Source: Bacteroidota bacterium
GTDB lineage: Bacteria; Bacteroidota; Ignavibacteria; Kapaibacteriales; UBA2268
DNA length: 64,000 nt
Assembly (NCBI GenBank): GCA_048267165.1
Contig: JBLWYD010000001.1
Span: 73 to 64,072 of the forward strand
Direction: 5' to 3'
The notes beneath the pieces were generated by a model. The model was not told where the DNA came from. It worked only from the letters and a program-made list of their open reading frames with translations, and ran no database searches. This document shows, in pieces, positions 1 through 64,000 of this stretch (position 1 is the first letter of the stretch; each line of letters begins with the position of its first letter). Both the position numbers and the translations under genes were made by a program.

Positions 1-179
1 ATATTCTAATTATACGTTTGAAACATAATAAATGATTTCACAAATTCTTTTTTCTTGATACCAAATATACAAAAAATATCAATCCATGCTCCACCTAACA
101 CCCCATCTACAAAAGAATACTTAGAGTTGTATAGTATTTTCATTAATTTGTAATCTGTAAACTAACTAGAAATACGAAA

Positions 180-1619
180 TTGAGTAAATTAACACCAAAA
201 GAAGGTAGGCTGTACGTAGTATCAACTCCTATCGGTAACTTTAATGATATTACACTACGTGCCCTCAATGTACTGCGCGAAGCCGATTTGGTGCTTTGTG
301 AGAATTACAAAGAAGCGGCGGCATTGCTTAAATACTTCAGTTTGGATAAAGAACTGGATAGCATAACTGTAAAAAGTGAAGAGGAAAGATACCCAGAATT
401 CATAATGATGATAGAGGCAGGTAAAACAATTGCCCTAATATCTGATTGTGGTACTCCTGCTTTCGCCGATCCGGGCAATCAACTTATCAATACGGCTGTT
501 AGTCGCAATTTGGATGTGCAAGTTTTGCCGGGTGCTACTAGCATAATGACTGCTTTGGTGCGATGTGGATTCGATATAGAGCGATTCTATTTCGCTGGTT
601 TCCTCTCTCGTACATCGCCTGAGCGTGTTGCAGAGCTGCGTAAGCTATCTATGAATGATGATACTTTCTGCTTGCTCGAAACTCCTTATCGCCTATTACC
701 TATGTTGGAAGATGCCGTTCAGGTTATTCCTGATAGGAGAGCGTATCTGGCTTGCAATCTGACTATGAAAAACGAAACTCATCACTATGGCACTATCCAA
801 GAGCTATATGATAAGTTCAAAGACAAAAAAGTTAAAATGGAATTCGTCTTGGTTATACAAGGCAACACTTCGGGATTACCTTTGGATAAAATTAAATACG
901 TAGAACGCGCTTCTGAATCGAGCTATCAGCACTATGATAGTGGTGAAGAGCGTCATGATGATCGTCCTCCAAGACGTGACGACAGAAGAGATGATAGAAG
1001 AGACGATCGCGGACCAAGAAGAGACGATCGTGGTGGATTTGTGCACAAAGAAAAACGTGCCGATAGACCTCGATTCCCTCGTGCATCTAGCCCAAGACGT
1101 AATGAAGGACGTGGCCAGAACCCTGAAGATGGGGGAGGAAGTGGCGACAGATCAAGATTCGACCGCGATGGTAGAAGTGGCGGAAGACCGCCAAGAAGAG
1201 ATGGTGAAAGGGGAGGTAAACCTCGTTTCAACCGTGAAGCTAGACCATTCAGCGAAGACAGAATTGGTAGAAGTCGTAAAGATGATGGTATAGACAGACC
1301 ACGCAGAGATGACCGTGGCGGAGATAGACAACCAAGAAGAGATGATGACAGACCGAGATTCAACCGCGATGATAGAGGTGGAGAAAGACCGCCAAGAAGA
1401 GATAGCGGAGATGGCGATAGACCACGCTCAGACAGACCAAGACGCGATGACACTCGCAAACTACCTCGTAGAAAAGACGAAATGGGTAGATCGCAAGTTC
1501 AACGCAGAAGCCGAGAAGATGGAGAGAAAGGCAGTGACGAAATCCGCAAGTTCGCAGGTTGGAGAAAAGATGATATAAGAGATAAAAAACCAAAAGATGA
1601 TAATGACAGTAAAGATTAG
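180..1619 (+). CDS. rsmI: 16S rRNA 2'-O-ribose methyltransferase RsmI fused to a ~240-aa Arg/Asp/Gly/Pro-rich low-complexity C-terminal tail
   Basis: The N-terminal ~235 aa show the RsmI/tetrapyrrole-methylase pattern (LYVVSTPIGN, DLVLCE, ALISDCGTPAFADPG, LPGATS). Residues ~245-479 are PRRDDR / DRGG / RPRFNR-type repeats. Confidence 0.85.
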   Translation: MSKLTPKEGRLYVVSTPIGNFNDITLRALNVLREADLVLCENYKEAAALLKYFSLDKELDSITVKSEEERYPEFIMMIEAGKTIALISDCGTPAFADPGNQLINTAVSRNLDVQVLPGATSIMTALVRCGFDIERFYFAGFLSRTSPERVAELRKLSMNDDTFCLLETPYRLLPMLEDAVQVIPDRRAYLACNLTMKNETHHYGTIQELYDKFKDKKVKMEFVLVIQGNTSGLPLDKIKYVERASESSYQHYDSGEERHDDRPPRRDDRRDDRRDDRGPRRDDRGGFVHKEKRADRPRFPRASSPRRNEGRGQNPEDGGGSGDRSRFDRDGRSGGRPPRRDGERGGKPRFNREARPFSEDRIGRSRKDDGIDRPRRDDRGGDRQPRRDDDRPRFNRDDRGGERPPRRDSGDGDRPRSDRPRRDDTRKLPRRKDEMGRSQVQRRSREDGEKGSDEIRKFAGWRKDDIRDKKPKDDNDSKD

Positions 1620-2052
1620 AAGAATAGAAGAAAAGTATAATGATTTGCCACTACCAAGCTATGCTTCTGGTGGTTCGGCAGGTATGGATGTATATGCTGC
1701 AACAGATGAGCCGATAACTATAAAGCACGGCGAAGTAAAAATGATACCTACTAATTTGGCTATTGCCTTGGAAAGTGGGTACGAATGTCAAGTACGTTCA
1801 CGTAGTGGATTGGCTGCTAAAAATGGTGTTTTCGCACTGAATGCACCCGGCACAGTGGATAGCGATTACCGAGGTGAGATAAAGATAATTCTTGCTAACT
1901 TCGGTGAGGCAGATTTCACAATCGAGCGAGGTGATAGAATAGCACAGCTAGTTATAGCTCAGTATGAGCATATTGGTTGGAGCGAAGTTGAGTCTCTAGA
2001 TGAGACTGACAGAGGAGAAGGCGGCTTCGGTAGTACGGGAGTGAAGCAATGA
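1597..2052 (+). CDS. dut: dUTP diphosphatase
   Basis: dUTPase motifs are present: AGMDVYA, SRSGLAAK, GTVDSDYRGE, RIAQLV, GGFGSTG. The 5' end overlaps the rsmI tail, and the start may be the second ATG at 1603. Confidence 0.9.
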   Translation: MIMTVKIRRIEEKYNDLPLPSYASGGSAGMDVYAATDEPITIKHGEVKMIPTNLAIALESGYECQVRSRSGLAAKNGVFALNAPGTVDSDYRGEIKIILANFGEADFTIERGDRIAQLVIAQYEHIGWSEVESLDETDRGEGGFGSTGVKQ

Positions 2053-2975
2053 GCCGTCCGAGAATAGTATTCATGGGTACTCCAGAGTTCTCAGTGCCTA
2101 CTTTGAGAGCAATCAACGAGCATTTCGAGATACCAGCTGTGGTAACTGTACCCGATAAGCCGAAAGGTAGAGGTCAGAAGATGATGCCATCACCAGTGAA
2201 AGCTGCGGCAGAGGAACTTGGTCTTAAGGTATTGCAACCAGTATCGCTGAAAGATGAAGATTTCATCGATGAGCTGAAAGAAATAAACGCTGATATATTT
2301 TGCATAGTAGCATTCAGGATATTGCCAACGGCAGTATTCACTTTACCTAAGATAGCTTCGTTCAATGTACATACTAGTTTGTTGCCTAAGTTCAGAGGCG
2401 CTGCTCCTATTAATTGGGCAATAATCAAAGGCGAAACGAAAAGCGGTGTTACTTCGTTCATACTCGATGAGAACATAGATACAGGCAATATAGTCGGTAC
2501 TAGAGAAGTAGCAATAGGTGAATCGATGACGGCAGGCGAGCTACACGATGAGCTAATGCCATTAGCGGCAGAGTTAGCAGTAGAGACTTGTGAGCAGTTA
2601 CTATCTGGTGAATATCAGAGATTAGTGCAAGACGATAGCTTAGCTAGCCCAGCACCGAAGATATTCAGAGATGATTGCAAAATCGATTTTAATTTAGATG
2701 CCGAGGACTTGAAGAACTTCATAAATGGTATGTCACCCATTCCGGGAGCATGGACTATTCTGGAAGGAAAGAAAGTAAAATTGCTAAAAAGTGAAATTTC
2801 ATCGGAAATTAACACAAAACCTAAGCATTATTTAATAAAAAATGATAATTTTCTGTTACAAACTGCGTCTGGAACTGTTAAAGTATTAGTAATCCAACCT
2901 GAAGGAAAAAAAGTTATGCAAATACGCGATTTTCTGGCAGGATATAGAGGTAATAAAGAAGGTATATTAGAATGA
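2049..2975 (+). CDS. fmt: methionyl-tRNA formyltransferase
   Basis: IVFMGTPEFSVPTL and HTSLLPKFRGAAPINWAI motifs are present. It has a 4-nt overlap with dut. Confidence 0.9.
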   Translation: MSRPRIVFMGTPEFSVPTLRAINEHFEIPAVVTVPDKPKGRGQKMMPSPVKAAAEELGLKVLQPVSLKDEDFIDELKEINADIFCIVAFRILPTAVFTLPKIASFNVHTSLLPKFRGAAPINWAIIKGETKSGVTSFILDENIDTGNIVGTREVAIGESMTAGELHDELMPLAAELAVETCEQLLSGEYQRLVQDDSLASPAPKIFRDDCKIDFNLDAEDLKNFINGMSPIPGAWTILEGKKVKLLKSEISSEINTKPKHYLIKNDNFLLQTASGTVKVLVIQPEGKKVMQIRDFLAGYRGNKEGILE

Positions 2976-3934
2976 AAAGAATAGCGATATTGACAAGTGG
3001 TGGCGATGCCCCCGGTATGAATGCACACATCAGAGCCGTAGTACGTACGGGTTTAGCTCGTGGACTAGAAGTAGTAGGTATAGTCGGCGGTTATGAAGGA
3101 CTGATGGAAGGTAACTTCAGAAAATTGGAAAGAAAAGATACAGTTAATATAGTTTCACAAGGTGGGACTATACTTAAGACGAGTCGCTCGGAAGTATTCC
3201 TATCGAAAGAAGGAAGAGCTAAGGGTGCAAAAAATTTGAAAGATAATAATATAGACGGCTTGATTGCCTGCGGTGGTGATGGTACTCTGAAAGGAGCCCA
3301 CGCACTATTCAAAGAGCACGGAGTTAGGATAGTAGGTACACCCGGTACTATTGACAATGATTTGTATGGTACTTATTATACTATTGGGTTCGATACAGCT
3401 TGTAACACAGCTGCCGAAGCAATAGATAGAATCCGCGATACTGCCGATTCGCACGGTCGTGTATTCATAGTAGAAGTAATGGGACGACACGAAGGTCACA
3501 TAGCTATGGAAGTTGGTATCTCTTGTGGTGCAGAGTATATATCTGTTCCCGAGGCCGTTACTAATCTAGAAATCCTTTACGATAAATATACTCAACTTGG
3601 CTTCCACAACCGTACTATAATAGTAATCGGAGAAGGTGGCGGTAAGTACAAAGGTGCTTACGAGCTAGCAGAAGCATTAAAAAATGAATATAATATAGAC
3701 GCAAAATGTGCTGTATTGGGTCACATCCAACGTGGTGGTTCGCCTACTGTTCGCGATAGAACATTAGCTAGTCACTTGGGGTTGTCAGCAGTTGACGCTC
3801 TACTTGCTGGTAAAACGAATGTATTAGTTGGTCGTGTACACCACAATATTACTTATACTCCATTCCCAGAGACTTGGACTAAGAGAAAAGAATTGCAGCC
3901 GTATATGTTTGACCTAGCAGAGCTTCTTGCATAG
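2972..3934 (+). CDS. pfkA: ATP-dependent 6-phosphofructokinase
   Basis: Motifs ILTSGGDAPGMNA, GGDGT, PGTIDND and LGHIQRGG. Confidence 0.9.
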   Translation: MKRIAILTSGGDAPGMNAHIRAVVRTGLARGLEVVGIVGGYEGLMEGNFRKLERKDTVNIVSQGGTILKTSRSEVFLSKEGRAKGAKNLKDNNIDGLIACGGDGTLKGAHALFKEHGVRIVGTPGTIDNDLYGTYYTIGFDTACNTAAEAIDRIRDTADSHGRVFIVEVMGRHEGHIAMEVGISCGAEYISVPEAVTNLEILYDKYTQLGFHNRTIIVIGEGGGKYKGAYELAEALKNEYNIDAKCAVLGHIQRGGSPTVRDRTLASHLGLSAVDALLAGKTNVLVGRVHHNITYTPFPETWTKRKELQPYMFDLAELLA

Positions 3935-3937
3935 TAT

Positions 3938-4810
3938 ATGATAACTTATGCCATATTCGAAGCAATAGACAGACCCGAAGCTGAAGAACTAGCCGTAAAG
4001 GCAATAGAAATTCTTCAAAGACTCGGTGCGAATGTCTGTGTTTCGGAAACATTAGTCAAGAAATATGGCGATAGTATGCCTGAGATTAGAGTATGCAAAC
4101 GCTCTAGCTATGATGATGTTGCCGATGTTATAATCACTTTTGGTGGCGACGGTACAATACTTTCGGCAGTCCAATCTTATATAACTTCCGATGTTCCTAT
4201 TATGGGATTCAACGTTGGGAAGCTCGGCTTTCTAGCTGAATTCGTAGTCAGCGGACTAGAAGAAACACTCAAAGATTTGATGAAAGGTAACTATAAGGTT
4301 ATCACTCGCTCGGCTATCGAAACAACTATTGACGGCGAGACTATATATGCCCTCAACGATATGGTAATAGAGAAGAGCGAAACTTCGCACATGGTAGAAA
4401 TCAAGGCATATTCGAACAAGCATTTCATTGGTGAGTACTTCGCAGATGGTTTGATAATAGCTACTCCTACTGGCTCAACTGCATACAGTCTTTCTGCTGG
4501 TGGACCTGTTATATTCCCGACTTCACCCGTGTTTTGTATTACCCCTGTTTCACCTCATTCACTTACTCATAGACCGCTCGTAGTACCTGACAATCAGCAG
4601 CTAGAATTTGAAGTGTATAGCCGAACAGGTGAGCTAAAGCTAGTAGCTGACGGTAAAGTCAGAAAGAAAATTAAAAATGGTGATATAATCCAGATTAGAA
4701 AATCGGATGAAACCGTAAAACTTGTAGAACCTGAGAATAGCTCGTTCTTCGACGTACTAAGGGATAAGTTCCTTTGGGCAGAACACAGAACGAATAAGGA
4801 GATTAAATAA
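3938..4810 (+). CDS. nadK: NAD kinase
   Basis: Motifs GGDGTIL, NVGKLGFL and ATPTGSTAYSLSAGGP. Confidence 0.9.
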   Translation: MITYAIFEAIDRPEAEELAVKAIEILQRLGANVCVSETLVKKYGDSMPEIRVCKRSSYDDVADVIITFGGDGTILSAVQSYITSDVPIMGFNVGKLGFLAEFVVSGLEETLKDLMKGNYKVITRSAIETTIDGETIYALNDMVIEKSETSHMVEIKAYSNKHFIGEYFADGLIIATPTGSTAYSLSAGGPVIFPTSPVFCITPVSPHSLTHRPLVVPDNQQLEFEVYSRTGELKLVADGKVRKKIKNGDIIQIRKSDETVKLVEPENSSFFDVLRDKFLWAEHRTNKEIK

Positions 4811-4893
4811 TCGAACATTTTTTTGCTTCCATAGATTGGTCAGTCAGCCCAGATTTAATTGATTTCGGAATACTCAAAATCCGCTGGTATGGG

Positions 4894-5607
4894 TTGCTAT
4901 TTGCACTCTCTTTCGTATTAGGATATCAGATTATTCACAAGATATTCCAGCACGAAGGACACACTCAAAAGCAATTAGACTCACTAACTGTATATATGAT
5001 TTTGGGAACAGTAATCGGTGCTAGATTGGGTCACTGCCTATTCTACGAGCCGTCTTATTACTTATCTAATCCTATAGAAATACTAAAAGTTTGGAACGGA
5101 GGACTAGCCAGCCACGGGGCTGCAATAGGTATCCTAACTTCGCTCTATATATTCGCACAGAAAAACAAAGACATATCCTACCCTTGGATAGTAGATAGAA
5201 TAGTTATAGTAGTTGCTTCGGCAGGTTTTTTCATCCGCCTTGGTAATTTCTTCAATTCGGAGATACTTGGAACGCCGTCAGATTTGCCCTGGGCTGTCGT
5301 TTTTCATAGAATAGATGAGATTGCACGCCATCCATCGCAAATGTACGAGGCAATAGCTTATCTGGGCATATTCGCAGTACTTTGGGCGCACTATAGCAAA
5401 TGGAAAGAGAAAACTGCAGACTATGCTCTACTTTCTCGATTTTTGATAATGATATTTAGTGCTAGATTTATAATCGAGTTCACTAAAGAAAATCAATCGG
5501 CATTCGAAAATGGGATGTTCCTTAACATGGGGCAACTCCTGAGCATACCACTTATTATACTCGGTGTGATACTACTTATAAGATCAGCTGGTAAGCAAAA
5601 GGTCTAA
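4894..5607 (+). CDS. lgt: prolipoprotein diacylglyceryl transferase; the true start is almost certainly upstream of the listed TTG
   Basis: This is a multi-TM Lgt-like protein. The conserved N-terminal segment FFASIDWSVSPDLIDFGILKIRWYG is encoded in frame at 4813-4893, upstream of the ORF-track start, with no ATG/GTG/TTG available. Confidence 0.85.
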   Translation: MLFALSFVLGYQIIHKIFQHEGHTQKQLDSLTVYMILGTVIGARLGHCLFYEPSYYLSNPIEILKVWNGGLASHGAAIGILTSLYIFAQKNKDISYPWIVDRIVIVVASAGFFIRLGNFFNSEILGTPSDLPWAVVFHRIDEIARHPSQMYEAIAYLGIFAVLWAHYSKWKEKTADYALLSRFLIMIFSARFIIEFTKENQSAFENGMFLNMGQLLSIPLIILGVILLIRSAGKQKV

Positions 5608-5618
5608 TTTTTCTGAAA

Positions 5619-5684
5619 GTAGAGACGTATTGCATACGTCTCCAAGAGTAGAAGGATTCTGAGACGTATGCAATACGTCTCTAC
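5619..5684. repeat. perfect 24-bp inverted repeat pair (GTAGAGACGTATTGCATACGTCTC / reverse complement) separated by 18 nt; family C repeat
   Basis: 5619-5642 is the exact reverse complement of 5661-5684, and each arm is itself nearly palindromic. The pair lies 12 nt after the lgt stop. Confidence 0.9.
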
Positions 5685-5763
5685 AAAGCCACTGTGCATT
5701 GGAATGGATACTTCTAACGCCTTTAGCGTAATCTGTATGACAGTGCATGCTCAATGTCGTAAC

Positions 5764-5796
5764 AAAAAAAAGACGCATATTTCTATGCGTCTTGCT
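5764..5796 (-). terminator. Rho-independent terminator downstream of nadV (family A hairpin)
   Basis: On the minus strand, stem AGACGCATA / TATGCGTCT is followed by a run of 8 T. The 33 nt are identical to 8466-8498. Confidence 0.8.
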
Positions 5797-5804
5797 GAAT
5801 TATT

Positions 5805-7178
5805 CTATAAATTAACATTTGCTTTCACTTGTTCGTGAGTATATTCTTTAATTAATACTCCATCTTCAAAGACTGTTTCAAGTAAGTCCACATTTGATGA
5901 ATCTTTACGTACGCTCTTAAATCCATCATCCGACCTAATTAATTGTAATCTACCTTTTTTAGATGTTTTTCCTTTGTCTGTTATTGGGTCTTTGAATACA
6001 TCGTACCATTTACCAGACCGTCTTATAGCACTACACTTGATTGCGAACTTCTGAGTATCACGGTCATGTTTCTGTAATAAACCACCACCTGAACCAAAAG
6101 TAATGTTCTCAGCTGACCAGCCATTGATTAAGTAATTTCCTAATATATCTTTTATCATCGCCAAATCTATACCGTCACCTTGTATTATTCTAATTTTAGG
6201 ATTCAAAACTTTAAATCCTTTAGAGTTGTAAGTATATCCAAATTTATCACCCAAAATATTAATTATTTTGAGAGTAACTACTTCTGGATTACCTGAATCT
6301 GGACGTATTATTAATGTACCGTCTCTATTTAGAATCTCATCTTTTAGCTCTGTACCCCATAAATTAGCACACGCATTATATATATCATAGCTGTCGCTTA
6401 CACAGGCTACTAAGCCAGTAGGATAGCTTTCTAACATATTCCTGTATGCCTCTAATTCATCATCCCAACTTGTTATCGTTGAGTGTTCGGAAGCAGGGAT
6501 TGAGTAACCTGAATTACTACTAGCAGAATAATAGTTATTTAGTAATCTCATTGAGATTAGATTATCCGTCCCCATGAAATTAATCAGATGAGCCGAACCA
6601 CCAATAGCTGCCGTTTCTGATGATGAGACTCCTCTAGAACCGAAGTCATGTAACTTGAAATCTATTCCATCCATTGTATCACTAGTCTTTTCATAGAATC
6701 CTTTTACTACATTTTTGATTTCATGTGAATATGTAGCAACTGTACTTGGATACCAAACTCTTGATAGTAAAGTTTCCAGATAATTAGTCAACCAGAAGAA
6801 TTCGGGATCAGTGTTCTCTATTGTCATCATTACGTTCTTGTAAGGGATTCTACTACCTTCGGGTACAGCTTTTATTCTGATTGGTAAGTGGCCGTTATGT
6901 TTTTCAAGAAGTCTAGTCCATGCCTTTTCATTAAAAATAGAACCTGACTGGAAGTGATTCGACAGCAATTCTTTAGCTTCTTGAATCTTTTCTTGTGTTA
7001 TTACTTTACCGGTTAGATATTCTTTGATATAATACTGCAGACCGTAGAATATCACATTTTGGAATCTACCACCTCTACTTTCATAGTATGAGTAAACAAT
7101 TTCTGTGTCTTTAGGGTATTGTAAATAGTGGCTTACTTTATAACTATCAGTATCGAGTATAATATTATTTGCAAACAT
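5805..7178 (-). CDS. nadV: nicotinamide phosphoribosyltransferase (NAMPT/NadV)
   Basis: The N-terminus ILDTDSYKVSHYLQYP and the overall ~457-aa NAPRTase-family pattern are typical of NadV. Confidence 0.85.
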   Translation of the reverse strand: MFANNIILDTDSYKVSHYLQYPKDTEIVYSYYESRGGRFQNVIFYGLQYYIKEYLTGKVITQEKIQEAKELLSNHFQSGSIFNEKAWTRLLEKHNGHLPIRIKAVPEGSRIPYKNVMMTIENTDPEFFWLTNYLETLLSRVWYPSTVATYSHEIKNVVKGFYEKTSDTMDGIDFKLHDFGSRGVSSSETAAIGGSAHLINFMGTDNLISMRLLNNYYSASSNSGYSIPASEHSTITSWDDELEAYRNMLESYPTGLVACVSDSYDIYNACANLWGTELKDEILNRDGTLIIRPDSGNPEVVTLKIINILGDKFGYTYNSKGFKVLNPKIRIIQGDGIDLAMIKDILGNYLINGWSAENITFGSGGGLLQKHDRDTQKFAIKCSAIRRSGKWYDVFKDPITDKGKTSKKGRLQLIRSDDGFKSVRKDSSNVDLLETVFEDGVLIKEYTHEQVKANVNL

Positions 7179-7182
7179 GATA

Positions 7183-8277
7183 TTACCTTATTGATTTAAT
7201 TAATGATTCTAATAGAATGTGATGTTCTGGCATAACATCGGCTTCTGTAATTTCGCTGAGTTTAAACCATTTCAAAAAGGCAATGTCATCAGCTGGTTGA
7301 GCTTTGCCATAAGTATAAGTTGCTTTATAGAAAATTGTAATAATCTTATCAATTTCATTTTTATATCTCCAATCATCTATTTTATGACTTGATATATATT
7401 GGAAGTCGTTTACCTCTAATCCAGTTTCTTCGGATACTTCTCTACGTGCTGTATTTTCAAAATTCAAATCCTTTGGGTCTGAAAAGCCACCAATAAATCT
7501 ATAATTAGATTCATCAGCTTTTTTACCCAATAGAACCTCATCACCATTAATAATTGCGATATCAACGGTTGTATGAACTCTTGGGTACTGATTAAAAGTA
7601 GCGTAAATATTTCCTGCTCTGAAGTCTTTACTAGTGTACTTATTATTATGTATATTCTCACGGATTTGCGAGCCCGCTACAGTCACAATGCTAGGTAGAG
7701 CATAAGTAGAGTATTTGCCCGAATAATGTTGAATAAAGCTATCTCTAGACCCGTATAGGAGTACTAGTGAATTTGGGTATATCTCAGCTATTCTATTATC
7801 TAAAGTCTTAGACCAAAGTTCATTGGATGACATATCGGGTAATGGTACAACAGTCACATCATCAAATTTATCTTCGATCATATTTTTTCTAGATTCGTAA
7901 TCTAGTGGGTTACGCTTTGATGATAAAACTGGAGTAACCCCAAGAAAGATGACTACTTTCCTGTGCTTTTGCTTTACATTATCGATTAGCGAAATGTGTC
8001 CGTCGTGCAAATCATCAACTTGGAATCTACCAACTATAACTCCCACAGAAGACAGTTCTGGGTGAATTTTATTAATCAAATCGGGGTCTAACCCTTGACG
8101 TTGTACAATTGAAGATGATGTGCTTCTACTAAGCATAATTTGTTTTGAATACTTCATGTAATCTTTACCTTCTATGTATTCTTTGTCAAGTATATTATGC
8201 AACCCTTGCTTTGATAGTTTACCGCCATTAGACTCTATCAATTCGAGTATCTCTGATATTGTGTACTGTCTTTCCAT
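7183..8277 (-). CDS. nadM: bifunctional NMN adenylyltransferase / Nudix (ADP-ribose pyrophosphatase-type) protein with an extra ~85-aa N-terminal HTH-like extension
   Basis: GRFQVDDLHDGH is a nucleotidyltransferase HxGH motif. The Nudix box is GGFSDPKDLNFENTARREVSEETGLEV. The N-terminus YTISEILELIESNGGKLSKQGLHNIL looks like a helix-turn-helix. Confidence 0.8.
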   Translation of the reverse strand: MERQYTISEILELIESNGGKLSKQGLHNILDKEYIEGKDYMKYSKQIMLSRSTSSSIVQRQGLDPDLINKIHPELSSVGVIVGRFQVDDLHDGHISLIDNVKQKHRKVVIFLGVTPVLSSKRNPLDYESRKNMIEDKFDDVTVVPLPDMSSNELWSKTLDNRIAEIYPNSLVLLYGSRDSFIQHYSGKYSTYALPSIVTVAGSQIRENIHNNKYTSKDFRAGNIYATFNQYPRVHTTVDIAIINGDEVLLGKKADESNYRFIGGFSDPKDLNFENTARREVSEETGLEVNDFQYISSHKIDDWRYKNEIDKIITIFYKATYTYGKAQPADDIAFLKWFKLSEITEADVMPEHHILLESLIKSIR

Positions 8278-8465
8278 AATATTTCCGGTTATTGTAAATT
8301 ACAACTAGACAAACATACATATTTATTTGACGTATGTCAAGTATTATTTTCTTTTTAAGGGAGGTCGATTTATTGTCAGTTCTTACAAATAAGAGGTGGA
8401 CCGCATAACTATAGGTTTTGGATAGAGTAAAGGGGGTGTCTTAATTAAATAAAATTCGTATTGTA

Positions 8466-8498
8466 AAAAAAAAGACGCATATTTCTATGCGTCTTGCT
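8466..8498 (-). terminator. Rho-independent terminator downstream of dnaK (family A hairpin)
   Basis: It has the same 33 nt as 5764-5796. On the minus strand the hairpin is followed by a run of 9 T. Confidence 0.8.
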
Positions 8499-8510
8499 TC
8501 TATTTTTATG

Positions 8511-8598
8511 TCATAGCGAGCGTAGCGTGGCTATCTCTTTCTTTACACTCTGACGAGATTACCACGTCCTCTTCGTTGCACTCAGAGTCCTCGTAATG
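8511..8598 (-). repeat. ~88-nt intergenic repeat (family B) in the dnaK 3' UTR
   Basis: Its reverse complement aligns along its whole length with 41927-42014 (TCATTACGAGGACTCTGAGTGNAACGAAGAGGACGTGGTAATC ... AGAGATAGCCRCGCTWCGCTCGCTATGAC). Confidence 0.85.
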
Positions 8599-8605
8599 AA
8601 ACTTC

Positions 8606-10522
8606 CTACTTCTTGTCTTCGTCGTCAACTACTGTGTAGTCAGCTTCTTCTACGTCTTCTTCAGCAGTTTCTTGAGCTTGCTCGCCTTGTGGCTCGCCAC
8701 TTGCCTCGCCACCCGGTGCATTGCCATCGCCGTACATATTTTGCGATGCTTCGCTCCATGCTTTGTTTAGCTCTTCCATAGCTGGTTTTAGATCAGCTTC
8801 ATTGTCTTTCAATGCAGTTTCAACTCTACTCTTAGCGCTTTCTATTTTCGAGATTTGCTCTTGAGATAATTTTTCTCCCAATTCGCTCATCTGCTTGTTA
8901 GTCGAAGCTACCAAAGCGTCTGCTTGGTTACGAGTATCAACCGCTTCTTTTTTGATTTTATCAGCTTCAGCGTTTAGCTCAGCATCTTTTTTCATTTTGT
9001 CGATTTCATCTTGAGATAACCCAGATGAAGATTCGATACGGATATTCTGCTCTTTGCCTGTGCCCTTGTCTTTCGCATATACTTGTAAGATACCGTTAGC
9101 GTCTATGTCGAACGTTACTTCTACTTGTGGTACGCCACGTTGTGCTGGTGGTATTCCGTCTAAGTGGAATTTACCTAGCGAACGGTTGTCCGCAGCCATC
9201 TTACGCTCACCTTGTAGTACGTGTACTTCTACTGATGGCTGGTTGTCAGCTGCAGTCGAGAATACTTCCGATTTCTTAGTCGGTATAGTCGTGTTCGAAG
9301 GTATCATAGGTGTTAATACACCACCTAATGTTTCGATACCCAAAGTTAGTGGAGTAACGTCTAGTAATAATACGTCCGTTACGTCTCCGCCCAATACACC
9401 ACCTTGGATAGCAGCACCGATTGCTACTACTTCATCAGGATTTACTCCTTTTGATGGTTCTTTACCGAAGAAATCTTTTACTAATTCTTGTATCTTAGGG
9501 ATACGTGTTGATCCACCTACTAAGATGATTTCATCTACTTCGTGATTAGATATTCCAGCATCTTTCACTGCTTGCTCGCATGGCTTCAATGTTCTTTGGA
9601 ACAAATCTTCGCATAAGCTTTCAAACTTCGAACGTGTCAAAGTTACATTTAAGTGTTTAGGGCCGTCTTGAGTAGCCGTGATGAATGGCAAGTTTACGTC
9701 AGTTTGCATTGAGCCAGATAGTTCTATCTTAGCTTTTTCGCCAGCTTCACGTAGTCTTTGCAATGCCATAGCATCGTCACGTAGGTCTATACCTTCTTGC
9801 TTTTTGAACTCATCAGCCAAAAAGTCGATTAATTTTCTATCGAAATTATCACCACCAAGGTGAGTATCACCATTAGTAGATTTTACTTCGAATACACCGT
9901 CGCCGATTTCTAGTATAGATACGTCAAACGTACCACCACCCAAATCGTAAACAGCTACTGTCATATTCTTGTGTTTCTTGTCTAATCCGTAAGCTAAAGC
10001 AGCAGCAGTCGGCTCGTTGATTATACGCTTAACTTTAAGTCCAGCTATTTCGCCGGCATCTTTTGTTGCTTGTCTTTGAGCATCATTGAAATAAGCAGGA
10101 ACTGTTATAACAGCTTCGTCAACTTTTTCGCCCAAATATTCTTCAGCAGTCTGCTTCATTTTTGTCAATATCATTGCTGATATTTCTGGTGCAGAATACT
10201 TCTTATCGTCAATTATTACTCTAGTAGAGTTACCATCGTCAGACGGTACTACTTTGTAAGGTACTAATTTCGCTTCTTCGCTAACTTCATCCAAACGGCT
10301 ACCCATAAATCTCTTGATAGAGTAGATAGTGTTATGAGGGTTAGTTACTGATTGTCTTTTGGCAGCTTGCCCAACTAGTCTATCACCGTTTTTAGTGAAT
10401 GCAACCATCGATGGTGTAGTTCTAGAACCCTCGGCATTAGTTATTACCTCTGGTGAACCGCCTTCCATTACTGAAACGCACGAGTTCGTTGTCCCTAAAT
10501 CTATTCCTATTATTTTTCCCAT
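8606..10522 (-). CDS. dnaK: molecular chaperone DnaK (Hsp70)
   Basis: Motifs [17 protein letters not shown] and a full-length Hsp70 pattern with an acidic C-terminal tail. Confidence 0.97.
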
Positions 10523-10673
10523 TTTATTATCCTTTGGTTTTATTAAATTTCAATTTTTGTCGTAATGTCACATATTTCAGGACATATTGTCTTGATAAAC
10601 ATAATATATGTTCTGAAATGTATGGCAAAATATCTGTGCCAAGTTTTAATTCTTCTAATTATCGTTTATAATT

Positions 10674-10695
10674 CCCGCCCTATTTCTAGGGCAGG
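10674..10695 (-). terminator. hairpin downstream of the hsp20 pair (weak terminator candidate)
   Basis: CCCGCCCTA-TTTC-TAGGGCAGG pairs at 8 of 9 positions, and the T-tract on the minus strand is poor. Confidence 0.3.
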
Positions 10696-10719
10696 ATTAT
10701 TATTATCAACTAACAGTAT

Positions 10720-11172
10720 TTATTTGATGCTTACTTCTAGTTCCTTCGGTTTAGCTGGTTCTTTTTTCTCAAGAACTACTTTCAGCAAACCATCTTTGAA
10801 TTCGGCATCTATGCTTTCCGTATTCACATTATCGGGCAACACGAACGAGCGAGTGAACTCACCGAAACTACGCTCTACTCTTAAGTAAGTAGTGCCGTCT
10901 TTCTCGTCTTCGGTCTTCGATTCTCTGTTCTTAGTACCTTTTAGTACTAATACGTTTTCGTCGTTAATGCTTACCTTTATGTCTTCTTTTTTCACGCCCG
11001 GTATTTCCGCTTCTATAGTTATGTTCTTTTCGTCTTCTTGAACATCTACAGTAGGGTTGAATCCGTTACGTGAGTTGAACATAGCATCTGTGTCAAATTC
11101 ACTTAGTATGCTGTTCATTCTTCTGTTTAAAGTGTTCAGGTTTCTGAACGGTTCGAATTTTACTAAACTCAT
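10720..11172 (-). CDS. small heat-shock protein, Hsp20/alpha-crystallin family
   Basis: An alpha-crystallin domain pattern is present (PxVDVxEDEKNITIEAEIPGVKKEDIKVS ... FxRSFxLP ... AEFKDGLLKVVL). Confidence 0.9.
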   Translation of the reverse strand: MSLVKFEPFRNLNTLNRRMNSILSEFDTDAMFNSRNGFNPTVDVQEDEKNITIEAEIPGVKKEDIKVSINDENVLVLKGTKNRESKTEDEKDGTTYLRVERSFGEFTRSFVLPDNVNTESIDAEFKDGLLKVVLEKKEPAKPKELEVSIK

Positions 11173-11194
11173 TTTTAAAATCTCCTATGTTGTT

Positions 11195-11602
11195 TTATTT
11201 AATATTAATTGTTTTTGGTTTTAGCGTTTCTTTCTTGGGAATGCTAACTAGCAATAACCCATTTTTGAAATTTGCTTCTATTTTATCAGTTTCGTATTTC
11301 GTTGGGATGATGAATGATCTCTTATAGCTAACAGAATCGAATTCATTAATCATCATCTTTTCGTTTTCGTTTTTCACTATTTCTCTTTCACCGCTCACAG
11401 TCATCACATTTTCGTCATTAACTACTAACTTCATACTAGTCTTGTCAACTCCGGGTAACTCTATAATGAAGTTCAGCATATCATCTAAATCCGATACTCT
11501 CACTCTTGGTTTTACGTCATTTGTTCTTTCTGGACTCTCTACTCCCACTGGACTGAAAAATCTATCAAAATCAGTCACCGGCATTCTTCTTTGTACTAAC
11601 AT
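11195..11602 (-). CDS. small heat-shock protein, Hsp20 family (second, divergent paralogue)
   Basis: LPGVDKTSMKLVV ... YKRSFIIP ... ANFKNGLLLVSIPK. It lies 22 nt upstream of the other hsp20. Confidence 0.85.
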   Translation of the reverse strand: MLVQRRMPVTDFDRFFSPVGVESPERTNDVKPRVRVSDLDDMLNFIIELPGVDKTSMKLVVNDENVMTVSGEREIVKNENEKMMINEFDSVSYKRSFIIPTKYETDKIEANFKNGLLLVSIPKKETLKPKTINIK

Positions 11603-11913
11603 ATTATATCTCCGTTTGTATTTATTTTGTGTTTATTATTTATTTAGACTATTGTCAATGTTATAATATGCTATAATGGAAAAGTGTGCCAAAACCGTGT
11701 TACCAGACGATATGACAGACAAGCGACATAATGACTGTTCGTGTGGCAGATATTTTGTCAGAGTTTATTGGTGTTGGATTGTGGATGTGGCAGAGGTTGT
11801 GGCAGGGGGTAAATGTGTTCACTTACTAATTTATTTGAGATATATTTTTGTTTATACTGTAAACATTATTAGATTATAAATGTTTAATTTGAACAGATAA
11901 ATAAGAAAATATT

Positions 11914-12801
11914 ATGGTTAACATTTTAGAAAAGTATTTAAATAGAGTTATTCAAGGTGACTGTTTAGAAGTTATGCCCTATATCCCAGAAAAATCAATA
12001 GATATGATCCTTTGTGATTTACCTTATGGAACTACCCAAAATAAATGGGACTCCGTAATTGATTTAGATAAACTTTGGAAAGAGTACAAAAGAATTATCA
12101 AAGATAACGGAGCTATCGTTCTTACTTCTCAAGGAGTATTTACTGCCAAACTTATTTTGAGTAACGAACAAGATTTTAAATATAAAATTACTTGGATAAA
12201 ATCTAAATCTACAAATTTTCTTAACGCAAAAAAGCAACCATTACGTAAACATGAAGATATTTGCGTCTTCTATAAAAAACAACCTCAATATAATCCTCAG
12301 ATGTCGAATGGAGAGGCATATGATAAAGGGGTGAGAAAAGACCAATACACAGGGAGTTATGGCGAATTTAAACCACGACATGTTAAAAGTAACGGAAAAC
12401 GCTATCCTAATGATGTATTGTTCTATGATGAACAACAAATGGACGATTATGTTTATGTAAAAACAGCAGAATCAGAAGGAACAGTTTATCACCCTACTCA
12501 AAAACCTATTGAATTAGGAAGATATTTAATACGCACATTTTCAAAGCCTGGAGATGTCATTCTTGATAACGCTTGTGGTAGTGGTAGCTTCTTACTTTCA
12601 GCGATGTTAGAGAATAGAAATTTTATAGGGATTGAGAAAAATGAAGATGTTTTACTACACAAAGTAGAGCCTGTTGATTATATCAAAGTTTGTACTGATA
12701 GAATTGAAGAAGTTCTAAAATCTAAAGATATTAATATTGCAACACAACAACTTTTTAAAGAACCAATTACAGAATACCATACATTGAATTATGAAATTTA
12801 A
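11914..12801 (+). CDS. beta-class amino DNA methyltransferase (N6-adenine or N4-cytosine)
   Basis: Motif IV-like ILCDLPYG precedes motif I-like FSKPGDVILDNACGSGSF, which is the beta-class permutation. Confidence 0.85.
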   Translation: MVNILEKYLNRVIQGDCLEVMPYIPEKSIDMILCDLPYGTTQNKWDSVIDLDKLWKEYKRIIKDNGAIVLTSQGVFTAKLILSNEQDFKYKITWIKSKSTNFLNAKKQPLRKHEDICVFYKKQPQYNPQMSNGEAYDKGVRKDQYTGSYGEFKPRHVKSNGKRYPNDVLFYDEQQMDDYVYVKTAESEGTVYHPTQKPIELGRYLIRTFSKPGDVILDNACGSGSFLLSAMLENRNFIGIEKNEDVLLHKVEPVDYIKVCTDRIEEVLKSKDINIATQQLFKEPITEYHTLNYEI

Positions 12802-15685
12802 CGAAAGAGCTTGGGCAGGTCAAATTATAAGTTGGATAAAACTCGCAATTTCTGACGGCACTACTATATTTCAAGACGCGACTAATGATGAAGGTTTAAA
12901 ATTAGCATCGGGAAGAACCAAGTTTCCTGATGTCCTCCTGTTTATTGATAAAATATCAGGCGTTGTTTTCAATGGTTGGGAATTGAAGTTTCCCGATACC
13001 GAAGCAGATAACACAGAAATGTTAGAAAATGCATTGGAAAAAGCTGAAAGACTGCAATCAGATTCTTTTGTCACATGGAATGGCACAGAAGCAATTATTT
13101 GGAAAATAAAGGATGATGATTATTCGCTTTCTGGATTGGAAAAAATAAAAGTTTACGCTAAAGAAAATGATATCAAAAATAGAAATGATTTAGCTGATAA
13201 AAACAATTATAATAAACATGAGGCGAAACTTCATGATAGGCTTAACGAAATTTTACACGATTTAGGGCAACTTTACTTAAGTGGTCAGCTAAAAAAAGCT
13301 ATAAACATTTCATCAAACATTGTTGAAGCAGTTACACAAACCGCTTTTCATTTTATTCCGCAATTAAAAAATGAAATAAACATACTGAAAGGAGTTGACA
13401 ACGATTTCAGAAGAGAGTTCAATCAATGGAAAATTATTGAGAGTAGTACACTTAAAATACTTTCTACCTCATCGAGACGCGTTGTTAATATAGGACCCGA
13501 AGAAATACTCGCTAAGTTTAGTTACTACAAGCTAATAGGGAAAATTCTATTCTACCTTACGCTTTCAGAAAATTTGTCGGAGAAAGTTTCCAAATTGGAA
13601 TTGAAGAATAATAAACAGGTACAAAAGCAATTAAATCACTTTTTTAATCAAGCAAAGAAAATAGATTATCAAGCCGTTTTTGGAAATGATTTTACTGATA
13701 AAATCTTATTTAATGATACCATAGACGAGTATTTATTTAAACTTATTGCAGTTTTTAACGAATTTGATTTCAAAATTTTGCCAACTGAAGTTATAGGAAA
13801 CATTTTAGAAAATTTAGTTCCACAAGAAGAAAAACAAAAATTCGGTCAGTACTTTACTCCAGAAACTTTGGCAAATCTTGTTACATTCTCTGCAATTAGA
13901 ACTATAAATGACATTGTAATTGACCCAACTTCGGGAACTGGAACATTTTTAAATTCCTTCTATAAAACCTTGCAATTTTTCGGTAATAATAACCATCAAC
14001 AAATCCTGAATCAGGTTTGGGGCAATGACATTTCGCATTTTCCTGCAACACTATCAGTAATTAACTTATACAAACAAAAAGTTAATGATACAGCAAATTT
14101 TCCGCGTGTAATCCGTAAAGATTTTTTCACTTTAAACCCAAAACAAACAATCTCAATTCCTGACAACAAGGATATTGATAAATTCAATCAAATTCCGATA
14201 CCGAAATTTGATGCTATCATTTCAAATTTCCCTTTTATACAACAGGAAGATATTCCGAATGAAATTTTAAATGCACAGTTTGAGAGTGAGTTTTCCAAAA
14301 CACAGGCTGCATTTCTTAAAGGGAAGAAATTTGAAATCAATGGAAAAAGCGATTATTATATATATTGCTTTTACAATTCGTTGAAATTCTTGAAAGACAA
14401 TGGTATGTTATCCGCAATAACATCAAACGCTTGGTTGGGTAAGAATTATGGCTTACAGTTTAAAAAGTTTCTATTGAATAATTTTCATATTAAATACATT
14501 GTGAAAAGCAATGCCGAGCATTGGTTTAAAGATTCAAAAGTCAGTACCATTTACATAACACTTGAAAAATCGGCAAGCAAAGAGCCTACAAAGTTTATAA
14601 CGGTTAATAAAAAATTAGAGCAACTATTTATTGGTAAATCGCTTCAAGAATTCGAAGACTTTTATACCGAGGTTGATAATTGCAACTATCCTCAAAATAA
14701 AAATTGGAAAGAGGACACCCAATTTAGAAATGTTTATCATAAAGCAGACGGTTCTATAACTGTAAGTTTTGTTGAGCAATCGAACTTGGTGAATTCTCTT
14801 GCTTCGCAAGAAAATTGGGCAACATATTTTGTCAATCAAAACCCGTTAAGCATTTTTGAAAAGAAACTAATAAATCCTTATCGGAGTATTTATGATACAG
14901 GAAGGGGAACACGTACAAGTTGGGATAAGATGCACATTATTTCTAATGATGAAAACAACGTTTTGAAAATCGAAAAAGAATTTCTATTACCCATTTTGAA
15001 ATCAAGTCGGGAGTTAGAAACCATTGCTCACAGAAACAAACCCAAATACAATCTTTTCATTTGCAGTAGGGATGCAAACACACTAAAGAAAAAATTTCCG
15101 AACGCATACAAGCACATCAAGAAATTTGAAACAACAACTAACAAAACAGGCATTGCATTACCCGAAGTTTTAAAAGTGAGAAAGCCATTTTGGTATTCAC
15201 TTGTACCAGAAGAATCAGCAAATATTTTTATTTCTATTAATCCTAGCAAGCGATTATTCTTTTCCTATAACAAATCGCCTTTGTATCTCAATCAAAGATT
15301 GGTTGCCATTCGTGTAAAAAAGAAAGATGTTGAGATTGTTTCTGCATTACTCAATTCAATCGTTTCGTTATTGATTGTTGAACTAAATGGGGTTTCAAGA
15401 AATTTGGGAGTTTTAGATTTAAATGCTGATTTCTTTAAAACTAAGATGAAAATACTTGATCTAAGCTTACTCTCAAATCAACAAAAAGCAAATATTCTTA
15501 AAAAATATAAGCCCCTATGTAACCGGGTAATAAAGGATTTTGAATTCGATTGTCAGCAACAAGACAGAATTTCATTTGATGAAGAAGTATTAAAATCTTT
15601 CGGTTTCAGTAAACATATTCTACCACCATTGTATTCGCTTTTAACCGAAACAATTCGTAATAGAGTAGAAATGAAGGACAGATAA
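12791..15685 (+). CDS. Type IIG restriction enzyme / gamma-class N6-adenine methyltransferase fusion (Eco57I-like architecture)
   Basis: The N-terminus carries a PD-ExK candidate, FPDVLLFID...GWELKFPD. QYFTPETLANLV + IDPTSGTGTFL serves as motif X/I, and AIISNFPFIQQ is an NPPY-like motif IV. The protein is 964 aa and overlaps the upstream methyltransferase by 11 nt. Confidence 0.8.
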   Translation: MKFNERAWAGQIISWIKLAISDGTTIFQDATNDEGLKLASGRTKFPDVLLFIDKISGVVFNGWELKFPDTEADNTEMLENALEKAERLQSDSFVTWNGTEAIIWKIKDDDYSLSGLEKIKVYAKENDIKNRNDLADKNNYNKHEAKLHDRLNEILHDLGQLYLSGQLKKAINISSNIVEAVTQTAFHFIPQLKNEINILKGVDNDFRREFNQWKIIESSTLKILSTSSRRVVNIGPEEILAKFSYYKLIGKILFYLTLSENLSEKVSKLELKNNKQVQKQLNHFFNQAKKIDYQAVFGNDFTDKILFNDTIDEYLFKLIAVFNEFDFKILPTEVIGNILENLVPQEEKQKFGQYFTPETLANLVTFSAIRTINDIVIDPTSGTGTFLNSFYKTLQFFGNNNHQQILNQVWGNDISHFPATLSVINLYKQKVNDTANFPRVIRKDFFTLNPKQTISIPDNKDIDKFNQIPIPKFDAIISNFPFIQQEDIPNEILNAQFESEFSKTQAAFLKGKKFEINGKSDYYIYCFYNSLKFLKDNGMLSAITSNAWLGKNYGLQFKKFLLNNFHIKYIVKSNAEHWFKDSKVSTIYITLEKSASKEPTKFITVNKKLEQLFIGKSLQEFEDFYTEVDNCNYPQNKNWKEDTQFRNVYHKADGSITVSFVEQSNLVNSLASQENWATYFVNQNPLSIFEKKLINPYRSIYDTGRGTRTSWDKMHIISNDENNVLKIEKEFLLPILKSSRELETIAHRNKPKYNLFICSRDANTLKKKFPNAYKHIKKFETTTNKTGIALPEVLKVRKPFWYSLVPEESANIFISINPSKRLFFSYNKSPLYLNQRLVAIRVKKKDVEIVSALLNSIVSLLIVELNGVSRNLGVLDLNADFFKTKMKILDLSLLSNQQKANILKKYKPLCNRVIKDFEFDCQQQDRISFDEEVLKSFGFSKHILPPLYSLLTETIRNRVEMKDR

Positions 15686-15803
15686 ATTTACATCCATACA
15701 TTCCACATCTTTTTTTTACTAATTAACCCCTTTGTATTCCGTAGAATTAATGATATTCTTATATTGCATCTCTTAAACATTAAACAATCAAATAAAACAC
15801 GAA

Positions 15804-17267
15804 ATGGAAAAAATCAAAGTAACATTAGCCAAGGGCGACGGAATTGGATTAGAAATCACTGATGCGGTAATAGACATACTAGAAGCTGCAGGCGCACCAC
15901 TAGAATACGAAGAAATCAGCGTAGGCGAGAAAGTCTATCTAGATGGAATAAAAACGGGTATTCCCGAAGAAGCGTGGGACATAATCACTCGCAACGGTGC
16001 ATTCCTCAAAGGGCCTATCACTACTCCTCAGGGTGGTGGTTACAAAAGTTTGAACGTGACTATCAGAAAGTCATTGGGGTTATTTGCTAACGTACGTCCA
16101 GTAAAGGCGTATCACCCTTATATCAAAACTCACTTTCCGGGTATGGATATAGTAGTTGTGCGTGAGAATGAGGAAGATCTTTACGCTGGTATCGAACATC
16201 AGCAAACGCCAGAAGTAGTACAAGCACTAAAGCTAATCTCAAGACCGGGCTCGGAAAAGATAATCCGCTATGCCTTCGAATACGCTAAGGCACACGGCAG
16301 AAAGAAAGTTACTTGTATGACCAAAGACAATATAATGAAGCACGCCGATGGTTTGTTTCACCAAGTGTTCAATGAAGTTAGAGTAGATTATCCTGAAATA
16401 GAATCTGAACATTACATTATTGACATCGGGACTGCAAGAGTAGCGAACGACCCGAATAGATTCGACGTTATAGTAACTCTGAACCTATACGGTGATATAA
16501 TCTCAGACGTAACGGCTGAAATAGCTGGTTCAGTGGGGCTAGGTGGCTCGTCTAATGTAGGTGAAAACGTAGCAATGTTCGAGGCGATACACGGCTCGGC
16601 ACCAGACATAGCAGGCAAAGACATAGCGAACCCTAGTGGATTGCTTAACGGCGCTTGTATGATGCTAGTACACCTAAACCTAGGTGAGTACGCTTACAAG
16701 ATTCAAAATGCACTATTCAAAACTATAGAAGACGGTATCCACACTGGCGATATGAAGAGCGAGCACACTCGTGACTTAGTAGGAACTAAGGCATTCGCTC
16801 ACGCGGTAATAGCTAGATTGGGGCAAAAGCCAGAACACCTAACTATACCACAACCAACTAACCACCAAATAATAATCCCGGGTTGTAATATCCGCCGAGT
16901 ACCTAAAACATTGGTAGGTGTAGATGTGTTCATAGACTGGGTCGCGCTAGGCAGAGACCCGCACGAATTAGCAAAAGAGCTGCAGCCACTAGCACCAAAC
17001 GGAACAATGCTAAAGACTATCTCGAACAGAGGAATAGCTGTATGGCCGGGCAAAGAGCGAGATATATTCTGCTCTGACCACTGGTATTGCCGATTCGTAA
17101 GCGAGCAGTATGAAGCAACTGAAGGACAAGCAGAGTTCAGCTATGAGGCAATAGTAGAACTACTAGGCAACTTCAACAAAGCTGGCTTCAACTTCATCAA
17201 GATAGAGAATCTATATACTTTCGAAGGGAAGCGTGGTTACTCGCTATCACAAGGCGAGACTAGTTAG
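15804..17267 (+). CDS. icd: isocitrate dehydrogenase (~480-aa form with C-terminal extension)
   Basis: It shows the isocitrate/isopropylmalate dehydrogenase family pattern (LAKGDGIGLEI, SLNVTIRKSLGLFANVRP, NLYGDIISD, GSAPDIAGK). Confidence 0.85.
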   Translation: MEKIKVTLAKGDGIGLEITDAVIDILEAAGAPLEYEEISVGEKVYLDGIKTGIPEEAWDIITRNGAFLKGPITTPQGGGYKSLNVTIRKSLGLFANVRPVKAYHPYIKTHFPGMDIVVVRENEEDLYAGIEHQQTPEVVQALKLISRPGSEKIIRYAFEYAKAHGRKKVTCMTKDNIMKHADGLFHQVFNEVRVDYPEIESEHYIIDIGTARVANDPNRFDVIVTLNLYGDIISDVTAEIAGSVGLGGSSNVGENVAMFEAIHGSAPDIAGKDIANPSGLLNGACMMLVHLNLGEYAYKIQNALFKTIEDGIHTGDMKSEHTRDLVGTKAFAHAVIARLGQKPEHLTIPQPTNHQIIIPGCNIRRVPKTLVGVDVFIDWVALGRDPHELAKELQPLAPNGTMLKTISNRGIAVWPGKERDIFCSDHWYCRFVSEQYEATEGQAEFSYEAIVELLGNFNKAGFNFIKIENLYTFEGKRGYSLSQGETS

Positions 17268-17296
17268 GCTTTTGGTATAAAGGTAGAATTTTATAA

Positions 17297-17329
17297 AATC
17301 CTTCGCTGTTGTGGTGAGGGATTTTTTTT
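17297..17329 (+). terminator. Rho-independent terminator of icd
   Basis: Stem AATCCTTC / GAGGGATT (one G-U pair) is followed by 8 T. Confidence 0.7.
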
Positions 17330-17333
17330 GTAT
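17304..17333 (+). repeat. left copy of the 30-bp direct repeat bracketing the Type II R-M cassette
   Basis: CGCTGTTGTGGTGAGGGATTTTTTTTGTAT matches 19369-19398 at 28 of 30 positions. Confidence 0.85.
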
Positions 17334-17335
17334 AT

Positions 17336-18070
17336 TTGAAAAATGATATTGAGATAAAGATGACAGAAAAAAAGAAACTAGAGATGATTACTGAATATTT
17401 CAAAGAGAACATATTCGAATCACATATTTACAACTCAACTAAAAAGCATTCAAAACTAAAATCTTATAGTATTAATCCAATTGTAGTTAAATATCTTTCT
17501 AAGGTGCTTGAAGATGATTTCACACCTATTGGAATAGCAAAAGCATTGTATTTACCTAGAGTCCTTGGCACATCAATTAACACAACTTTCGGAACAATAA
17601 TACAGAAAATGTTCATTGAGTTAAATCTTGCAAAGCCTTCAATTGTTCAAGGTATGGATATTGAGTTTATTGATAAAATAGATGGACGAAATAAGTGGTG
17701 TCAACTAAAGTCAGGGCCAAATACGATAAATTCAGGTGATGTAAAACCACTTATTTCTAAATTTAATAGCGTAGCGAATCTCGCTCGTACCAACGCTATG
17801 TCTCTGAATAATACAGATTTAGTTCTTGGTGTTCTATACGGTGAAGCGGAACAACTAAGCCAACATTACAAGAAAATAGACGAAGTATTCCCAGTTTATA
17901 TAGGGAAAGAGTTTTGGTATAGATTAACAGGTCACCCCGATTTCTATTCCAAGTTAGTCAAATCATTAGATGTAATGATTCTTACTTTAGATACGAAGGA
18001 CTTCTACGAGAAAGGCTACACAGCACTTGCTGAAGAAATAAGAGCTTCAGATTTATTCGATTTTGCATAA
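17336..18070 (+). CDS. putative Type II restriction endonuclease (partner of the adjacent C5 methyltransferase); likely start is the ATG at 17360
   Basis: It is convergent with and overlaps a C5-MTase. A PD-(D/E)xK candidate is present: DIEFIDKIDGRNKWCQLKSG. I recognise no other family. Confidence 0.55.
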   Translation: MKNDIEIKMTEKKKLEMITEYFKENIFESHIYNSTKKHSKLKSYSINPIVVKYLSKVLEDDFTPIGIAKALYLPRVLGTSINTTFGTIIQKMFIELNLAKPSIVQGMDIEFIDKIDGRNKWCQLKSGPNTINSGDVKPLISKFNSVANLARTNAMSLNNTDLVLGVLYGEAEQLSQHYKKIDEVFPVYIGKEFWYRLTGHPDFYSKLVKSLDVMILTLDTKDFYEKGYTALAEEIRASDLFDFA

Positions 18071-19284
18071 ACTTCATTCAAGAATTTCACTATAGAAAAA
18101 CCGATTTCCTTTGCCAAATTAACTGGTACAGCATTACCTATTTGCTTATACTGTTGTGATACCGAACCAGCGAATTCCCAATTATCAGGGAATGTCTGAA
18201 TACGTGCATATTCTCGAACTGTGAAAGGTCTAGTCTCGTCTGGATGACATCTTTCAGTTTGCTTTTGAGCTGGGCTACAAGTCAACGTTAGACAAGGTTC
18301 ATCCCAACCGATTCTACGAGCCATACCTGTTTTGCCACCACCTAGATAAAAGCTGCCGCCCATATATTCTTTTTGCAATTCTAATGGGAGGTCACGCCAA
18401 TATCCCTTAGGTGGGATTAAATCGAGTATTACTTTTTTAGATTTGGGGTATTGTGTTCCTTTTGATACGGGTACATCACAATCGAAAAGCTCTCCTTTCT
18501 TAAGAGCATCTTCTAGCGTATATATTTTTCTGAACGCTTTTGGATATTCGAATTCTATATCTAAATCCTTGCGGATACCTACTAATATCAATCGTTCACG
18601 TTTCTGAGGAACATTGTAATTAATAGCTTTTAGAACTTGAATAGGCATAACTCGATAACCAATTTCATCAAGAATTGATATCATCCCTTGGAGTGTTTTA
18701 CCTTTCTCGTGACTGAGCAAGCCGCGAACATTTTCACCAATGCAAATAGGTGGTTTTACTTCGTCTATTACTCTCGCAAATTCGTAGAACAGAGTACCAC
18801 GAGCATCTTCTAACCCCAGTTTTTTACCTGCATAACTAAAGGCTTGGCAAGGGAATCCTCCAGTAACTATATCAACTTTTCCATTATACTTTTTGAATTT
18901 ATAGTCTTTTATATCACCTTCTAAAACTTCCCATTTTGGGCGATTAGTTCTTAGGGTTTCGCAAGCCCATTTGTCTATTTCATTGAGGGCGACACAGCTA
19001 AGACCAGCTTTCTCTAGTCCAAGAGCAAGTCCACCTGCTCCTGCAAATAGTTCCAAGACATTATATTTATTATCTGCCTCGACGAAATTGAGATTAGTAT
19101 CATCTTCTTCCTCTATCAGACCTAGAAACGATTCAATGTCCCCACGTCTATATACGCGATAATTAGAAACTGGCTCACGCACGGCTTCAAATATACCTTC
19201 TCTGTCCCATCTTCTTAGGGTTTCTTTGCTCTTCCCGATTAGGTCGGAAGTCTCAGATAATGATAAATAATCTTTCATAACCAT
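18016..19284 (-). CDS. DNA (cytosine-5)-methyltransferase with an N-terminal MerR-like HTH
   Basis: Motif I ELFAGAGGLALG, motif IV GGFPCQAFS, ENV, QKRERL and motif X GNAVP are present. The N-terminus is LSLSETSDLIGKSKETLRRWDREG. Confidence 0.93.
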   Translation of the reverse strand: MVMKDYLSLSETSDLIGKSKETLRRWDREGIFEAVREPVSNYRVYRRGDIESFLGLIEEEDDTNLNFVEADNKYNVLELFAGAGGLALGLEKAGLSCVALNEIDKWACETLRTNRPKWEVLEGDIKDYKFKKYNGKVDIVTGGFPCQAFSYAGKKLGLEDARGTLFYEFARVIDEVKPPICIGENVRGLLSHEKGKTLQGMISILDEIGYRVMPIQVLKAINYNVPQKRERLILVGIRKDLDIEFEYPKAFRKIYTLEDALKKGELFDCDVPVSKGTQYPKSKKVILDLIPPKGYWRDLPLELQKEYMGGSFYLGGGKTGMARRIGWDEPCLTLTCSPAQKQTERCHPDETRPFTVREYARIQTFPDNWEFAGSVSQQYKQIGNAVPVNLAKEIGFSIVKFLNEVYAKSNKSEALISSASAV

Positions 19285-19368
19285 CTTATTAAACGTTATA
19301 CATTGGTTACAAATTTAATGATTATTTATTCAAATCCAAATAGGTTTTTATGATTGTTGAAATTTACT

Positions 19369-19398
19369 CGCGGTTGGGGTGAGGGATTTTTTTTGTAT
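19369..19398 (+). repeat. right copy of the 30-bp direct repeat bracketing the Type II R-M cassette
   Basis: CGCGGTTGGGGTGAGGGATTTTTTTTGTAT. Only the 3' half of the icd terminator is duplicated here. Confidence 0.85.
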
Positions 19399-19539
19399 TA
19401 TCGCTAGCGTAGTTTTGTAAGATTAGTTACGAGATTTAAGCTTTAAAATTAGCGAATAAAACACAAATAGAGTTCGTGAGGACTTACATAATTAGTCTTT
19501 TACCAGCAATTAATTCTATTCTGTGTTGAGATAGTATTT

Positions 19540-20349
19540 TTAATATTCTCTTGGTATTAAAGCAAACCATTTTTTCTCTTTTCCTTTATTGTCTTTATAT
19601 TTATACCCTTCTTTCCATAAAATAGGCATACTATTATTTGGAGGAGAATAGAAAAAACTAACTAAAAGACCTCTATCATAATCGAGGTTACCTGGATTTT
19701 TTAACTTTTTATTAAGATTGATTAATTTTTTTTTAAACTTATCGGGAAAGGTTTTACAATTTTCTGTATAATGCTGAAAATCACTTTCTATCAATTCAAT
19801 CCCATTAATCACCTTGAAGTTTGTTTCTGTAGAAACTTTTTGTATTCCCTCTGAAGTTGCACAAATTGTTAGTAGGTAGGGCTTGTGACTTGGATTTATA
19901 AGTAAATTTAATTTATCTAAAATATATTTCGTTGATTGAGTTCCTGTTCCAATTAAGTCTTCTACAAATATTATAGTACTTTCTTCAGGTAATTTACTTA
20001 AATCCCAACCATTCACGAAATTTTTACTATTGAATAATTTGGTATGTCTAAATTCATAAGCAATTTTCCCACCACTTTTCCCCTCACTACCAAATGAAGT
20101 TATGTATAGATTATCTACATTAAATACTTCTGAATTATTCTCTACAATATCGTGAATTACAGATCTAATTCTTTGTGCATCAAATATTTCAATATTATCG
20201 AGTAACTTTAGAATTTCTAGCCAGTTAAGATTAGTTTGAGATTTAAATTTGGGTACAGAGTTTGGTCGATAACTCTGACAACGAATTAACTTTTGTTCAA
20301 TTTTGTTAACTCCAAGAAACTTGTAAATAATAGAATCTATCTTTTCCAT
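19540..20349 (-). CDS. phosphoribosyltransferase (PRTase)-fold protein of unknown specificity
   Basis: A PRPP-loop-like motif TIIFVEDLIGTGTQST sits behind a ~110-aa unknown N-terminal region. The gene starts 3 nt after the ParB-like gene stop. Confidence 0.6.
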   Translation of the reverse strand: MEKIDSIIYKFLGVNKIEQKLIRCQSYRPNSVPKFKSQTNLNWLEILKLLDNIEIFDAQRIRSVIHDIVENNSEVFNVDNLYITSFGSEGKSGGKIAYEFRHTKLFNSKNFVNGWDLSKLPEESTIIFVEDLIGTGTQSTKYILDKLNLLINPSHKPYLLTICATSEGIQKVSTETNFKVINGIELIESDFQHYTENCKTFPDKFKKKLINLNKKLKNPGNLDYDRGLLVSFFYSPPNNSMPILWKEGYKYKDNKGKEKKWFALIPREY

Positions 20350-20352
20350 ATT

Positions 20353-21285
20353 TTAATCGATAGATTCTATTATTGCATCTAATCTTCTTTGTAATTGTTT
20401 AAGCTGGTCTTCAAAATATAAATCACTAATAAGGTCTGTATTTATTTGATCTAAATTAGTGTTTAAGTAAGAAATATATTTTAGTATGTTTTTCCGATTT
20501 CGTTCCTCTTCAAGATCCTCACTTACAAAAATTTCTAAACCAATGTCATTATTGATAAATTCAATAATTTTATTAACGAATTCTTGGAAATTATTTGATT
20601 TTTCATAAAAGCCAAGAGCCTTTCTAATTTCTCGAAGTTCTTTTACATCGCTTAAATGTTTCTGCTCTTTAAATTTAACTATACATTTATCTACAAAAAA
20701 ACTAATTCCTTCAGGGTACTTAAATTCAGGTTCATAACTTAATCTATTTGCGATTGGATATAATTCAATGAAAAAATCAGTCGATATTCTACCACCTTTT
20801 TCCATTAATACATCTCTATACTTTGGTGGGTACCAAAGCAAGGCTTTACATCTCCTTATCGTGGATCTGCTTACGCCTGTGAATTCATTAAGAACTGTTT
20901 CGCTTTCCGTCCCTAATTTGTCAATAATTATTTCCAATTTTAATGCAGTTGGAAAAAGAGCCCATTCCTTTCTAAAATGATGGATGTTAAACATAAATAA
21001 GATGTTTTGAGTGATATCTTTCGGTTCATCAATCACATTTGCAGGGATCGTTTCTAAACCTAATTCCGTTGCACATCTCCATCTTCTTTCGCCATCAAGA
21101 ATAATATATTCTTCTTTAGGGAATTCTTTTGAATTCTTATAAACAGTTAATGGCACTAAAATTCCAACTTTTGAAATAGAATTTTTTAAATCATTCAATT
21201 CGTTTGGTTCGAAAATTAAACGCGGATTGTATGGGTTAGGAGCAATTTCAGAAACCCTTATCTCTCTTAATGTTTTATTTTCCAT
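20353..21285 (-). CDS. ParB/Srx-fold N-terminal domain protein with HTH and a coiled-coil C-terminus
   Basis: IRVSEIAPNPYNPR, GILVPLTV and ILDGERRWRCA (ParB GERRxRA arginine patch) are present, along with the HTH-like TGVSRSTIRR. No ParA partner is seen. Confidence 0.75.
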   Translation of the reverse strand: MENKTLREIRVSEIAPNPYNPRLIFEPNELNDLKNSISKVGILVPLTVYKNSKEFPKEEYIILDGERRWRCATELGLETIPANVIDEPKDITQNILFMFNIHHFRKEWALFPTALKLEIIIDKLGTESETVLNEFTGVSRSTIRRCKALLWYPPKYRDVLMEKGGRISTDFFIELYPIANRLSYEPEFKYPEGISFFVDKCIVKFKEQKHLSDVKELREIRKALGFYEKSNNFQEFVNKIIEFINNDIGLEIFVSEDLEEERNRKNILKYISYLNTNLDQINTDLISDLYFEDQLKQLQRRLDAIIESID

Positions 21286-21449
21286 TCTATACCCGAGTGT
21301 TTTTTATATATTATGCCCAACTATTCAGATTTACGAAAATTCGTATATCATTATACTACTAATATACCAAAAAAAACAATCCCCCAATCAACCCCACCAA
21401 AAAATATTCCCCTTTCATCTTTCCCTCTCTTACCTTAATTTACCAGTCT

Positions 21450-22664
21450 ATGAAAAACAAAGAACAAATAAAAGCAGACATAATAGCCAATCTATTCAGC
21501 AAGCATAGAATGGGTATAAAACCTGGGTTGGAGCGAACTATTGCTCTTGCCGAGGCGATGGGCAACCCACAAAAGGGTTACGACACTATCCACGTAGCTG
21601 GGACTAATGGCAAGGGTAGCACTTGCTCGGTGGCTAGTTCTATACTGATAGAATCGGGGCGGAAAGTGGGGCTATATACTTCGCCGCATATCAAGGATTT
21701 CAACGAACGGATTAGGGTCAATGGCGTTGCTATTACAGATGATGAGCTGATAGAATATGCCGAGAAATTGCTCCCGATCGCCGAAGAAATGGACGCTACG
21801 TTTTTCGAAATTACTACCGTTATGGCGTTTATGTATTTCGCTGATAGGTGTGTCGATATCGCGGTTATAGAGACTGGTATGGGTGGGCAATTCGACAGTA
21901 CGAATATCCTCAATCCCAAAGTCTGCGTTATCACTGATATTGATATGGATCACGAGGAGTTCCTCGGCGATACGATAGAGAAAATTGCATTCGAAAAAGC
22001 TGGAATTATCAAGCCAAATACACCGATTATGACTACTAATGAATCGGCTGAAGTGCTCGCAGTAATCCGAGAAAAAGCCACTAAAGAGAATGCAGAGCTG
22101 ACACTATCGGAAGTTCAAACTAATGATGAAGTCGCTACTGCTATCCGCTCCAAATTCATCAGTCACTCGTTTATCAAGAACTACTCGGCAGCTCTGTTGG
22201 CTTGCGAGGTTTTTCTCGGTCAGCCAATAAGCACCGATACACAAACAAAAGCAATTGCTAATATAGAGAAGAACTCGGGCTACTTTGCTCGGTTGCAGAT
22301 GATAAGCCATGAGCCGTACTGCATACTCGATATTTCGCACTCGGTGGCTGCTGCGAAAAACCTAGTCGAGTCATTGCAATCAACTTTCATAGACAAAAAA
22401 TGGACGATTATATTAGCACTGATGAGCGACAAAGATTACCGCGGAATAATAGATGAATTAGCAGAAATTTCAGACCTGATGATACTCACGCAAGTCGAGA
22501 ACGAGCGCTCTATGTCAGCCATTGACCTGAGCTACTATGCCGAGTCTAGAGGAATAAACTCGATGATAATGATAGACCCGAAAAGAGCTAAGAAATTCGC
22601 TTTTGATAGTAAGCTAGATTGTGTTATCACTGGGTCGTTTTACTTAGCAGCTGAGGTTTTTTGA
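21450..22664 (+). CDS. folC: bifunctional folylpolyglutamate synthase / dihydrofolate synthase
   Basis: HVAGTNGKGST P-loop, a Mur-ligase family pattern, and DMDHEEFLG. Confidence 0.88.
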   Translation: MKNKEQIKADIIANLFSKHRMGIKPGLERTIALAEAMGNPQKGYDTIHVAGTNGKGSTCSVASSILIESGRKVGLYTSPHIKDFNERIRVNGVAITDDELIEYAEKLLPIAEEMDATFFEITTVMAFMYFADRCVDIAVIETGMGGQFDSTNILNPKVCVITDIDMDHEEFLGDTIEKIAFEKAGIIKPNTPIMTTNESAEVLAVIREKATKENAELTLSEVQTNDEVATAIRSKFISHSFIKNYSAALLACEVFLGQPISTDTQTKAIANIEKNSGYFARLQMISHEPYCILDISHSVAAAKNLVESLQSTFIDKKWTIILALMSDKDYRGIIDELAEISDLMILTQVENERSMSAIDLSYYAESRGINSMIMIDPKRAKKFAFDSKLDCVITGSFYLAAEVF

Positions 22665-22887
22665 GGATAGTTTTTATTGGTTCGAACTTCATGAAGACCA
22701 CAAAGTGTGGTAGCCCAAAAAATTCTAATGAAAGAACTCCTGCGGAGTTGAATATTATTTATTCTTTACCCTTCACTTTCAAGTAACCGCCCATATATTT
22801 ACACGCTACAATTAAAAATACTTTCTTGTCTCTAAATAATTATTATATTAGTAAAATGAAAATTAAGAAAAAAAGAGAAACTTAAAA

Positions 22888-24057
22888 ATGCCGTTTTATC
22901 ATAAGCTTGGGATTATGCCCAGCCCGAAACATACTGCTTTCAGAAAGCCCGATGGCAGTCTATATACAGAAGAATTAATAAGCACAAAAGGTTTTTCCGA
23001 TGTGTATAGCAACAAATATCATATTCATCCTCCTACGAAAGTACTTAGGATAAATGAATTACCCGATATTGATTTGCGCCTGTGGGAAAGCCCACCAGTT
23101 AAGCATATTCATTTCTACACTGATAAGTTGAAAAAAGATGGTGATTTCTTCGATTCACGTATTCCATATTTGCGAAATGATCACGTTGTTGTTTACACGG
23201 CGCACCCCAATAAGAATCCAAAAGACTTTTATAAGAATGCTTATGCGAGTGAATTTGTGTTTGTACACAGAGGTAGCGGTAAGTTATTAACTGACTACGG
23301 TGTTATACATTTCGTAGCTGGCGACCAGATTGTTATCCCTATGGGAACTGTGCACCAGATGGTATTCGATGATTTGAAAGACAACAAGCTATTCATAGTA
23401 GAATCGTCTTCTGCTTTCGAAATACCGAAGCATTATCGTAACCAATATGGTCAATGCGCAGAAGATGCACCGTATAGCGAGCGAGATTTCAAGATTCCCT
23501 CTGAGCTAGAAGTTCACGATGAAAAAGGTGAGTTCATAATCAGATTGAAAGCTGGTAAAAAGATGTACGAATATGTACACCCATATCATCCATTCGATAT
23601 AGTCGGTTGGGACGGTTATCACTATCCTTGGGCATTCAATATTCGTGATTATCATCCGAAAGTTGGTCGTATTCACTTGCCACCTCCTATACATTTGCTA
23701 TATAATACTGAGCATTTTGTACTATGTAATTTTAACCCACGTCCATTCGACTGGTACCCAGATGCAATAGCTGCACCCTACTTCCATACGAATGTAGATA
23801 GTGCGGAGATGCTATACTATGTAGAAGGCGACTTTATGTCTCGTTCTGGAGTAGATCAGGGGTCAATTACTTTGCACCCTATTGGGTTGCCACATGGCCC
23901 ACAACCGGGTAAGACGGAAGCTTCTATCGGTGTAAAAGAGACTGAAGAATATGCTATTATGCTTGATACTTTTGGGGCATTGTACCCGACTTACAATGTA
24001 AATGATTGCGAAGATGAAGAATATTACAGAAGCTGGCTAGAAGCTGGCGATAAATAG
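22888..24057 (+). CDS. hmgA: homogentisate 1,2-dioxygenase
   Basis: The length and cupin-type pattern are typical of the ~390-aa FCB-group HGD form (N-terminal YHKLGxxPxxKHT, C-terminal LHPxGxPHGP). Confidence 0.75.
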   Translation: MPFYHKLGIMPSPKHTAFRKPDGSLYTEELISTKGFSDVYSNKYHIHPPTKVLRINELPDIDLRLWESPPVKHIHFYTDKLKKDGDFFDSRIPYLRNDHVVVYTAHPNKNPKDFYKNAYASEFVFVHRGSGKLLTDYGVIHFVAGDQIVIPMGTVHQMVFDDLKDNKLFIVESSSAFEIPKHYRNQYGQCAEDAPYSERDFKIPSELEVHDEKGEFIIRLKAGKKMYEYVHPYHPFDIVGWDGYHYPWAFNIRDYHPKVGRIHLPPPIHLLYNTEHFVLCNFNPRPFDWYPDAIAAPYFHTNVDSAEMLYYVEGDFMSRSGVDQGSITLHPIGLPHGPQPGKTEASIGVKETEEYAIMLDTFGALYPTYNVNDCEDEEYYRSWLEAGDK

Positions 24058-24066
24058 GAAATAATT

Positions 24067-24531
24067 ATGAAATACTTTGTAGCTGGACAGAAGAAAGAGT
24101 CTATATTTAGCAAAAGAAAGAATAGAATAATACTTTTAGGAGTAGGGTTAGCCTTAATAGCTATACCTTCACTTATCTATTTTGGTTTTAAAGAAGCTTT
24201 ATTTCAAATTGTACCGACACTTGTCATTTTTGCAATATTCGATTTTTTTATGTCAAGAATGCCTGCAAAAGAGTTTGTAACTAGTCTGGAGTTTACTGAC
24301 AGTGACATAAACGTTGGTTATCATTTTGAGAAACACAATCAAAGTATTTCGATTTCAGAGATTAGAGATATAACACGTTCTGCGAACGAACTAACTATAC
24401 ACAGCAAGAATGATAATACTATATTAGTCTTGCTTACTAACTTCTCTTACGCTGACATACAGTCGATAAAAGTAGATGTAGATGGTGTGAATTCGAGAAT
24501 AGAATGTTCGGAAAGTCCAGCTTATGTGTAG
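24067..24531 (+). CDS. hypothetical membrane protein (two N-terminal TM helices)
   Basis: The hydrophobic segments IILLGVGLALIAIPSLIYFGF and IVPTLVIFAIFDFFM are present. No family is recognised. Confidence 0.5.
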   Translation: MKYFVAGQKKESIFSKRKNRIILLGVGLALIAIPSLIYFGFKEALFQIVPTLVIFAIFDFFMSRMPAKEFVTSLEFTDSDINVGYHFEKHNQSISISEIRDITRSANELTIHSKNDNTILVLLTNFSYADIQSIKVDVDGVNSRIECSESPAYV

Positions 24532-24572
24532 TGATTTGCAACTATTCGAATCAAAAATCGTCTTAAACGCCT

Positions 24573-25466
24573 ATGGATGATCACAGAAAGTATTTAGACC
24601 CCAAAGCCACTGCCGAGCTAAAGGGCATAGACCTAAAAGCACGCATGGTAGTAGAAGGATTCATAACGGGTTTGCACAAATCGCCGTATCATGGCTTCAG
24701 TGTAGAGTTTGCAGAACACCGCCCATATCGTGCAGGTGATGAGGTGAAGAACATAGATTGGAAGGTTTATGGGCGTTCTAATCGCTATTATGTAAAGCAA
24801 TACGAAGAGGAAACGAACCTACGAGCTACAATACTTGTAGATATTTCTGCATCTATGGGATTTGCATCAGAAGGGCATATACCGAAGGCGGAATATGCGT
24901 CATACTTGGCGGCTTCGCTGGGATATATGATGATGAAGCAACGCGATTCTGTGGGGTTAGCACTATATGATAAAGAGGTAAAGACCTATCTTCCATCCAA
25001 ATCAAAACCGTCATATCTGAACCTTATTCTCAAAGCATTGGAAGGCATAGAAACTACTGATGAGACTCATACAGCATCAGCTCTAGATCAGCTAGCTGAT
25101 AGAATAAAACGACGTGGGTTGATAATAATTATATCAGATCTATTCGATGATATTGACTCAATTAGCTCTGCCCTGAAGCACTTCCGTCACAAAGAAAATG
25201 AAGTTATTTTGTTCCAACTATTAGACCCTCGAGAACTGGATTTTGATTTCGGACGTTCGGCTAAGTTCATTGACTTAGAATCTAAAGAAGAGATGGTAAC
25301 AAACAGCCATCAGCTAAAAGAATCATACCAAAAAGCTGTTCAAGATTTCATTGACAAAATCAAGAATGTCTGCTACAGCCAAAATGTGGACTACAACTTA
25401 GTAGTTACATCTGATCCATTCGACAAAGCTCTACGTGAGTTCTTGTCAAAAAGGGCGAAAGTTTAA
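24573..25466 (+). CDS. DUF58 (vWA-like) protein
   Basis: SPYHGFSVEFAEHRPYRAGDEVKNIDWKVYGRS and ILVDISASMGF are characteristic of DUF58. Confidence 0.85.
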   Translation: MDDHRKYLDPKATAELKGIDLKARMVVEGFITGLHKSPYHGFSVEFAEHRPYRAGDEVKNIDWKVYGRSNRYYVKQYEEETNLRATILVDISASMGFASEGHIPKAEYASYLAASLGYMMMKQRDSVGLALYDKEVKTYLPSKSKPSYLNLILKALEGIETTDETHTASALDQLADRIKRRGLIIIISDLFDDIDSISSALKHFRHKENEVILFQLLDPRELDFDFGRSAKFIDLESKEEMVTNSHQLKESYQKAVQDFIDKIKNVCYSQNVDYNLVVTSDPFDKALREFLSKRAKV

Positions 25467-25608
25467 CTAGATAGTATAAATACTGCATTTTACAGTGATG
25501 ATTAAGAGATAACATACGAGTTAACTTCAATCAAACAAATCACAACCTATAAAAAATGGCTATTCTCACGAACAGCCATTTGTATTAGCTTCTGTTATAT
25601 AAGAACGA

Positions 25609-28600
25609 TTATTCTTTCACGAATTGTACATAAACATTATCATTAATTCTGATAAAGTAAGTACCCGTTTCTAAATATTCGATACTTATATTCTGTACCA
25701 TTTGTGGAGCTAGGTTATTGTTAGATAATAATGCTTTTCCATTTAAGTCTAAAACAACTATAGAACTAATTCCTTTTTCGTAGCTTATGTTTATCTCTTC
25801 TTTCGCAGGGTTAGGGTATATGCTTAGCTTGTACTCAATTCCAAAATCATTAATGCTAGAGACTGTACTAACGTTCTCAGCACCCGGTGTAGGAGTCATA
25901 ACTCTGAAATCGCCAGTACCATTCGGATATCTTCCAACAGATATATCAGTCTCTTGACTACCAAAGTTAACAGAATCAATGATTGACAATTCAGCATTAG
26001 TTAGATATATTGATTCGCCACTTGCTGATAATTTGAGATCTGCGTGATAGCCTTCTTGTTCCATTTCTTTATCCGCCCATACTATTATATACCCATTCGG
26101 TTGAATCATAGTACCAGTAGGGAAAGTAAATAATGTAAAGTCAGTAATATCATCTGTTAGTGCATAGCCACCCAAATCAACTGCCACACTACCTTTATTA
26201 TATAGCTCTACCCAATCGTCGTAGCCGCCGTCTTGGTCTGCTAATGTTACTTCATTCGAAGCTAAGAACTCATTGATAACAATTTCACTTGGGACTACTA
26301 ATACAGTATTCATTGTACCTGGTGTAGGAGTCATAATTCTGAAATCACCAGTCCCGTTAGGTAATCTACCATAAGATATATCAGTCTCTTGACTACCAAA
26401 GTTAACAGAATCAATGATTGACAATTCAGCATTTGTAAGGTATAAAGACTCGCCACTTGTTGATAATTTGATATCCGCGTGAAATCCTTCTTGTTCCATT
26501 TCCTTATCAGCCCATACTATTATATATCCATCAGGTTGAATCATAGTACCAGTAGGGAAAGTAAATAATGTAAAGTCAGTAATATCATCTGTTAGTGCAT
26601 AGCCACCCAAATCAACTGCCACACTACCTTTGTTGTATATTTCTATCCAATCATCATAAGCGCCATCTTGGTCAGCTAGAGTTACTTCATTTGAAGCTAG
26701 GAACTCATTGATAACGATTTCATTAGCAGCTGTTCCTAACATATTCTCTGCACTCGGTGTAGGAGTCATTACTTTAAATTCACCAGTACCATTAGGAAAT
26801 CTACCATAAGAAATATCCGTTTCTTGGCTTCCAAAGTTAACAGAATCAATGATTGCTAATTCAGAATTTGTAAGGTACAGTGACTCACCACTTGCTGATA
26901 ATTTGAGATCTGCGTGAAATCCTTCTTGTTCCATTTCCTTATCTGCCCATACTATTATATACCCATTCGGTTGAATCATAGTGCCAGCAGGGAATGTAAA
27001 TAATGTAAAATCTGTGATATCATCAGTAAGTGAGTATCCTTCCAAATCAACTGTTACGCTACCTTTGTTATATATTTCTATCCAATCGTCATAAGCGCCA
27101 TCTTGGTCAGCTAAAGTTACTTCATTTGAGGCAAGGAATTCATTTATTACGATTTCACTTGCTGCTGATTCAACAGTGTTCATTGCACCCGGTGTTGGAG
27201 TCATAACTCTGAAATCGCCAGTACCATTCGGGTATCTTCCAACAGATATATCTGTTTCTTGACTACCAAAATTGACAGAATCGATAATTGATAATTCAGC
27301 ATTAGTTAGATATATTGATTCGCCACTTGCTGATAATTTGAGATCTGCGTGATAGCCTTCTTGTTCCATTTCCTTATCTGCCCAAACTACTATATACTCA
27401 TTTGGTTGAATCATAGTACCAGTAGGGAATGTAAATAATGTAAAATCAGTGATATCATCAGTAAGTGAGTATCCTTCCAAATCAACTGTTACGCTACCTT
27501 TGTTGTATATTTCTATCCAATCGTCGTAACCGCCGTCTTGGTCAGCTATAGTAACATCATTCGATGCCAAAAACTCATTTATTACTATATCACCTTCAGC
27601 AGTTTCAATACTAGATTTGATTGAGTAAAATTCGTGTTCTGCATTAGTAGGTGAGAATTTTCCAATTGTACTGTTTTCAGCATATATATAATATTCCGTT
27701 ATTGCTGATTCTATCGTAATCTCTGCACCATATACATTATCATTTGCAGCGCCATCATTATGCTGACCATCATCATACATAGTTACTTTACTAAATGGTG
27801 CTCTATCTTGTGTTCTATATCTTAATACTACGGCATCTTCATTTACTACGTTAGCAGTTATACCTATTTTATTACCAACTTTAGGAGTACTAGTAGAAGT
27901 TTTAATGTCTGATATTGTTGGCTCAGTTGTAGAAAAATCACTTAATCCCATCAGGTAAGAATATCTACCATTCATCAAAGTAGTGATACCAGGTGTAGAG
28001 CTACCCGGACCAGGACCACCACCACCAGAAATATCTGATGTTAGATTAGAGACAAAGTTATTGTAAGTATAGAATTTGTTCTGGTCTGCTTGTACGTGAG
28101 CATCAATAATAGCTTGCATAGCTAGACCTTCAGTATAGTATAGCCCATTATTAGTGAAGTTATCAGTTAGGAATGTTTTGCAATGCGCTAAATACATTTT
28201 CTTATAAGTTGGGACACTCAATAATTGACTTATAAGTGGGTATGAAGCATCATTTGAATGAAGTAAATGATCTAATCTTTGTTTAGATGCAGTGTTATTC
28301 AGATTCCCAGAACCAGACATAGAGAATGTACCTATAGACTCGTTCAAGTCCCATACAACTGGTATAAATCTACCATTGTCATCTCTGTATAAGTAATAAT
28401 TCTGTGCGAATCCACCAATATAGCTATCTAAGTTTACAATCATATTATCGAAAGCTAACATCCATAAAGCTCTATCTACATCAAGGATTTTTTCTATATC
28501 AGCAACGTTATTTTTTAATGTATCACATAGGTCAATTAGCTCATCCCACCCAGTATCCGATTTCAATTCGTAAGCACTGTAATACTGAGAACTGTCATTG

Positions 28601-29190
28601 CCTTTGTAAACCAAATTGGGAAGGGAAGTAGTTCCTTGCCCAGCACCATTTACAGGATTACATTTCACGAAAGTATTAGATTTAGACCCAAATCTACTAT
28701 CAACAAACTTTTTAGAAACTGCCTCTGAACTTGAATATAAACCAATAAGTTTATCGTTAACATATACATTTGCAAAGTTAGAAAGAGGAGCATCCATATA
28801 TTCTCTTAGCAATTTGTAGCTAAGAACTTCTCTAATAAATGAAGGGTCTTTAGCTGCATTGCTTAGCTTTATATCCGTATAGTTCTCATATTTTTGATCT
28901 TTATAAGTATCTAGTTCTATATGAAATGGATTTTTAGTTTGTCTTGAATCATAAGTGCTATTTCCTTTGTACTTAACACCAACGCTATCGAAGAATACGC
29001 CATTTATCGTAACACTTTGTGCCATTATGTAGTTCTCATCGCCCGCCTTCTCAGCGTCTAGAAGAGCATCCCAATTGCTTTCTGCAAATACAATTTTAAT
29101 AGTTTGTACTTTATCTATATTGTAGAAATCTTGAGCCGATATGAGACTAAATGATATTAGAAAAGTAAGTAGAGTAAATATTTTTGTCAT
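25609..29190 (-). CDS. secreted CotH-family protein with four tandem lamin-tail (LTD) domains and a T9SS C-terminal sorting domain
   Basis: It has a signal peptide and an N-terminal CotH-like region. Then come 4 copies of INEFLASN..DQDG.YDDWIEIYNKG...DL.GY.LTDD, and the C-terminus is SIYPNPAKEEINISY... Confidence 0.8.
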   Translation of the reverse strand: MTKIFTLLTFLISFSLISAQDFYNIDKVQTIKIVFAESNWDALLDAEKAGDENYIMAQSVTINGVFFDSVGVKYKGNSTYDSRQTKNPFHIELDTYKDQKYENYTDIKLSNAAKDPSFIREVLSYKLLREYMDAPLSNFANVYVNDKLIGLYSSSEAVSKKFVDSRFGSKSNTFVKCNPVNGAGQGTTSLPNLVYKGNDSSQYYSAYELKSDTGWDELIDLCDTLKNNVADIEKILDVDRALWMLAFDNMIVNLDSYIGGFAQNYYLYRDDNGRFIPVVWDLNESIGTFSMSGSGNLNNTASKQRLDHLLHSNDASYPLISQLLSVPTYKKMYLAHCKTFLTDNFTNNGLYYTEGLAMQAIIDAHVQADQNKFYTYNNFVSNLTSDISGGGGPGPGSSTPGITTLMNGRYSYLMGLSDFSTTEPTISDIKTSTSTPKVGNKIGITANVVNEDAVVLRYRTQDRAPFSKVTMYDDGQHNDGAANDNVYGAEITIESAITEYYIYAENSTIGKFSPTNAEHEFYSIKSSIETAEGDIVINEFLASNDVTIADQDGGYDDWIEIYNKGSVTVDLEGYSLTDDITDFTLFTFPTGTMIQPNEYIVVWADKEMEQEGYHADLKLSASGESIYLTNAELSIIDSVNFGSQETDISVGRYPNGTGDFRVMTPTPGAMNTVESAASEIVINEFLASNEVTLADQDGAYDDWIEIYNKGSVTVDLEGYSLTDDITDFTLFTFPAGTMIQPNGYIIVWADKEMEQEGFHADLKLSASGESLYLTNSELAIIDSVNFGSQETDISYGRFPNGTGEFKVMTPTPSAENMLGTAANEIVINEFLASNEVTLADQDGAYDDWIEIYNKGSVAVDLGGYALTDDITDFTLFTFPTGTMIQPDGYIIVWADKEMEQEGFHADIKLSTSGESLYLTNAELSIIDSVNFGSQETDISYGRLPNGTGDFRIMTPTPGTMNTVLVVPSEIVINEFLASNEVTLADQDGGYDDWVELYNKGSVAVDLGGYALTDDITDFTLFTFPTGTMIQPNGYIIVWADKEMEQEGYHADLKLSASGESIYLTNAELSIIDSVNFGSQETDISVGRYPNGTGDFRVMTPTPGAENVSTVSSINDFGIEYKLSIYPNPAKEEINISYEKGISSIVVLDLNGKALLSNNNLAPQMVQNISIEYLETGTYFIRINDNVYVQFVKE
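25875..27595 (-). repeat. four tandem ~435-bp near-identical coding repeats (LTD modules) inside the CotH gene
   Basis: Repeat starts on the minus strand fall at about 27592, 27158, 26725 and 26290. Long stretches are identical at the DNA level. Confidence 0.9.
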
Positions 29191-29304
29191 TACTAAATTG
29201 CCTTATTAATTGATTAATTATTGTTTTCATATTATTAGACAATCGAAAATAAATAATCCTTCGGTCAAGAATCAATTATTTTTGTTATCTATAATATTAT
29301 ATAT

Positions 29305-29694
29305 TTGGAATTAGAAAAAGTGAGGAATTACAAGGTGAGTAAAATTAGTTCAATAGATGAATATATAGAATCATTCGAGCCCGAAATACAAAAGCTACTT
29401 AATCAGATGAGAGAAACTATAAGCAAAGCAGCACCAGACGCCGAAGAAACTATTAATTACGGTATACCTACTTTCAAGTTGAACGGTAATTTGGTTCACT
29501 TTGCCGCTGCAAAAAGTCATATTGGGTTCTACCCTGCTCCGTCAGCTATTGCCCATTTCTCTGAGGAAATCGCAAATTACAAATCAGCCAAAGGTTCGGT
29601 GCAGTTCCCATATAGCAAGCCCCTACCCCTCGAATTAATCACCAAAATCGTACATTTCCGAGTGCAAGAGAACCTAGCCAAAAAGAAGAAGTGA
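29305..29694 (+). CDS. DUF1801 (YdhG-like) domain protein
   Basis: IDEYIESF....QKLLNQMRETI....PDAEETINYGIPTFKLNGNLVHFAAAKSHIGFYP. The listed start is TTG, and the in-frame GTG at 29335 is an alternative. Confidence 0.75.
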   Translation: MELEKVRNYKVSKISSIDEYIESFEPEIQKLLNQMRETISKAAPDAEETINYGIPTFKLNGNLVHFAAAKSHIGFYPAPSAIAHFSEEIANYKSAKGSVQFPYSKPLPLELITKIVHFRVQENLAKKKK

Positions 29695-29697
29695 AGG

Positions 29698-32163
29698 CTA
29701 CCTCTTAACAATTTTTGTAGTGTATATATTGCTCTGGCCTTCTATAACAGACAGATTGTAAACGCCGCTGAGTAAAGCCGATAGGTTAAGCTCAATACTA
29801 CCCATACTAGCAAAAGTGTTTCTTCTATACACTTCTCGTCCTAAGTAATCAGTGATTATTACACTCAGTTCTTTGCTAGTAGCAACTGGCAAATCTATGC
29901 TAAGCACATTTTCTAGCGGATTAGGATATACGGATATACTTTTTGATTTTTCGCTAAGTACACTGTTTATTACTTCTGGTTCTATACGTGTACATAAATC
30001 CCAATGCGTAATATCATGGTATTCGGCAGAAGTACCAGTTGAAGATGTAAGCCCAACATACCCATTACTACCATTATCTAAACTAATATATTCATCTAAT
30101 GGGAAATCTGTAAGTTCCACTAATAATTCAGGTGTTTTATCGCTTTGGTTCAGATATATTTTCAAGTTGTGATCAAAGTACTCAACTCTACAAGTATACT
30201 CTTGGGTTGAATCCGAGAGAATAGTCAGAATGTCTTTATTCATATAAACAGTTGTACTGCTAGAGTGTCTAGCGATTAATACACCCTTATTATCAGGTTT
30301 TAGTATTGCTAAATGATTGCCATTCGGATCATTCATTACACTATTTTCCCAAAGGTCTATTTCAATAGCAATGGCGTTTTTGATTCCATGGTATCCAATA
30401 CCACCACCGTCTCCAATGAAATCAGTCGGCATCTCACCAGCTATAATAAACGCTAATCCATCTGCACCGGGTAGTGAGTTATCAGACATAATATCTGTTG
30501 GTGCAAAACTGCGTTTGATTGCATCTTTGGTACCACCGCTAATGAGGAACGAAAATTCGGACTCAAACCCACTAGCTATGTTAACTTTCTCACTGTAGAA
30601 CATATACCCCAATTCATACTCAAATAGGTCAGTTAGTCGGAATATATCTTCTTCAAAAATAGGTTTATTTGTATTTAGCTTAATATTACTAAACCCAGCA
30701 TCGGAGTTGAACTCCTCTTTGCAATAAGCACCGATTCCAAAGACAGAGATAAACCCGTCACGACCACCTAGTGGCAAACGATAAGGAGCGTCAACTGTTG
30801 TAGGGAAATCAGGTGACTGAGTCCAGCCAGTAACGATGATTTTGTCTGTAAGTACGCAAATACTTCTACCTTGGTCTATCTTACTACCACCCAAATAACT
30901 ACTGTATAATAATTCACCTTCTTGACTCCACTTTGCTAGAAAACAATCTTCTGTACCATTTAGCTTGTTATACTTAGCATTGTTAGTTGTAGGAAAATTA
31001 GTACTAGTCGTAAAAGCAGTCACGTAAATATTATCAAATTTATCGACTTTCATATCTCCGAACTTATGGAAGATATTGTCTTCACCATCTATACTAGTGC
31101 CACCGAAATAACTTGACCATATTATCTTTTTATCTCTACTTATCTTCATTAGATAATTATCAATTCTCCCAGCATTGTATTGAAAAAAGGAATTCTTATC
31201 CGTTTTCAAATCAACACTAGAAGTATAGATATGAGCAATAAGATTACCTTTGGAATCATAGTTGATTTTTAAAGGATAGTCTTGACCATTACCGCCGTAA
31301 TAGCTAGACCAATTAAGTGAGCAATCACTATTAAAAATCATAAAGTAATTATCATATTGATTTTGACTGCCAATCTTTGCAGACTGTAACGGAGTTCCTT
31401 TTTGGGGTAAAATACTACTATCTGTAAACCCACTAATTGCAACTTGATTATCAATCTTTGAATATGAGATACTTAATCCGTAATCTGAATTTTCACCACC
31501 AATTAGAGAGCAATAGAGTAATTTACCCTCATCAGAGATTTTAAGTATATAAGAGTCATAAGCACCATCTAATTGAGATTTGAGCGCATTGCTTGTAGTT
31601 TTGAAGTTACTACTATTTGTACGTCCAGTTATCCATACATTTTTATCAGAATCAATAGCCACAGCTGCAGCATAATCATAACCTTCACCACCAAAGAAAG
31701 AAGAATATAGCAATTCACCATCAAGGGAAAGTTTTGTAATTATAATATCTCCAGAACCGCCAAAATGACTTTTAGAAATCGCATTGTTAGTAACAGGGTA
31801 ATTTGCAGATAAAGTCTCGCCAACAAGCCAGATAGCATCATCTGAAATCGCCATATTCTGTATGATTTCTCTACCGTTACCACCAATATATGTGCTCCAA
31901 ATAACAGCCATATTATCATCATACTTTGTTAGGAAAATATCAAAATCCCCACCATTTGATTTCTGGTATGCCCCATTAGTAGTAGGGTAATTATAGCTTT
32001 TTGTAAAACCTATTACGTATATATTCCCATTTTTGTCCGATTGAACATTAGTTATTTCATCATGCTCGTTACCACCTAAATAACTTGACTTAATTAAATC
32101 AAACTCATCAGAATACGATGCTGTAAAAGTTAAAATTGTGAATAGTAGTATATATAATTTCAT
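29698..32163 (-). CDS. secreted SBBP/beta-propeller-repeat protein with a lectin-like domain and T9SS C-terminal domain
   Basis: It has a signal peptide and reiterated Y.GG...D.....I..D..GN.Y..G.T.S..FP.T units. The C-terminal region looks like a legume-lectin/LamG-type domain, and the C-terminus is SVYPNPLENVLSIDL. Confidence 0.7.
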   Translation of the reverse strand: MKLYILLFTILTFTASYSDEFDLIKSSYLGGNEHDEITNVQSDKNGNIYVIGFTKSYNYPTTNGAYQKSNGGDFDIFLTKYDDNMAVIWSTYIGGNGREIIQNMAISDDAIWLVGETLSANYPVTNNAISKSHFGGSGDIIITKLSLDGELLYSSFFGGEGYDYAAAVAIDSDKNVWITGRTNSSNFKTTSNALKSQLDGAYDSYILKISDEGKLLYCSLIGGENSDYGLSISYSKIDNQVAISGFTDSSILPQKGTPLQSAKIGSQNQYDNYFMIFNSDCSLNWSSYYGGNGQDYPLKINYDSKGNLIAHIYTSSVDLKTDKNSFFQYNAGRIDNYLMKISRDKKIIWSSYFGGTSIDGEDNIFHKFGDMKVDKFDNIYVTAFTTSTNFPTTNNAKYNKLNGTEDCFLAKWSQEGELLYSSYLGGSKIDQGRSICVLTDKIIVTGWTQSPDFPTTVDAPYRLPLGGRDGFISVFGIGAYCKEEFNSDAGFSNIKLNTNKPIFEEDIFRLTDLFEYELGYMFYSEKVNIASGFESEFSFLISGGTKDAIKRSFAPTDIMSDNSLPGADGLAFIIAGEMPTDFIGDGGGIGYHGIKNAIAIEIDLWENSVMNDPNGNHLAILKPDNKGVLIARHSSSTTVYMNKDILTILSDSTQEYTCRVEYFDHNLKIYLNQSDKTPELLVELTDFPLDEYISLDNGSNGYVGLTSSTGTSAEYHDITHWDLCTRIEPEVINSVLSEKSKSISVYPNPLENVLSIDLPVATSKELSVIITDYLGREVYRRNTFASMGSIELNLSALLSGVYNLSVIEGQSNIYTTKIVKR

Positions 32164-32283
32164 TTGGACCTTCTTATAAAAAATATTTATTTCAATTTAC
32201 TTAAATTAAAATTCAAATCCAAAAGTTATTAACTTGTCTTCGAGCAGTTATTTATTTATCTTTGTATAGTTAAAATAGACTTA

Positions 32284-32730
32284 TTGAAATCAAATATGCA
32301 GTTCAAATTCCAATCAAGTATTAATAGTATTTTTTCAGAAGACTTAAGTGATTTATTATTTTTCAATATTAATCAGATTAATTATAAAGAGCATATTATA
32401 CAAGCTATAAATAGTTATGGTAGTCCGGAGATAGTACTTAATGGTGATAAAATCACTATAACCTTAAAAGGTGAAATAGAAACACATACACTTTTTTTAA
32501 TTGGACAAGAACAAATAGAAGAGGTGTTACTTGGTGTTGCGGTTTTTTTTAAAGAAAAAAATAATGAAGCAATATTATTGCACATAGCAGTTAATCATAA
32601 TTTATATGATTCAACATTTTTAACGCTTCAATTAATAATTGAAGTGAAAAATTACTTGAAAAATATAACAGGAATACAAAAGCTCTCAATTTTCTATTCT
32701 GATCGAATTACAAGTTTGAGGATTAGCTAA
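32284..32730 (+). CDS. hypothetical protein, first gene of the acyl-carrier operon (likely start ATG 32296)
   Basis: ORF only. It lies 2 nt from the next gene, and no family is recognised. Confidence 0.45.
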   Translation: MKSNMQFKFQSSINSIFSEDLSDLLFFNINQINYKEHIIQAINSYGSPEIVLNGDKITITLKGEIETHTLFLIGQEQIEEVLLGVAVFFKEKNNEAILLHIAVNHNLYDSTFLTLQLIIEVKNYLKNITGIQKLSIFYSDRITSLRIS

Positions 32731-32732
32731 AT

Positions 32733-33614
32733 ATGGAACAATTCTTAAAAAAAATACTCCCCAAGAAAGTTGTTCAGTTTTTAAAGAACAGAAGGGTTAA
32801 AAGTAAGAATAATCGATTAAAGAAACTACCTTCATTAAGTATAATACAGCTTGAAGATATAATTAGAAACGAATTAGGGATAAGAGAAGGGGATGTAGTT
32901 CTAATTCATAGTTCATTAGGTAATCTTAACTTAGGATGCACACCATTCGAAATACTCAACTTACTTCTTAGAATAGTAGGTGATGAGGGTACGATTCTAT
33001 TTCCTACTTACCCAAAACTAACCTCACTAATATTTTTAGAATCGAATAAAGTCTTTAGTCTTAATAAAACCCCTTCATACATGGGTATTCTATCAGAGAT
33101 AGCCAGAAGACACCCAAAAGCTTTTCGTAGTTTACATCCTACAAAATCAGTTGTTGCTATTGGTAAGTATGCAGATGAACTAACTAAAAACCATCATGAA
33201 TCTATTTACCCCTATGGGATAGAATCGCCTTATTATAAAATCAATAACTATAATGGCAAGACAATAGGAATTGGGGTAAGTACAAAAAACTTGTCGTGCA
33301 TTCATTGTGTAGATGATATAATGAAAAATGAATTTCCAGTTATGCCCTATGATGAAAGAGTATTTGAATCAACTTGTATCGATAAGAATAACGAAAAGAA
33401 AAAAGTCTCGACTTACGCACACGAATTGAAAAAGATGAACTATGACATCCCAAAATTCATAAATAAGTATATTGAAGAAGCTATATGTAAAGATATAGAT
33501 ATTAGTGGAATGAAGTTTTTTAGAGCAGATTCTACTAGATTATTTGAAAAATTACTTAGCTTAGCAAAAGAAGGAAAAACCATATATAATAAAAAGCATT
33601 ATCGGAGAAGATAA
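32733..33614 (+). CDS. AAC(3)-family (aminoglycoside N3-acetyltransferase-like) N-acyltransferase
   Basis: GDVVLIHSSLGNL...GDEGTILFPTY matches the Antibiotic_NAT family signature (xLxVHSSLSxLG ... GTLxMPT). Confidence 0.7.
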   Translation: MEQFLKKILPKKVVQFLKNRRVKSKNNRLKKLPSLSIIQLEDIIRNELGIREGDVVLIHSSLGNLNLGCTPFEILNLLLRIVGDEGTILFPTYPKLTSLIFLESNKVFSLNKTPSYMGILSEIARRHPKAFRSLHPTKSVVAIGKYADELTKNHHESIYPYGIESPYYKINNYNGKTIGIGVSTKNLSCIHCVDDIMKNEFPVMPYDERVFESTCIDKNNEKKKVSTYAHELKKMNYDIPKFINKYIEEAICKDIDISGMKFFRADSTRLFEKLLSLAKEGKTIYNKKHYRRR

Positions 33615-33616
33615 TT

Positions 33617-34750
33617 ATGAAACTGGCTTTAATCTTTACAAATGATTGGGAACTTTATGGTGATGGGTCTGGAGATTATTTTGAAGTTCAACACCAACCA
33701 CTAATTGACTTAACAAGTCTTATGGATGGTTATGGTGCTAAATTATCAATTATGGCAGAAATATTCCAGCAAGTCAAACATGAAGAACTATCAGAATCAA
33801 ATCCTGATTTTGTAAAAATTGTTGACTCTTGGAAAGAAATATTAAGAGAATCTTATGCTAAAGGACACGATGTTCAGCTTCACATACATCCGCAATGGAA
33901 CGAAGCTAGATTAGAAAACAATGAATGGATACTAGGCGATAACTGGTCCATAGGGAAAAGAAGCAAAGAGCAAGTGGAAGCCTTTATTCAAATGGGGAAA
34001 ACATATTTAGAATCAACCATACAAGGAGTAGAAAGTAATTATAAATGTGAAGTTTATAGAGCCGGTGCATATTATATAGAACCTTCGAATAATGTAATTG
34101 ATACACTGAAGGAAAATGAGTTTATTTGCGACACTTCAGTTACCAAAGGAACTTACGTAGATAATTATTACGATTATCGAAAAGCCTTTTCTAATATATT
34201 ACCTTGGAGCATTGGTAAAGAAGGAGTAACTAAAAAAGTAGAAAGTTCTTCATTAATAGAAATACCCATTAATTCTGCAATCAGTATTGACTCAGAGGTA
34301 TTAAAGAAATTTGTTCCTGATGTATATTATAAACTTAGGTTTGGGGTTTCGTTATCGGAAGCTGAAAAGACTTGGATGCGAGAAAGAGACAAAGTTAAAA
34401 GCATTAGATACCCCGTAAGCAGGAGAGCATATAAAAAACATGAGAATAAGAATCTCTCATGGTATATAAATAAAATATTTTCAGTAAATGCTGTCCAATT
34501 AGACTATGATTACGTACCATCAAGTGTGTTTGTACAAATGTTAAAAAATATACTTTCAGACAAACAATTAGCAAAATATAAGAATTCAGATGTTATAATC
34601 CCTGTAGTTGCATCTGGACACGTTAAGGATATGCACAATACTGACAATGTGAAACGTATATTGGAAGGGATTAAAAATGAATTATCTGATAAAGTAGAAT
34701 ATTGGACTATATCTGAAGCAGCTAAATATTCAAAAGAAAATTTAATATAA
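33617..34750 (+). CDS. hypothetical protein, possibly polysaccharide-deacetylase/carbohydrate-esterase-like
   Basis: The N-terminus LIFTNDWELYGDGSGDY and the His-rich DVQLHIHPQW are suggestive only, so the functional call is weak. Confidence 0.35.
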   Translation: MKLALIFTNDWELYGDGSGDYFEVQHQPLIDLTSLMDGYGAKLSIMAEIFQQVKHEELSESNPDFVKIVDSWKEILRESYAKGHDVQLHIHPQWNEARLENNEWILGDNWSIGKRSKEQVEAFIQMGKTYLESTIQGVESNYKCEVYRAGAYYIEPSNNVIDTLKENEFICDTSVTKGTYVDNYYDYRKAFSNILPWSIGKEGVTKKVESSSLIEIPINSAISIDSEVLKKFVPDVYYKLRFGVSLSEAEKTWMRERDKVKSIRYPVSRRAYKKHENKNLSWYINKIFSVNAVQLDYDYVPSSVFVQMLKNILSDKQLAKYKNSDVIIPVVASGHVKDMHNTDNVKRILEGIKNELSDKVEYWTISEAAKYSKENLI

Positions 34751-34762
34751 GGTAAAGGATTA

Positions 34763-35041
34763 ATGGAAAAGGCAGCAGTAAAAGAAATAATAATTGATTC
34801 ATTCAATGAATTAATAGAGACAGAAGGCATAAGTGTAGAGGTGAATGGAAGTACGGCACTTATGGGAAGTAACGCAGTGATTGACTCACTAGGTCTAGTC
34901 ACTTTGTTAGTAGATGTTGAAGCAAGATTATCCGACGAAGATGTTGAAATTTCAATTTTATCTGAGAAAGCAATGTCTCAGAAAAATAGTCCATTTCTAA
35001 ATATTGATTCATTAACTGAATATATTTCAGAACAAATTTAA
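34763..35041 (+). CDS. acyl/peptidyl carrier protein
   Basis: It is 92 aa and acidic, with the phosphopantetheine attachment motif IDSLGLVTLL. Confidence 0.8.
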   Translation: MEKAAVKEIIIDSFNELIETEGISVEVNGSTALMGSNAVIDSLGLVTLLVDVEARLSDEDVEISILSEKAMSQKNSPFLNIDSLTEYISEQI

Positions 35042-35049
35042 TATAAAGA

Positions 35050-35748
35050 ATGTCAAAAATATTATTAATCACGGGTTCAAGAAAAGGAATTGGTAGATAC
35101 TTAACCGAGTACTATTTAGAAAAAGGTTTTGTAGTAATTGGCTTCTCTAGAACTGAATCAGATTTGAATCACAAAAATTACAAACATATTCTATTAGATG
35201 TTGCTGATGAGAGTGCTGTTTCTAAATCAGTGAGAACCATTTACAAAGAATACAAAAGAATAGATTACCTAATAAATAATGCAGGTATTGCTTCAATGAA
35301 CCACTTTCTTTTAACGCCACTATCAGTAGTATCAAAAGTTTTTGAGACAAATTTTAAAGGGACATTTAATTTCTCAAGGGAAGTTGGGAAAGTAATGTCA
35401 AGACAAAAATTTGGTCGCATTATTAATTTTACAACTGTTGCTTGCCCGCTTAATTTGGACGGAGAAGCTGTTTATGCATCGTCAAAATCAGCTGTAGAAA
35501 CATTCACTAGGGTTATGGCAAAAGAAATAGGTCACTTAGGAATAACTTGTAATTTGATAGGACCCTCTCCAATTAAAACAGATTTAATAAAAAATATACC
35601 GCAAAACAAAATAGATAAATTGATTAATATGCAATCAATACCAGAATTTTCAGAGTTCAAAGATGTTTCTAATGTAACTGATTTTTTCTTGAGTGATGAT
35701 AGTAAAATGATAACAGGTCAGACTATATATTTGTCAGGAGTTAATTAA
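35050..35748 (+). CDS. short-chain dehydrogenase/reductase (FabG-like)
   Basis: TGSRKGIGR cofactor motif, NNAG, and the catalytic YASSKSA. Confidence 0.85.
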   Translation: MSKILLITGSRKGIGRYLTEYYLEKGFVVIGFSRTESDLNHKNYKHILLDVADESAVSKSVRTIYKEYKRIDYLINNAGIASMNHFLLTPLSVVSKVFETNFKGTFNFSREVGKVMSRQKFGRIINFTTVACPLNLDGEAVYASSKSAVETFTRVMAKEIGHLGITCNLIGPSPIKTDLIKNIPQNKIDKLINMQSIPEFSEFKDVSNVTDFFLSDDSKMITGQTIYLSGVN

Positions 35749-37079
35749 TGTTTATAGACTTTTTAATCGATATTTTTAAAGATAATAAAGAAGAATCAGC
35801 TCTGATTTATAACGAAGAAGAGTACAGTTATAAATGGCTACTAGATAGATTTGATTACTACAAAGCTACTTTAGTAGAACATAGTATAGAACCATTCTCA
35901 GTTGTTGCTGTAAGGTCTGATTTCAACCCTGAATCTGTAGCACTTATGCTGGCACTCATTGATAATGGTAATTGTTTTGTACCTATCTCTTATGCTGTTA
36001 AAACTAAAGAAGAATTCTACGAAATAGCTGAAGTAAAACATGTTCTTGAATTTAAAAAAGGGTTATTAACTTTTGAGAACCTAGGTGTAGAACCAAAACA
36101 TGATATTTTGATATCATTGAAAGAAAGAAAATCGCCTGGACTAATACTCTTTTCTTCTGGCTCTACGGGTAAAAGTAAAGCCGCAGTTCATGACTTTGTT
36201 CCATTACTTGAAAAATTTAAAACACCAAGAAAAGCATTAAAGACAATAACATTCTTATTGTTTGACCACATAGGGGGTGTAAACACACTATTATATATTC
36301 TATCAAATGCTGGTACGATAGTGACTGTTGAAGATAGAAATCCGGAGAATGTTTGCCGTCTAATAGAGAAATATAATGTTGAATTATTACCTACTTCACC
36401 TACATTTCTTTCGATGGTTCTTATATCAAAAGCTTATGAAAAATATGATATTTCTTCTTTGCAAATTGCCACTTATGGTACAGAAGCAATGCCCGAATCA
36501 ACTTTAAAAAGCTTCCATAGAATATTTCCGAACATTGTCTTGAAACAAACTTATGGATTGAGTGAATTAGGAATTCTCAGATCTAAATCGAAGTCTAATG
36601 ATTCACTTTGGGTTAAAGTAGGCGGCGAAGATTATGAAACAAAAATTATCGATGATGTATTATTTATAAAAGCAAAATCAGCAATGTTAGGGTACTTAAA
36701 TGCTCCTTCACCTTTCGATGAGGAAGGCTGGTTTAATACCCAGGATAAAGTAGAAACAGATGGTGATTGGATTAAAATATTAGGTAGAGAAACAGACATA
36801 ATAAATGTTGGTGGACAAAAGGTATATCCAGCTGAAGTAGAATCTGTTTTAGGAGAGATTGATAATATTGACTCTGCATCTGTTTATGGTGTTCCAAATC
36901 CGCTATTAGGGTTTGTAGTAGGTGCAAAAATTTCACTTACAAAGCCTGAAGAATTAAAGGATTTAAAAAAGAAAGTTAGAATTTATTGTAAAGAGAAAAT
37001 GGAATCATTTAAGGTGCCTGTACACATTGAGATTATTGATTCAGCTCAAGTTTCGTCAAGATTCAAGAAAATCAGATAG
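35748..37079 (+). CDS. AMP-dependent synthetase/ligase (adenylate-forming, probable carrier-protein loader)
   Basis: Motifs LFSSGSTGKSKA, YGLSE, GWFNTQD and GRETDIINVGGQKVYPAEVE. Confidence 0.85.
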   Translation: MFIDFLIDIFKDNKEESALIYNEEEYSYKWLLDRFDYYKATLVEHSIEPFSVVAVRSDFNPESVALMLALIDNGNCFVPISYAVKTKEEFYEIAEVKHVLEFKKGLLTFENLGVEPKHDILISLKERKSPGLILFSSGSTGKSKAAVHDFVPLLEKFKTPRKALKTITFLLFDHIGGVNTLLYILSNAGTIVTVEDRNPENVCRLIEKYNVELLPTSPTFLSMVLISKAYEKYDISSLQIATYGTEAMPESTLKSFHRIFPNIVLKQTYGLSELGILRSKSKSNDSLWVKVGGEDYETKIIDDVLFIKAKSAMLGYLNAPSPFDEEGWFNTQDKVETDGDWIKILGRETDIINVGGQKVYPAEVESVLGEIDNIDSASVYGVPNPLLGFVVGAKISLTKPEELKDLKKKVRIYCKEKMESFKVPVHIEIIDSAQVSSRFKKIR

Positions 37080-37091
37080 TTTAAATTGCTT

Positions 37092-37122
37092 AAGCTCCTT
37101 TTTATTCAAGGAGCTTTTTTTT
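37092..37122 (+). terminator. Rho-independent terminator of the acyl-carrier operon
   Basis: AAGCTCCTT-TTTATTC-AAGGAGCTT is followed by a T run. Confidence 0.8.
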
Positions 37123-37261
37123 AAGTTTACTTCTCTTTCCCCCCATCCATTCCTATACCATTTCCGAATGATTAGATTTCTGTTTTAATGCAGACCCTCG
37201 CCCGACCCATTACTTTCGCTTTTCATATTATTTCATAACAATATAAATAGCGGAGGAATAG

Positions 37262-37714
37262 ATGGCTTATTCATCTAATGCAGACCTACTAAAGAGGTTC
37301 ACCTCATCGGAGTTGGCTAAGCTAACAGGCGATGAGTCGGGCATCACAATCGATACAGACAGAACGGACGTTGCTCGTGATTTGGCAGATGCCACAATTG
37401 ATGCAACCCTACACGGCAGATATGACGTACCTTTCGACGACCCAGATGCGCTCATTATCTCACTTTCCATTGACTTGACTATCTACCATCTCTACAGAAT
37501 AGAGTACGGCGAATTACCACTCCCAACGGAGATAAACGGCTATTACGAAGAGTCAATGCAGTTGCTTGATGATATTCGCACTGGCGAGCTATACTTGGGC
37601 GGATACACTGCCGGCATTGACGCTCCACCAACTATTATTAGCACCAAATCCAATAGCAATCGCCTTTATTCGGGTGACGTTCTTGACTCTTATTTCGGAG
37701 GTGCAGATGTATAA
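37262..37714 (+). CDS. DUF1320 (phage Mu gp36-like) head-completion protein
   Basis: The N-terminal pattern Y....DLLKRF...ELAKLTGD ... IDATLHGRYDVPF is characteristic of DUF1320. Confidence 0.7.
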   Translation: MAYSSNADLLKRFTSSELAKLTGDESGITIDTDRTDVARDLADATIDATLHGRYDVPFDDPDALIISLSIDLTIYHLYRIEYGELPLPTEINGYYEESMQLLDDIRTGELYLGGYTAGIDAPPTIISTKSNSNRLYSGDVLDSYFGGADV

Positions 37715-37982
37715 GGATTGCTTGAGATATGGTCTATTGGCAGTAGTGCTGCTCTTCGCTTGGCTGTTCCTTCTGCCAGGGATTGAGGAGCTACACACTC
37801 TGCTGATAATAGTGATGATAGAGGTAATCGCAGTCGGGCTTTCGGCACTTGCGGTTTACTCATATACCAAAATCGACTTTACTCACGAACTGGAATCTAA
37901 TAATCTCGGTCACATATTTATAGGGGTGCATATATGCGTTGGTTTATCAGTGCTTGGCGTCTATTTAGTGCAATTCTCCTAA
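37707..37982 (+). CDS. small three-TM membrane protein, holin-like
   Basis: GGAGG lies 5 nt upstream of the ATG at 37707. The protein is 91 aa with three hydrophobic helices and sits directly upstream of a lysin-like gene. Confidence 0.5.
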   Translation: MYKDCLRYGLLAVVLLFAWLFLLPGIEELHTLLIIVMIEVIAVGLSALAVYSYTKIDFTHELESNNLGHIFIGVHICVGLSVLGVYLVQFS

Positions 37983-38521
37983 GTGTTGCGTTATGCTCTT
38001 ATACTATGTATGAGCTGCCCTGTGATGGCGAATTACTAATAGTCTCGGAGAGAATTGCTCTTTCGCAAGTTGGTGTAAGAGAGGTCGGTAACAACCGAGG
38101 GGAAGTTGCGAAATACCTTGCCTCAGTTGGCTTGGGCGAAGGTCATCCCTACTGTGCGGCTGGTGTTTATTGGTGTTTTAGCGAGGCATCAAACGAACTG
38201 AAAATGAGTAATTCTGCAATCCCAATAAAACGAACGGCCGTTGCAAATGGAGTGATGAACGACGCTATTCGACGTGGTAAATTAGTTGAAAAACCAATCA
38301 CCAGACACGACCTATTAGTATGGAAATCGAAGTCTAGTTGGCAAGGTCATATAGAAAGAGTAATAGAAACAAAGAGCAAGGGAATAGTCAAAACTATTGC
38401 TTTCAATGTGAAGCTAAAAGACGGCGAGGGTGTTGGTATAAAGACGAGATACCTAAGCCATCCTCTCGGCAAACTTATGCTCAGAGGTGTTGTAAAATTC
38501 GAGGTAAAAGATGATAATTAG
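37934..38521 (+). CDS. CHAP/NlpC-P60-like cell-wall hydrolase with an N-terminal hydrophobic anchor (endolysin-like)
   Basis: GHPYCAAGVYWCF is a catalytic Cys context and WQGHIERV a His context. The N-terminus is FISAWRLFSAILLSVALCS. Confidence 0.55.
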   Translation: MRWFISAWRLFSAILLSVALCSYTMYELPCDGELLIVSERIALSQVGVREVGNNRGEVAKYLASVGLGEGHPYCAAGVYWCFSEASNELKMSNSAIPIKRTAVANGVMNDAIRRGKLVEKPITRHDLLVWKSKSSWQGHIERVIETKSKGIVKTIAFNVKLKDGEGVGIKTRYLSHPLGKLMLRGVVKFEVKDDN

Positions 38522-38849
38522 ACTAATGAATAATCACTCTGCGAACACTTATTTCTCGAGTAAATGGGTTGATGTAGCACCTGATATGAAAGGGCGAAAC
38601 GAGAAAGTAGTTTCGCTCCAAATTAGCTGGTCAGGAATAGCAGGGCCAATGACTGGACACCTAATGCTAATTGGCTCGAACGACCAGAGCAACGCTGGCT
38701 ACAGAAAAATGTATAGGATAAACTCACCGAATAATTTCGATGATTCGGAACTAATAGTAATCAGACAAGTTTTCAAATTTTTCAAAATTGAATATATACC
38801 AGTAGGCATAATCGCCGGTCAGATTAGCGCCCATCTATATTACAAATAA
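38511..38849 (+). CDS. hypothetical phage-region protein
   Basis: ORF only; it overlaps the upstream gene by 11 nt. Confidence 0.4.
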   Translation: MIIRLMNNHSANTYFSSKWVDVAPDMKGRNEKVVSLQISWSGIAGPMTGHLMLIGSNDQSNAGYRKMYRINSPNNFDDSELIVIRQVFKFFKIEYIPVGIIAGQISAHLYYK

Positions 38850-38858
38850 GGAGACGAT

Positions 38859-40169
38859 ATGCCATTTAGTTATTTCCCACCATTGCCCGAAAATATATGG
38901 GGTAATATAGACGGAAACATAGAGCTACAATCGGATCTTTTAGATTTGATTGATAGCAAATTAGTAGAAATAAACAATAATGAAAACCTACTCATCAACC
39001 CAAATTTCAGGATTTGGCAGAGAGTAGCGAATGAATTTGAGATAGTGAACCGAAGCAGACTATCTAACGTAGCTACGCTTGAAACGAGCATACCGCATGG
39101 CTATCAGACTGCTGATACCGTACAGACAACTCAGATGAGTGATAGTAGTTATGACGCTCCGAGCGGTGAAACTATAATTGTAGTCGATGATACTAGCTTC
39201 AGATATTACAGCACTGGGAGTGATGAATCGGAGACAGCAGAAGTGGATGGTAAATGTGTGCTTATTAACCGCACCTCGATTGTGGCGACTGACGCCGCTT
39301 TCACAGCGGATAGATGGATAGCAATTAGTGATGCGAATACGTTAATAGCCACGCCCGAATCCCCAACTGGGATGCTGATAGAGTCGGTGGATGATACTAA
39401 ATTTGGGTTATTGCAGATAGTTCCAATTCTATATCTGAAAGCTTTTCTTGATGGGAAATTCTCAGCTTCTATTAGTCTTTCGAGTGATAATAATGCGACA
39501 GCGAAAGTCGCAATACTTTCATGGAATGGGATAAGCGACTCAACTACTAACGACGCTATCAGTAGTTGGAATAGCGATGGGACTAACCCCACACTCGCTA
39601 CTAATTGGCACTATGAGGGTGTGTCGGATTCAATTGAATTGACTACAACTCCAACTACTCTAAAATTAGAAGACATAGAAATAGCTACGATTGACGTTAC
39701 GAATATAGCAGTATATGTGTGGTTCGAGGGTGTTACTTCTGACGAGAAAATAATGATAGATGAAGCCCAATTATTAGTTAGTAGTACTGCCTTAGAATTT
39801 ACTCCAAACACCTATCAATTTGATATGGACGAGTGCCAGAAATTCTACCAAAAGAGCTATGCCAATCAACATTCTCCTACAACTATCAGCAATTCTGGTA
39901 AAGTGGTTTTCCCTACTTCATTCGGGACGGATAGCGGTGGTGCTTTCGGTACGGTGAGCATTAGCCCAATGTATAGACCGCCACTCGTGGAGCTTATTAG
40001 TGCGAGTAATCCACCAGAATCAGGGAATTGGCAGGTCAGCACAGGGACGAATATAGCCGTGAGTGCAGAGAACATTTCAGAAAACTCATTCTCTGTCAAG
40101 AATGATGCAGGATTCACGGTGAGTACTAATTCAATTAGCGGGCATTATGTATGCTCTGCGGAAATCTAA
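38859..40169 (+). CDS. phage tail-fibre / receptor-binding-like protein
   Basis: The NLLINPNFRIWQR motif near the N-terminus resembles a motif I recall from phage tail-fibre proteins. The body is Ser/Thr-rich and beta-rich. Confidence 0.4.
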   Translation: MPFSYFPPLPENIWGNIDGNIELQSDLLDLIDSKLVEINNNENLLINPNFRIWQRVANEFEIVNRSRLSNVATLETSIPHGYQTADTVQTTQMSDSSYDAPSGETIIVVDDTSFRYYSTGSDESETAEVDGKCVLINRTSIVATDAAFTADRWIAISDANTLIATPESPTGMLIESVDDTKFGLLQIVPILYLKAFLDGKFSASISLSSDNNATAKVAILSWNGISDSTTNDAISSWNSDGTNPTLATNWHYEGVSDSIELTTTPTTLKLEDIEIATIDVTNIAVYVWFEGVTSDEKIMIDEAQLLVSSTALEFTPNTYQFDMDECQKFYQKSYANQHSPTTISNSGKVVFPTSFGTDSGGAFGTVSISPMYRPPLVELISASNPPESGNWQVSTGTNIAVSAENISENSFSVKNDAGFTVSTNSISGHYVCSAEI

Positions 40170-40170
40170 A

Positions 40171-40593
40171 ATGAGGAACAATATGAAAGACATAATACTG
40201 GTGATACTAGCTTTGCTGATAGGAATGGCTATCACAAAAATCTATTACCCAAATCAGATAATCAATCACTCGACTGACACTATTACCATAGTGCAAGAGC
40301 CAATAGTGATAGAAAAAATAAAGCCAAAGTTGATATACAAATCAGACACCGTCATACAAACGCATCCATTCACAGCTTGGGTGGATACTATCTACAAACT
40401 CGACACTATACAAGTAAGATACGACTATCCCGAAAACGAGATGAAATTGGCTATCCGAATGGCAACGGATACAGTTTATAAAGAACGAGAAATTGTAGTT
40501 AGTGAACTACAAAAAGAGCCGTGGTGGGAAGACCCACTAATAGCTACTGGTGGACTAGTACTAGGTTATTTATTATCAAACACGAGTAAATAA
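40171..40593 (+). CDS. membrane-anchored hypothetical protein (phage region)
   Basis: The ATG lies 1 nt after the previous stop. There is a single N-terminal TM, IILVILALLIGMAITKIY. Confidence 0.45.
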   Translation: MRNNMKDIILVILALLIGMAITKIYYPNQIINHSTDTITIVQEPIVIEKIKPKLIYKSDTVIQTHPFTAWVDTIYKLDTIQVRYDYPENEMKLAIRMATDTVYKEREIVVSELQKEPWWEDPLIATGGLVLGYLLSNTSK

Positions 40594-40594
40594 A

Positions 40595-41701
40595 ATGACA
40601 AATATATATAATGAAATAGTGAAACAGGGCAACGGATTCGGCTCTATAATGGACGCAATACCCAACCCCGATTCTATTCTTCGGAAATCGGGTAGCACCT
40701 ACGCAGGCTATCGAGATTTGCTTTATGACGCACATCTATGGAGTTGCGTGCAATCTCGCAAAAGCGGCACCTTATCAACGCAATATGAGGTATCTGGAAC
40801 AAACAGCGGCTTCATAACAGAAGTACTAAGCAAATTCGAAATACAGCAACTAGCGGAAGACATACTTGAATCGCTACTTTACGGATTCCAACCAATAGAG
40901 ATATATTGGAGAAAGGAAGGCGACTATATTCTACCCTACAAGGCAGTCTCAAAACCCCAAGAGCTATTCTACATAGACGCAGATGGAGAGCTGAGATACA
41001 GACCCAACGGACAGACAAAAGGCGTGAAATTACCCGATATGAAGTTCCTCGATATTCGAAACAAACCCAGCCATTCTGCACCCTATGGAACTGCTTTGCT
41101 ATCGAAATGCTATTGGCCGATAAAGTTCAAAAATGGTGGGATTAGGTTCTGGGTGAACTTTATGGAACGCTACGGAATGCCGCTACTAATAGGCAAATAC
41201 TCACGAGGAGCAAGCAAAGCCGAATCCGAAAGACTAGCCGAAGAGCTAGCAGGAATGACCGAAGACAGCGTAATAGTAACACCGAACGATATTGAAATAT
41301 CGATGGAAGAACCCCACCGCTATAGCTCCGTTCGGCTGTACAGCGAGATGATAAAACTATCAAACAGTGAGGTCTCGAAAGCGATACTCTCGCAGACGCT
41401 AACAACCGAAGTAAGCAGCGGTAGCAAAGCCGCAGCTGAAACCCACTATAAGATAAGAAACGAGATTGTAAAGTCGGATATGCGATTAGTCGAATCGGGC
41501 ATAAACACCCTAATCGGCTATATAATAAAGCTCAACTTTGGGCAAGTGGACGACACCCAATTCCGCTATATAACCGAGCAAGAGAACCTAGACACCAAGC
41601 TAGAGCGAGACCTAAAAATCCAACGCTTCGGCGGTATCACTTTTACTAGTGATTATTGGATAAAGCAATACGGCTACTCGAAAGAGGATGTGGTTGAGTA
41701 A
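40595..41701 (+). CDS. DUF935 (Mu gp29-like) portal protein, short form
   Basis: The N-terminal pattern NPDSILRKSG....YRDLLYDAHLWSCVQSRKSG is typical of DUF935. At 368 aa it is shorter than usual portals. Confidence 0.65.
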   Translation: MTNIYNEIVKQGNGFGSIMDAIPNPDSILRKSGSTYAGYRDLLYDAHLWSCVQSRKSGTLSTQYEVSGTNSGFITEVLSKFEIQQLAEDILESLLYGFQPIEIYWRKEGDYILPYKAVSKPQELFYIDADGELRYRPNGQTKGVKLPDMKFLDIRNKPSHSAPYGTALLSKCYWPIKFKNGGIRFWVNFMERYGMPLLIGKYSRGASKAESERLAEELAGMTEDSVIVTPNDIEISMEEPHRYSSVRLYSEMIKLSNSEVSKAILSQTLTTEVSSGSKAAAETHYKIRNEIVKSDMRLVESGINTLIGYIIKLNFGQVDDTQFRYITEQENLDTKLERDLKIQRFGGITFTSDYWIKQYGYSKEDVVE

Positions 41702-41926
41702 AAAGACTTCGAGTTGAAGCCCCCTTGAATATTAAGGGGGTTGGGGGGATTTATTAAGTTATTTTGTCTAAATCAGGATATACAAAATGGCACCTCATAC
41801 TGATTGAAGCCGATGTGAAGAATCCAGGTTAAAATAAAATTCCATTTGAAACCCTCTTACTTGTCCATGCTTATAGCTTGGCAGGCAAGACAAAGGCATG
41901 AAATTTTAAGGGGGTTAGGGCGATTG

Positions 41927-42014
41927 TCATTACGAGGACTCTGAGTGAAACGAAGAGGACGTGGTAATCTTTCTAAGTATAAACTAGAGATAGCCGCGCT
42001 TCGCTCGCTATGAC
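41927..42014 (+). repeat. family B intergenic repeat, inverted relative to the dnaK copy
   Basis: It aligns with the reverse complement of 8511-8598. Confidence 0.85.
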
Positions 42015-42029
42015 AAAAGTATATTCACA

Positions 42030-42058
42030 AAGACGCCTAGAAATATGCGTCTTTTTTT
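42030..42058 (+). terminator. family A hairpin (variant) plus T run
   Basis: AAGACGCCTAGAAATATGCGTCTTTTTTT is the reverse complement of the 5764/8466 hairpin with one mismatch. Confidence 0.6.
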
Positions 42059-42065
42059 GAAATCA

Positions 42066-44489
42066 TCACTCTTTCAAAAAACCGTATTCGTATATTTTTG
42101 GTTTGATTTTATCAGCTAGGAAGTTCAGCTTATCACGCAAATCGCCAATCAATTCCATATATTTTCCATCATCACTTTTGCTGTTCATTCTGCCTTTGGC
42201 ATTCCTACCTTGGAAGTGTGCTCTAATGTCATAGTAACTTGCATTTACGTTTACGTTTGGTTGGCTGTGGTAGTATTTCCATAGCTCTCTGCCTGCATCA
42301 AATACGGCTGTTGCTTCTTCTGAAAACTCTCTTTTAATAATTTGAGGTTTGTCTTTGCCAAACAAACTCGAATCGTTTTCTGTTTTTATTTTTCCGTTAA
42401 TAAAATCAGTCATAAAGCTACTTTCAAATCTATTTTGGGCGTTTACTTCTTGTTCGGTAAAAGGTATCCAGTGGTTGGTGCCTTCATCACTTGTAATTCT
42501 ATTTTGACCATGAAATAAAGTATAAGCCAAACAATCATTCTGAAATTCCTCATCAGTTTGCCAACCGTCAGTTGGAAAAAGGAATTGGTCTCTGTCATTG
42601 AGCCAATTGGCATTTATACTATGACGAACTGAAAGATAAATTGAAATTGGAATTAAATTTTGATCTATAATTCTTATTGCTCCACCTCGCGCCATTTGAT
42701 TTATTTTTATAAAAACTCTTGCTTGATTTTGAAAATCTGGAGGGTAATTCGAAAGTAAACCTATGTCGTCATCTCTATCACTTTGGTATTTAACAAACCA
42801 CTTATTTATACTTTTGGGCAAATTTCCATAGAAATTTTTAATCCCTGAATAGTTACCATTTTTATCATATATATCTGTTGAAATCGTGTCTATTTTTGAT
42901 TTTATTGAGGTATTCCAGATAGTAAATCCAATAGGGAATTTACCTTTTACATTATCAAATGTTTCAGCAGGTACAATAAAACCGCTTACATATTCAGCTA
43001 AAAAGAATTCTTTAAATTTTTTGAAATTTGACCCATTTATAAACTTCATTTTAGAGAATTGCCCTAATATACTACCTGGTATTCTTTCATAAATAATAGC
43101 CATAAATAGAGCAAAAATTTCATTAGTTGCACTGCTTATTTTAGGTTTAAAATAGTCATTTATTTTAAAGTTGGTAGTTACACCAGTTTTATTTTCTCCA
43201 GTTCCCGATACTGTTTTAGTTGAAGTTGCCTCCGCATACGGTGGATTAATATAAACTATAAGTTTCTTTCGTTTTTCTGGGTCGTTTATTATGTCTTGTA
43301 AGCTTTGTGGTAGTTTAGTAAAATCATCATTCAAGAAATCAAATTGGAAAACGTGGTTTTCTAATAGGTTTGCACCGTGGTCTATACGCTCATGCATTAC
43401 GTTTACATCGGCTTGGTCTAGTGTGCTAGCGTATATGTTGTATTTATTAGTCAAACCTACTAATAGGTTACCTGTACCTGCGGCACAATCCCATATATAA
43501 TAGTCGTCTTGCCAATCTTCGCCTAAGTAATCGGTTATGTATTTTTGTGATAATTCCACCCAAATACGAGGAGTGAAAAATGCACCCTTGCGTTCCCTAA
43601 TGTCTTGCGGTGCAAGTAAATCTCTACGCTCTATTATGTAATCTTGAAACTCCTTTATTGGTGGTCTTTTGTAGAGTTTCCAGAACTGCGAATAAGCATC
43701 TTTATTCCTGATGTTAATAGTAGCATCAAACATTTGTTTTATGTCTTCTTTGGCTATCTTATAGCCCTGATTTTGGAATACAATAAACAGATTATCCCTT
43801 ATAGTAGAATCATCAGAAATGTTTTGTGTGTCTTTGTCATCAACAAATATATCGGCAAGATAAAAATCACTATCATAAATATTCGCTTTTTTTAATTCAT
43901 CCCAATCAACGTCAATTATCGGTTTTACTATCTCAATCCAACGCAAATAGATGGGAATGAAGTTGTTTTTGTCTATTTTGATTTTACTTTTAGTAGTTGC
44001 TTTTGCAACATTATTTTTGATGAAAGTATTGAGCAACTTTTCATCTTTCTCGTAGTCAAAAACATAAGTTTTAGTTTTTAGAATAGCTACTATACGTTCT
44101 TTAATAAGCTGAAATTCTTTCGTTTCGTGATTACTTGGTGTCACGTTCCAATTAAAGTCGTTGAGATAGAAAATATCTTGAATATTTACATAGTCAACAA
44201 ATGCTATTTTTTTGAAATCAAACGCACCTAAAAAAGCAGGCGGCAGAGTCTTATCGAAAGTTCTTGCTTTACCAATAGTCAATATAAGTTGCACAAACAT
44301 AGTAGGAATATCATAATTTCCCGTTTTGGCTTCTGCCCACAATAGGGGTATTCTACCGAACACGCTGTCTTGTTTCGGAAAAACAGTAAAATCAATATTC
44401 CCGAGAATTTCGGTAGCGTCAAATTGCTTAAACCAGTCATAACCAACTTTATTTTTTAGTTCTTCTTCACGTATGTTATTATACTTCAT
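42066..44489 (-). CDS. solitary gamma-class N6-adenine DNA methyltransferase with a PD-ExK-like N-terminus (MmeI-like Type IIG/IIL candidate)
   Basis: GAFFTPRIWVEL + WDCAAGTGNLL serves as motif X/I, and VYINPPYAE is motif IV. The N-terminus holds D....PLLWAEAKTG. The protein is 807 aa. Confidence 0.75.
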   Translation of the reverse strand: MKYNNIREEELKNKVGYDWFKQFDATEILGNIDFTVFPKQDSVFGRIPLLWAEAKTGNYDIPTMFVQLILTIGKARTFDKTLPPAFLGAFDFKKIAFVDYVNIQDIFYLNDFNWNVTPSNHETKEFQLIKERIVAILKTKTYVFDYEKDEKLLNTFIKNNVAKATTKSKIKIDKNNFIPIYLRWIEIVKPIIDVDWDELKKANIYDSDFYLADIFVDDKDTQNISDDSTIRDNLFIVFQNQGYKIAKEDIKQMFDATINIRNKDAYSQFWKLYKRPPIKEFQDYIIERRDLLAPQDIRERKGAFFTPRIWVELSQKYITDYLGEDWQDDYYIWDCAAGTGNLLVGLTNKYNIYASTLDQADVNVMHERIDHGANLLENHVFQFDFLNDDFTKLPQSLQDIINDPEKRKKLIVYINPPYAEATSTKTVSGTGENKTGVTTNFKINDYFKPKISSATNEIFALFMAIIYERIPGSILGQFSKMKFINGSNFKKFKEFFLAEYVSGFIVPAETFDNVKGKFPIGFTIWNTSIKSKIDTISTDIYDKNGNYSGIKNFYGNLPKSINKWFVKYQSDRDDDIGLLSNYPPDFQNQARVFIKINQMARGGAIRIIDQNLIPISIYLSVRHSINANWLNDRDQFLFPTDGWQTDEEFQNDCLAYTLFHGQNRITSDEGTNHWIPFTEQEVNAQNRFESSFMTDFINGKIKTENDSSLFGKDKPQIIKREFSEEATAVFDAGRELWKYYHSQPNVNVNASYYDIRAHFQGRNAKGRMNSKSDDGKYMELIGDLRDKLNFLADKIKPKIYEYGFLKE

Positions 44490-44635
44490 CTGTCTTTTCT
44501 GTTATTGTTGGGCGTTGTCTTTTCATATTAGTTGCTAATATAACAATTATAACTTAAATCTGTGTCGGTGTTAGTAATAATAATTTGCCAAGCACAATTG
44601 CTGAGAGGAGACAAGTTAATGGATTCCGATTAAAT

Positions 44636-44718
44636 AATATTCAACTCCTGACGGAGTTGTAGGACTATTACTAATTGTTTTGCTACTAATGTTGAACTGC
44701 TACGCAGTTCTTTCTTGG
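44636..44718 (+). repeat. family D double-hairpin intergenic repeat
   Basis: AATATTCAACTCC-N4-GGAGTTG ... GCTACTAATGTTGAACTGC-N3-GCAGTTC aligns with 61172-61253. Confidence 0.85.
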
Positions 44719-44835
44719 ACTCTTCGAATGCTACGCATCCTCTGAGTGACGGATTATAACTCAAAAAACAATCCTACATTCCCCAACAATTCCATATATT
44801 GCAATGTCTTATTTCTTCATTACTTCAGGCAAAAA

Positions 44836-46941
44836 ATGAAATCATTACTCTTTGCACTAATAATACTGCTATCAATAAGCATAACAAACCAAGCAACAGC
44901 TGACGACAAACCGCTACAAGGACAAGCCAAAATCGACTCACTACTCGCTGAACTTCCCAATGCAAAGGGTGATACGAATGAGGTGAAATTGTTATATAAT
45001 TTAAGCTTTTACTTTAATTCTATTAATCCTGATATGGGAATAGTGTATGGAATGAATGGACTAAAATTGTCCAAAAATATTGATTGGAGAAAAGGACAAG
45101 CACAATGCTATAATTCTTTGGGTATAAATTATAAAGCCCAATCTAATAATCTCAAAGCATTAGATTATTTTAAAAAAGCATTAACAATTAATGAAGAATT
45201 GAGTAATAAAAATGGAATTGCAACTGTTCTTGGTAATATCGGGAATGTTTATTTTAATCTTACAGATTACCCCAAAGCATTAGAGTATTTTGGCAAAGCG
45301 TTGAAAATAGATGAAGAGTTGGGGGATAAAAATGGAGTAGCAAGACAATTGGGGAGTATAGGAAATGTTTATTTGTATCTATCAGACTATCCCAAAACAT
45401 TAGAGTATTATCAACAATCCTTAAAAACATATGAAGAGTTGGGGGATAAAAATGGAGTAGCAATTAATCTTGCAAACACCGGGAATATATATCTTTATTG
45501 GTCTAAGTATCCCAAAGCATTAGAATATTTTGGCAAATCTTTAAAAGTATATGAAGAGTTGCGGGACAAAAATGGACTTGCAAATAATCTTGGGAGTATA
45601 GGGATAATTTATTACTATCAATCAAATTATCCAAAGGCATTAGAATATTATGGTAAGGCATTAAAGGTAAATGAAGAGCTTGGTAATAAAGTTGGACTTG
45701 CAAATAATCTTGGAAATATGGGATTAGTTTATGATGTTCAGTCAAATTACCTCAAAGCATTAGAATACTATGGGAATGCATTAAAGATTTATAAAAAAAT
45801 TGGAGATAAAAATGGACTTGCAAATAATCTTGGAAATATGGGGCAATTATATCTATCAATCTCACAAGATAGTGTGAGTATTAAACCAAATGAATTAAAT
45901 GAGTTTGTGAGTTTAAATAAAAGCATTAATCTAAACAAATCAATCGAATATTCACTTGAAGCTATAAAAATATATGAAGAAATAGGGGAGCTGAATTCAA
46001 AAAGATTGTCAGTGAAAAGCCTTGCTGATGCTTACAAGCTAAAAGGTGACTACCTAAATTGGGGAGAAGCGCTTGAAGAACACCACAAACTGAAAGATTC
46101 TATATTCAATCAGGAAAATAGTGACAAATTAGACGCCCTCGAGAAAGCAAGAGAAGATGATGTAAACCGAATAAAAATAGAGAAACAGCAAGTACAGTTA
46201 GCTGCTCAGGAAAACGAGAAGATGTTTATCATATATTCTGGAATTGGTATTATTGCATTTGTTATAGCTATACTAATTCTTATCGCTTACCAAAGAAAGA
46301 AATCAGATAAGTTATTATATAACGTATTGCCAATTTCAATAGCCAAGAGACTGAAAAAGAAAGAGCATCCTATCTCTGACCATTTTGATCAGGCATCTAT
46401 TATCTTCATCGATATTGTTGGCTTTACAGCTATGTCAAAAAACTCTGACCCAACGGATATAGTAAAAGCATTGAACAAAGTATTCACCCACTATGATTCC
46501 ATTGCAAGCAAGCACGGATTAGAGAAAATCAAGACTATCGGTGATTGCTATATGGCGGCAGCTGGTATTCCTGTTATCCAAACAGACAATACTCTAAGAG
46601 CTGCTAGAATGGCAATAGAAGTAAGAGATTATATGGTTGATTATTATACTGACCATGGATTTAAACTTGATGTCAGAATAGGACTAGATTGCGGACCTGT
46701 AGTAGCTGGTGTAATAGGTGAGAAAAAATTCATCTATGACATGTGGTCTGATGCTGTGAACACAGCCAGTAGAATGGAATCAACAGGTCAATCCGGTAGT
46801 GTCCATATATCAGAAAGATTCAAAGAAGCAGTAGCTGAGTTTGACGAGTTTGAATTTATCGATAGAGGCGAAATGGAGATAAAGGGTAAAGGCAAGATGA
46901 GGACTTATTTCATTGAGGAGAGGAAAGCGGAAGTTGTCTGA
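44836..46941 (+). CDS. TPR-repeat sensor fused through one TM helix to a class III adenylate/guanylate cyclase domain
   Basis: The signal peptide is MKSLLFALIILLSISITNQATA. About 8 TPR units (YPKALEYFGKALKI.EELGDKNG) follow, then a coiled coil, the TM helix FIIYSGIGIIAFVIAILILIAY, and the cyclase motifs IFIDIVGFT, KTIGDCYMAA and YDMWSDAVNTASRMES. Confidence 0.85.
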   Translation: MKSLLFALIILLSISITNQATADDKPLQGQAKIDSLLAELPNAKGDTNEVKLLYNLSFYFNSINPDMGIVYGMNGLKLSKNIDWRKGQAQCYNSLGINYKAQSNNLKALDYFKKALTINEELSNKNGIATVLGNIGNVYFNLTDYPKALEYFGKALKIDEELGDKNGVARQLGSIGNVYLYLSDYPKTLEYYQQSLKTYEELGDKNGVAINLANTGNIYLYWSKYPKALEYFGKSLKVYEELRDKNGLANNLGSIGIIYYYQSNYPKALEYYGKALKVNEELGNKVGLANNLGNMGLVYDVQSNYLKALEYYGNALKIYKKIGDKNGLANNLGNMGQLYLSISQDSVSIKPNELNEFVSLNKSINLNKSIEYSLEAIKIYEEIGELNSKRLSVKSLADAYKLKGDYLNWGEALEEHHKLKDSIFNQENSDKLDALEKAREDDVNRIKIEKQQVQLAAQENEKMFIIYSGIGIIAFVIAILILIAYQRKKSDKLLYNVLPISIAKRLKKKEHPISDHFDQASIIFIDIVGFTAMSKNSDPTDIVKALNKVFTHYDSIASKHGLEKIKTIGDCYMAAAGIPVIQTDNTLRAARMAIEVRDYMVDYYTDHGFKLDVRIGLDCGPVVAGVIGEKKFIYDMWSDAVNTASRMESTGQSGSVHISERFKEAVAEFDEFEFIDRGEMEIKGKGKMRTYFIEERKAEVV

Positions 46942-46984
46942 AGTTTAGAGATGTATACAATACGTCTCTACAATTTCGCAACAC

Positions 46985-47368
46985 AAAAAAAAGCTCTACT
47001 TAATTAAAAGTAGAGCTTTTCTCGTTCGTCGGGCCTGTCAAGCTATAAGCATGAGTGGCAGGATTTGAATAACGCTGAAAGCGTCACAAGCTCTGCGGCC
47101 CTCACGCCAAAGGCGTGATGCGCTAACCGGACTATTTAGCTCTACAATAATCATATCAAAAAAAAGCTCTACCTAATTAAAAGTAGAGCTTCTCTCGTTC
47201 GTCGGGCCTGTCAAGCTATAAGCATGAGTGGCAGGATTTGAATAACGCTGAAAGCGTTACGGCCCTCACGCCAAAGGCGTGATGCGCTAACCGGACTATT
47301 TAGCTCTACAATAATCATATCAAAAAAAAAGCTCTACCTAATTAAAAGTAGAGCTTTTCTCGTTCGTG
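46985..47368 (-). repeat. two decayed tandem copies (165-173 bp period) of the tRNA-Pro + terminator unit, followed by the terminator of the intact copy
   Basis: The hairpin AAGCTCTAC-N-GTAGAGCTT recurs at 46991, 47164 and 47329. Copies 1-2 retain tRNA fragments (GCGCTAACCGGACT, TGGCAGGATTTGAA) but have broken T and acceptor stems. Confidence 0.85.
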
Positions 47369-47443
47369 TCGGGGTGGCAGGATTTGAACCTGCGGCCCCT
47401 TGGTCCCAAACCAAGTGCGCTAACCGGACTGCGCCACACCCCG
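47369..47443 (-). tRNA. tRNA-Pro (anticodon UGG)
   Basis: The minus-strand sequence is CGGGGTGTGGCGCAGTCCGGTTAGCGCACTTGGTTTGGGACCAAGGGGCCGCAGGTTCAAATCCTGCCACCCCGA. It folds as a cloverleaf with acceptor CGGGGTG/CACCCCG, anticodon stem CTTGG/CCAAG with loop TTTGGGA, and T arm GCAGG-TTCAAAT-CCTGC. Confidence 0.93.
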
Positions 47444-47581
47444 AACGGGTATAATATTTTCATCTTCTGTAAAAAAGATAGGCACAAAATTGATAATTCT
47501 TTCACTAATTACCAAATTTATTTTTAAAACAACTGCATTTATTTTAATTTGAGATTAATTCAAGCATATTTACACAATACT

Positions 47582-48253
47582 ATGAAACTGACAAAAAACG
47601 AAGAAGACTACCTAAAGGCACTGTTCAACCTTACGATTGAACGCGATGGTGACAAGGCAGGTACTAACCAAGTAGCAGAGCATTTGGGGTTTTCGCCTGC
47701 CGCCGTGAATGGAATGTTGAAGAAGCTAAAGGCCAAAGGACTTGTTTCATATAAGAAATACGGAAAGCTAGAGTTGACCGAAGAAGGCAATAATATAGCT
47801 CTGCAACTTATTCGTAAACATAGACTTTGGGAAACTTTCCTTTATAAATGCATGAATTTCGGCTGGGATGAAGTTCACGTTGTGGCGGAACAGTTAGAAC
47901 ACATAGAATCGGACAAATTAATAGCTGAGTTGGATAGATTTCTTGGTTTCCCGAGTACTGACCCACACGGTGCTATTATTCCCAACAAAGATGGCGAATA
48001 TACCGATAGACCTAAGCAAACCCTAAACGAAATGGAAGATAATGCTGTTTGTAGGATTGTAGCTGTCAAAGATAGCTCTGTCGAATTTCTCAAATACGTG
48101 ACAAAAATCGGATTGGAACTTAGCAGTAAGATCAAAGTCATAGAGAAACGTGAGTTCGACGAATCATCACTTATAGAATTTAATGACAGGCAACTCTCAG
48201 TCTCTAAGAAATTCTGCGAGAATATATTCGTCGAAGAATTAGCAAAAAAATAA
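47582..48253 (+). CDS. mntR: DtxR/MntR-family metal-dependent transcriptional repressor with a FeoA/SH3-like C-terminal domain
   Basis: EDYLKALF, an HTH region VAEHLGFSPAAVNGMLKKL, and LIRKHRLWETFL ... DPHG. Confidence 0.85.
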   Translation: MKLTKNEEDYLKALFNLTIERDGDKAGTNQVAEHLGFSPAAVNGMLKKLKAKGLVSYKKYGKLELTEEGNNIALQLIRKHRLWETFLYKCMNFGWDEVHVVAEQLEHIESDKLIAELDRFLGFPSTDPHGAIIPNKDGEYTDRPKQTLNEMEDNAVCRIVAVKDSSVEFLKYVTKIGLELSSKIKVIEKREFDESSLIEFNDRQLSVSKKFCENIFVEELAKK

Positions 48254-48274
48254 CAACAAATACCTAGATAGAAA

Positions 48275-49465
48275 ATGATAAAAAAATCTCTCATAGACTT
48301 ACTTTTCAAAGGCTTTTCCATAGTTAGATGGAATGATAAACTAAGACCCATAGACCTAATCCAAATCGATAAACATTCGCATAAGATGATGATTGCTTAT
48401 TGCTTCGCCAAATACGAGGAAGAAGCAGGCAAAGAATTCGTGTGGAATGACATTATCAAAGGCGGTATATACGAGCTTATCAGACGAAACGTGATTAGTG
48501 ATATACAATCTCCTGTCTTCAAAGAAATAAGCAAGAATAAGTCATTAGTTAAAAAGCTCAACTTCATGATATACAAGGAAGTAGAAGGCAAATTCAGCAA
48601 TGATGAGATAAAAGAAGAGTTCTACCGCTATATGACCGAAGATGATTATATACACCCCTATAGCCAGCGAATACTCGATGCAGCGCACATATACTCTACC
48701 TACTATGAGTTCTTAATAGTCCGCCATGCAAACCCCGAGGGCTATAAGATAGACCATATTCACAAAGAATTGGTCAACGAAGTTGAGAAATATAGCGATT
48801 TGGTGGGCATACAGAATATTCTCAATAAGCAGAAAATCAAGAATTTCGTAGAACTGACGGGCGAACTCCGCTACCAAGTACGCTGGGGGCATCTGCCACG
48901 CATACCCAATACCTCCGTTTTGGGGCACACAATGCTCGTAGCTTGCCTTTCTTACTTCCTGACTAAGGCAATACCGAATGTGGCAGACAAACGCATATAC
49001 AACAACTTTTGGGGTGGAATATTCCACGATTTGCCCGAAGTAGTGACAAGAGACATAATAAAGCCTGTTAAACGCTCCGTACCGGGAATGCAAGAAGAGA
49101 TAAAACGAATAGAAGAAATGCTTGCTGACCAAGAGATATTCCCACAAATAGAAGCAGAATGGATAGACGAGATGAAGTTTTTCACTCGTGATGAGTTCTG
49201 TGCTAAGATAAACAATGGCGAGATAGTCGAGCAAGATGAAATAAACCGAAGTTACAATAGCAACGAGTTCAATCCCTACGATGGCACTTTACTCAAAGTA
49301 GCTGACGATTTCGCGGCATTCTTAGAAGCACGCAATTCAATAGATTACGGTATCCGTTCTAAAGAATTGGAAGAAGCGGCACGAGGAATTACCCGTAAGT
49401 ATGCTGATAAAACAATAGCCGGAGTTCCTGTCTATCAACTATTCGACGAATACAACGAGAAGTAA
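48275..49465 (+). CDS. HD-domain phosphohydrolase
   Basis: LGHTMLVA ... GIFHDLPEVVTRDI gives an H...HD...D metal-binding pattern. Confidence 0.7.
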   Translation: MIKKSLIDLLFKGFSIVRWNDKLRPIDLIQIDKHSHKMMIAYCFAKYEEEAGKEFVWNDIIKGGIYELIRRNVISDIQSPVFKEISKNKSLVKKLNFMIYKEVEGKFSNDEIKEEFYRYMTEDDYIHPYSQRILDAAHIYSTYYEFLIVRHANPEGYKIDHIHKELVNEVEKYSDLVGIQNILNKQKIKNFVELTGELRYQVRWGHLPRIPNTSVLGHTMLVACLSYFLTKAIPNVADKRIYNNFWGGIFHDLPEVVTRDIIKPVKRSVPGMQEEIKRIEEMLADQEIFPQIEAEWIDEMKFFTRDEFCAKINNGEIVEQDEINRSYNSNEFNPYDGTLLKVADDFAAFLEARNSIDYGIRSKELEEAARGITRKYADKTIAGVPVYQLFDEYNEK

Positions 49466-49657
49466 ATGGATCCGAAAATAAAGAATATAGCGATGTTCGT
49501 ACTTATGGGAGTAGGGTGCTTTTTCTTCTTCCTGTATTTTGTGAATCTGGAATGGTACTATGCCCTAGGTGTTACGCTGCTGTATATGTATATGCTATTC
49601 CGTTCTTTCCAACGCAAAGAAAAGATATTAGCAGAGGGAGAGGATGAACCCTTATAG
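49466..49657 (+). CDS. small two-TM membrane protein, paralogue 1 of 3
   Basis: It is 63 aa, and its ATG directly abuts the HD gene stop. Two hydrophobic helices precede a charged tail. Confidence 0.5.
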   Translation: MDPKIKNIAMFVLMGVGCFFFFLYFVNLEWYYALGVTLLYMYMLFRSFQRKEKILAEGEDEPL

Positions 49658-49844
49658 AAAATCAATCCTATTCATGACGCTAATCTCTATTCCGGGGATA
49701 CTATTATTGTACTATGTGGCTGAGTGGAGTATCTGGCAAATAGCGGTAATACTTGCTATCCAAACAGTTTACTACCTCTATATATTCAAGAAAGAAAGCA
49801 GGAACGAGAAAAAGGATTTAAGCAAGAAATTGGGGAAAGGATAA
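49644..49844 (+). CDS. small two-TM membrane protein, paralogue 2 of 3
   Basis: It is 66 aa and overlaps paralogue 1 by 14 nt. The AEWSIWQIAVILAIQ core is similar to paralogue 3. Confidence 0.5.
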   Translation: MNPYRKSILFMTLISIPGILLLYYVAEWSIWQIAVILAIQTVYYLYIFKKESRNEKKDLSKKLGKG

Positions 49845-49849
49845 ATAGA

Positions 49850-50050
49850 ATGAACAGAAACCAGAAATTATTATTAGTATTCATAGTACTAACTATACCA
49901 GCAGGTATTGCACTATACAGTATTGCCAAATGGGCAATATGGGCTATAGTATTAGTAATAATAATGCAAGGGTTAAACTTTTATTACAGCACTAGAAAGA
50001 TGTTAAGTGACGAGAAAAAAGAATGGGACGAGAAGTGGGGTAAACGTTAA
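49850..50050 (+). CDS. small two-TM membrane protein, paralogue 3 of 3
   Basis: It is a 66-aa product from an internal ATG of the listed ORF. AKWAIWAIVLVIIMQ parallels paralogue 2. Confidence 0.5.
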   Translation: MNRNQKLLLVFIVLTIPAGIALYSIAKWAIWAIVLVIIMQGLNFYYSTRKMLSDEKKEWDEKWGKR

Positions 50051-50235
50051 CCGTTTGACTTTATCAATATATCCCATTGCCATCTAGCCTACCCTATTTG
50101 CATTATCCACATACTATTACTATATTTAGCGAAGCCGAACCGTACCACAAGAAAAAACTTTCGTCTTTTGTGAGACGTTTTTGCTGTTGGGGTGTCTATA
50201 TAGGTATGGACTTGTGCAAATTTGGAAAAACTATT

Positions 50236-53200
50236 ATGAAAACGTTACTAAAAATTATTATCGCACTACTATTTGTACCTTGTTTATCTTTCGCCCAATT
50301 AGAATATCATAATTGGATTTACGGAGATAATATAGACCAAGACCCGGGAGAAAATCTTACTGGTATCACGTTTATGGCAGAATCTGGTGACCCTGAGTAT
50401 ATGAATATTCGTGTGTCTTTTGGTAGAGATACCTCATACTATTTTAGGACAGATGAAGGAAGTGCTTGCTTATCTAATTCAGATGGAATACTTCAATATC
50501 ATACCGTGCGAAATGGTTTATTAAGCTTTAAGAATGACAATATAGTTTCTGATATATATAAAGCAAATAAGGAGTTAAAGGAAGACGCTGTTATTATTGA
50601 TGTCCCAAAGTTAGATGGGTCTTTTGGAGGGTCTCAATACGTAAGTCTTGTTCCTGCAGGCGGAAAAACAGTAAGAATCGCTACTAGTTCGAATTATCAA
50701 CTTCAACAAGATTTAACTTTTGTCATCATTTCATCTGAAAATAGTAAACTAAAGATTAGCGATAAAAAAGTAATAAAAAATAATTATGGCAACGAATCAA
50801 TTGCTGTCATTAAAGATTTTGACACAAATACATTTTATTTGGTCGCAAATGACAAATTAGAAAAAGTACATTATTTGTATAAATATGATGTAGCAACAGA
50901 ATCATTTATTGTCAAAGATAAAATCGATTCATTTATGGAAGTTGCAGCACGTAATGGAGAACCTATATTAATGGGGACTATTAAAGCATCTCCCAATGGA
51001 AAATTCATAGTTGTCACAAATGCAGATAGTTACAATGGTGTAGAGGTACTTAAATTTGATAGAAGTACTGAAAAATTAGAGCTAATTAAAACTTTTAATG
51101 ATGATGACGCAGAGGGAAAATATATTAGGAAATACACAGGAGAATTTTCGCATGATAGCAAACATTTTTACATGGTTGGAGATAATAGTAATATAATTGT
51201 AATTACCAATTTCAGTGATGTCGATAACTTACAGATCAAGCAAGTAGCTTATATAAATTATAATAATAATTGGAGTGATCACCGAACTCAGTTTCTATTA
51301 GGTCCAAATGGGAAAATTTATTTTTCTGATAATGATGGTACTCAAAGCGATGGTGATAGAGACTATTTGTCGGCTATCGAAAACTCAAATGATTTAAGTA
51401 ATATCAAGTTTGTAAGAGAGTCTGTTATTTTACCTAATACTAGTTCAAATTCCTCAGGGCATAACTTCGAAGGATTCCCCAACATCCCAACATCCTACTA
51501 CTTCCAAGTATCAACTCCATCAGATAGCATTATAATATGTGAGGGTGACGAAATATACATTGAACTTGAAACCCTGAACGAACCAGAAGTAGTCGAGTAT
51601 ATATGGACTACAAAGAATGGTAAAAAATATGAAATGAAAAACTTGAAAATAGACTCGGCGACTAAATCTATGTCAGGTTTGCTCGAATTATCAATCAAAT
51701 CTATTGGGTATAATTTCAAACGACAAGTATATGTAAAAGTAAAAGGCCCAACAGTAGGGCTACGGACTAATAGAACATCAATTTGTGAAGGTGATACGAA
51801 TACCATCTCCATTAGGAATCCGTATATTGAACAAGCATCTGCGAGTATATTATGGAGTAATGGTGACACTACAAGCTCTACGGTCGTTTATTCACCGGGT
51901 GAGTATTCGGTTACAGTAGTCGATTTTGATGGATGCTCTGTTACGGAGAGTATAATAATTGATGACGCCAAGCCCGAAATAGAAATCAACCCATTATTTC
52001 CAACTATCTTTTGTGTTGGAGACAGTACGATATTAGAGGTTACCCCTTACGATAATAACAGTATATACACTTGGTCATCGGGCGAACTAGGCAAACAAAT
52101 AACTGTAAAGACAGGTGGAACATATTCTGTACGAGTACTAGAAGGAGAGAATTGTAGAGATACTGCATTCATAGATGTGAAAGTTAACGAGAACCTAGAA
52201 CCTGATTTAACCGGAACAAAACTATGCTCTGGCGAATCAGCAACATTAACAGCATCACCCAACGACCCGAGTTATACCTACCTATGGAGCAATGGTGAAG
52301 AAACACCAGTAATAGTCGTAAACCAAGCTGGAACATATTCAGTGACGGTCAGCAAAGCAGGTTGCGTTGGAACAGCAGAATACACAGTAAGCGAAAGCCC
52401 AACACCAGTGTTTAATATAGAAGGTGAGAGTATTATCTGTAATAACGAAACGGCAAACCTAAGTAGTAGCGAAGACTTCGCTGAATACCTATGGTCAACG
52501 AATGAAATCACAAAAGAAATAGAAGTCAATCAAGCTGGAACATATTCATTAACAGTAACCGATGAAAACGGATGTACGGCAACAGAATCAGTAACGGTTG
52601 ATAAATATGAACTGAAATTCGACATTAGCAAAGGCAGTATAGATTTTGGGAAAGTCTATATAACAGAGAATCCTATGGATTCTGTTGTTATAATTAATAC
52701 AAGTGGTGTAGATGTGGTAATGGATTTAGGTCAACCAACGATGCTATTAGATGGACAAAGTTATAAGTATAAGAAGACTTTGGAACCAAATGAATTGGGC
52801 ATTTATAATGATACTCACACACTGCATGTAATAGAGCCATGCGACACAGTAATCACAATTCCTATAACAGCAAGTGTATATGCAAGAACTACTATTAGCA
52901 CAGAAGATATATACACTCAAATCGGACAAACAGAGACTATACCTATTTATCTAGAATGCGAAGCTGATTTACCATCGCAAGAATACTCAATCACAACTGA
53001 TATTGATAGATCTGTATTCTTCACGAACGATAGTTATACTATAACTCAGAATCAACCAATAAATAAAACAAAGACTAACATTCATAACCTAACTGGAACA
53101 ATACTATTATCAGATGATTTGGAATATGATATTACATTCCCTAGCTACTCATTTACTAATCCTTACATAGAAGTGATTGAACAACCTGGTAAGATTTACA

Positions 53201-53502
53201 TAGATTCTGTGTGTGTGTTTGATTTTAGAAGCATACAATTGGTAGACCCAACAACGCTTGACATAAACCCTAACCCAGCTAGTGAGCAGTTGAATATAGA
53301 CATCACCACTGGCGTACAAGGGACAATGAAGCTAGAACTAGTGGCTACAGATGGTAGAGTTATCTACTCCGACGAATGGACACAATCAACCAAGTCGAAG
53401 CAGATGCAGATAAATACAATCAATATCCCAAGTGGATTATATCAAGTTCGATTGATTACACCTTATGATGCTATTACGAAGAGCGTAATTGTGGTGGAGT
53501 AG
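50236..53502 (+). CDS. large secreted protein with Cys-containing Ig-like tandem repeats and a T9SS C-terminal sorting domain
   Basis: The signal peptide MKTLLKIIIALLFVPCLSFAQ begins at the internal ATG 50236. About 5 repeats of C.GD...L......Y.WS.GE....I.V...G.Y.V.V....GC follow, and the C-terminus is INPNPASEQLNIDI. Confidence 0.75.
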   Translation: MKTLLKIIIALLFVPCLSFAQLEYHNWIYGDNIDQDPGENLTGITFMAESGDPEYMNIRVSFGRDTSYYFRTDEGSACLSNSDGILQYHTVRNGLLSFKNDNIVSDIYKANKELKEDAVIIDVPKLDGSFGGSQYVSLVPAGGKTVRIATSSNYQLQQDLTFVIISSENSKLKISDKKVIKNNYGNESIAVIKDFDTNTFYLVANDKLEKVHYLYKYDVATESFIVKDKIDSFMEVAARNGEPILMGTIKASPNGKFIVVTNADSYNGVEVLKFDRSTEKLELIKTFNDDDAEGKYIRKYTGEFSHDSKHFYMVGDNSNIIVITNFSDVDNLQIKQVAYINYNNNWSDHRTQFLLGPNGKIYFSDNDGTQSDGDRDYLSAIENSNDLSNIKFVRESVILPNTSSNSSGHNFEGFPNIPTSYYFQVSTPSDSIIICEGDEIYIELETLNEPEVVEYIWTTKNGKKYEMKNLKIDSATKSMSGLLELSIKSIGYNFKRQVYVKVKGPTVGLRTNRTSICEGDTNTISIRNPYIEQASASILWSNGDTTSSTVVYSPGEYSVTVVDFDGCSVTESIIIDDAKPEIEINPLFPTIFCVGDSTILEVTPYDNNSIYTWSSGELGKQITVKTGGTYSVRVLEGENCRDTAFIDVKVNENLEPDLTGTKLCSGESATLTASPNDPSYTYLWSNGEETPVIVVNQAGTYSVTVSKAGCVGTAEYTVSESPTPVFNIEGESIICNNETANLSSSEDFAEYLWSTNEITKEIEVNQAGTYSLTVTDENGCTATESVTVDKYELKFDISKGSIDFGKVYITENPMDSVVIINTSGVDVVMDLGQPTMLLDGQSYKYKKTLEPNELGIYNDTHTLHVIEPCDTVITIPITASVYARTTISTEDIYTQIGQTETIPIYLECEADLPSQEYSITTDIDRSVFFTNDSYTITQNQPINKTKTNIHNLTGTILLSDDLEYDITFPSYSFTNPYIEVIEQPGKIYIDSVCVFDFRSIQLVDPTTLDINPNPASEQLNIDITTGVQGTMKLELVATDGRVIYSDEWTQSTKSKQMQINTINIPSGLYQVRLITPYDAITKSVIVVE

Positions 53503-53507
53503 AAATT

Positions 53508-53523
53508 CCCCTCTTTTGAGGGG
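53508..53523. terminator. hairpin between convergent T9SS cargo genes
   Basis: CCCCTC-TTTT-GAGGGG is followed by a family-B-like fragment, CGAAGCAGGACGTGGTG. Confidence 0.4.
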
Positions 53524-53650
53524 TGGACTGCGAAGCAGGACGTGGTGTTAAATTAGAATAAATTACTATGGAATAAATCTGAGTTAAAACACACTTGTCT
53601 CGCATTGCGAGTAGTTAAACTTAGATTAATGAAAATATAAATTTATCATC

Positions 53651-55399
53651 CTATTTGATAAATGTACCTCTATAAAATTCAGAATTGCTATTAATTTCTA
53701 TAATATATTTTCCAGATGGTAAATCAGAAATATTCAAAGTGGTTTCTGTAGTAGATAATTCAAATATTGCCTTACCATTGATATCAAATACACTAATATT
53801 CTTAGACCCCAAAATATCAAAATTTACTTGCTCTTTTGCTGGATTGGGATATATATTTATTGGTAATGTAGCTGATTCTTTAACACTGCTTTCTGTATCT
53901 AATTTAAAAATTGATAAAAAAGAATTTGCTTTACTAACAGGTGATATTGCGTCTTCTTGATAGGCCCCTTGTGTAGTTGGCAAATCATTAGAGTTGCTTT
54001 GACCTGATATTGCTATAGTTCCATCTTCTCCTATATTGAAAGCTCTAACAGCTTCCTTATCGCTACCACCATAGTATGTACAAAATTCTAACTTAGAGAA
54101 ATCTGGATTTAATTTTGCTATATAGGCGTCAGTTACTCCTTTAAAATCAGGAAAAGGGGCATTTAAAGTAGTCGGTAAATCAGTCGAGACTGTCTCACCA
54201 CCAAAGAATAGATTCTGATCTTTATCAACGAACAAACCTTCTGGGTGATCCCCAAGACTCCCTCCAAAATAAGTAGATGCAAGTAACTCTTTGCCATCAT
54301 TTGAAAGTTTAAAAAGTAAACAATCTCTATTATCTGTTGTTGGTTTTATAGCATTTTTAGTTGTTATGATATCTGTAGAACTACTACCGCAAGCAATATA
54401 CGCCTGACCAAGGTGATCTACAAACAAACCATGAGTTTCTGTAGCTTCTGTCCCTGAACCACCAAAATAAGTGCAATAAATAAGTTTTTTACCGTCGGGA
54501 GCAAATCTAGCCACGAACATATCGCCTTCTCCTCCATATTCGGTTTGAACTGCACTATCTGTTACTGGAATATCATCTGAAAGTGTTCCACCACAAACAT
54601 AAACTGATTTATCTTTACCAACTCTTATAGAAGGACCACCATTATCATCGCCTGAGCCACCTATATAACTAGCCCAGATAACTTGAGAACCATCTTGAGA
54701 GAATTTGACTACAACCATATCAGAACCACCATTGTGAGTATTATCGTAACTTTCATCATTTATACCAATTGGTTTGCCTAATACATTATTTAAAATACCA
54801 TAAACAAAACCATCATCATCAATCGCTATATCTCGGAAAAACCCTATCCTATCTCCACCGTAATAAGTTGACCATATTATCTCAGATCCATCAGGAGAAA
54901 GTTTCGTTACGAAACCATTTTGATGACCATATAGATTGTTTCTTTTCGTATTAGTACCAATATAAAAGTCTTTTTGCACTGCGCCTGAAGTAGTTGGGAA
55001 ATCACCACCTGCTCTACCACCTACATATACGAATCCTTCTCTATCAACTTCGATAGCATAGCATCTATCATAATTTGGACCACCTATAAAAGTTGACCAT
55101 AACAATTCACCAGCGGGTGAAAATTTAGATACGAAAGCCATCATTGGTCCACCATTACCCACTAGTGATGAGCCCTCATTATTGTATTGAGTCATATAGG
55201 CTCCCATCGTTACAGGGAAGTCTAAGGATTGAGTTCCACCAGTTATATATATATTACCATCTTTGTCGACTGTTAAATCACGAGCTTGTTCAAAGCCGCT
55301 TCCACCAAGATATGTAGAATAAAAATGAGAATAATTTTGAGATTGAGAAATCAATGGAACTGTAATAATGAATGTTATTAATAGTATAATAGTTTTCAT
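53651..55399 (-). CDS. secreted SBBP/beta-propeller-repeat protein with a T9SS C-terminal domain
   Basis: It has a signal peptide, the same repeat pattern as 29698-32163 (YLGGSG.E...D...D..GN.Y..G.T.S.DFP.T), and the C-terminus NIYPNPAKEQVNFDI. Confidence 0.75.
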   Translation of the reverse strand: MKTIILLITFIITVPLISQSQNYSHFYSTYLGGSGFEQARDLTVDKDGNIYITGGTQSLDFPVTMGAYMTQYNNEGSSLVGNGGPMMAFVSKFSPAGELLWSTFIGGPNYDRCYAIEVDREGFVYVGGRAGGDFPTTSGAVQKDFYIGTNTKRNNLYGHQNGFVTKLSPDGSEIIWSTYYGGDRIGFFRDIAIDDDGFVYGILNNVLGKPIGINDESYDNTHNGGSDMVVVKFSQDGSQVIWASYIGGSGDDNGGPSIRVGKDKSVYVCGGTLSDDIPVTDSAVQTEYGGEGDMFVARFAPDGKKLIYCTYFGGSGTEATETHGLFVDHLGQAYIACGSSSTDIITTKNAIKPTTDNRDCLLFKLSNDGKELLASTYFGGSLGDHPEGLFVDKDQNLFFGGETVSTDLPTTLNAPFPDFKGVTDAYIAKLNPDFSKLEFCTYYGGSDKEAVRAFNIGEDGTIAISGQSNSNDLPTTQGAYQEDAISPVSKANSFLSIFKLDTESSVKESATLPINIYPNPAKEQVNFDILGSKNISVFDINGKAIFELSTTETTLNISDLPSGKYIIEINSNSEFYRGTFIK

Positions 55400-55405
55400 A
55401 CTTGT

Positions 55406-55456
55406 TTTGACTAATTAGTTTGACATACTTTGAGTATTAACAAACTAATGTCAAAT
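55406..55456 (-). terminator. imperfect long hairpin downstream of nadB
   Basis: TTTGACTAATTAGTTTG ... CAAACTAATGTCAAA forms an inverted repeat. There is no clear T tract. Confidence 0.3.
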
Positions 55457-55556
55457 TGGTTACATTGTGTTATTATTTTAGAGAAACAATCTTGTTAAAT
55501 TGCTCTTTTCATCCTAAATATAATCTTCGTTATACTTAGATTGACAGGTGTATTAG

Positions 55557-57011
55557 TCATTCCTTCCAGAATGTACCTACATTTTCAGTTCTTATGAGAG
55601 AAGATTCCACTATCAGCAATGCAGTATTGAGCATAGCTCTATAGCGTAATTTCTGATAATTTATGTAGATGTTATTTGATAAACTATCTAGCTCATTGGT
55701 TATATAGTTTCGTAATTCATTCAGCGATGAATCTGTCCGAACTATACCGCATTTCTCCCACATCATAGCTCGGAGCGAGTCAATACTATTAACGTAATTG
55801 CTTCCATTTTCTAATGTATATTGACTTTGTTTTCGGGACTCTAGTATTTCCCAATCCGATTTAAGCAAATCAATAGTAAGCAGATATGGAACAGTTAGCG
55901 CTTCAGTTAGTGAGTTGGAGGCTAGTCTATTGGCACCGTGTAAACCAGTGTCAGCAGTCTCGCCAATAGCATATAAATTCTTGATATTTGTTTTGCCTTG
56001 TACATCGGTAGCTATTCCTCCGCACATATAGTGGGCTACGGGCTTTATGGGGATAGTTGTAGTACTTATGTCTATACCGAAAGATAGTAAACTACTTCGT
56101 ACATAAGCAAATTGGTTTAATACAGTCTCGGGTATTTCGGTACAATCAAGGTAGTAATCTTCCCCATATTGCATTCTTTCAAAAAGTAGTCGCGATAGTT
56201 TATCTCTTGTCAGTAGCTCTATACCATCAAGTTTTTGCCAAGAGTTATCTATTATCACAGCTCCTTCGCCCCTCAATGCTTCCGATATTAGCATCGTCTT
56301 TTTATCGCTTACGTAAGCCGTGGGGTGGAATTGGATGAACTCCATATTCGTAATTACTGCACCTATTTCTTCGGCAAGTGCTACACCACTACCTATGGAT
56401 TGCGATGAGTTACTAGTGTATTCGTATAGTGCACCAGCTCCACCAGTAGCTAATATTATTTTAGCGGCATAGATGGTTTTTACTTTATTCGTGAGGGTAT
56501 TATATACTTCTGCTCCTATGCAAGAGTATCCTTCTTTCAGCAGCTTAAAGCAGTAGCTATCTTGTAGTACTTTTACTCGCTTATTTGCATTCACTTTTTG
56601 TATTAGAAAATCGGAAATATGCTTACCCGAAGTATCCGAGTGATAGAGGATTCGCCTCTCAGAATGTCCGCCTTCCCGTCGCTTTAGTAGTTCGCCTTTA
56701 TCATCGAACTCAAAGTTTAGTCCTGCGTTTATAATACTACGAATTGATTTTTCGGCCTCGCTGAGTATTGTAGTAGTGCTTGATTGATTGTTAATTATTC
56801 CGCAACTAATTGTGTCAGCAATGTGTTTGCTTTTGTTAGTATCGTTGCCGAATTCTACGGCTATTCCGCCTTGTGCCAGATATGAGTTTGTGTGGGTAGT
56901 TGGCTGTTCCGAAAGAACTATTATATCTTTTTCAATCCCTAGTTCTGTCAAGTGATAGATTAGTGATAATGCGGCAATGCCATTGCCAATTATTAGAATG
57001 TCTGTATGCAT
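55557..57011 (-). CDS. nadB: L-aspartate oxidase
   Basis: DILIIGNGIAALS is an FAD dinucleotide fold motif within the succinate dehydrogenase/fumarate reductase flavoprotein family pattern. The start is taken at the ATG 2 nt after the nadA stop, not at the longer listed ORF. Confidence 0.88.
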   Translation of the reverse strand: MHTDILIIGNGIAALSLIYHLTELGIEKDIIVLSEQPTTHTNSYLAQGGIAVEFGNDTNKSKHIADTISCGIINNQSSTTTILSEAEKSIRSIINAGLNFEFDDKGELLKRREGGHSERRILYHSDTSGKHISDFLIQKVNANKRVKVLQDSYCFKLLKEGYSCIGAEVYNTLTNKVKTIYAAKIILATGGAGALYEYTSNSSQSIGSGVALAEEIGAVITNMEFIQFHPTAYVSDKKTMLISEALRGEGAVIIDNSWQKLDGIELLTRDKLSRLLFERMQYGEDYYLDCTEIPETVLNQFAYVRSSLLSFGIDISTTTIPIKPVAHYMCGGIATDVQGKTNIKNLYAIGETADTGLHGANRLASNSLTEALTVPYLLTIDLLKSDWEILESRKQSQYTLENGSNYVNSIDSLRAMMWEKCGIVRTDSSLNELRNYITNELDSLSNNIYINYQKLRYRAMLNTALLIVESSLIRTENVGTFWKE

Positions 57012-57013
57012 TC

Positions 57014-57940
57014 TTAGTTCATGTTTATCATTTTTTCTAAAGGTATAAGGGCTTTTCGGGCTAGTTCCGGCTCTACAATTATCTCGTGTTTCTCTTCTAC
57101 TATCGAAGTGTAGAGATTTTCTAGAGTAATAGTTTTCATAAATGCACATTCGCTACAAGCGCAAGTATTATTCTCATTAACGGGTGCTGGAATGAATGTT
57201 TTATTCGGAGCCACTAGCTTCATCTTGTCGAGTATCCCTACTTCCGTAGCTACTATAAACTTCTCTGATTTATCATTAACTACGAAGTTCAATAGTGCTG
57301 AGGTTGAGCCAATGAAATCGGCTACGTCCAATATTATTGGGTCTGATTCTGGATGTGCTATTATCTTAGCGTCCATATTCGCGAGTTTCAGATTTGTTAT
57401 TTTCTCCATTGAGAAAGCTTCGTGTACGGTGCATACGCCGTCCCATAATAGCATATTCCTATTAGTCACTTTGTTCAGGTAATGACCGAGGTTTCTATCG
57501 GGTGCGAATATAATTGGTCTTGATTTGGGAATACTTTCTATAACTTTTAGAGCATTGCTCGAAGTACATATATAATCGCTCATAGCTTTTATCTCTGAGC
57601 TTGTATTCACATAGCTTACTACCAGATGGTCGGGGTTTTGCTCTTTGAATTTGGCAAACTCGTCAGGTGGACAAGAGTCCGCTAGTGAGCAACCGGCTTC
57701 CAAACTAGGAAGCAATACTTTTCTTTCGGGGTTAAGGATTTTGGCAGTTTCAGCCATAAATTTAACACCGGCGAATACGATTATATCATGCTTAGTTTGC
57801 TGTGCTTTTCTTGCTAACTCCAAACTATCGCCCAAGAAGTGTGCTATTTCTTGGATTTCCTTTCGTTGATAGTAATGAGCCAGAAGAATCGCATTTTTTT
57901 GCTTCAAAGTGTGTCTTATTCTATCTTGGAGTGTTTGCAT
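57014..57940 (-). CDS. nadA: quinolinate synthase
   Basis: The NadA family pattern is present (ILAHYYQ, FMAETAKIL, CSLADS, YVNTS, HPE, C.C..C..MK). Confidence 0.92.
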   Translation of the reverse strand: MQTLQDRIRHTLKQKNAILLAHYYQRKEIQEIAHFLGDSLELARKAQQTKHDIIVFAGVKFMAETAKILNPERKVLLPSLEAGCSLADSCPPDEFAKFKEQNPDHLVVSYVNTSSEIKAMSDYICTSSNALKVIESIPKSRPIIFAPDRNLGHYLNKVTNRNMLLWDGVCTVHEAFSMEKITNLKLANMDAKIIAHPESDPIILDVADFIGSTSALLNFVVNDKSEKFIVATEVGILDKMKLVAPNKTFIPAPVNENNTCACSECAFMKTITLENLYTSIVEEKHEIIVEPELARKALIPLEKMINMN

Positions 57941-57985
57941 TCTTCACATTTCTATAATTGTATTGCCGATGTAAATAATCTTATA

Positions 57986-58687
57986 TTATACTAACTCTTC
58001 TTCCATCATTATAGATTTAGGGAACAATATATTATTTTCCAAATGAATATGTTGCTCTAAATCATCATTGAATTCTTTCAATTTGTAGTATGTAAGTTTG
58101 TACGTGTTACAAGCGTCTGCCGGAGGAGTATAGTCATTAGTTAGCTCACGAATTCTCATGAATCTATCGCCTTCTTGAGTATGCTCTGATTCCATCATCT
58201 CTATCGGATATTTCACAGATGCTTTCGGGTCCAATTCTTTTATTGTTCCAGCTTCCAAAGCCTTAATCAATGGGAATAATATGTTTTCTTCTTTTTTCAT
58301 GTGTGATTGCAGTTCATTCACAGATGCGTAGAACAAATCTCCAACTTCGTTTAGCTCAGGGTGTTTGTCGCCGTGAACTCTTATTACTTTGTCTAGTATT
58401 GGGTCTATGAACTCTGAACTTTCTCTAACATAAGTGTGGTGTTTCACAGCTATATAGTCAGCTAACTCAGTCAAGCACATTTTACCAAATTTGTCTTCTA
58501 TTGGTTCTTTACCAGCTAGATGTGCCTCTACTTGTGCCATTACTTCAGCTGGGTCTAAACCCTTCTTTGAACAAGCTCTTTCTAATGTAAGACCACCTGC
58601 ACAACAAAAATCAATGTTTAATTTTTTGAATACTTCCGCTGCACGGATGTCACCCGCAACGATTTCGCCTACTTTTGGATAAGTCAT
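57986..58687 (-). CDS. ric: iron-sulfur cluster repair di-iron protein (RIC/YtfE/ScdA family)
   Basis: An ScdA_N motif IDFCCAGG is followed by hemerythrin-like H...E/H patterns (HH.YVRE, EENILFP, HIHLENNILFP). Confidence 0.85.
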   Translation of the reverse strand: MTYPKVGEIVAGDIRAAEVFKKLNIDFCCAGGLTLERACSKKGLDPAEVMAQVEAHLAGKEPIEDKFGKMCLTELADYIAVKHHTYVRESSEFIDPILDKVIRVHGDKHPELNEVGDLFYASVNELQSHMKKEENILFPLIKALEAGTIKELDPKASVKYPIEMMESEHTQEGDRFMRIRELTNDYTPPADACNTYKLTYYKLKEFNDDLEQHIHLENNILFPKSIMMEEELV

Positions 58688-58843
58688 TTTTATAAACTCT
58701 CTTTAAATAATTCAATTTTGGAAATGCAATTTAGCAAATCTTTAGATATAAGACTATTTTATCCTTATTTATTGTAAACTTTTTTTACTTTTTTTTCACT
58801 TTATTATTTCCTATCTTTGAATTGACTCCAATCAAAGGAATTC

Positions 58844-60298
58844 ATGGAAGAAAATAACTCCCCCAAACGTGGACTATTACCAACGCTAGGACTATATACT
58901 ACTTTAGCCGTAGTTATAGGGGCAGTGATAGGTTCAGGTATTTTCAAAAAGCCAGCAGTAATGGCAGAAGTCACCGGCTCACCTGAGCTGATGCTCTTCG
59001 TATGGGTGTTAGCAGGTGTATTGACACTATTCGGGGCACTATCCAATGCAGAAGTAGCATCTATGATACCCGAAACGGGTGGACAATATGTTTACTTCGA
59101 TAAGATGTACGGTAAGTTCATTGCCTTTATGTACGGATGGGCATTGCTAGCAGTTATACAAACGGGCTCAATAGCTTCAATAGCTTATGTATTCGCAGAG
59201 TATTCCCAGGAGTTCTCGGCACTCATTCTCCCAAGATTTTCAACAGATATAGAACAAAGCGTCACTTTTACAATCCCTTTTATAGGCAAATTTTATCCCC
59301 TCGCTGATATAGGCGTGAAGGCGATAACGATTGGGGTTATACTCTTTCTCAGCTTTGTGAACTACTTAGGAGTGCGATTCGGTGGTCAAATATCGGTTAT
59401 CTTCACTGTAGCTAAAGTATTAGCAATCCTAGTATTAGTCGGTTTCGGCTTTGCATATAGCGATGGTTCTGTGGCTAATTTAACTACGGATGCGGTGAGT
59501 TTCTCATCCGATTCTAAGATTATGTTTGCAGGAATAGTAGGCGCACTTTCCGCTGCATTCTGGTCTTATGATGGATGGAACAATATAACCTACATAGCTG
59601 GTGAAGTTAAAAAACCAATGATAAATATTCCAAAATCTTTGATAATTGGTACACTAGTAATCATTGGGGTTTACCTACTGATTAACGTTGCTTTCCTATA
59701 CGTTATTCCTATCGAGCAAATGGCTGGTAGTAGCAGAATAGCAGCCGATGTAGCTAATGTAGCTATGGGGCCAATTGGGGCTATGTTTGTAGCTGCAGCA
59801 GTTATGGCATCCACTTTCGGTACAACTAATGGAACTATAATGGTTAGCTCTAGAGTTTACTATGCAATGTCTCAAAAAGGTCTTTTCTTCAAAAACATTG
59901 GCAAAAGCCATGACAAATTTTCAACTCCCGGTAATGCACTGATATTGCAGGCCGTATGGTCATGTATATTAGTAATGTCCGGAACATTCGATCAACTGAC
60001 GGATATGCTTATATTCGTAAGTTGGATTTTCTACGCTGGTGGTGCTTACGGAGTATTCATACTTCGTAAAAAAATGCCTGATACTCCAAGACCATACAAG
60101 GTGTGGGGTTACCCTTATGTACCTGCAATTTTCGTAATAGTGGCTACAATATATGTGATAGCTACCCTTTATACAGATATAGAAAGTTATATAAATGGCG
60201 ATTCGGAAATAATTCGTTCAGTATTTGGATTATTTTTATTATCTTTAGGTATTCCGTTTTATTTATATTTCAATAAGAAAAATTATTCTAACAACTAA
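58844..60298 (+). CDS. APC-family amino acid permease
   Basis: About 12 TM helices and a GSGIFKKPA motif. Confidence 0.85.
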   Translation: MEENNSPKRGLLPTLGLYTTLAVVIGAVIGSGIFKKPAVMAEVTGSPELMLFVWVLAGVLTLFGALSNAEVASMIPETGGQYVYFDKMYGKFIAFMYGWALLAVIQTGSIASIAYVFAEYSQEFSALILPRFSTDIEQSVTFTIPFIGKFYPLADIGVKAITIGVILFLSFVNYLGVRFGGQISVIFTVAKVLAILVLVGFGFAYSDGSVANLTTDAVSFSSDSKIMFAGIVGALSAAFWSYDGWNNITYIAGEVKKPMINIPKSLIIGTLVIIGVYLLINVAFLYVIPIEQMAGSSRIAADVANVAMGPIGAMFVAAAVMASTFGTTNGTIMVSSRVYYAMSQKGLFFKNIGKSHDKFSTPGNALILQAVWSCILVMSGTFDQLTDMLIFVSWIFYAGGAYGVFILRKKMPDTPRPYKVWGYPYVPAIFVIVATIYVIATLYTDIESYINGDSEIIRSVFGLFLLSLGIPFYLYFNKKNYSNN

Positions 60299-60310
60299 TT
60301 TGGAGGTCAA

Positions 60311-60946
60311 ATGGCGAACGAAATTTTGAACATACACTCAGAAACGCCAGAGATGAGAAAAGTGAAGATGGCAGCAGATGCTTTGAAAGATGGTGCGGTT
60401 ATTCTTTATCCAACAGATAGCGGGTTCAGCTTGGGCTGCGATCTATCCAACAAAGATGCAATAGACAAGATTAGATTAATACGAAGACTAGACAAAGACC
60501 ACCAACTTACATTTCTTTGCCGCGATTTGGCAAATATTTCTGAGTTCGCTCAGGTCAATAACGTAGCTTACAGAACTATCAAATCACTTATTCCTGGTCC
60601 ATATACATTCATACTTCCAGCTTCGAAGAAAGTACCGCACTTTGCTTACAATCCGAAGAGAAGTACTGCAGGTATCAGAGTGCCTAACAATCAATTAGTG
60701 CAATTGCTTCTGCAAGATGTAGGGAATCCTATATTAGCAATATCAGCTAAGTTAGAAGGAAATATAGCTCCAACTCCTGAAGAAATAATTGACTTTTTCG
60801 GAAAGCAAGTTGACTTAACTGTTACTTCTGACAATTATAATTTCGAAGGAGATTCATCTGTAATAGATATGACGCAAACTGACTTCGAGATAATCAGACG
60901 TGGCGCTGGCGCTGAAAAGCTAGAAGGTATGCTTTTCACAGAATAG
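60311..60946 (+). CDS. tsaC: L-threonylcarbamoyladenylate synthase (YrdC/TsaC family)
   Basis: ILYPTDSGFSLGCD, K..RLIRRLDKDHQLTFL and GPYTFIL are present. Confidence 0.85.
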   Translation: MANEILNIHSETPEMRKVKMAADALKDGAVILYPTDSGFSLGCDLSNKDAIDKIRLIRRLDKDHQLTFLCRDLANISEFAQVNNVAYRTIKSLIPGPYTFILPASKKVPHFAYNPKRSTAGIRVPNNQLVQLLLQDVGNPILAISAKLEGNIAPTPEEIIDFFGKQVDLTVTSDNYNFEGDSSVIDMTQTDFEIIRRGAGAEKLEGMLFTE

Positions 60947-60979
60947 ACAATTAATTGAAAAATACATTTTTTTAAAAGA

Positions 60980-61010
60980 AAGGTCGCAATTCATTTGCGG
61001 CCTTTTTTTT
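60980..61010 (+). terminator. Rho-independent terminator of tsaC
   Basis: A 10-bp stem AAGGTCGCAA / TTGCGGCCTT is followed by 8 T. Confidence 0.85.
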
Positions 61011-61015
61011 GTCCT

Positions 61016-61539
61016 GTAGAGACATATTGTTTACGTCTCAGAAACCCACGTCACTCTGAATGGGACGAAGTGGAGTGAAGAGTCTTTATTAATTTTTCCA
61101 ATTCACAGCAAGGACGATAAGACGTTTTTGCCTGTGTTGAGCGAACACGAAGTAAAGAATCCAGATAAAACATATTCAACTCCGCTGGAGTTGATTCCAA
61201 TTTCTAACTACAAAATTATGCTACTAATATTGAACTGCTCTGCAGTTCCTTGGATTCATTATTTTGGTGGAGGTGTGGTAAAATGCCTAAAGTGCTAGTA
61301 CTTCGAGAGTCTCAGTAACTGGCGGAGGTGGGCAAACGAAGATGAAATCATATAGCCACAGAGTGGCGAAATATCTGTTGCCATTCTAAAGTAAAAACAA
61401 CTCTAAAAGCCCCAGAGGGGCTACATATTATGGGCCTGTCAAGCCAAAGGCATGAACTAAAGTCCAAATAGGTTGAGTTGACTCTTTATCCGTTGGTTAA
61501 AACCAACGACAATACAAATTCATTAATTCCTGTCTCCTT
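61016..61539. repeat. ~520-bp non-coding mosaic of short hairpin repeats (families C, B-like, D, E and others)
   Basis: 61016-61039 belongs to family C (3 mismatches to 5619-5642). 61172-61253 belongs to family D. 61433-61458 is the GGGCCTGTCAAGCCAAAGGCATGA family E motif. Confidence 0.8.
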
Positions 61540-62385
61540 TTAGTCATTCTCAACTTTACGATAATGTAGTGTCTTGTAGCCTTCAGTACTTGAATACATA
61601 ATTAAAGTTTCCCCAATAAGGTGAACATAAGTCGAACTATTAAATATTGCCAAAAACTCATTCGAATATGGACAGGCCATTTCAGTAACGCTACCAGGTG
61701 TTATTGCTATCTTTACTTTGTCCAAATCATACTCACCGTCGAAGGAATTACAATTAGATACTCCTTTCAATGTACCATCTGCCATAAACTCAACTTCATA
61801 ATTCAAGAAATCACTTCTTGTTTCATCATCATCATAACCAAACTTGAAAGGTAACTCATATCCTTCTACAGCTGAGACATGAAATAGTTTCCACTTCGTA
61901 TTTATTAGGTTTTCTAATTTGAATTCAGTCTCCTTCACTCTTACAAATTCCAAACCAGTGAATTCATTATAATTAGAATTGAAGATCAAAGTATTTTCTG
62001 TAGCACTGTAAGTAGTCGAGTACCCTAAAATAGCCCAGAACTCCATAGTAAACGGACAATAAACTTCGGTCATACCACCATAGAAATCTAATTGAATATT
62101 ATTACCATCTACCTTGTATACATATTTGACTGCGTTGCAACCTGCCATCCCTCTAATCTCATTGTTGGTTGTAAAGTCAAGGTGGTAGCTATTGATTAAT
62201 ATACCCTCTTTAACTTTTACAATCTCATTTATGCTCTTTACAGTTCCATCTTTATAATGTACGTTTTTTAGTACCCAATGAGTACCTTCAAAATCGCTGA
62301 ATTGATTTTCAATTGGTTCCGTCGTTGACTTTTTACAAGAAGTAAATAAAGTCAAAAGTAGAACAGTTAATATTATCTTTTTCAT
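61540..62385 (-). CDS. lipoprotein with two META (HslJ-like) domains
   Basis: The lipobox is LFTSC. Two copies of W.L......DG......... GCN...G.Y........I......T...CP are present. Confidence 0.7.
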   Translation of the reverse strand: MKKIILTVLLLTLFTSCKKSTTEPIENQFSDFEGTHWVLKNVHYKDGTVKSINEIVKVKEGILINSYHLDFTTNNEIRGMAGCNAVKYVYKVDGNNIQLDFYGGMTEVYCPFTMEFWAILGYSTTYSATENTLIFNSNYNEFTGLEFVRVKETEFKLENLINTKWKLFHVSAVEGYELPFKFGYDDDETRSDFLNYEVEFMADGTLKGVSNCNSFDGEYDLDKVKIAITPGSVTEMACPYSNEFLAIFNSSTYVHLIGETLIMYSSTEGYKTLHYRKVEND

Positions 62386-62390
62386 TTTTA

Positions 62391-63848
62391 TTACCTAAAC
62401 TTTTTACCGAATTCTAATGCTTTGAATTCACCGAATGAAGAATTGATTATTAACTTATATCTATCTGCACTGTATGTAGTTGAGCTACTTAGTATTCGGC
62501 TATATTCATCTGTGAATTTGCAAGCCACAAATGTTGTATTTCCCATAATAATATCTATATTATTCTTTTTTATTTGGTAAGTACCACCGAAAGCATTGCA
62601 CCCAGAAAAACCGTCTAATAGATTATCTTCCAGAAACTTTAGCTCGAAAGTATTGAAACTAGGGTTTGTATTATTGTTACCCAATATTCTATCTATAGGT
62701 ACTATATCACCATTATTATAATGAACATTATATAGAACCCATTCTGTACTTTCTAATTGGAATACTTCTGGTTCGTAAACTCGCTCGAATTCTAGCCCAG
62801 AGTATTCTTCGTATTCCGAGTTAAGAATCAGAGTGTTCTCTGTTGCTTTGAAGGAAGTAGATTTATTTAAAATAGCCGTGAATTCACCTGTAAATGGACA
62901 GCCTACTTTAGTCATAAATATAGGATCAATTTTTATATTATTCCCATTTATATTGTATTTTGACGATAACGAATTACACCCCGAAAAACCTAAAAACTCA
63001 TTATCCGAATTGAATTGTATTGTATAACTATTAGCATAGCGTTCTACATTTCCAGCACTAGTTTCAGCACCAATTATTTTTTCTATACTCTCTATTCTTC
63101 CATCTTTATAGTAAACATTTTTCAATCGCCACTTAGTACCAACAAAATCCTTTAGTTCGTCTGTCGGCTTTTTCAAATCTCTTATCAAATCAAAACCATT
63201 CACATCACCAACCCAAGGGTTCATTGCATAATGTCTAACTAAACCGAACTTGCCACTATAGGCGTACAATAAACCAGCACCATCATAGGTAGTTGGAGTG
63301 AAATCGGAGTAAACTTCTAGTTTGTCATACTCTTTGCCTTTTACATTGTACTTGCTTACATACCCTGAATATGGTTCAGTACCATTATTTTCACCAATTC
63401 TCCAATCGGTATAAGGATATTCTTTTGCATTACCAAGTGAAAGCTCTAATGTATCGTTATGACCTATTAAATAGCTACTAACAGATCTATTAGTCGAAAG
63501 GACTACTTTATCAGCATCTTTGGATAGCGTGATAGTCCTCAATACTCTGTTATTAGCTTCTGTACCGAAGAACTCGCCAGATAACCGCTCAGTTATCTCG
63601 AAAGTAGTTCTATTTATTTGCTTCGTTATTTCCCAATGGATAGTATCTCTAGTATAAATTATTGGCTTAGGAGTAGTTTCCCAAAAGCCATCTGCATAGA
63701 AGTGAATGTAGCTGCTTTTTTGCCCTACTGCCGGAGATTCAAACTGTATGTATCCTGCATCTTCTTGTGGTTCACCTGGGCCTACATCTGGGTCTTTACA
63801 AGCAGCAAATATTATTACTGCCATCAATAAATAAATTATCTTTTTCAT
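62391..63848 (-). CDS. lipoprotein with an N-terminal unknown domain and two META domains
   Basis: The lipobox is IFAAC. GCNSLSSKYNINGNNIKI...TKVGCP and GCNAFGGTYQIKKNNIDI...TFVAC are present. Confidence 0.7.
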   Translation of the reverse strand: MKKIIYLLMAVIIFAACKDPDVGPGEPQEDAGYIQFESPAVGQKSSYIHFYADGFWETTPKPIIYTRDTIHWEITKQINRTTFEITERLSGEFFGTEANNRVLRTITLSKDADKVVLSTNRSVSSYLIGHNDTLELSLGNAKEYPYTDWRIGENNGTEPYSGYVSKYNVKGKEYDKLEVYSDFTPTTYDGAGLLYAYSGKFGLVRHYAMNPWVGDVNGFDLIRDLKKPTDELKDFVGTKWRLKNVYYKDGRIESIEKIIGAETSAGNVERYANSYTIQFNSDNEFLGFSGCNSLSSKYNINGNNIKIDPIFMTKVGCPFTGEFTAILNKSTSFKATENTLILNSEYEEYSGLEFERVYEPEVFQLESTEWVLYNVHYNNGDIVPIDRILGNNNTNPSFNTFELKFLEDNLLDGFSGCNAFGGTYQIKKNNIDIIMGNTTFVACKFTDEYSRILSSSTTYSADRYKLIINSSFGEFKALEFGKKFR

Positions 63849-64000
63849 TTTACTATTACCTCGAAATTTTTAGAAATAGGTATATTTGTTTTTAAAACTT
63901 TTATAAATATATAATTATCATAATTCGTTGCATCATTACTAGTGCTAGGTATTACAACTATTTTGCCTTTTATTCCCCAATCATCTCTTTTCAGATAATC
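63845..64000 (-). CDS. 3' end of an unidentified gene (partial, runs off the window)
   Basis: An open frame of 51 codons (..DYLKRDDWGIKGKIVVIPSTSNDATNYDNYIFIKVLKTNIPISKNFEVIVK) ends in a TGA that overlaps the downstream ATG (ATGA). Confidence 0.45.
   Translation of the reverse strand, partial: DYLKRDDWGIKGKIVVIPSTSNDATNYDNYIFIKVLKTNIPISKNFEVIVK

Follow-up and report, generated by a model that had tools for sequence, protein, structure and literature searches.

A mobile gene pair coupling a ParB-like protein to a PRTase-CE protein: a candidate defence-type cassette in a Bacteroidota bacterium

Two adjacent genes in a 64,000-nucleotide stretch of DNA from a Bacteroidota bacterium (the window) encode a ParB-like protein and a phosphoribosyltransferase (PRTase)-like protein, and together they most likely form a candidate anti-phage or anti-plasmid module. 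With a probability of roughly 0.6, the cassette is a conflict module of the defence or abortive-infection type, in which the ParB-like protein would act as sensor or regulator and the PRTase-CE protein as effector; a defence-type role is plausible, and no description of such a cassette was found. This model is built on the coupling of the two genes, the family memberships and folds of their products, the integrity of their motifs, the swapping of effectors among relatives, and the mobility and genomic context of the pair.

In the ORF list, the ParB-like gene (310 aa) lies at 20353..21285 and the PRTase-CE gene (269 aa) at 19540..20349, both on the minus strand. The TAA stop codon of the ParB-like gene occupies 20355-20353 and the ATG of the downstream PRTase gene is located at 20349, so that only the 3-nt spacer AAT (20350..20352, minus strand) separates them, exactly as described in an earlier note on this DNA. 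In homologous loci, the spacing between the two genes is mostly -4 to +14 nt. The low GC content which that note had reported for the pair was also found, the two genes having values of 0.27-0.31, lower than those of the Dcm gene (0.39) and of the IDH and folC-like genes on the flanks (0.43-0.46). The restriction-modification (R-M) surroundings are as it had claimed: a Dcm C5-methylase (18016-19284), an EcoO109I-like restriction endonuclease (REase; 17336-18070), a Type IIG enzyme (12791-15685) and an N6/N4 methylase (11914-12801) could be identified as neighbours of the pair. The other flanking genes tested, from 15.8 kb on one side to 25.5 kb on the other, encode IDH, a FolC-like Mur ligase, an HgmA-like protein and a DUF58 protein, the folC-like gene being located upstream of and divergent from the ParB-like gene. 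No ParA, replication gene or integrase was present among these flanking genes, in line with the earlier note, and the ORF list shows neither an ATPase nor an HNH gene within the cassette itself. A scan for sigma-70 promoters and terminators returned match counts near the shuffled expectation, the consensus probably being inapplicable to a Bacteroidota host. Within the window, a single tRNA was the only Rfam match to reach its gathering score.

By sequence and predicted structure, the upstream gene product is a canonical protein of the ParB/Noc/KorB type, with an N-terminal NTP-binding domain, a central helix-turn-helix (HTH) and a helical, family-specific C-terminal region. As the earlier note had expected, Pfam finds ParB_N (PF02195; E=1.8e-19) at residues 5-94 (21004..21273, minus strand), and the two peptides it had quoted, ILDGERRWRCA and TGVSRSTIRR, are both present. 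The domain contains the GERRWR arginine patch, which corresponds to Box II or the P-motif (residues 65-70; 21076..21093, minus strand) and in which, according to the family alignment, G65, E66, R67, R68 and W69 are invariant and R70 is nearly so. It also contains PNPYNPR, a C-motif-like segment with the Gln replaced by Asn (PNPxNPR). The ENLQR box of ParB is replaced by a family-invariant FNIHH (Box III, residues 99-103; 20977..20991, minus strand), which retains the Asn and is followed by Arg105 (family F-N-I-H-H-x-R); the loop is of low confidence in the AF2 monomer model. Whether the protein hydrolyses CTP, or is specific for it at all, is uncertain because this exchange removes the catalytic Glu of ENLQR, and nucleotide specificity is not predictable (PMC12704722). 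A role as CTP-gated clamp can only be inferred. The HTH, containing FTGVSRSTIRRCKALL (residues 129-151; 20833..20901, minus strand), aligns with the DNA-binding HTH of ParB and Noc. Residues 4-162 of the family profile align to Spo0J (6sdk, E=9e-16), and the best Foldseek match of the AF2 model (pLDDT 81.6) is Noc (7nfu, target TM 0.67). The protein is very highly conserved, with a mean column identity of 70% across phyla. PADLOC returned only weak matches to ParB-MTase fusion models for it, and no convincing parS-like palindrome, just weak AT-rich ones, was found within 19380-21460.

The downstream protein is predicted to consist of an N-terminal helical subdomain and a type-I PRTase core. 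Pfam, in which the earlier note had expected a PF00156-like match, assigns it to the family PRTase-CE (PF24390; E=4.3e-27, residues 35-267). The N-terminal region of about 110 aa, which had been called unrecognisable, falls largely within this model. The literature search turned up no paper that uses the name PRTase-CE. The AF2 model of the protein (pLDDT 91.8) matches XGPRT, HGXPRT, UPRT and OPRT structures as top Foldseek hits (probability 1.0) at an identity to solved PRTases of only 12-19%, and the fold match together with the conserved PRPP and PPi loops identifies a type I phosphoribosyltransferase fold. The acidic-pair motif TIIFVEDLIGTGTQST occurs as quoted in the earlier note. The PRPP loop IIFVEDLIGTGTQS (residues 126-139; 19933..19974, minus strand), in which D131, T135 and G136 are invariant, is kept in 27 of 27 PRTase partners from genome loci. 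Motif conservation and the AF2 model further delimit FGSEGKSGG (residues 86-94; 20068..20094, minus strand), with F86, G87, K91, S92 and G93 invariant, which we take to be the PPi loop of type-I PRTases. Motif inspection also reveals a PNN signature, G227...P237-N238-N239..P242..W245-K246 (19612..19671, minus strand), whose spacing differs from the Gx14PNNxP reported to be specific to retron-associated PRTases (PMC12746101). All five PADLOC matches of the protein at E<=1 are PRTase_III-A models (best E=6.6e-28), which bears out the claim of an effector-type PRTase, related to the effectors of type III-A retrons. From the best of these models, which comprises 393 positions, only positions 38-260 are matched, and no winged-helix domain is present in the AF2 model of the protein, which ends at residue 269. 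NCBIfam (0 matches) and PHROG gave no match for the PRTase, and a PDB sequence search returned nothing useful.

That the two genes form a coupled functional unit, co-occurring widely beyond this genome, is supported by three sets of loci: among 78 genome loci anchored on the ParB-like gene, 27 have the PRTase gene directly downstream; in metagenomes, all 24 informative loci of the clade that were anchored on the PRTase have the ParB-like gene immediately upstream; and the same pair was found for six of six homologues looked up. The co-occurrence check proposed in the earlier note thus turned out in favour of a unit. The pair is strictly linked in every informative locus retrieved, from Bacteroidota, Planctomycetota, Verrucomicrobiota, Spirochaetota, Bacillota and archaea. 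Furthermore, the two proteins co-diverge (Mantel r=0.95, a value reached in 0 of 2000 permutations), the ParB-like partner being more conserved than the PRTase in 99% of the comparisons. The family spans phyla and domains and yet has a rare and patchy distribution: 1.84 billion representatives yielded only 129 clusters at E<=1e-30.

Sequence comparison places the ParB-like protein in a rare wider family, whose loci are arranged as [D12 DNA methylase]-ParB-[effector] and in which the effector slot is occupied either by PRTase-CE or by an R-x4-H HEPN-like protein. In 36 other loci, an unrelated family of about 275 aa (family X) with an invariant R231-x4-H236 takes the place of the PRTase, and the ParB-like proteins of these loci score 130-230 bits against the profile of the window's family; a PDB sequence search gave nothing useful for family X. 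A few singleton loci carry effector-slot proteins with weak Mrr- or AHJR-like REase matches. This swapping of effectors, with PRTase or HEPN-like proteins combined with one ParB-like family, provides a strong new argument for an effector-type cassette. Of 40 upstream partners that were tested, 34 showed a D12 methylase in the operon, among them those of PRTase-type loci (L018-L024, L089, L098 and L099). The window represents the minimal form without in-operon methylase, and its closest relatives (L001-L017) likewise lack a coupled upstream gene. A methylase-ParB-HEPN operon, listed under the HEPN family MAE_28990, takes up one line of Table 1 in Anantharaman et al. 2013 (PMC3710099) and is likewise known from computation only. 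It has a homologous ParB-like protein, a like gene order and the effector in a like downstream slot, and differs from the window's cassette, which has a PRTase instead of a HEPN protein (Rx4-6H) and no in-operon methylase. It is probably the sister architecture with the R-x4-H protein; a sequence search with family X returned no named Microcystis member. Both the in-operon methylase of the wider family and this likely sister architecture had escaped the earlier note.

The cassette is self-contained and horizontally mobile. A nucleotide homology block of about 1.93 kb (19391..21321, minus strand), 87-88% identical to the nearest relatives at this level (Tamlana L001, Polaribacter L002 and the metagenome locus L091), delimits the mobile unit, and close relatives have different insertion sites at 95% protein identity. 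Repeat comparison identified 19391..19539 (minus strand) as a degraded copy of a repeated intergenic element of about 135 nt, whose core is a hairpin and which follows the cassette in Flavobacteriia. The pair is found in R-M islands, next to integrase or IS elements and as bare insertions, and some loci are situated among housekeeping genes without a defence neighbour (L082). Within 3 kb of 33 loci, DNA methylases are the most frequent class of neighbours (10 of 149 ORFs), followed by REase/PLD and then by integrase or transposase genes. As to carriage by phages, the patterns searched in IMG/VR brought up no relative. A functional tie to the adjacent Dcm/EcoO109I-like R-M system is not supported as a rule: the homology block ends before the Dcm gene, the GC content differs, and only one other locus (L012) has such an R-M system, 2 kb away.

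Several known systems resemble parts of the cassette. Type III-A retrons such as Retron-Eco11 (type III-A3) possess a homologous PRTase, which shares the PRPP loop and a PNN-type signature and is coupled to a DNA-binding function, as in the cassette. The Retron-Eco11 effector carries its own winged HTH (wHTH), is not toxic when the PRTase is expressed alone, and causes PRPP depletion and abortive infection (PMC12746101). Retrons of this type, however, comprise a reverse transcriptase (RT) and an msr/msd ncRNA, and their effector has a fused wHTH or one encoded by a downstream auxiliary gene, whereas the cassette is bordered by genes for the FolC-like protein and Dcm, its PRTase has no C-terminal winged-helix domain, and its partner is a ParB-type protein encoded upstream. 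A cryptic retron was rejected, as no RT is present and ParB_N is found upstream in every homologous locus. Canonical ParB, Noc and KorB CTP switches, the best structural matches of the ParB-like protein, have the N-domain and HTH fold, the GERRxR patch and the Box III Asn and Arg in common with it; the cassette differs by the absence of ParA and of a recognisable parS, the FNIHH box in place of the catalytic Glu, the replaced C-motif Gln, the family-specific C-terminal helices and the coupling to an enzyme effector. In DUF262-type sensors, a ParB-superfamily NTPase with a DNA-binding domain serves as immune DNA sensor for swappable effectors (PMC12065111). The earlier note had drawn an analogy to such sensors, which holds for the ParB superfamily concept but is looser than claimed: Pfam finds no DUF262 in the ParB-like protein, which belongs to the ParB_N branch and has no HNH or ABC ATPase partner. 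Membership in GmrSD, SspE, DndB or Menshen (NsnA) systems was rejected for this reason and because PADLOC returned no matches to them.

PRTase folds also occur in the toxins ShosT, PsyrT and OpnC, defence-associated proteins that disturb nucleotide metabolism; ShosT is the toxin of ShosTA (PMC11961720), and OpnC of Ophion takes part in a proposed nucleotide-analogue chemistry (10.1101/2025.09.30.679545). Their partners are a DprA-like antitoxin (ShosTA), a RecQ-like helicase (PsyrTA) and rSAM and PHP proteins (Ophion), in contrast to the ParB-like protein of the cassette. PADLOC v2 contains ShosTA and PsyrTA models, and membership in these systems was rejected on the grounds that only PRTase_III-A models match and that the partner is ParB-like. 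No description of a ParB-PRTase pairing was found in PADLOC v2 or in the searched literature, in agreement with the earlier note, which had not recognised the pair as a named system.

In the conflict module that we favour, the ParB-like protein would be a nucleotide-binding, HTH-containing and DNA-directed sensor or regulator, and would supply DNA binding in trans in place of the wHTH of the retron effector. Licensed by this partner, PRTase-CE may consume PRPP or otherwise disturb the nucleotide pool, and the perturbation would arrest the cell or starve the invader. NTP-gated DNA loading, activation of the PRTase by the ParB-like protein, PRPP depletion and a defence phenotype are all steps that we infer. 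In the three-gene forms, the D12 methylase presumably marks self DNA; this self/non-self logic is not directly applicable to the window, because its subclade has no in-operon methylase. The replaced catalytic Glu of the ParB-like protein, the lack of a convincing parS-like palindrome in or near the cassette, the loci without defence neighbour and the non-toxic PRTase of Retron-Eco11 also speak against this model. More tentative is a specific version, in which a canonical ParB/Noc-type switch would act as innate-immune DNA sensor, loading on or sliding along invader DNA and then licensing a swappable suicide effector, PRTase-CE or HEPN. Unmethylated DNA would be the target in the three-gene forms with D12 methylase, and the window would represent a methylase-independent derivative.

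Alternatively, the pair could be a toxin-antitoxin (TA) or addiction module, with the PRTase as constitutive toxin and the ParB-like HTH protein as antitoxin and operon autorepressor, which stabilises its carrier element and has a secondary role in defence, if any. We regard this as doubtful. The layout, with the gene for a DNA-binding protein first and that for an enzyme 3 nt downstream, resembles type II or IV TA systems, integrase and IS elements carry the pair as cargo, PRTase toxins have a precedent in ShosTA, and tight co-divergence is expected of cognate TA pairs as well. However, a 310-aa protein of such high conservation with an NTP-binding domain is an atypical antitoxin, the in-operon methylase of relatives does not suit a simple TA module, PADLOC matches the PRTase to retron III-A effectors and not to ShosT or PsyrT, and the PRTase of Retron-Eco11 is non-toxic on its own.

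It is unlikely that the cassette is an R-M-like system in which the ParB-like protein, corresponding to the 'ParB nuclease' of Anantharaman et al. 2013, itself cleaves or nicks DNA, backed up by the PRTase or HEPN protein as suicide effector. The D12 methylase in the operon of most relatives would fit such a system, and DNA nicking by some ParB/Srx proteins is on record (cited in PMC12839542); the nearest structures, however, those of Noc, ParB and KorB, belong to CTP-switch DNA clamps or repressors rather than nucleases, and in the window's form, which lacks a cognate methylase, a nuclease would be toxic to its own cell unless modification-dependent. As a nuclease, this methylase-less form would resemble a restriction factor that is solitary or modification-dependent.

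Still less probable is a nucleotide or DNA modification pathway, in which the ParB-like NTPase aids base or ribosyl transfer by the PRTase and the modified product matters instead of PRPP depletion. A precedent is DpdB, a ParB-like NTPase that supports the DNA-modifying transferase DpdA (PMC12839542), and the linkage with DNA methylases and the Ophion PRTase point in the same direction, but the R-x4-H HEPN-like protein in the same slot of sister systems suggests that this slot holds toxic effectors and not enzymes of biosynthesis, and the 1.93-kb unit contains no other biosynthetic genes. An ordinary partition or nucleoid ParB coupled by chance to a housekeeping purine or pyrimidine salvage PRTase is very improbable and effectively refuted by co-occurrence and context: although NCBIfam TIGR00180 ('ParB/RepB/Spo0J') scores above its cut-off and homologues are annotated as partition proteins in the sources, the family is rare, patchy, low in GC and part of a mobile unit, the strictly linked PRTase is no salvage enzyme judging from NCBIfam and its low identity to solved PRTases, and no ParA, which the earlier note had named as the sign of a partition function, occurs in the tested flanks of the pair, in the related loci with Pfam annotation or among the 25 families (out of 130) that were listed for the 149 neighbour ORFs.

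If the conflict module is real, the PRTase effector of type III-A retrons would be a portable module, able to work under a protein sensor in place of an RT-msDNA complex, and the cassette, which at 1.93 kb is small and readily tested, would offer a simpler two-protein system for studying effector licensing and the effect on PRPP. Should a canonical ParB-type switch indeed act as immune sensor, this would be the first such system and would add immune sensing to the roles of the ParB-CTPase switch, so far associated with chromosome segregation, nucleoid occlusion and transcriptional silencing. The D12 methylase-ParB-effector relatives would then combine an R-M-like logic with an abortive-infection effector, and not a nuclease, as 'restriction' arm, and would thus constitute a new class of methylation-guided, non-nucleolytic 'restriction', in which DNA sensing leads to the collapse of the nucleotide pool.

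The ParB-like gene (20353..21285, minus strand, 310 aa) and the PRTase gene (19540..20349, minus strand, 269 aa) are separated by the 3-base spacer AAT, located between the TAA stop codon of the former and the ATG of the latter; this arrangement and all peptides quoted in the earlier note, which had been written from the sequence alone, were found again. The pair has a GC content of 0.27-0.31, compared with 0.43-0.46 for the isocitrate dehydrogenase (IDH) and FolC-like genes on its flanks and 0.39 for the Dcm gene next to it. The restriction-modification (R-M) neighbourhood is likewise as previously described: the pair is adjoined by the gene of a Dcm C5-methylase (18016-19284, minus strand), to which an EcoO109I-like endonuclease gene (17336-18070, plus strand) is convergent, and a Type IIG enzyme and an N6/N4 methylase are encoded beyond the IDH gene (11914-15685). 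The other flanking genes tested have housekeeping or unknown functions (IDH, Mur-ligase/FolC-like, HgmA-like, DUF58). The low-GC DNA (0.27-0.33) forms two separate insertions on either side of the IDH gene (15804-17267, GC 0.43-0.46), the first of which (11914-15685) carries the N6/N4 methylase and Type IIG genes and the second (17336-21321) the EcoO109I-like/Dcm R-M genes and the ParB-PRTase cassette. The 3' end of the Dcm gene and the endonuclease gene overlap by 55 nt, and the Dcm methylase has at its N-terminus a MerR-type helix-turn-helix (HTH, residues 8-52) that may serve as an inbuilt controller. Unrelated to the cassette, positions 25609-29190 (minus strand) encode a secreted-looking protein of 1193 aa with four near-identical tandem repeats of ~140 aa (EIVINEFLASNEVTLADQDGAYDDWIEIYNKGS).

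As expected in the earlier note, the ParB-like protein matches ParB_N in Pfam (PF02195, residues 5-94, E=1.8e-19). The family profile aligns with the CDP-bound Spo0J structure 6sdk over residues 4-162, comprising the N-domain and HTH (E=9e-16), and also with Noc, Caulobacter ParB and Myxococcus ParB-family structures (7bnk, 7bnr). Noc 7nfu is the best structural match of the AF2 model (pLDDT 81.6; target TM 0.67, 24-25 % identity), followed by ParB-CDP, ParB-CTPγS and KorB. Judged by profile and model, the protein is a genuine ParB/Noc/KorB-type protein rather than a DUF262-type module, to which it had been likened. Beyond the HTH, residues ~165-310 are helical and specific to the family, and the mean column identity of the family across phyla is 70 %. 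In the GERRWR patch, G65, E66, R67, R68 and W69 are invariant across the family and R70 nearly so; Box III "ENLQR" is replaced by an invariant F-N-I-H-H-x-R, in which Asn and Arg are kept and Glu is lost, and the C-motif PNPYQPR has become PNPxNPR. The lost Glu is the residue needed for CTP hydrolysis in ParB. This motif state makes nucleotide binding plausible and hydrolysis and base specificity uncertain; the "CTP-gated clamp" suggested before is hypothetical, and Box III is altered. A 2025 survey of the ParB-CTPase fold, which covers fusions and not operon partners, concluded that nucleotide specificity is not predictable from sequence or AF3 (PMC12704722). PADLOC-DB v2 holds no model matching the ParB-like protein except for weak matches to ParB-MTase fusion models.

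The PRTase matches PF24390 ("PRTase-CE") over residues 35-267 (Pfam, E=4.3e-27), so that the ~110-aa N-terminal region formerly regarded as unrecognisable lies largely within this family model. Its AF2 model (pLDDT 91.8, pTM 0.86) was matched by Foldseek to type-I PRTases (XGPRT, HGXPRT, UPRT, OPRT) with a probability of 1.0 at identities of only 12-19 %. Conserved motifs are the PPi-loop-like FGSEGKSGG, the canonical PRPP loop IIFVEDLIGTGTQS and a C-terminal G…PNN…P…WK signature. There is no PHROG match, and in PADLOC the protein matches only five retron type III-A "PRTase_III-A" models (best E=6.6e-28); since the alignment covers only positions 38-260 of the 393 positions of the best model, the PRTase lacks the C-terminal winged helix of the retron effector. 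[quoted passage not shown] Retron III-A effectors possess their own wHTH, whereas the PRTase of the window does not. PRTase-CE is modular and occurs in several fusions besides the ParB pairing: in L123:2664-3761 it is joined directly to DUF7226, with a D12 methylase gene upstream and no ParB, and in two further loci (L128:2349-4467, L129:4534-6714) it forms fusion proteins of ~495 aa with an N-terminal metallo-β-lactamase-fold domain, each preceded by a PF04199 'putative cyclase' gene. The latter combination may be another uncharacterised effector system.

The two genes also co-occur outside this genome, as the earlier note had asked of a genuine pair. Among 78 genome loci collected with the ParB-like protein, 27 have, immediately downstream of the ParB-like gene, that of a PRTase whose PRPP loop is intact. 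These include every locus whose ParB exceeds 210 bits with the family profile and for which downstream sequence exists; one locus (L036) ends at the ParB gene. Of 48 metagenome loci collected with the PRTase, all 24 informative ones of the window's PRTase clade carry a ParB-like gene directly upstream, the exceptions being four contigs that start at the PRTase gene and one (L105) with too short an upstream sequence. ParB_N was followed by PRTase-CE in 6/6 homologues checked with annotated neighbourhoods. Over 34 loci, the identity between any two ParB-like proteins closely tracks that between their PRTase partners (Mantel r=0.95, reached in 0/2000 permutations), with ParB better conserved in 99 % of the comparisons. 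The ParB-like family is rare (129 clusters at 50 % identity and E≤1e-30 among 1.84 billion representatives). Its hosts are Bacteroidota, Planctomycetota, Verrucomicrobiota, Spirochaetota, Bacillota and Acidobacteriota as well as the archaeal Methanoperedenaceae, Methanolobus and Bathyarchaeia; between domains, identity reaches 64 %. Archaeal copies (L005, a Methanoperedenaceae MAG; P0157 of Methanolobus sediminis; L030/L037, Bathyarchaeia) are up to 63-64 % identical to a Flavobacteriia protein, with the PRTase attached in L005, L030 and L037, which implies a recent inter-domain transfer of the cassette.

Remoter ParB-like homologues (33-50 % identity) are found in a conserved three-gene operon. 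The upstream gene, which often overlaps the ParB start, encodes a D12/Dam-class methyltransferase in 34/40 upstream partners tested, and the downstream gene in 36 loci encodes a protein of ~275 aa, here called family X, most members of which have no Pfam model while a few match DUF4145/PF13643. Only G106, R231 and H236 are invariant in family X, and E167 is nearly so; R231 and H236 form an exact R-x4-H motif, and the family is read as a putative divergent, active HEPN domain. Singleton loci mostly encode unrelated downstream proteins, a few with weak matches to Mrr-like, AHJR-like or DpnI-like endonucleases. Seven loci (L018-L024) are Dam–ParB–PRTase operons. A ParB subclade 64-72 % identical to the window's protein carries an N-terminal DUF7226 extension, and in its loci (L089:6518-7999, L098, L099) a long D12 methylase (~570-620 aa) is encoded upstream; DUF7226 shows a weak AAA_assoc_C match and may be a module coupling to the methylase. 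From these partners the family architecture is [D12 methylase]–ParB–[PRTase-CE / HEPN-like / other], with the minimal two-gene form in the window and in the relatives nearest to it (L001-L017). The methylase-ParB-HEPN operon of Anantharaman et al. (2013; PMC3710099) is probably the architecture with family X. No description of the PRTase variant was found in the full-text literature searched; among defence catalogues the comparison covered PADLOC-DB v2, and a very recent catalogue entry is possible. Comparative papers on BREX and Dnd make no mention of PRTase, a preprint on component modularity (10.1101/2025.09.30.679545) describes Ophion, a different PRTase system, and in Menshen the DUF262-type NsnA has an ABC ATPase as partner.

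At the nucleotide level, the window is homologous (87-88 %) to its nearest relatives, found in Tamlana sp. I1, Polaribacter sp. Z022 and one metagenome contig, only over 19391-21321, a stretch that begins 36 nt before the ParB ATG and runs to ~150 nt beyond the PRTase stop; the Dcm gene lies outside, and the flanks of these relatives are unrelated to those of the window. Elsewhere, the pair is cargo of an integrase/DUF3987/primase-like element (L079), lies between IS elements (L084), forms a bare insertion between housekeeping genes (L082), directly precedes a Type I R-M operon (L085-88) or adjoins a HATPase_c_3 / PLD-SNF2 cluster (L089). Up to 3 kb from the pair, 149 ORFs of 33 loci were scanned; their commonest class is that of DNA methyltransferases (D12 ×4, N6_N4 ×4, C5 ×2), with PLD and restriction nucleases and integrase/transposase genes next. 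No relative was found in viral contigs (IMG/VR) with the patterns used. These data show a mobile unit that occurs in R-M or mobile-element contexts.

A repeated intergenic element of ~135 nt directly follows the PRTase stop, with a single, partly degraded copy in the window (19391-19539, minus strand). Its core is a hairpin, GAAAGTCC-TCGC-GGACTTTC, in which some copies show compensatory changes from G:C to A:T, and it matches no Rfam family. Three copies each are present in L002 (2157-2290, 5707-5853, 6645-6752) and L104, one behind each of a series of gene blocks (in L002 these are methylase+HNH, ParB-PRTase and a 264-aa ORF, in this order), and others in L001:11745-11885, L091:1879-2031, L013 and L014; it looks like a cassette-bounding or REP/MITE-like element. 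A Lachnospiraceae MAG (Firmicute; L012:36-5879) shares four genes with 17336-21285, namely those of the ParB-like protein, the PRTase, Dcm (E=2e-132) and the EcoO109I-like endonuclease (E=1e-60), with a 2.1-kb block (sigma factor and two DUF4367 proteins) between the pair and the R-M genes. This sole four-gene co-occurrence among about 125 loci is either a co-transfer remnant or a coincidence.

Loci of the family always combine a conserved DNA-binding protein of the NTP-switch type with one of several alternative enzymes; two of these, the retron III-A PRTase and HEPN, are of classes known as toxic defence effectors. The ParB-like protein might sense, or be loaded on, DNA and thereby license the effector, so that DNA recognition would be supplied in trans rather than by a wHTH of the effector itself. 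The licensed PRTase would then consume PRPP, as shown for Retron-Eco11, leading to growth arrest or abortive infection, with the methylase of the three-gene forms presumably marking self DNA. We give this reading, a ParB-like DNA sensor licensing a PRPP-consuming PRTase in defence, a probability of about 0.58; its main weaknesses are that the window form lacks a methylase, that the catalytic Glu of ParB is lost and that no convincing parS-like site was found in or near the cassette. A toxin-antitoxin or addiction module with ParB as antitoxin-repressor is unlikely, if the strongest of the rivals: the two-gene form would suit it, and the methylase in the operon of relatives speaks against it. 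It is more doubtful still that ParB is the nuclease of an R-M-like system, as annotated in 2013 (PMC3710099); the D12 methylase of most relatives speaks for it, and the structural matches to Noc, ParB and KorB, which are not nucleases, against it. A DpdB-like helper role in a nucleotide or DNA modification pathway is improbable; the linkage with DNA methylases speaks for it, and the HEPN-like protein in the corresponding slot of sister systems against it. Ordinary partition combined with salvage is very improbable, as no ParA is encoded among the flanking genes tested in the window and the ParB-like family is rare; a replication gene and an integrase are absent from these flanks too, in agreement with the earlier note.

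The core of the earlier proposal, an unnamed coupled sensor/effector cassette not devoted to partition, stood up to the tests made, and the effector swapping lends it further weight. The cassette is a methylase-less member of a family, of which a sister form was likely already noted in 2013, and is predicted to be a modular sensor-effector defence-type system that uses a retron-type PRTase.
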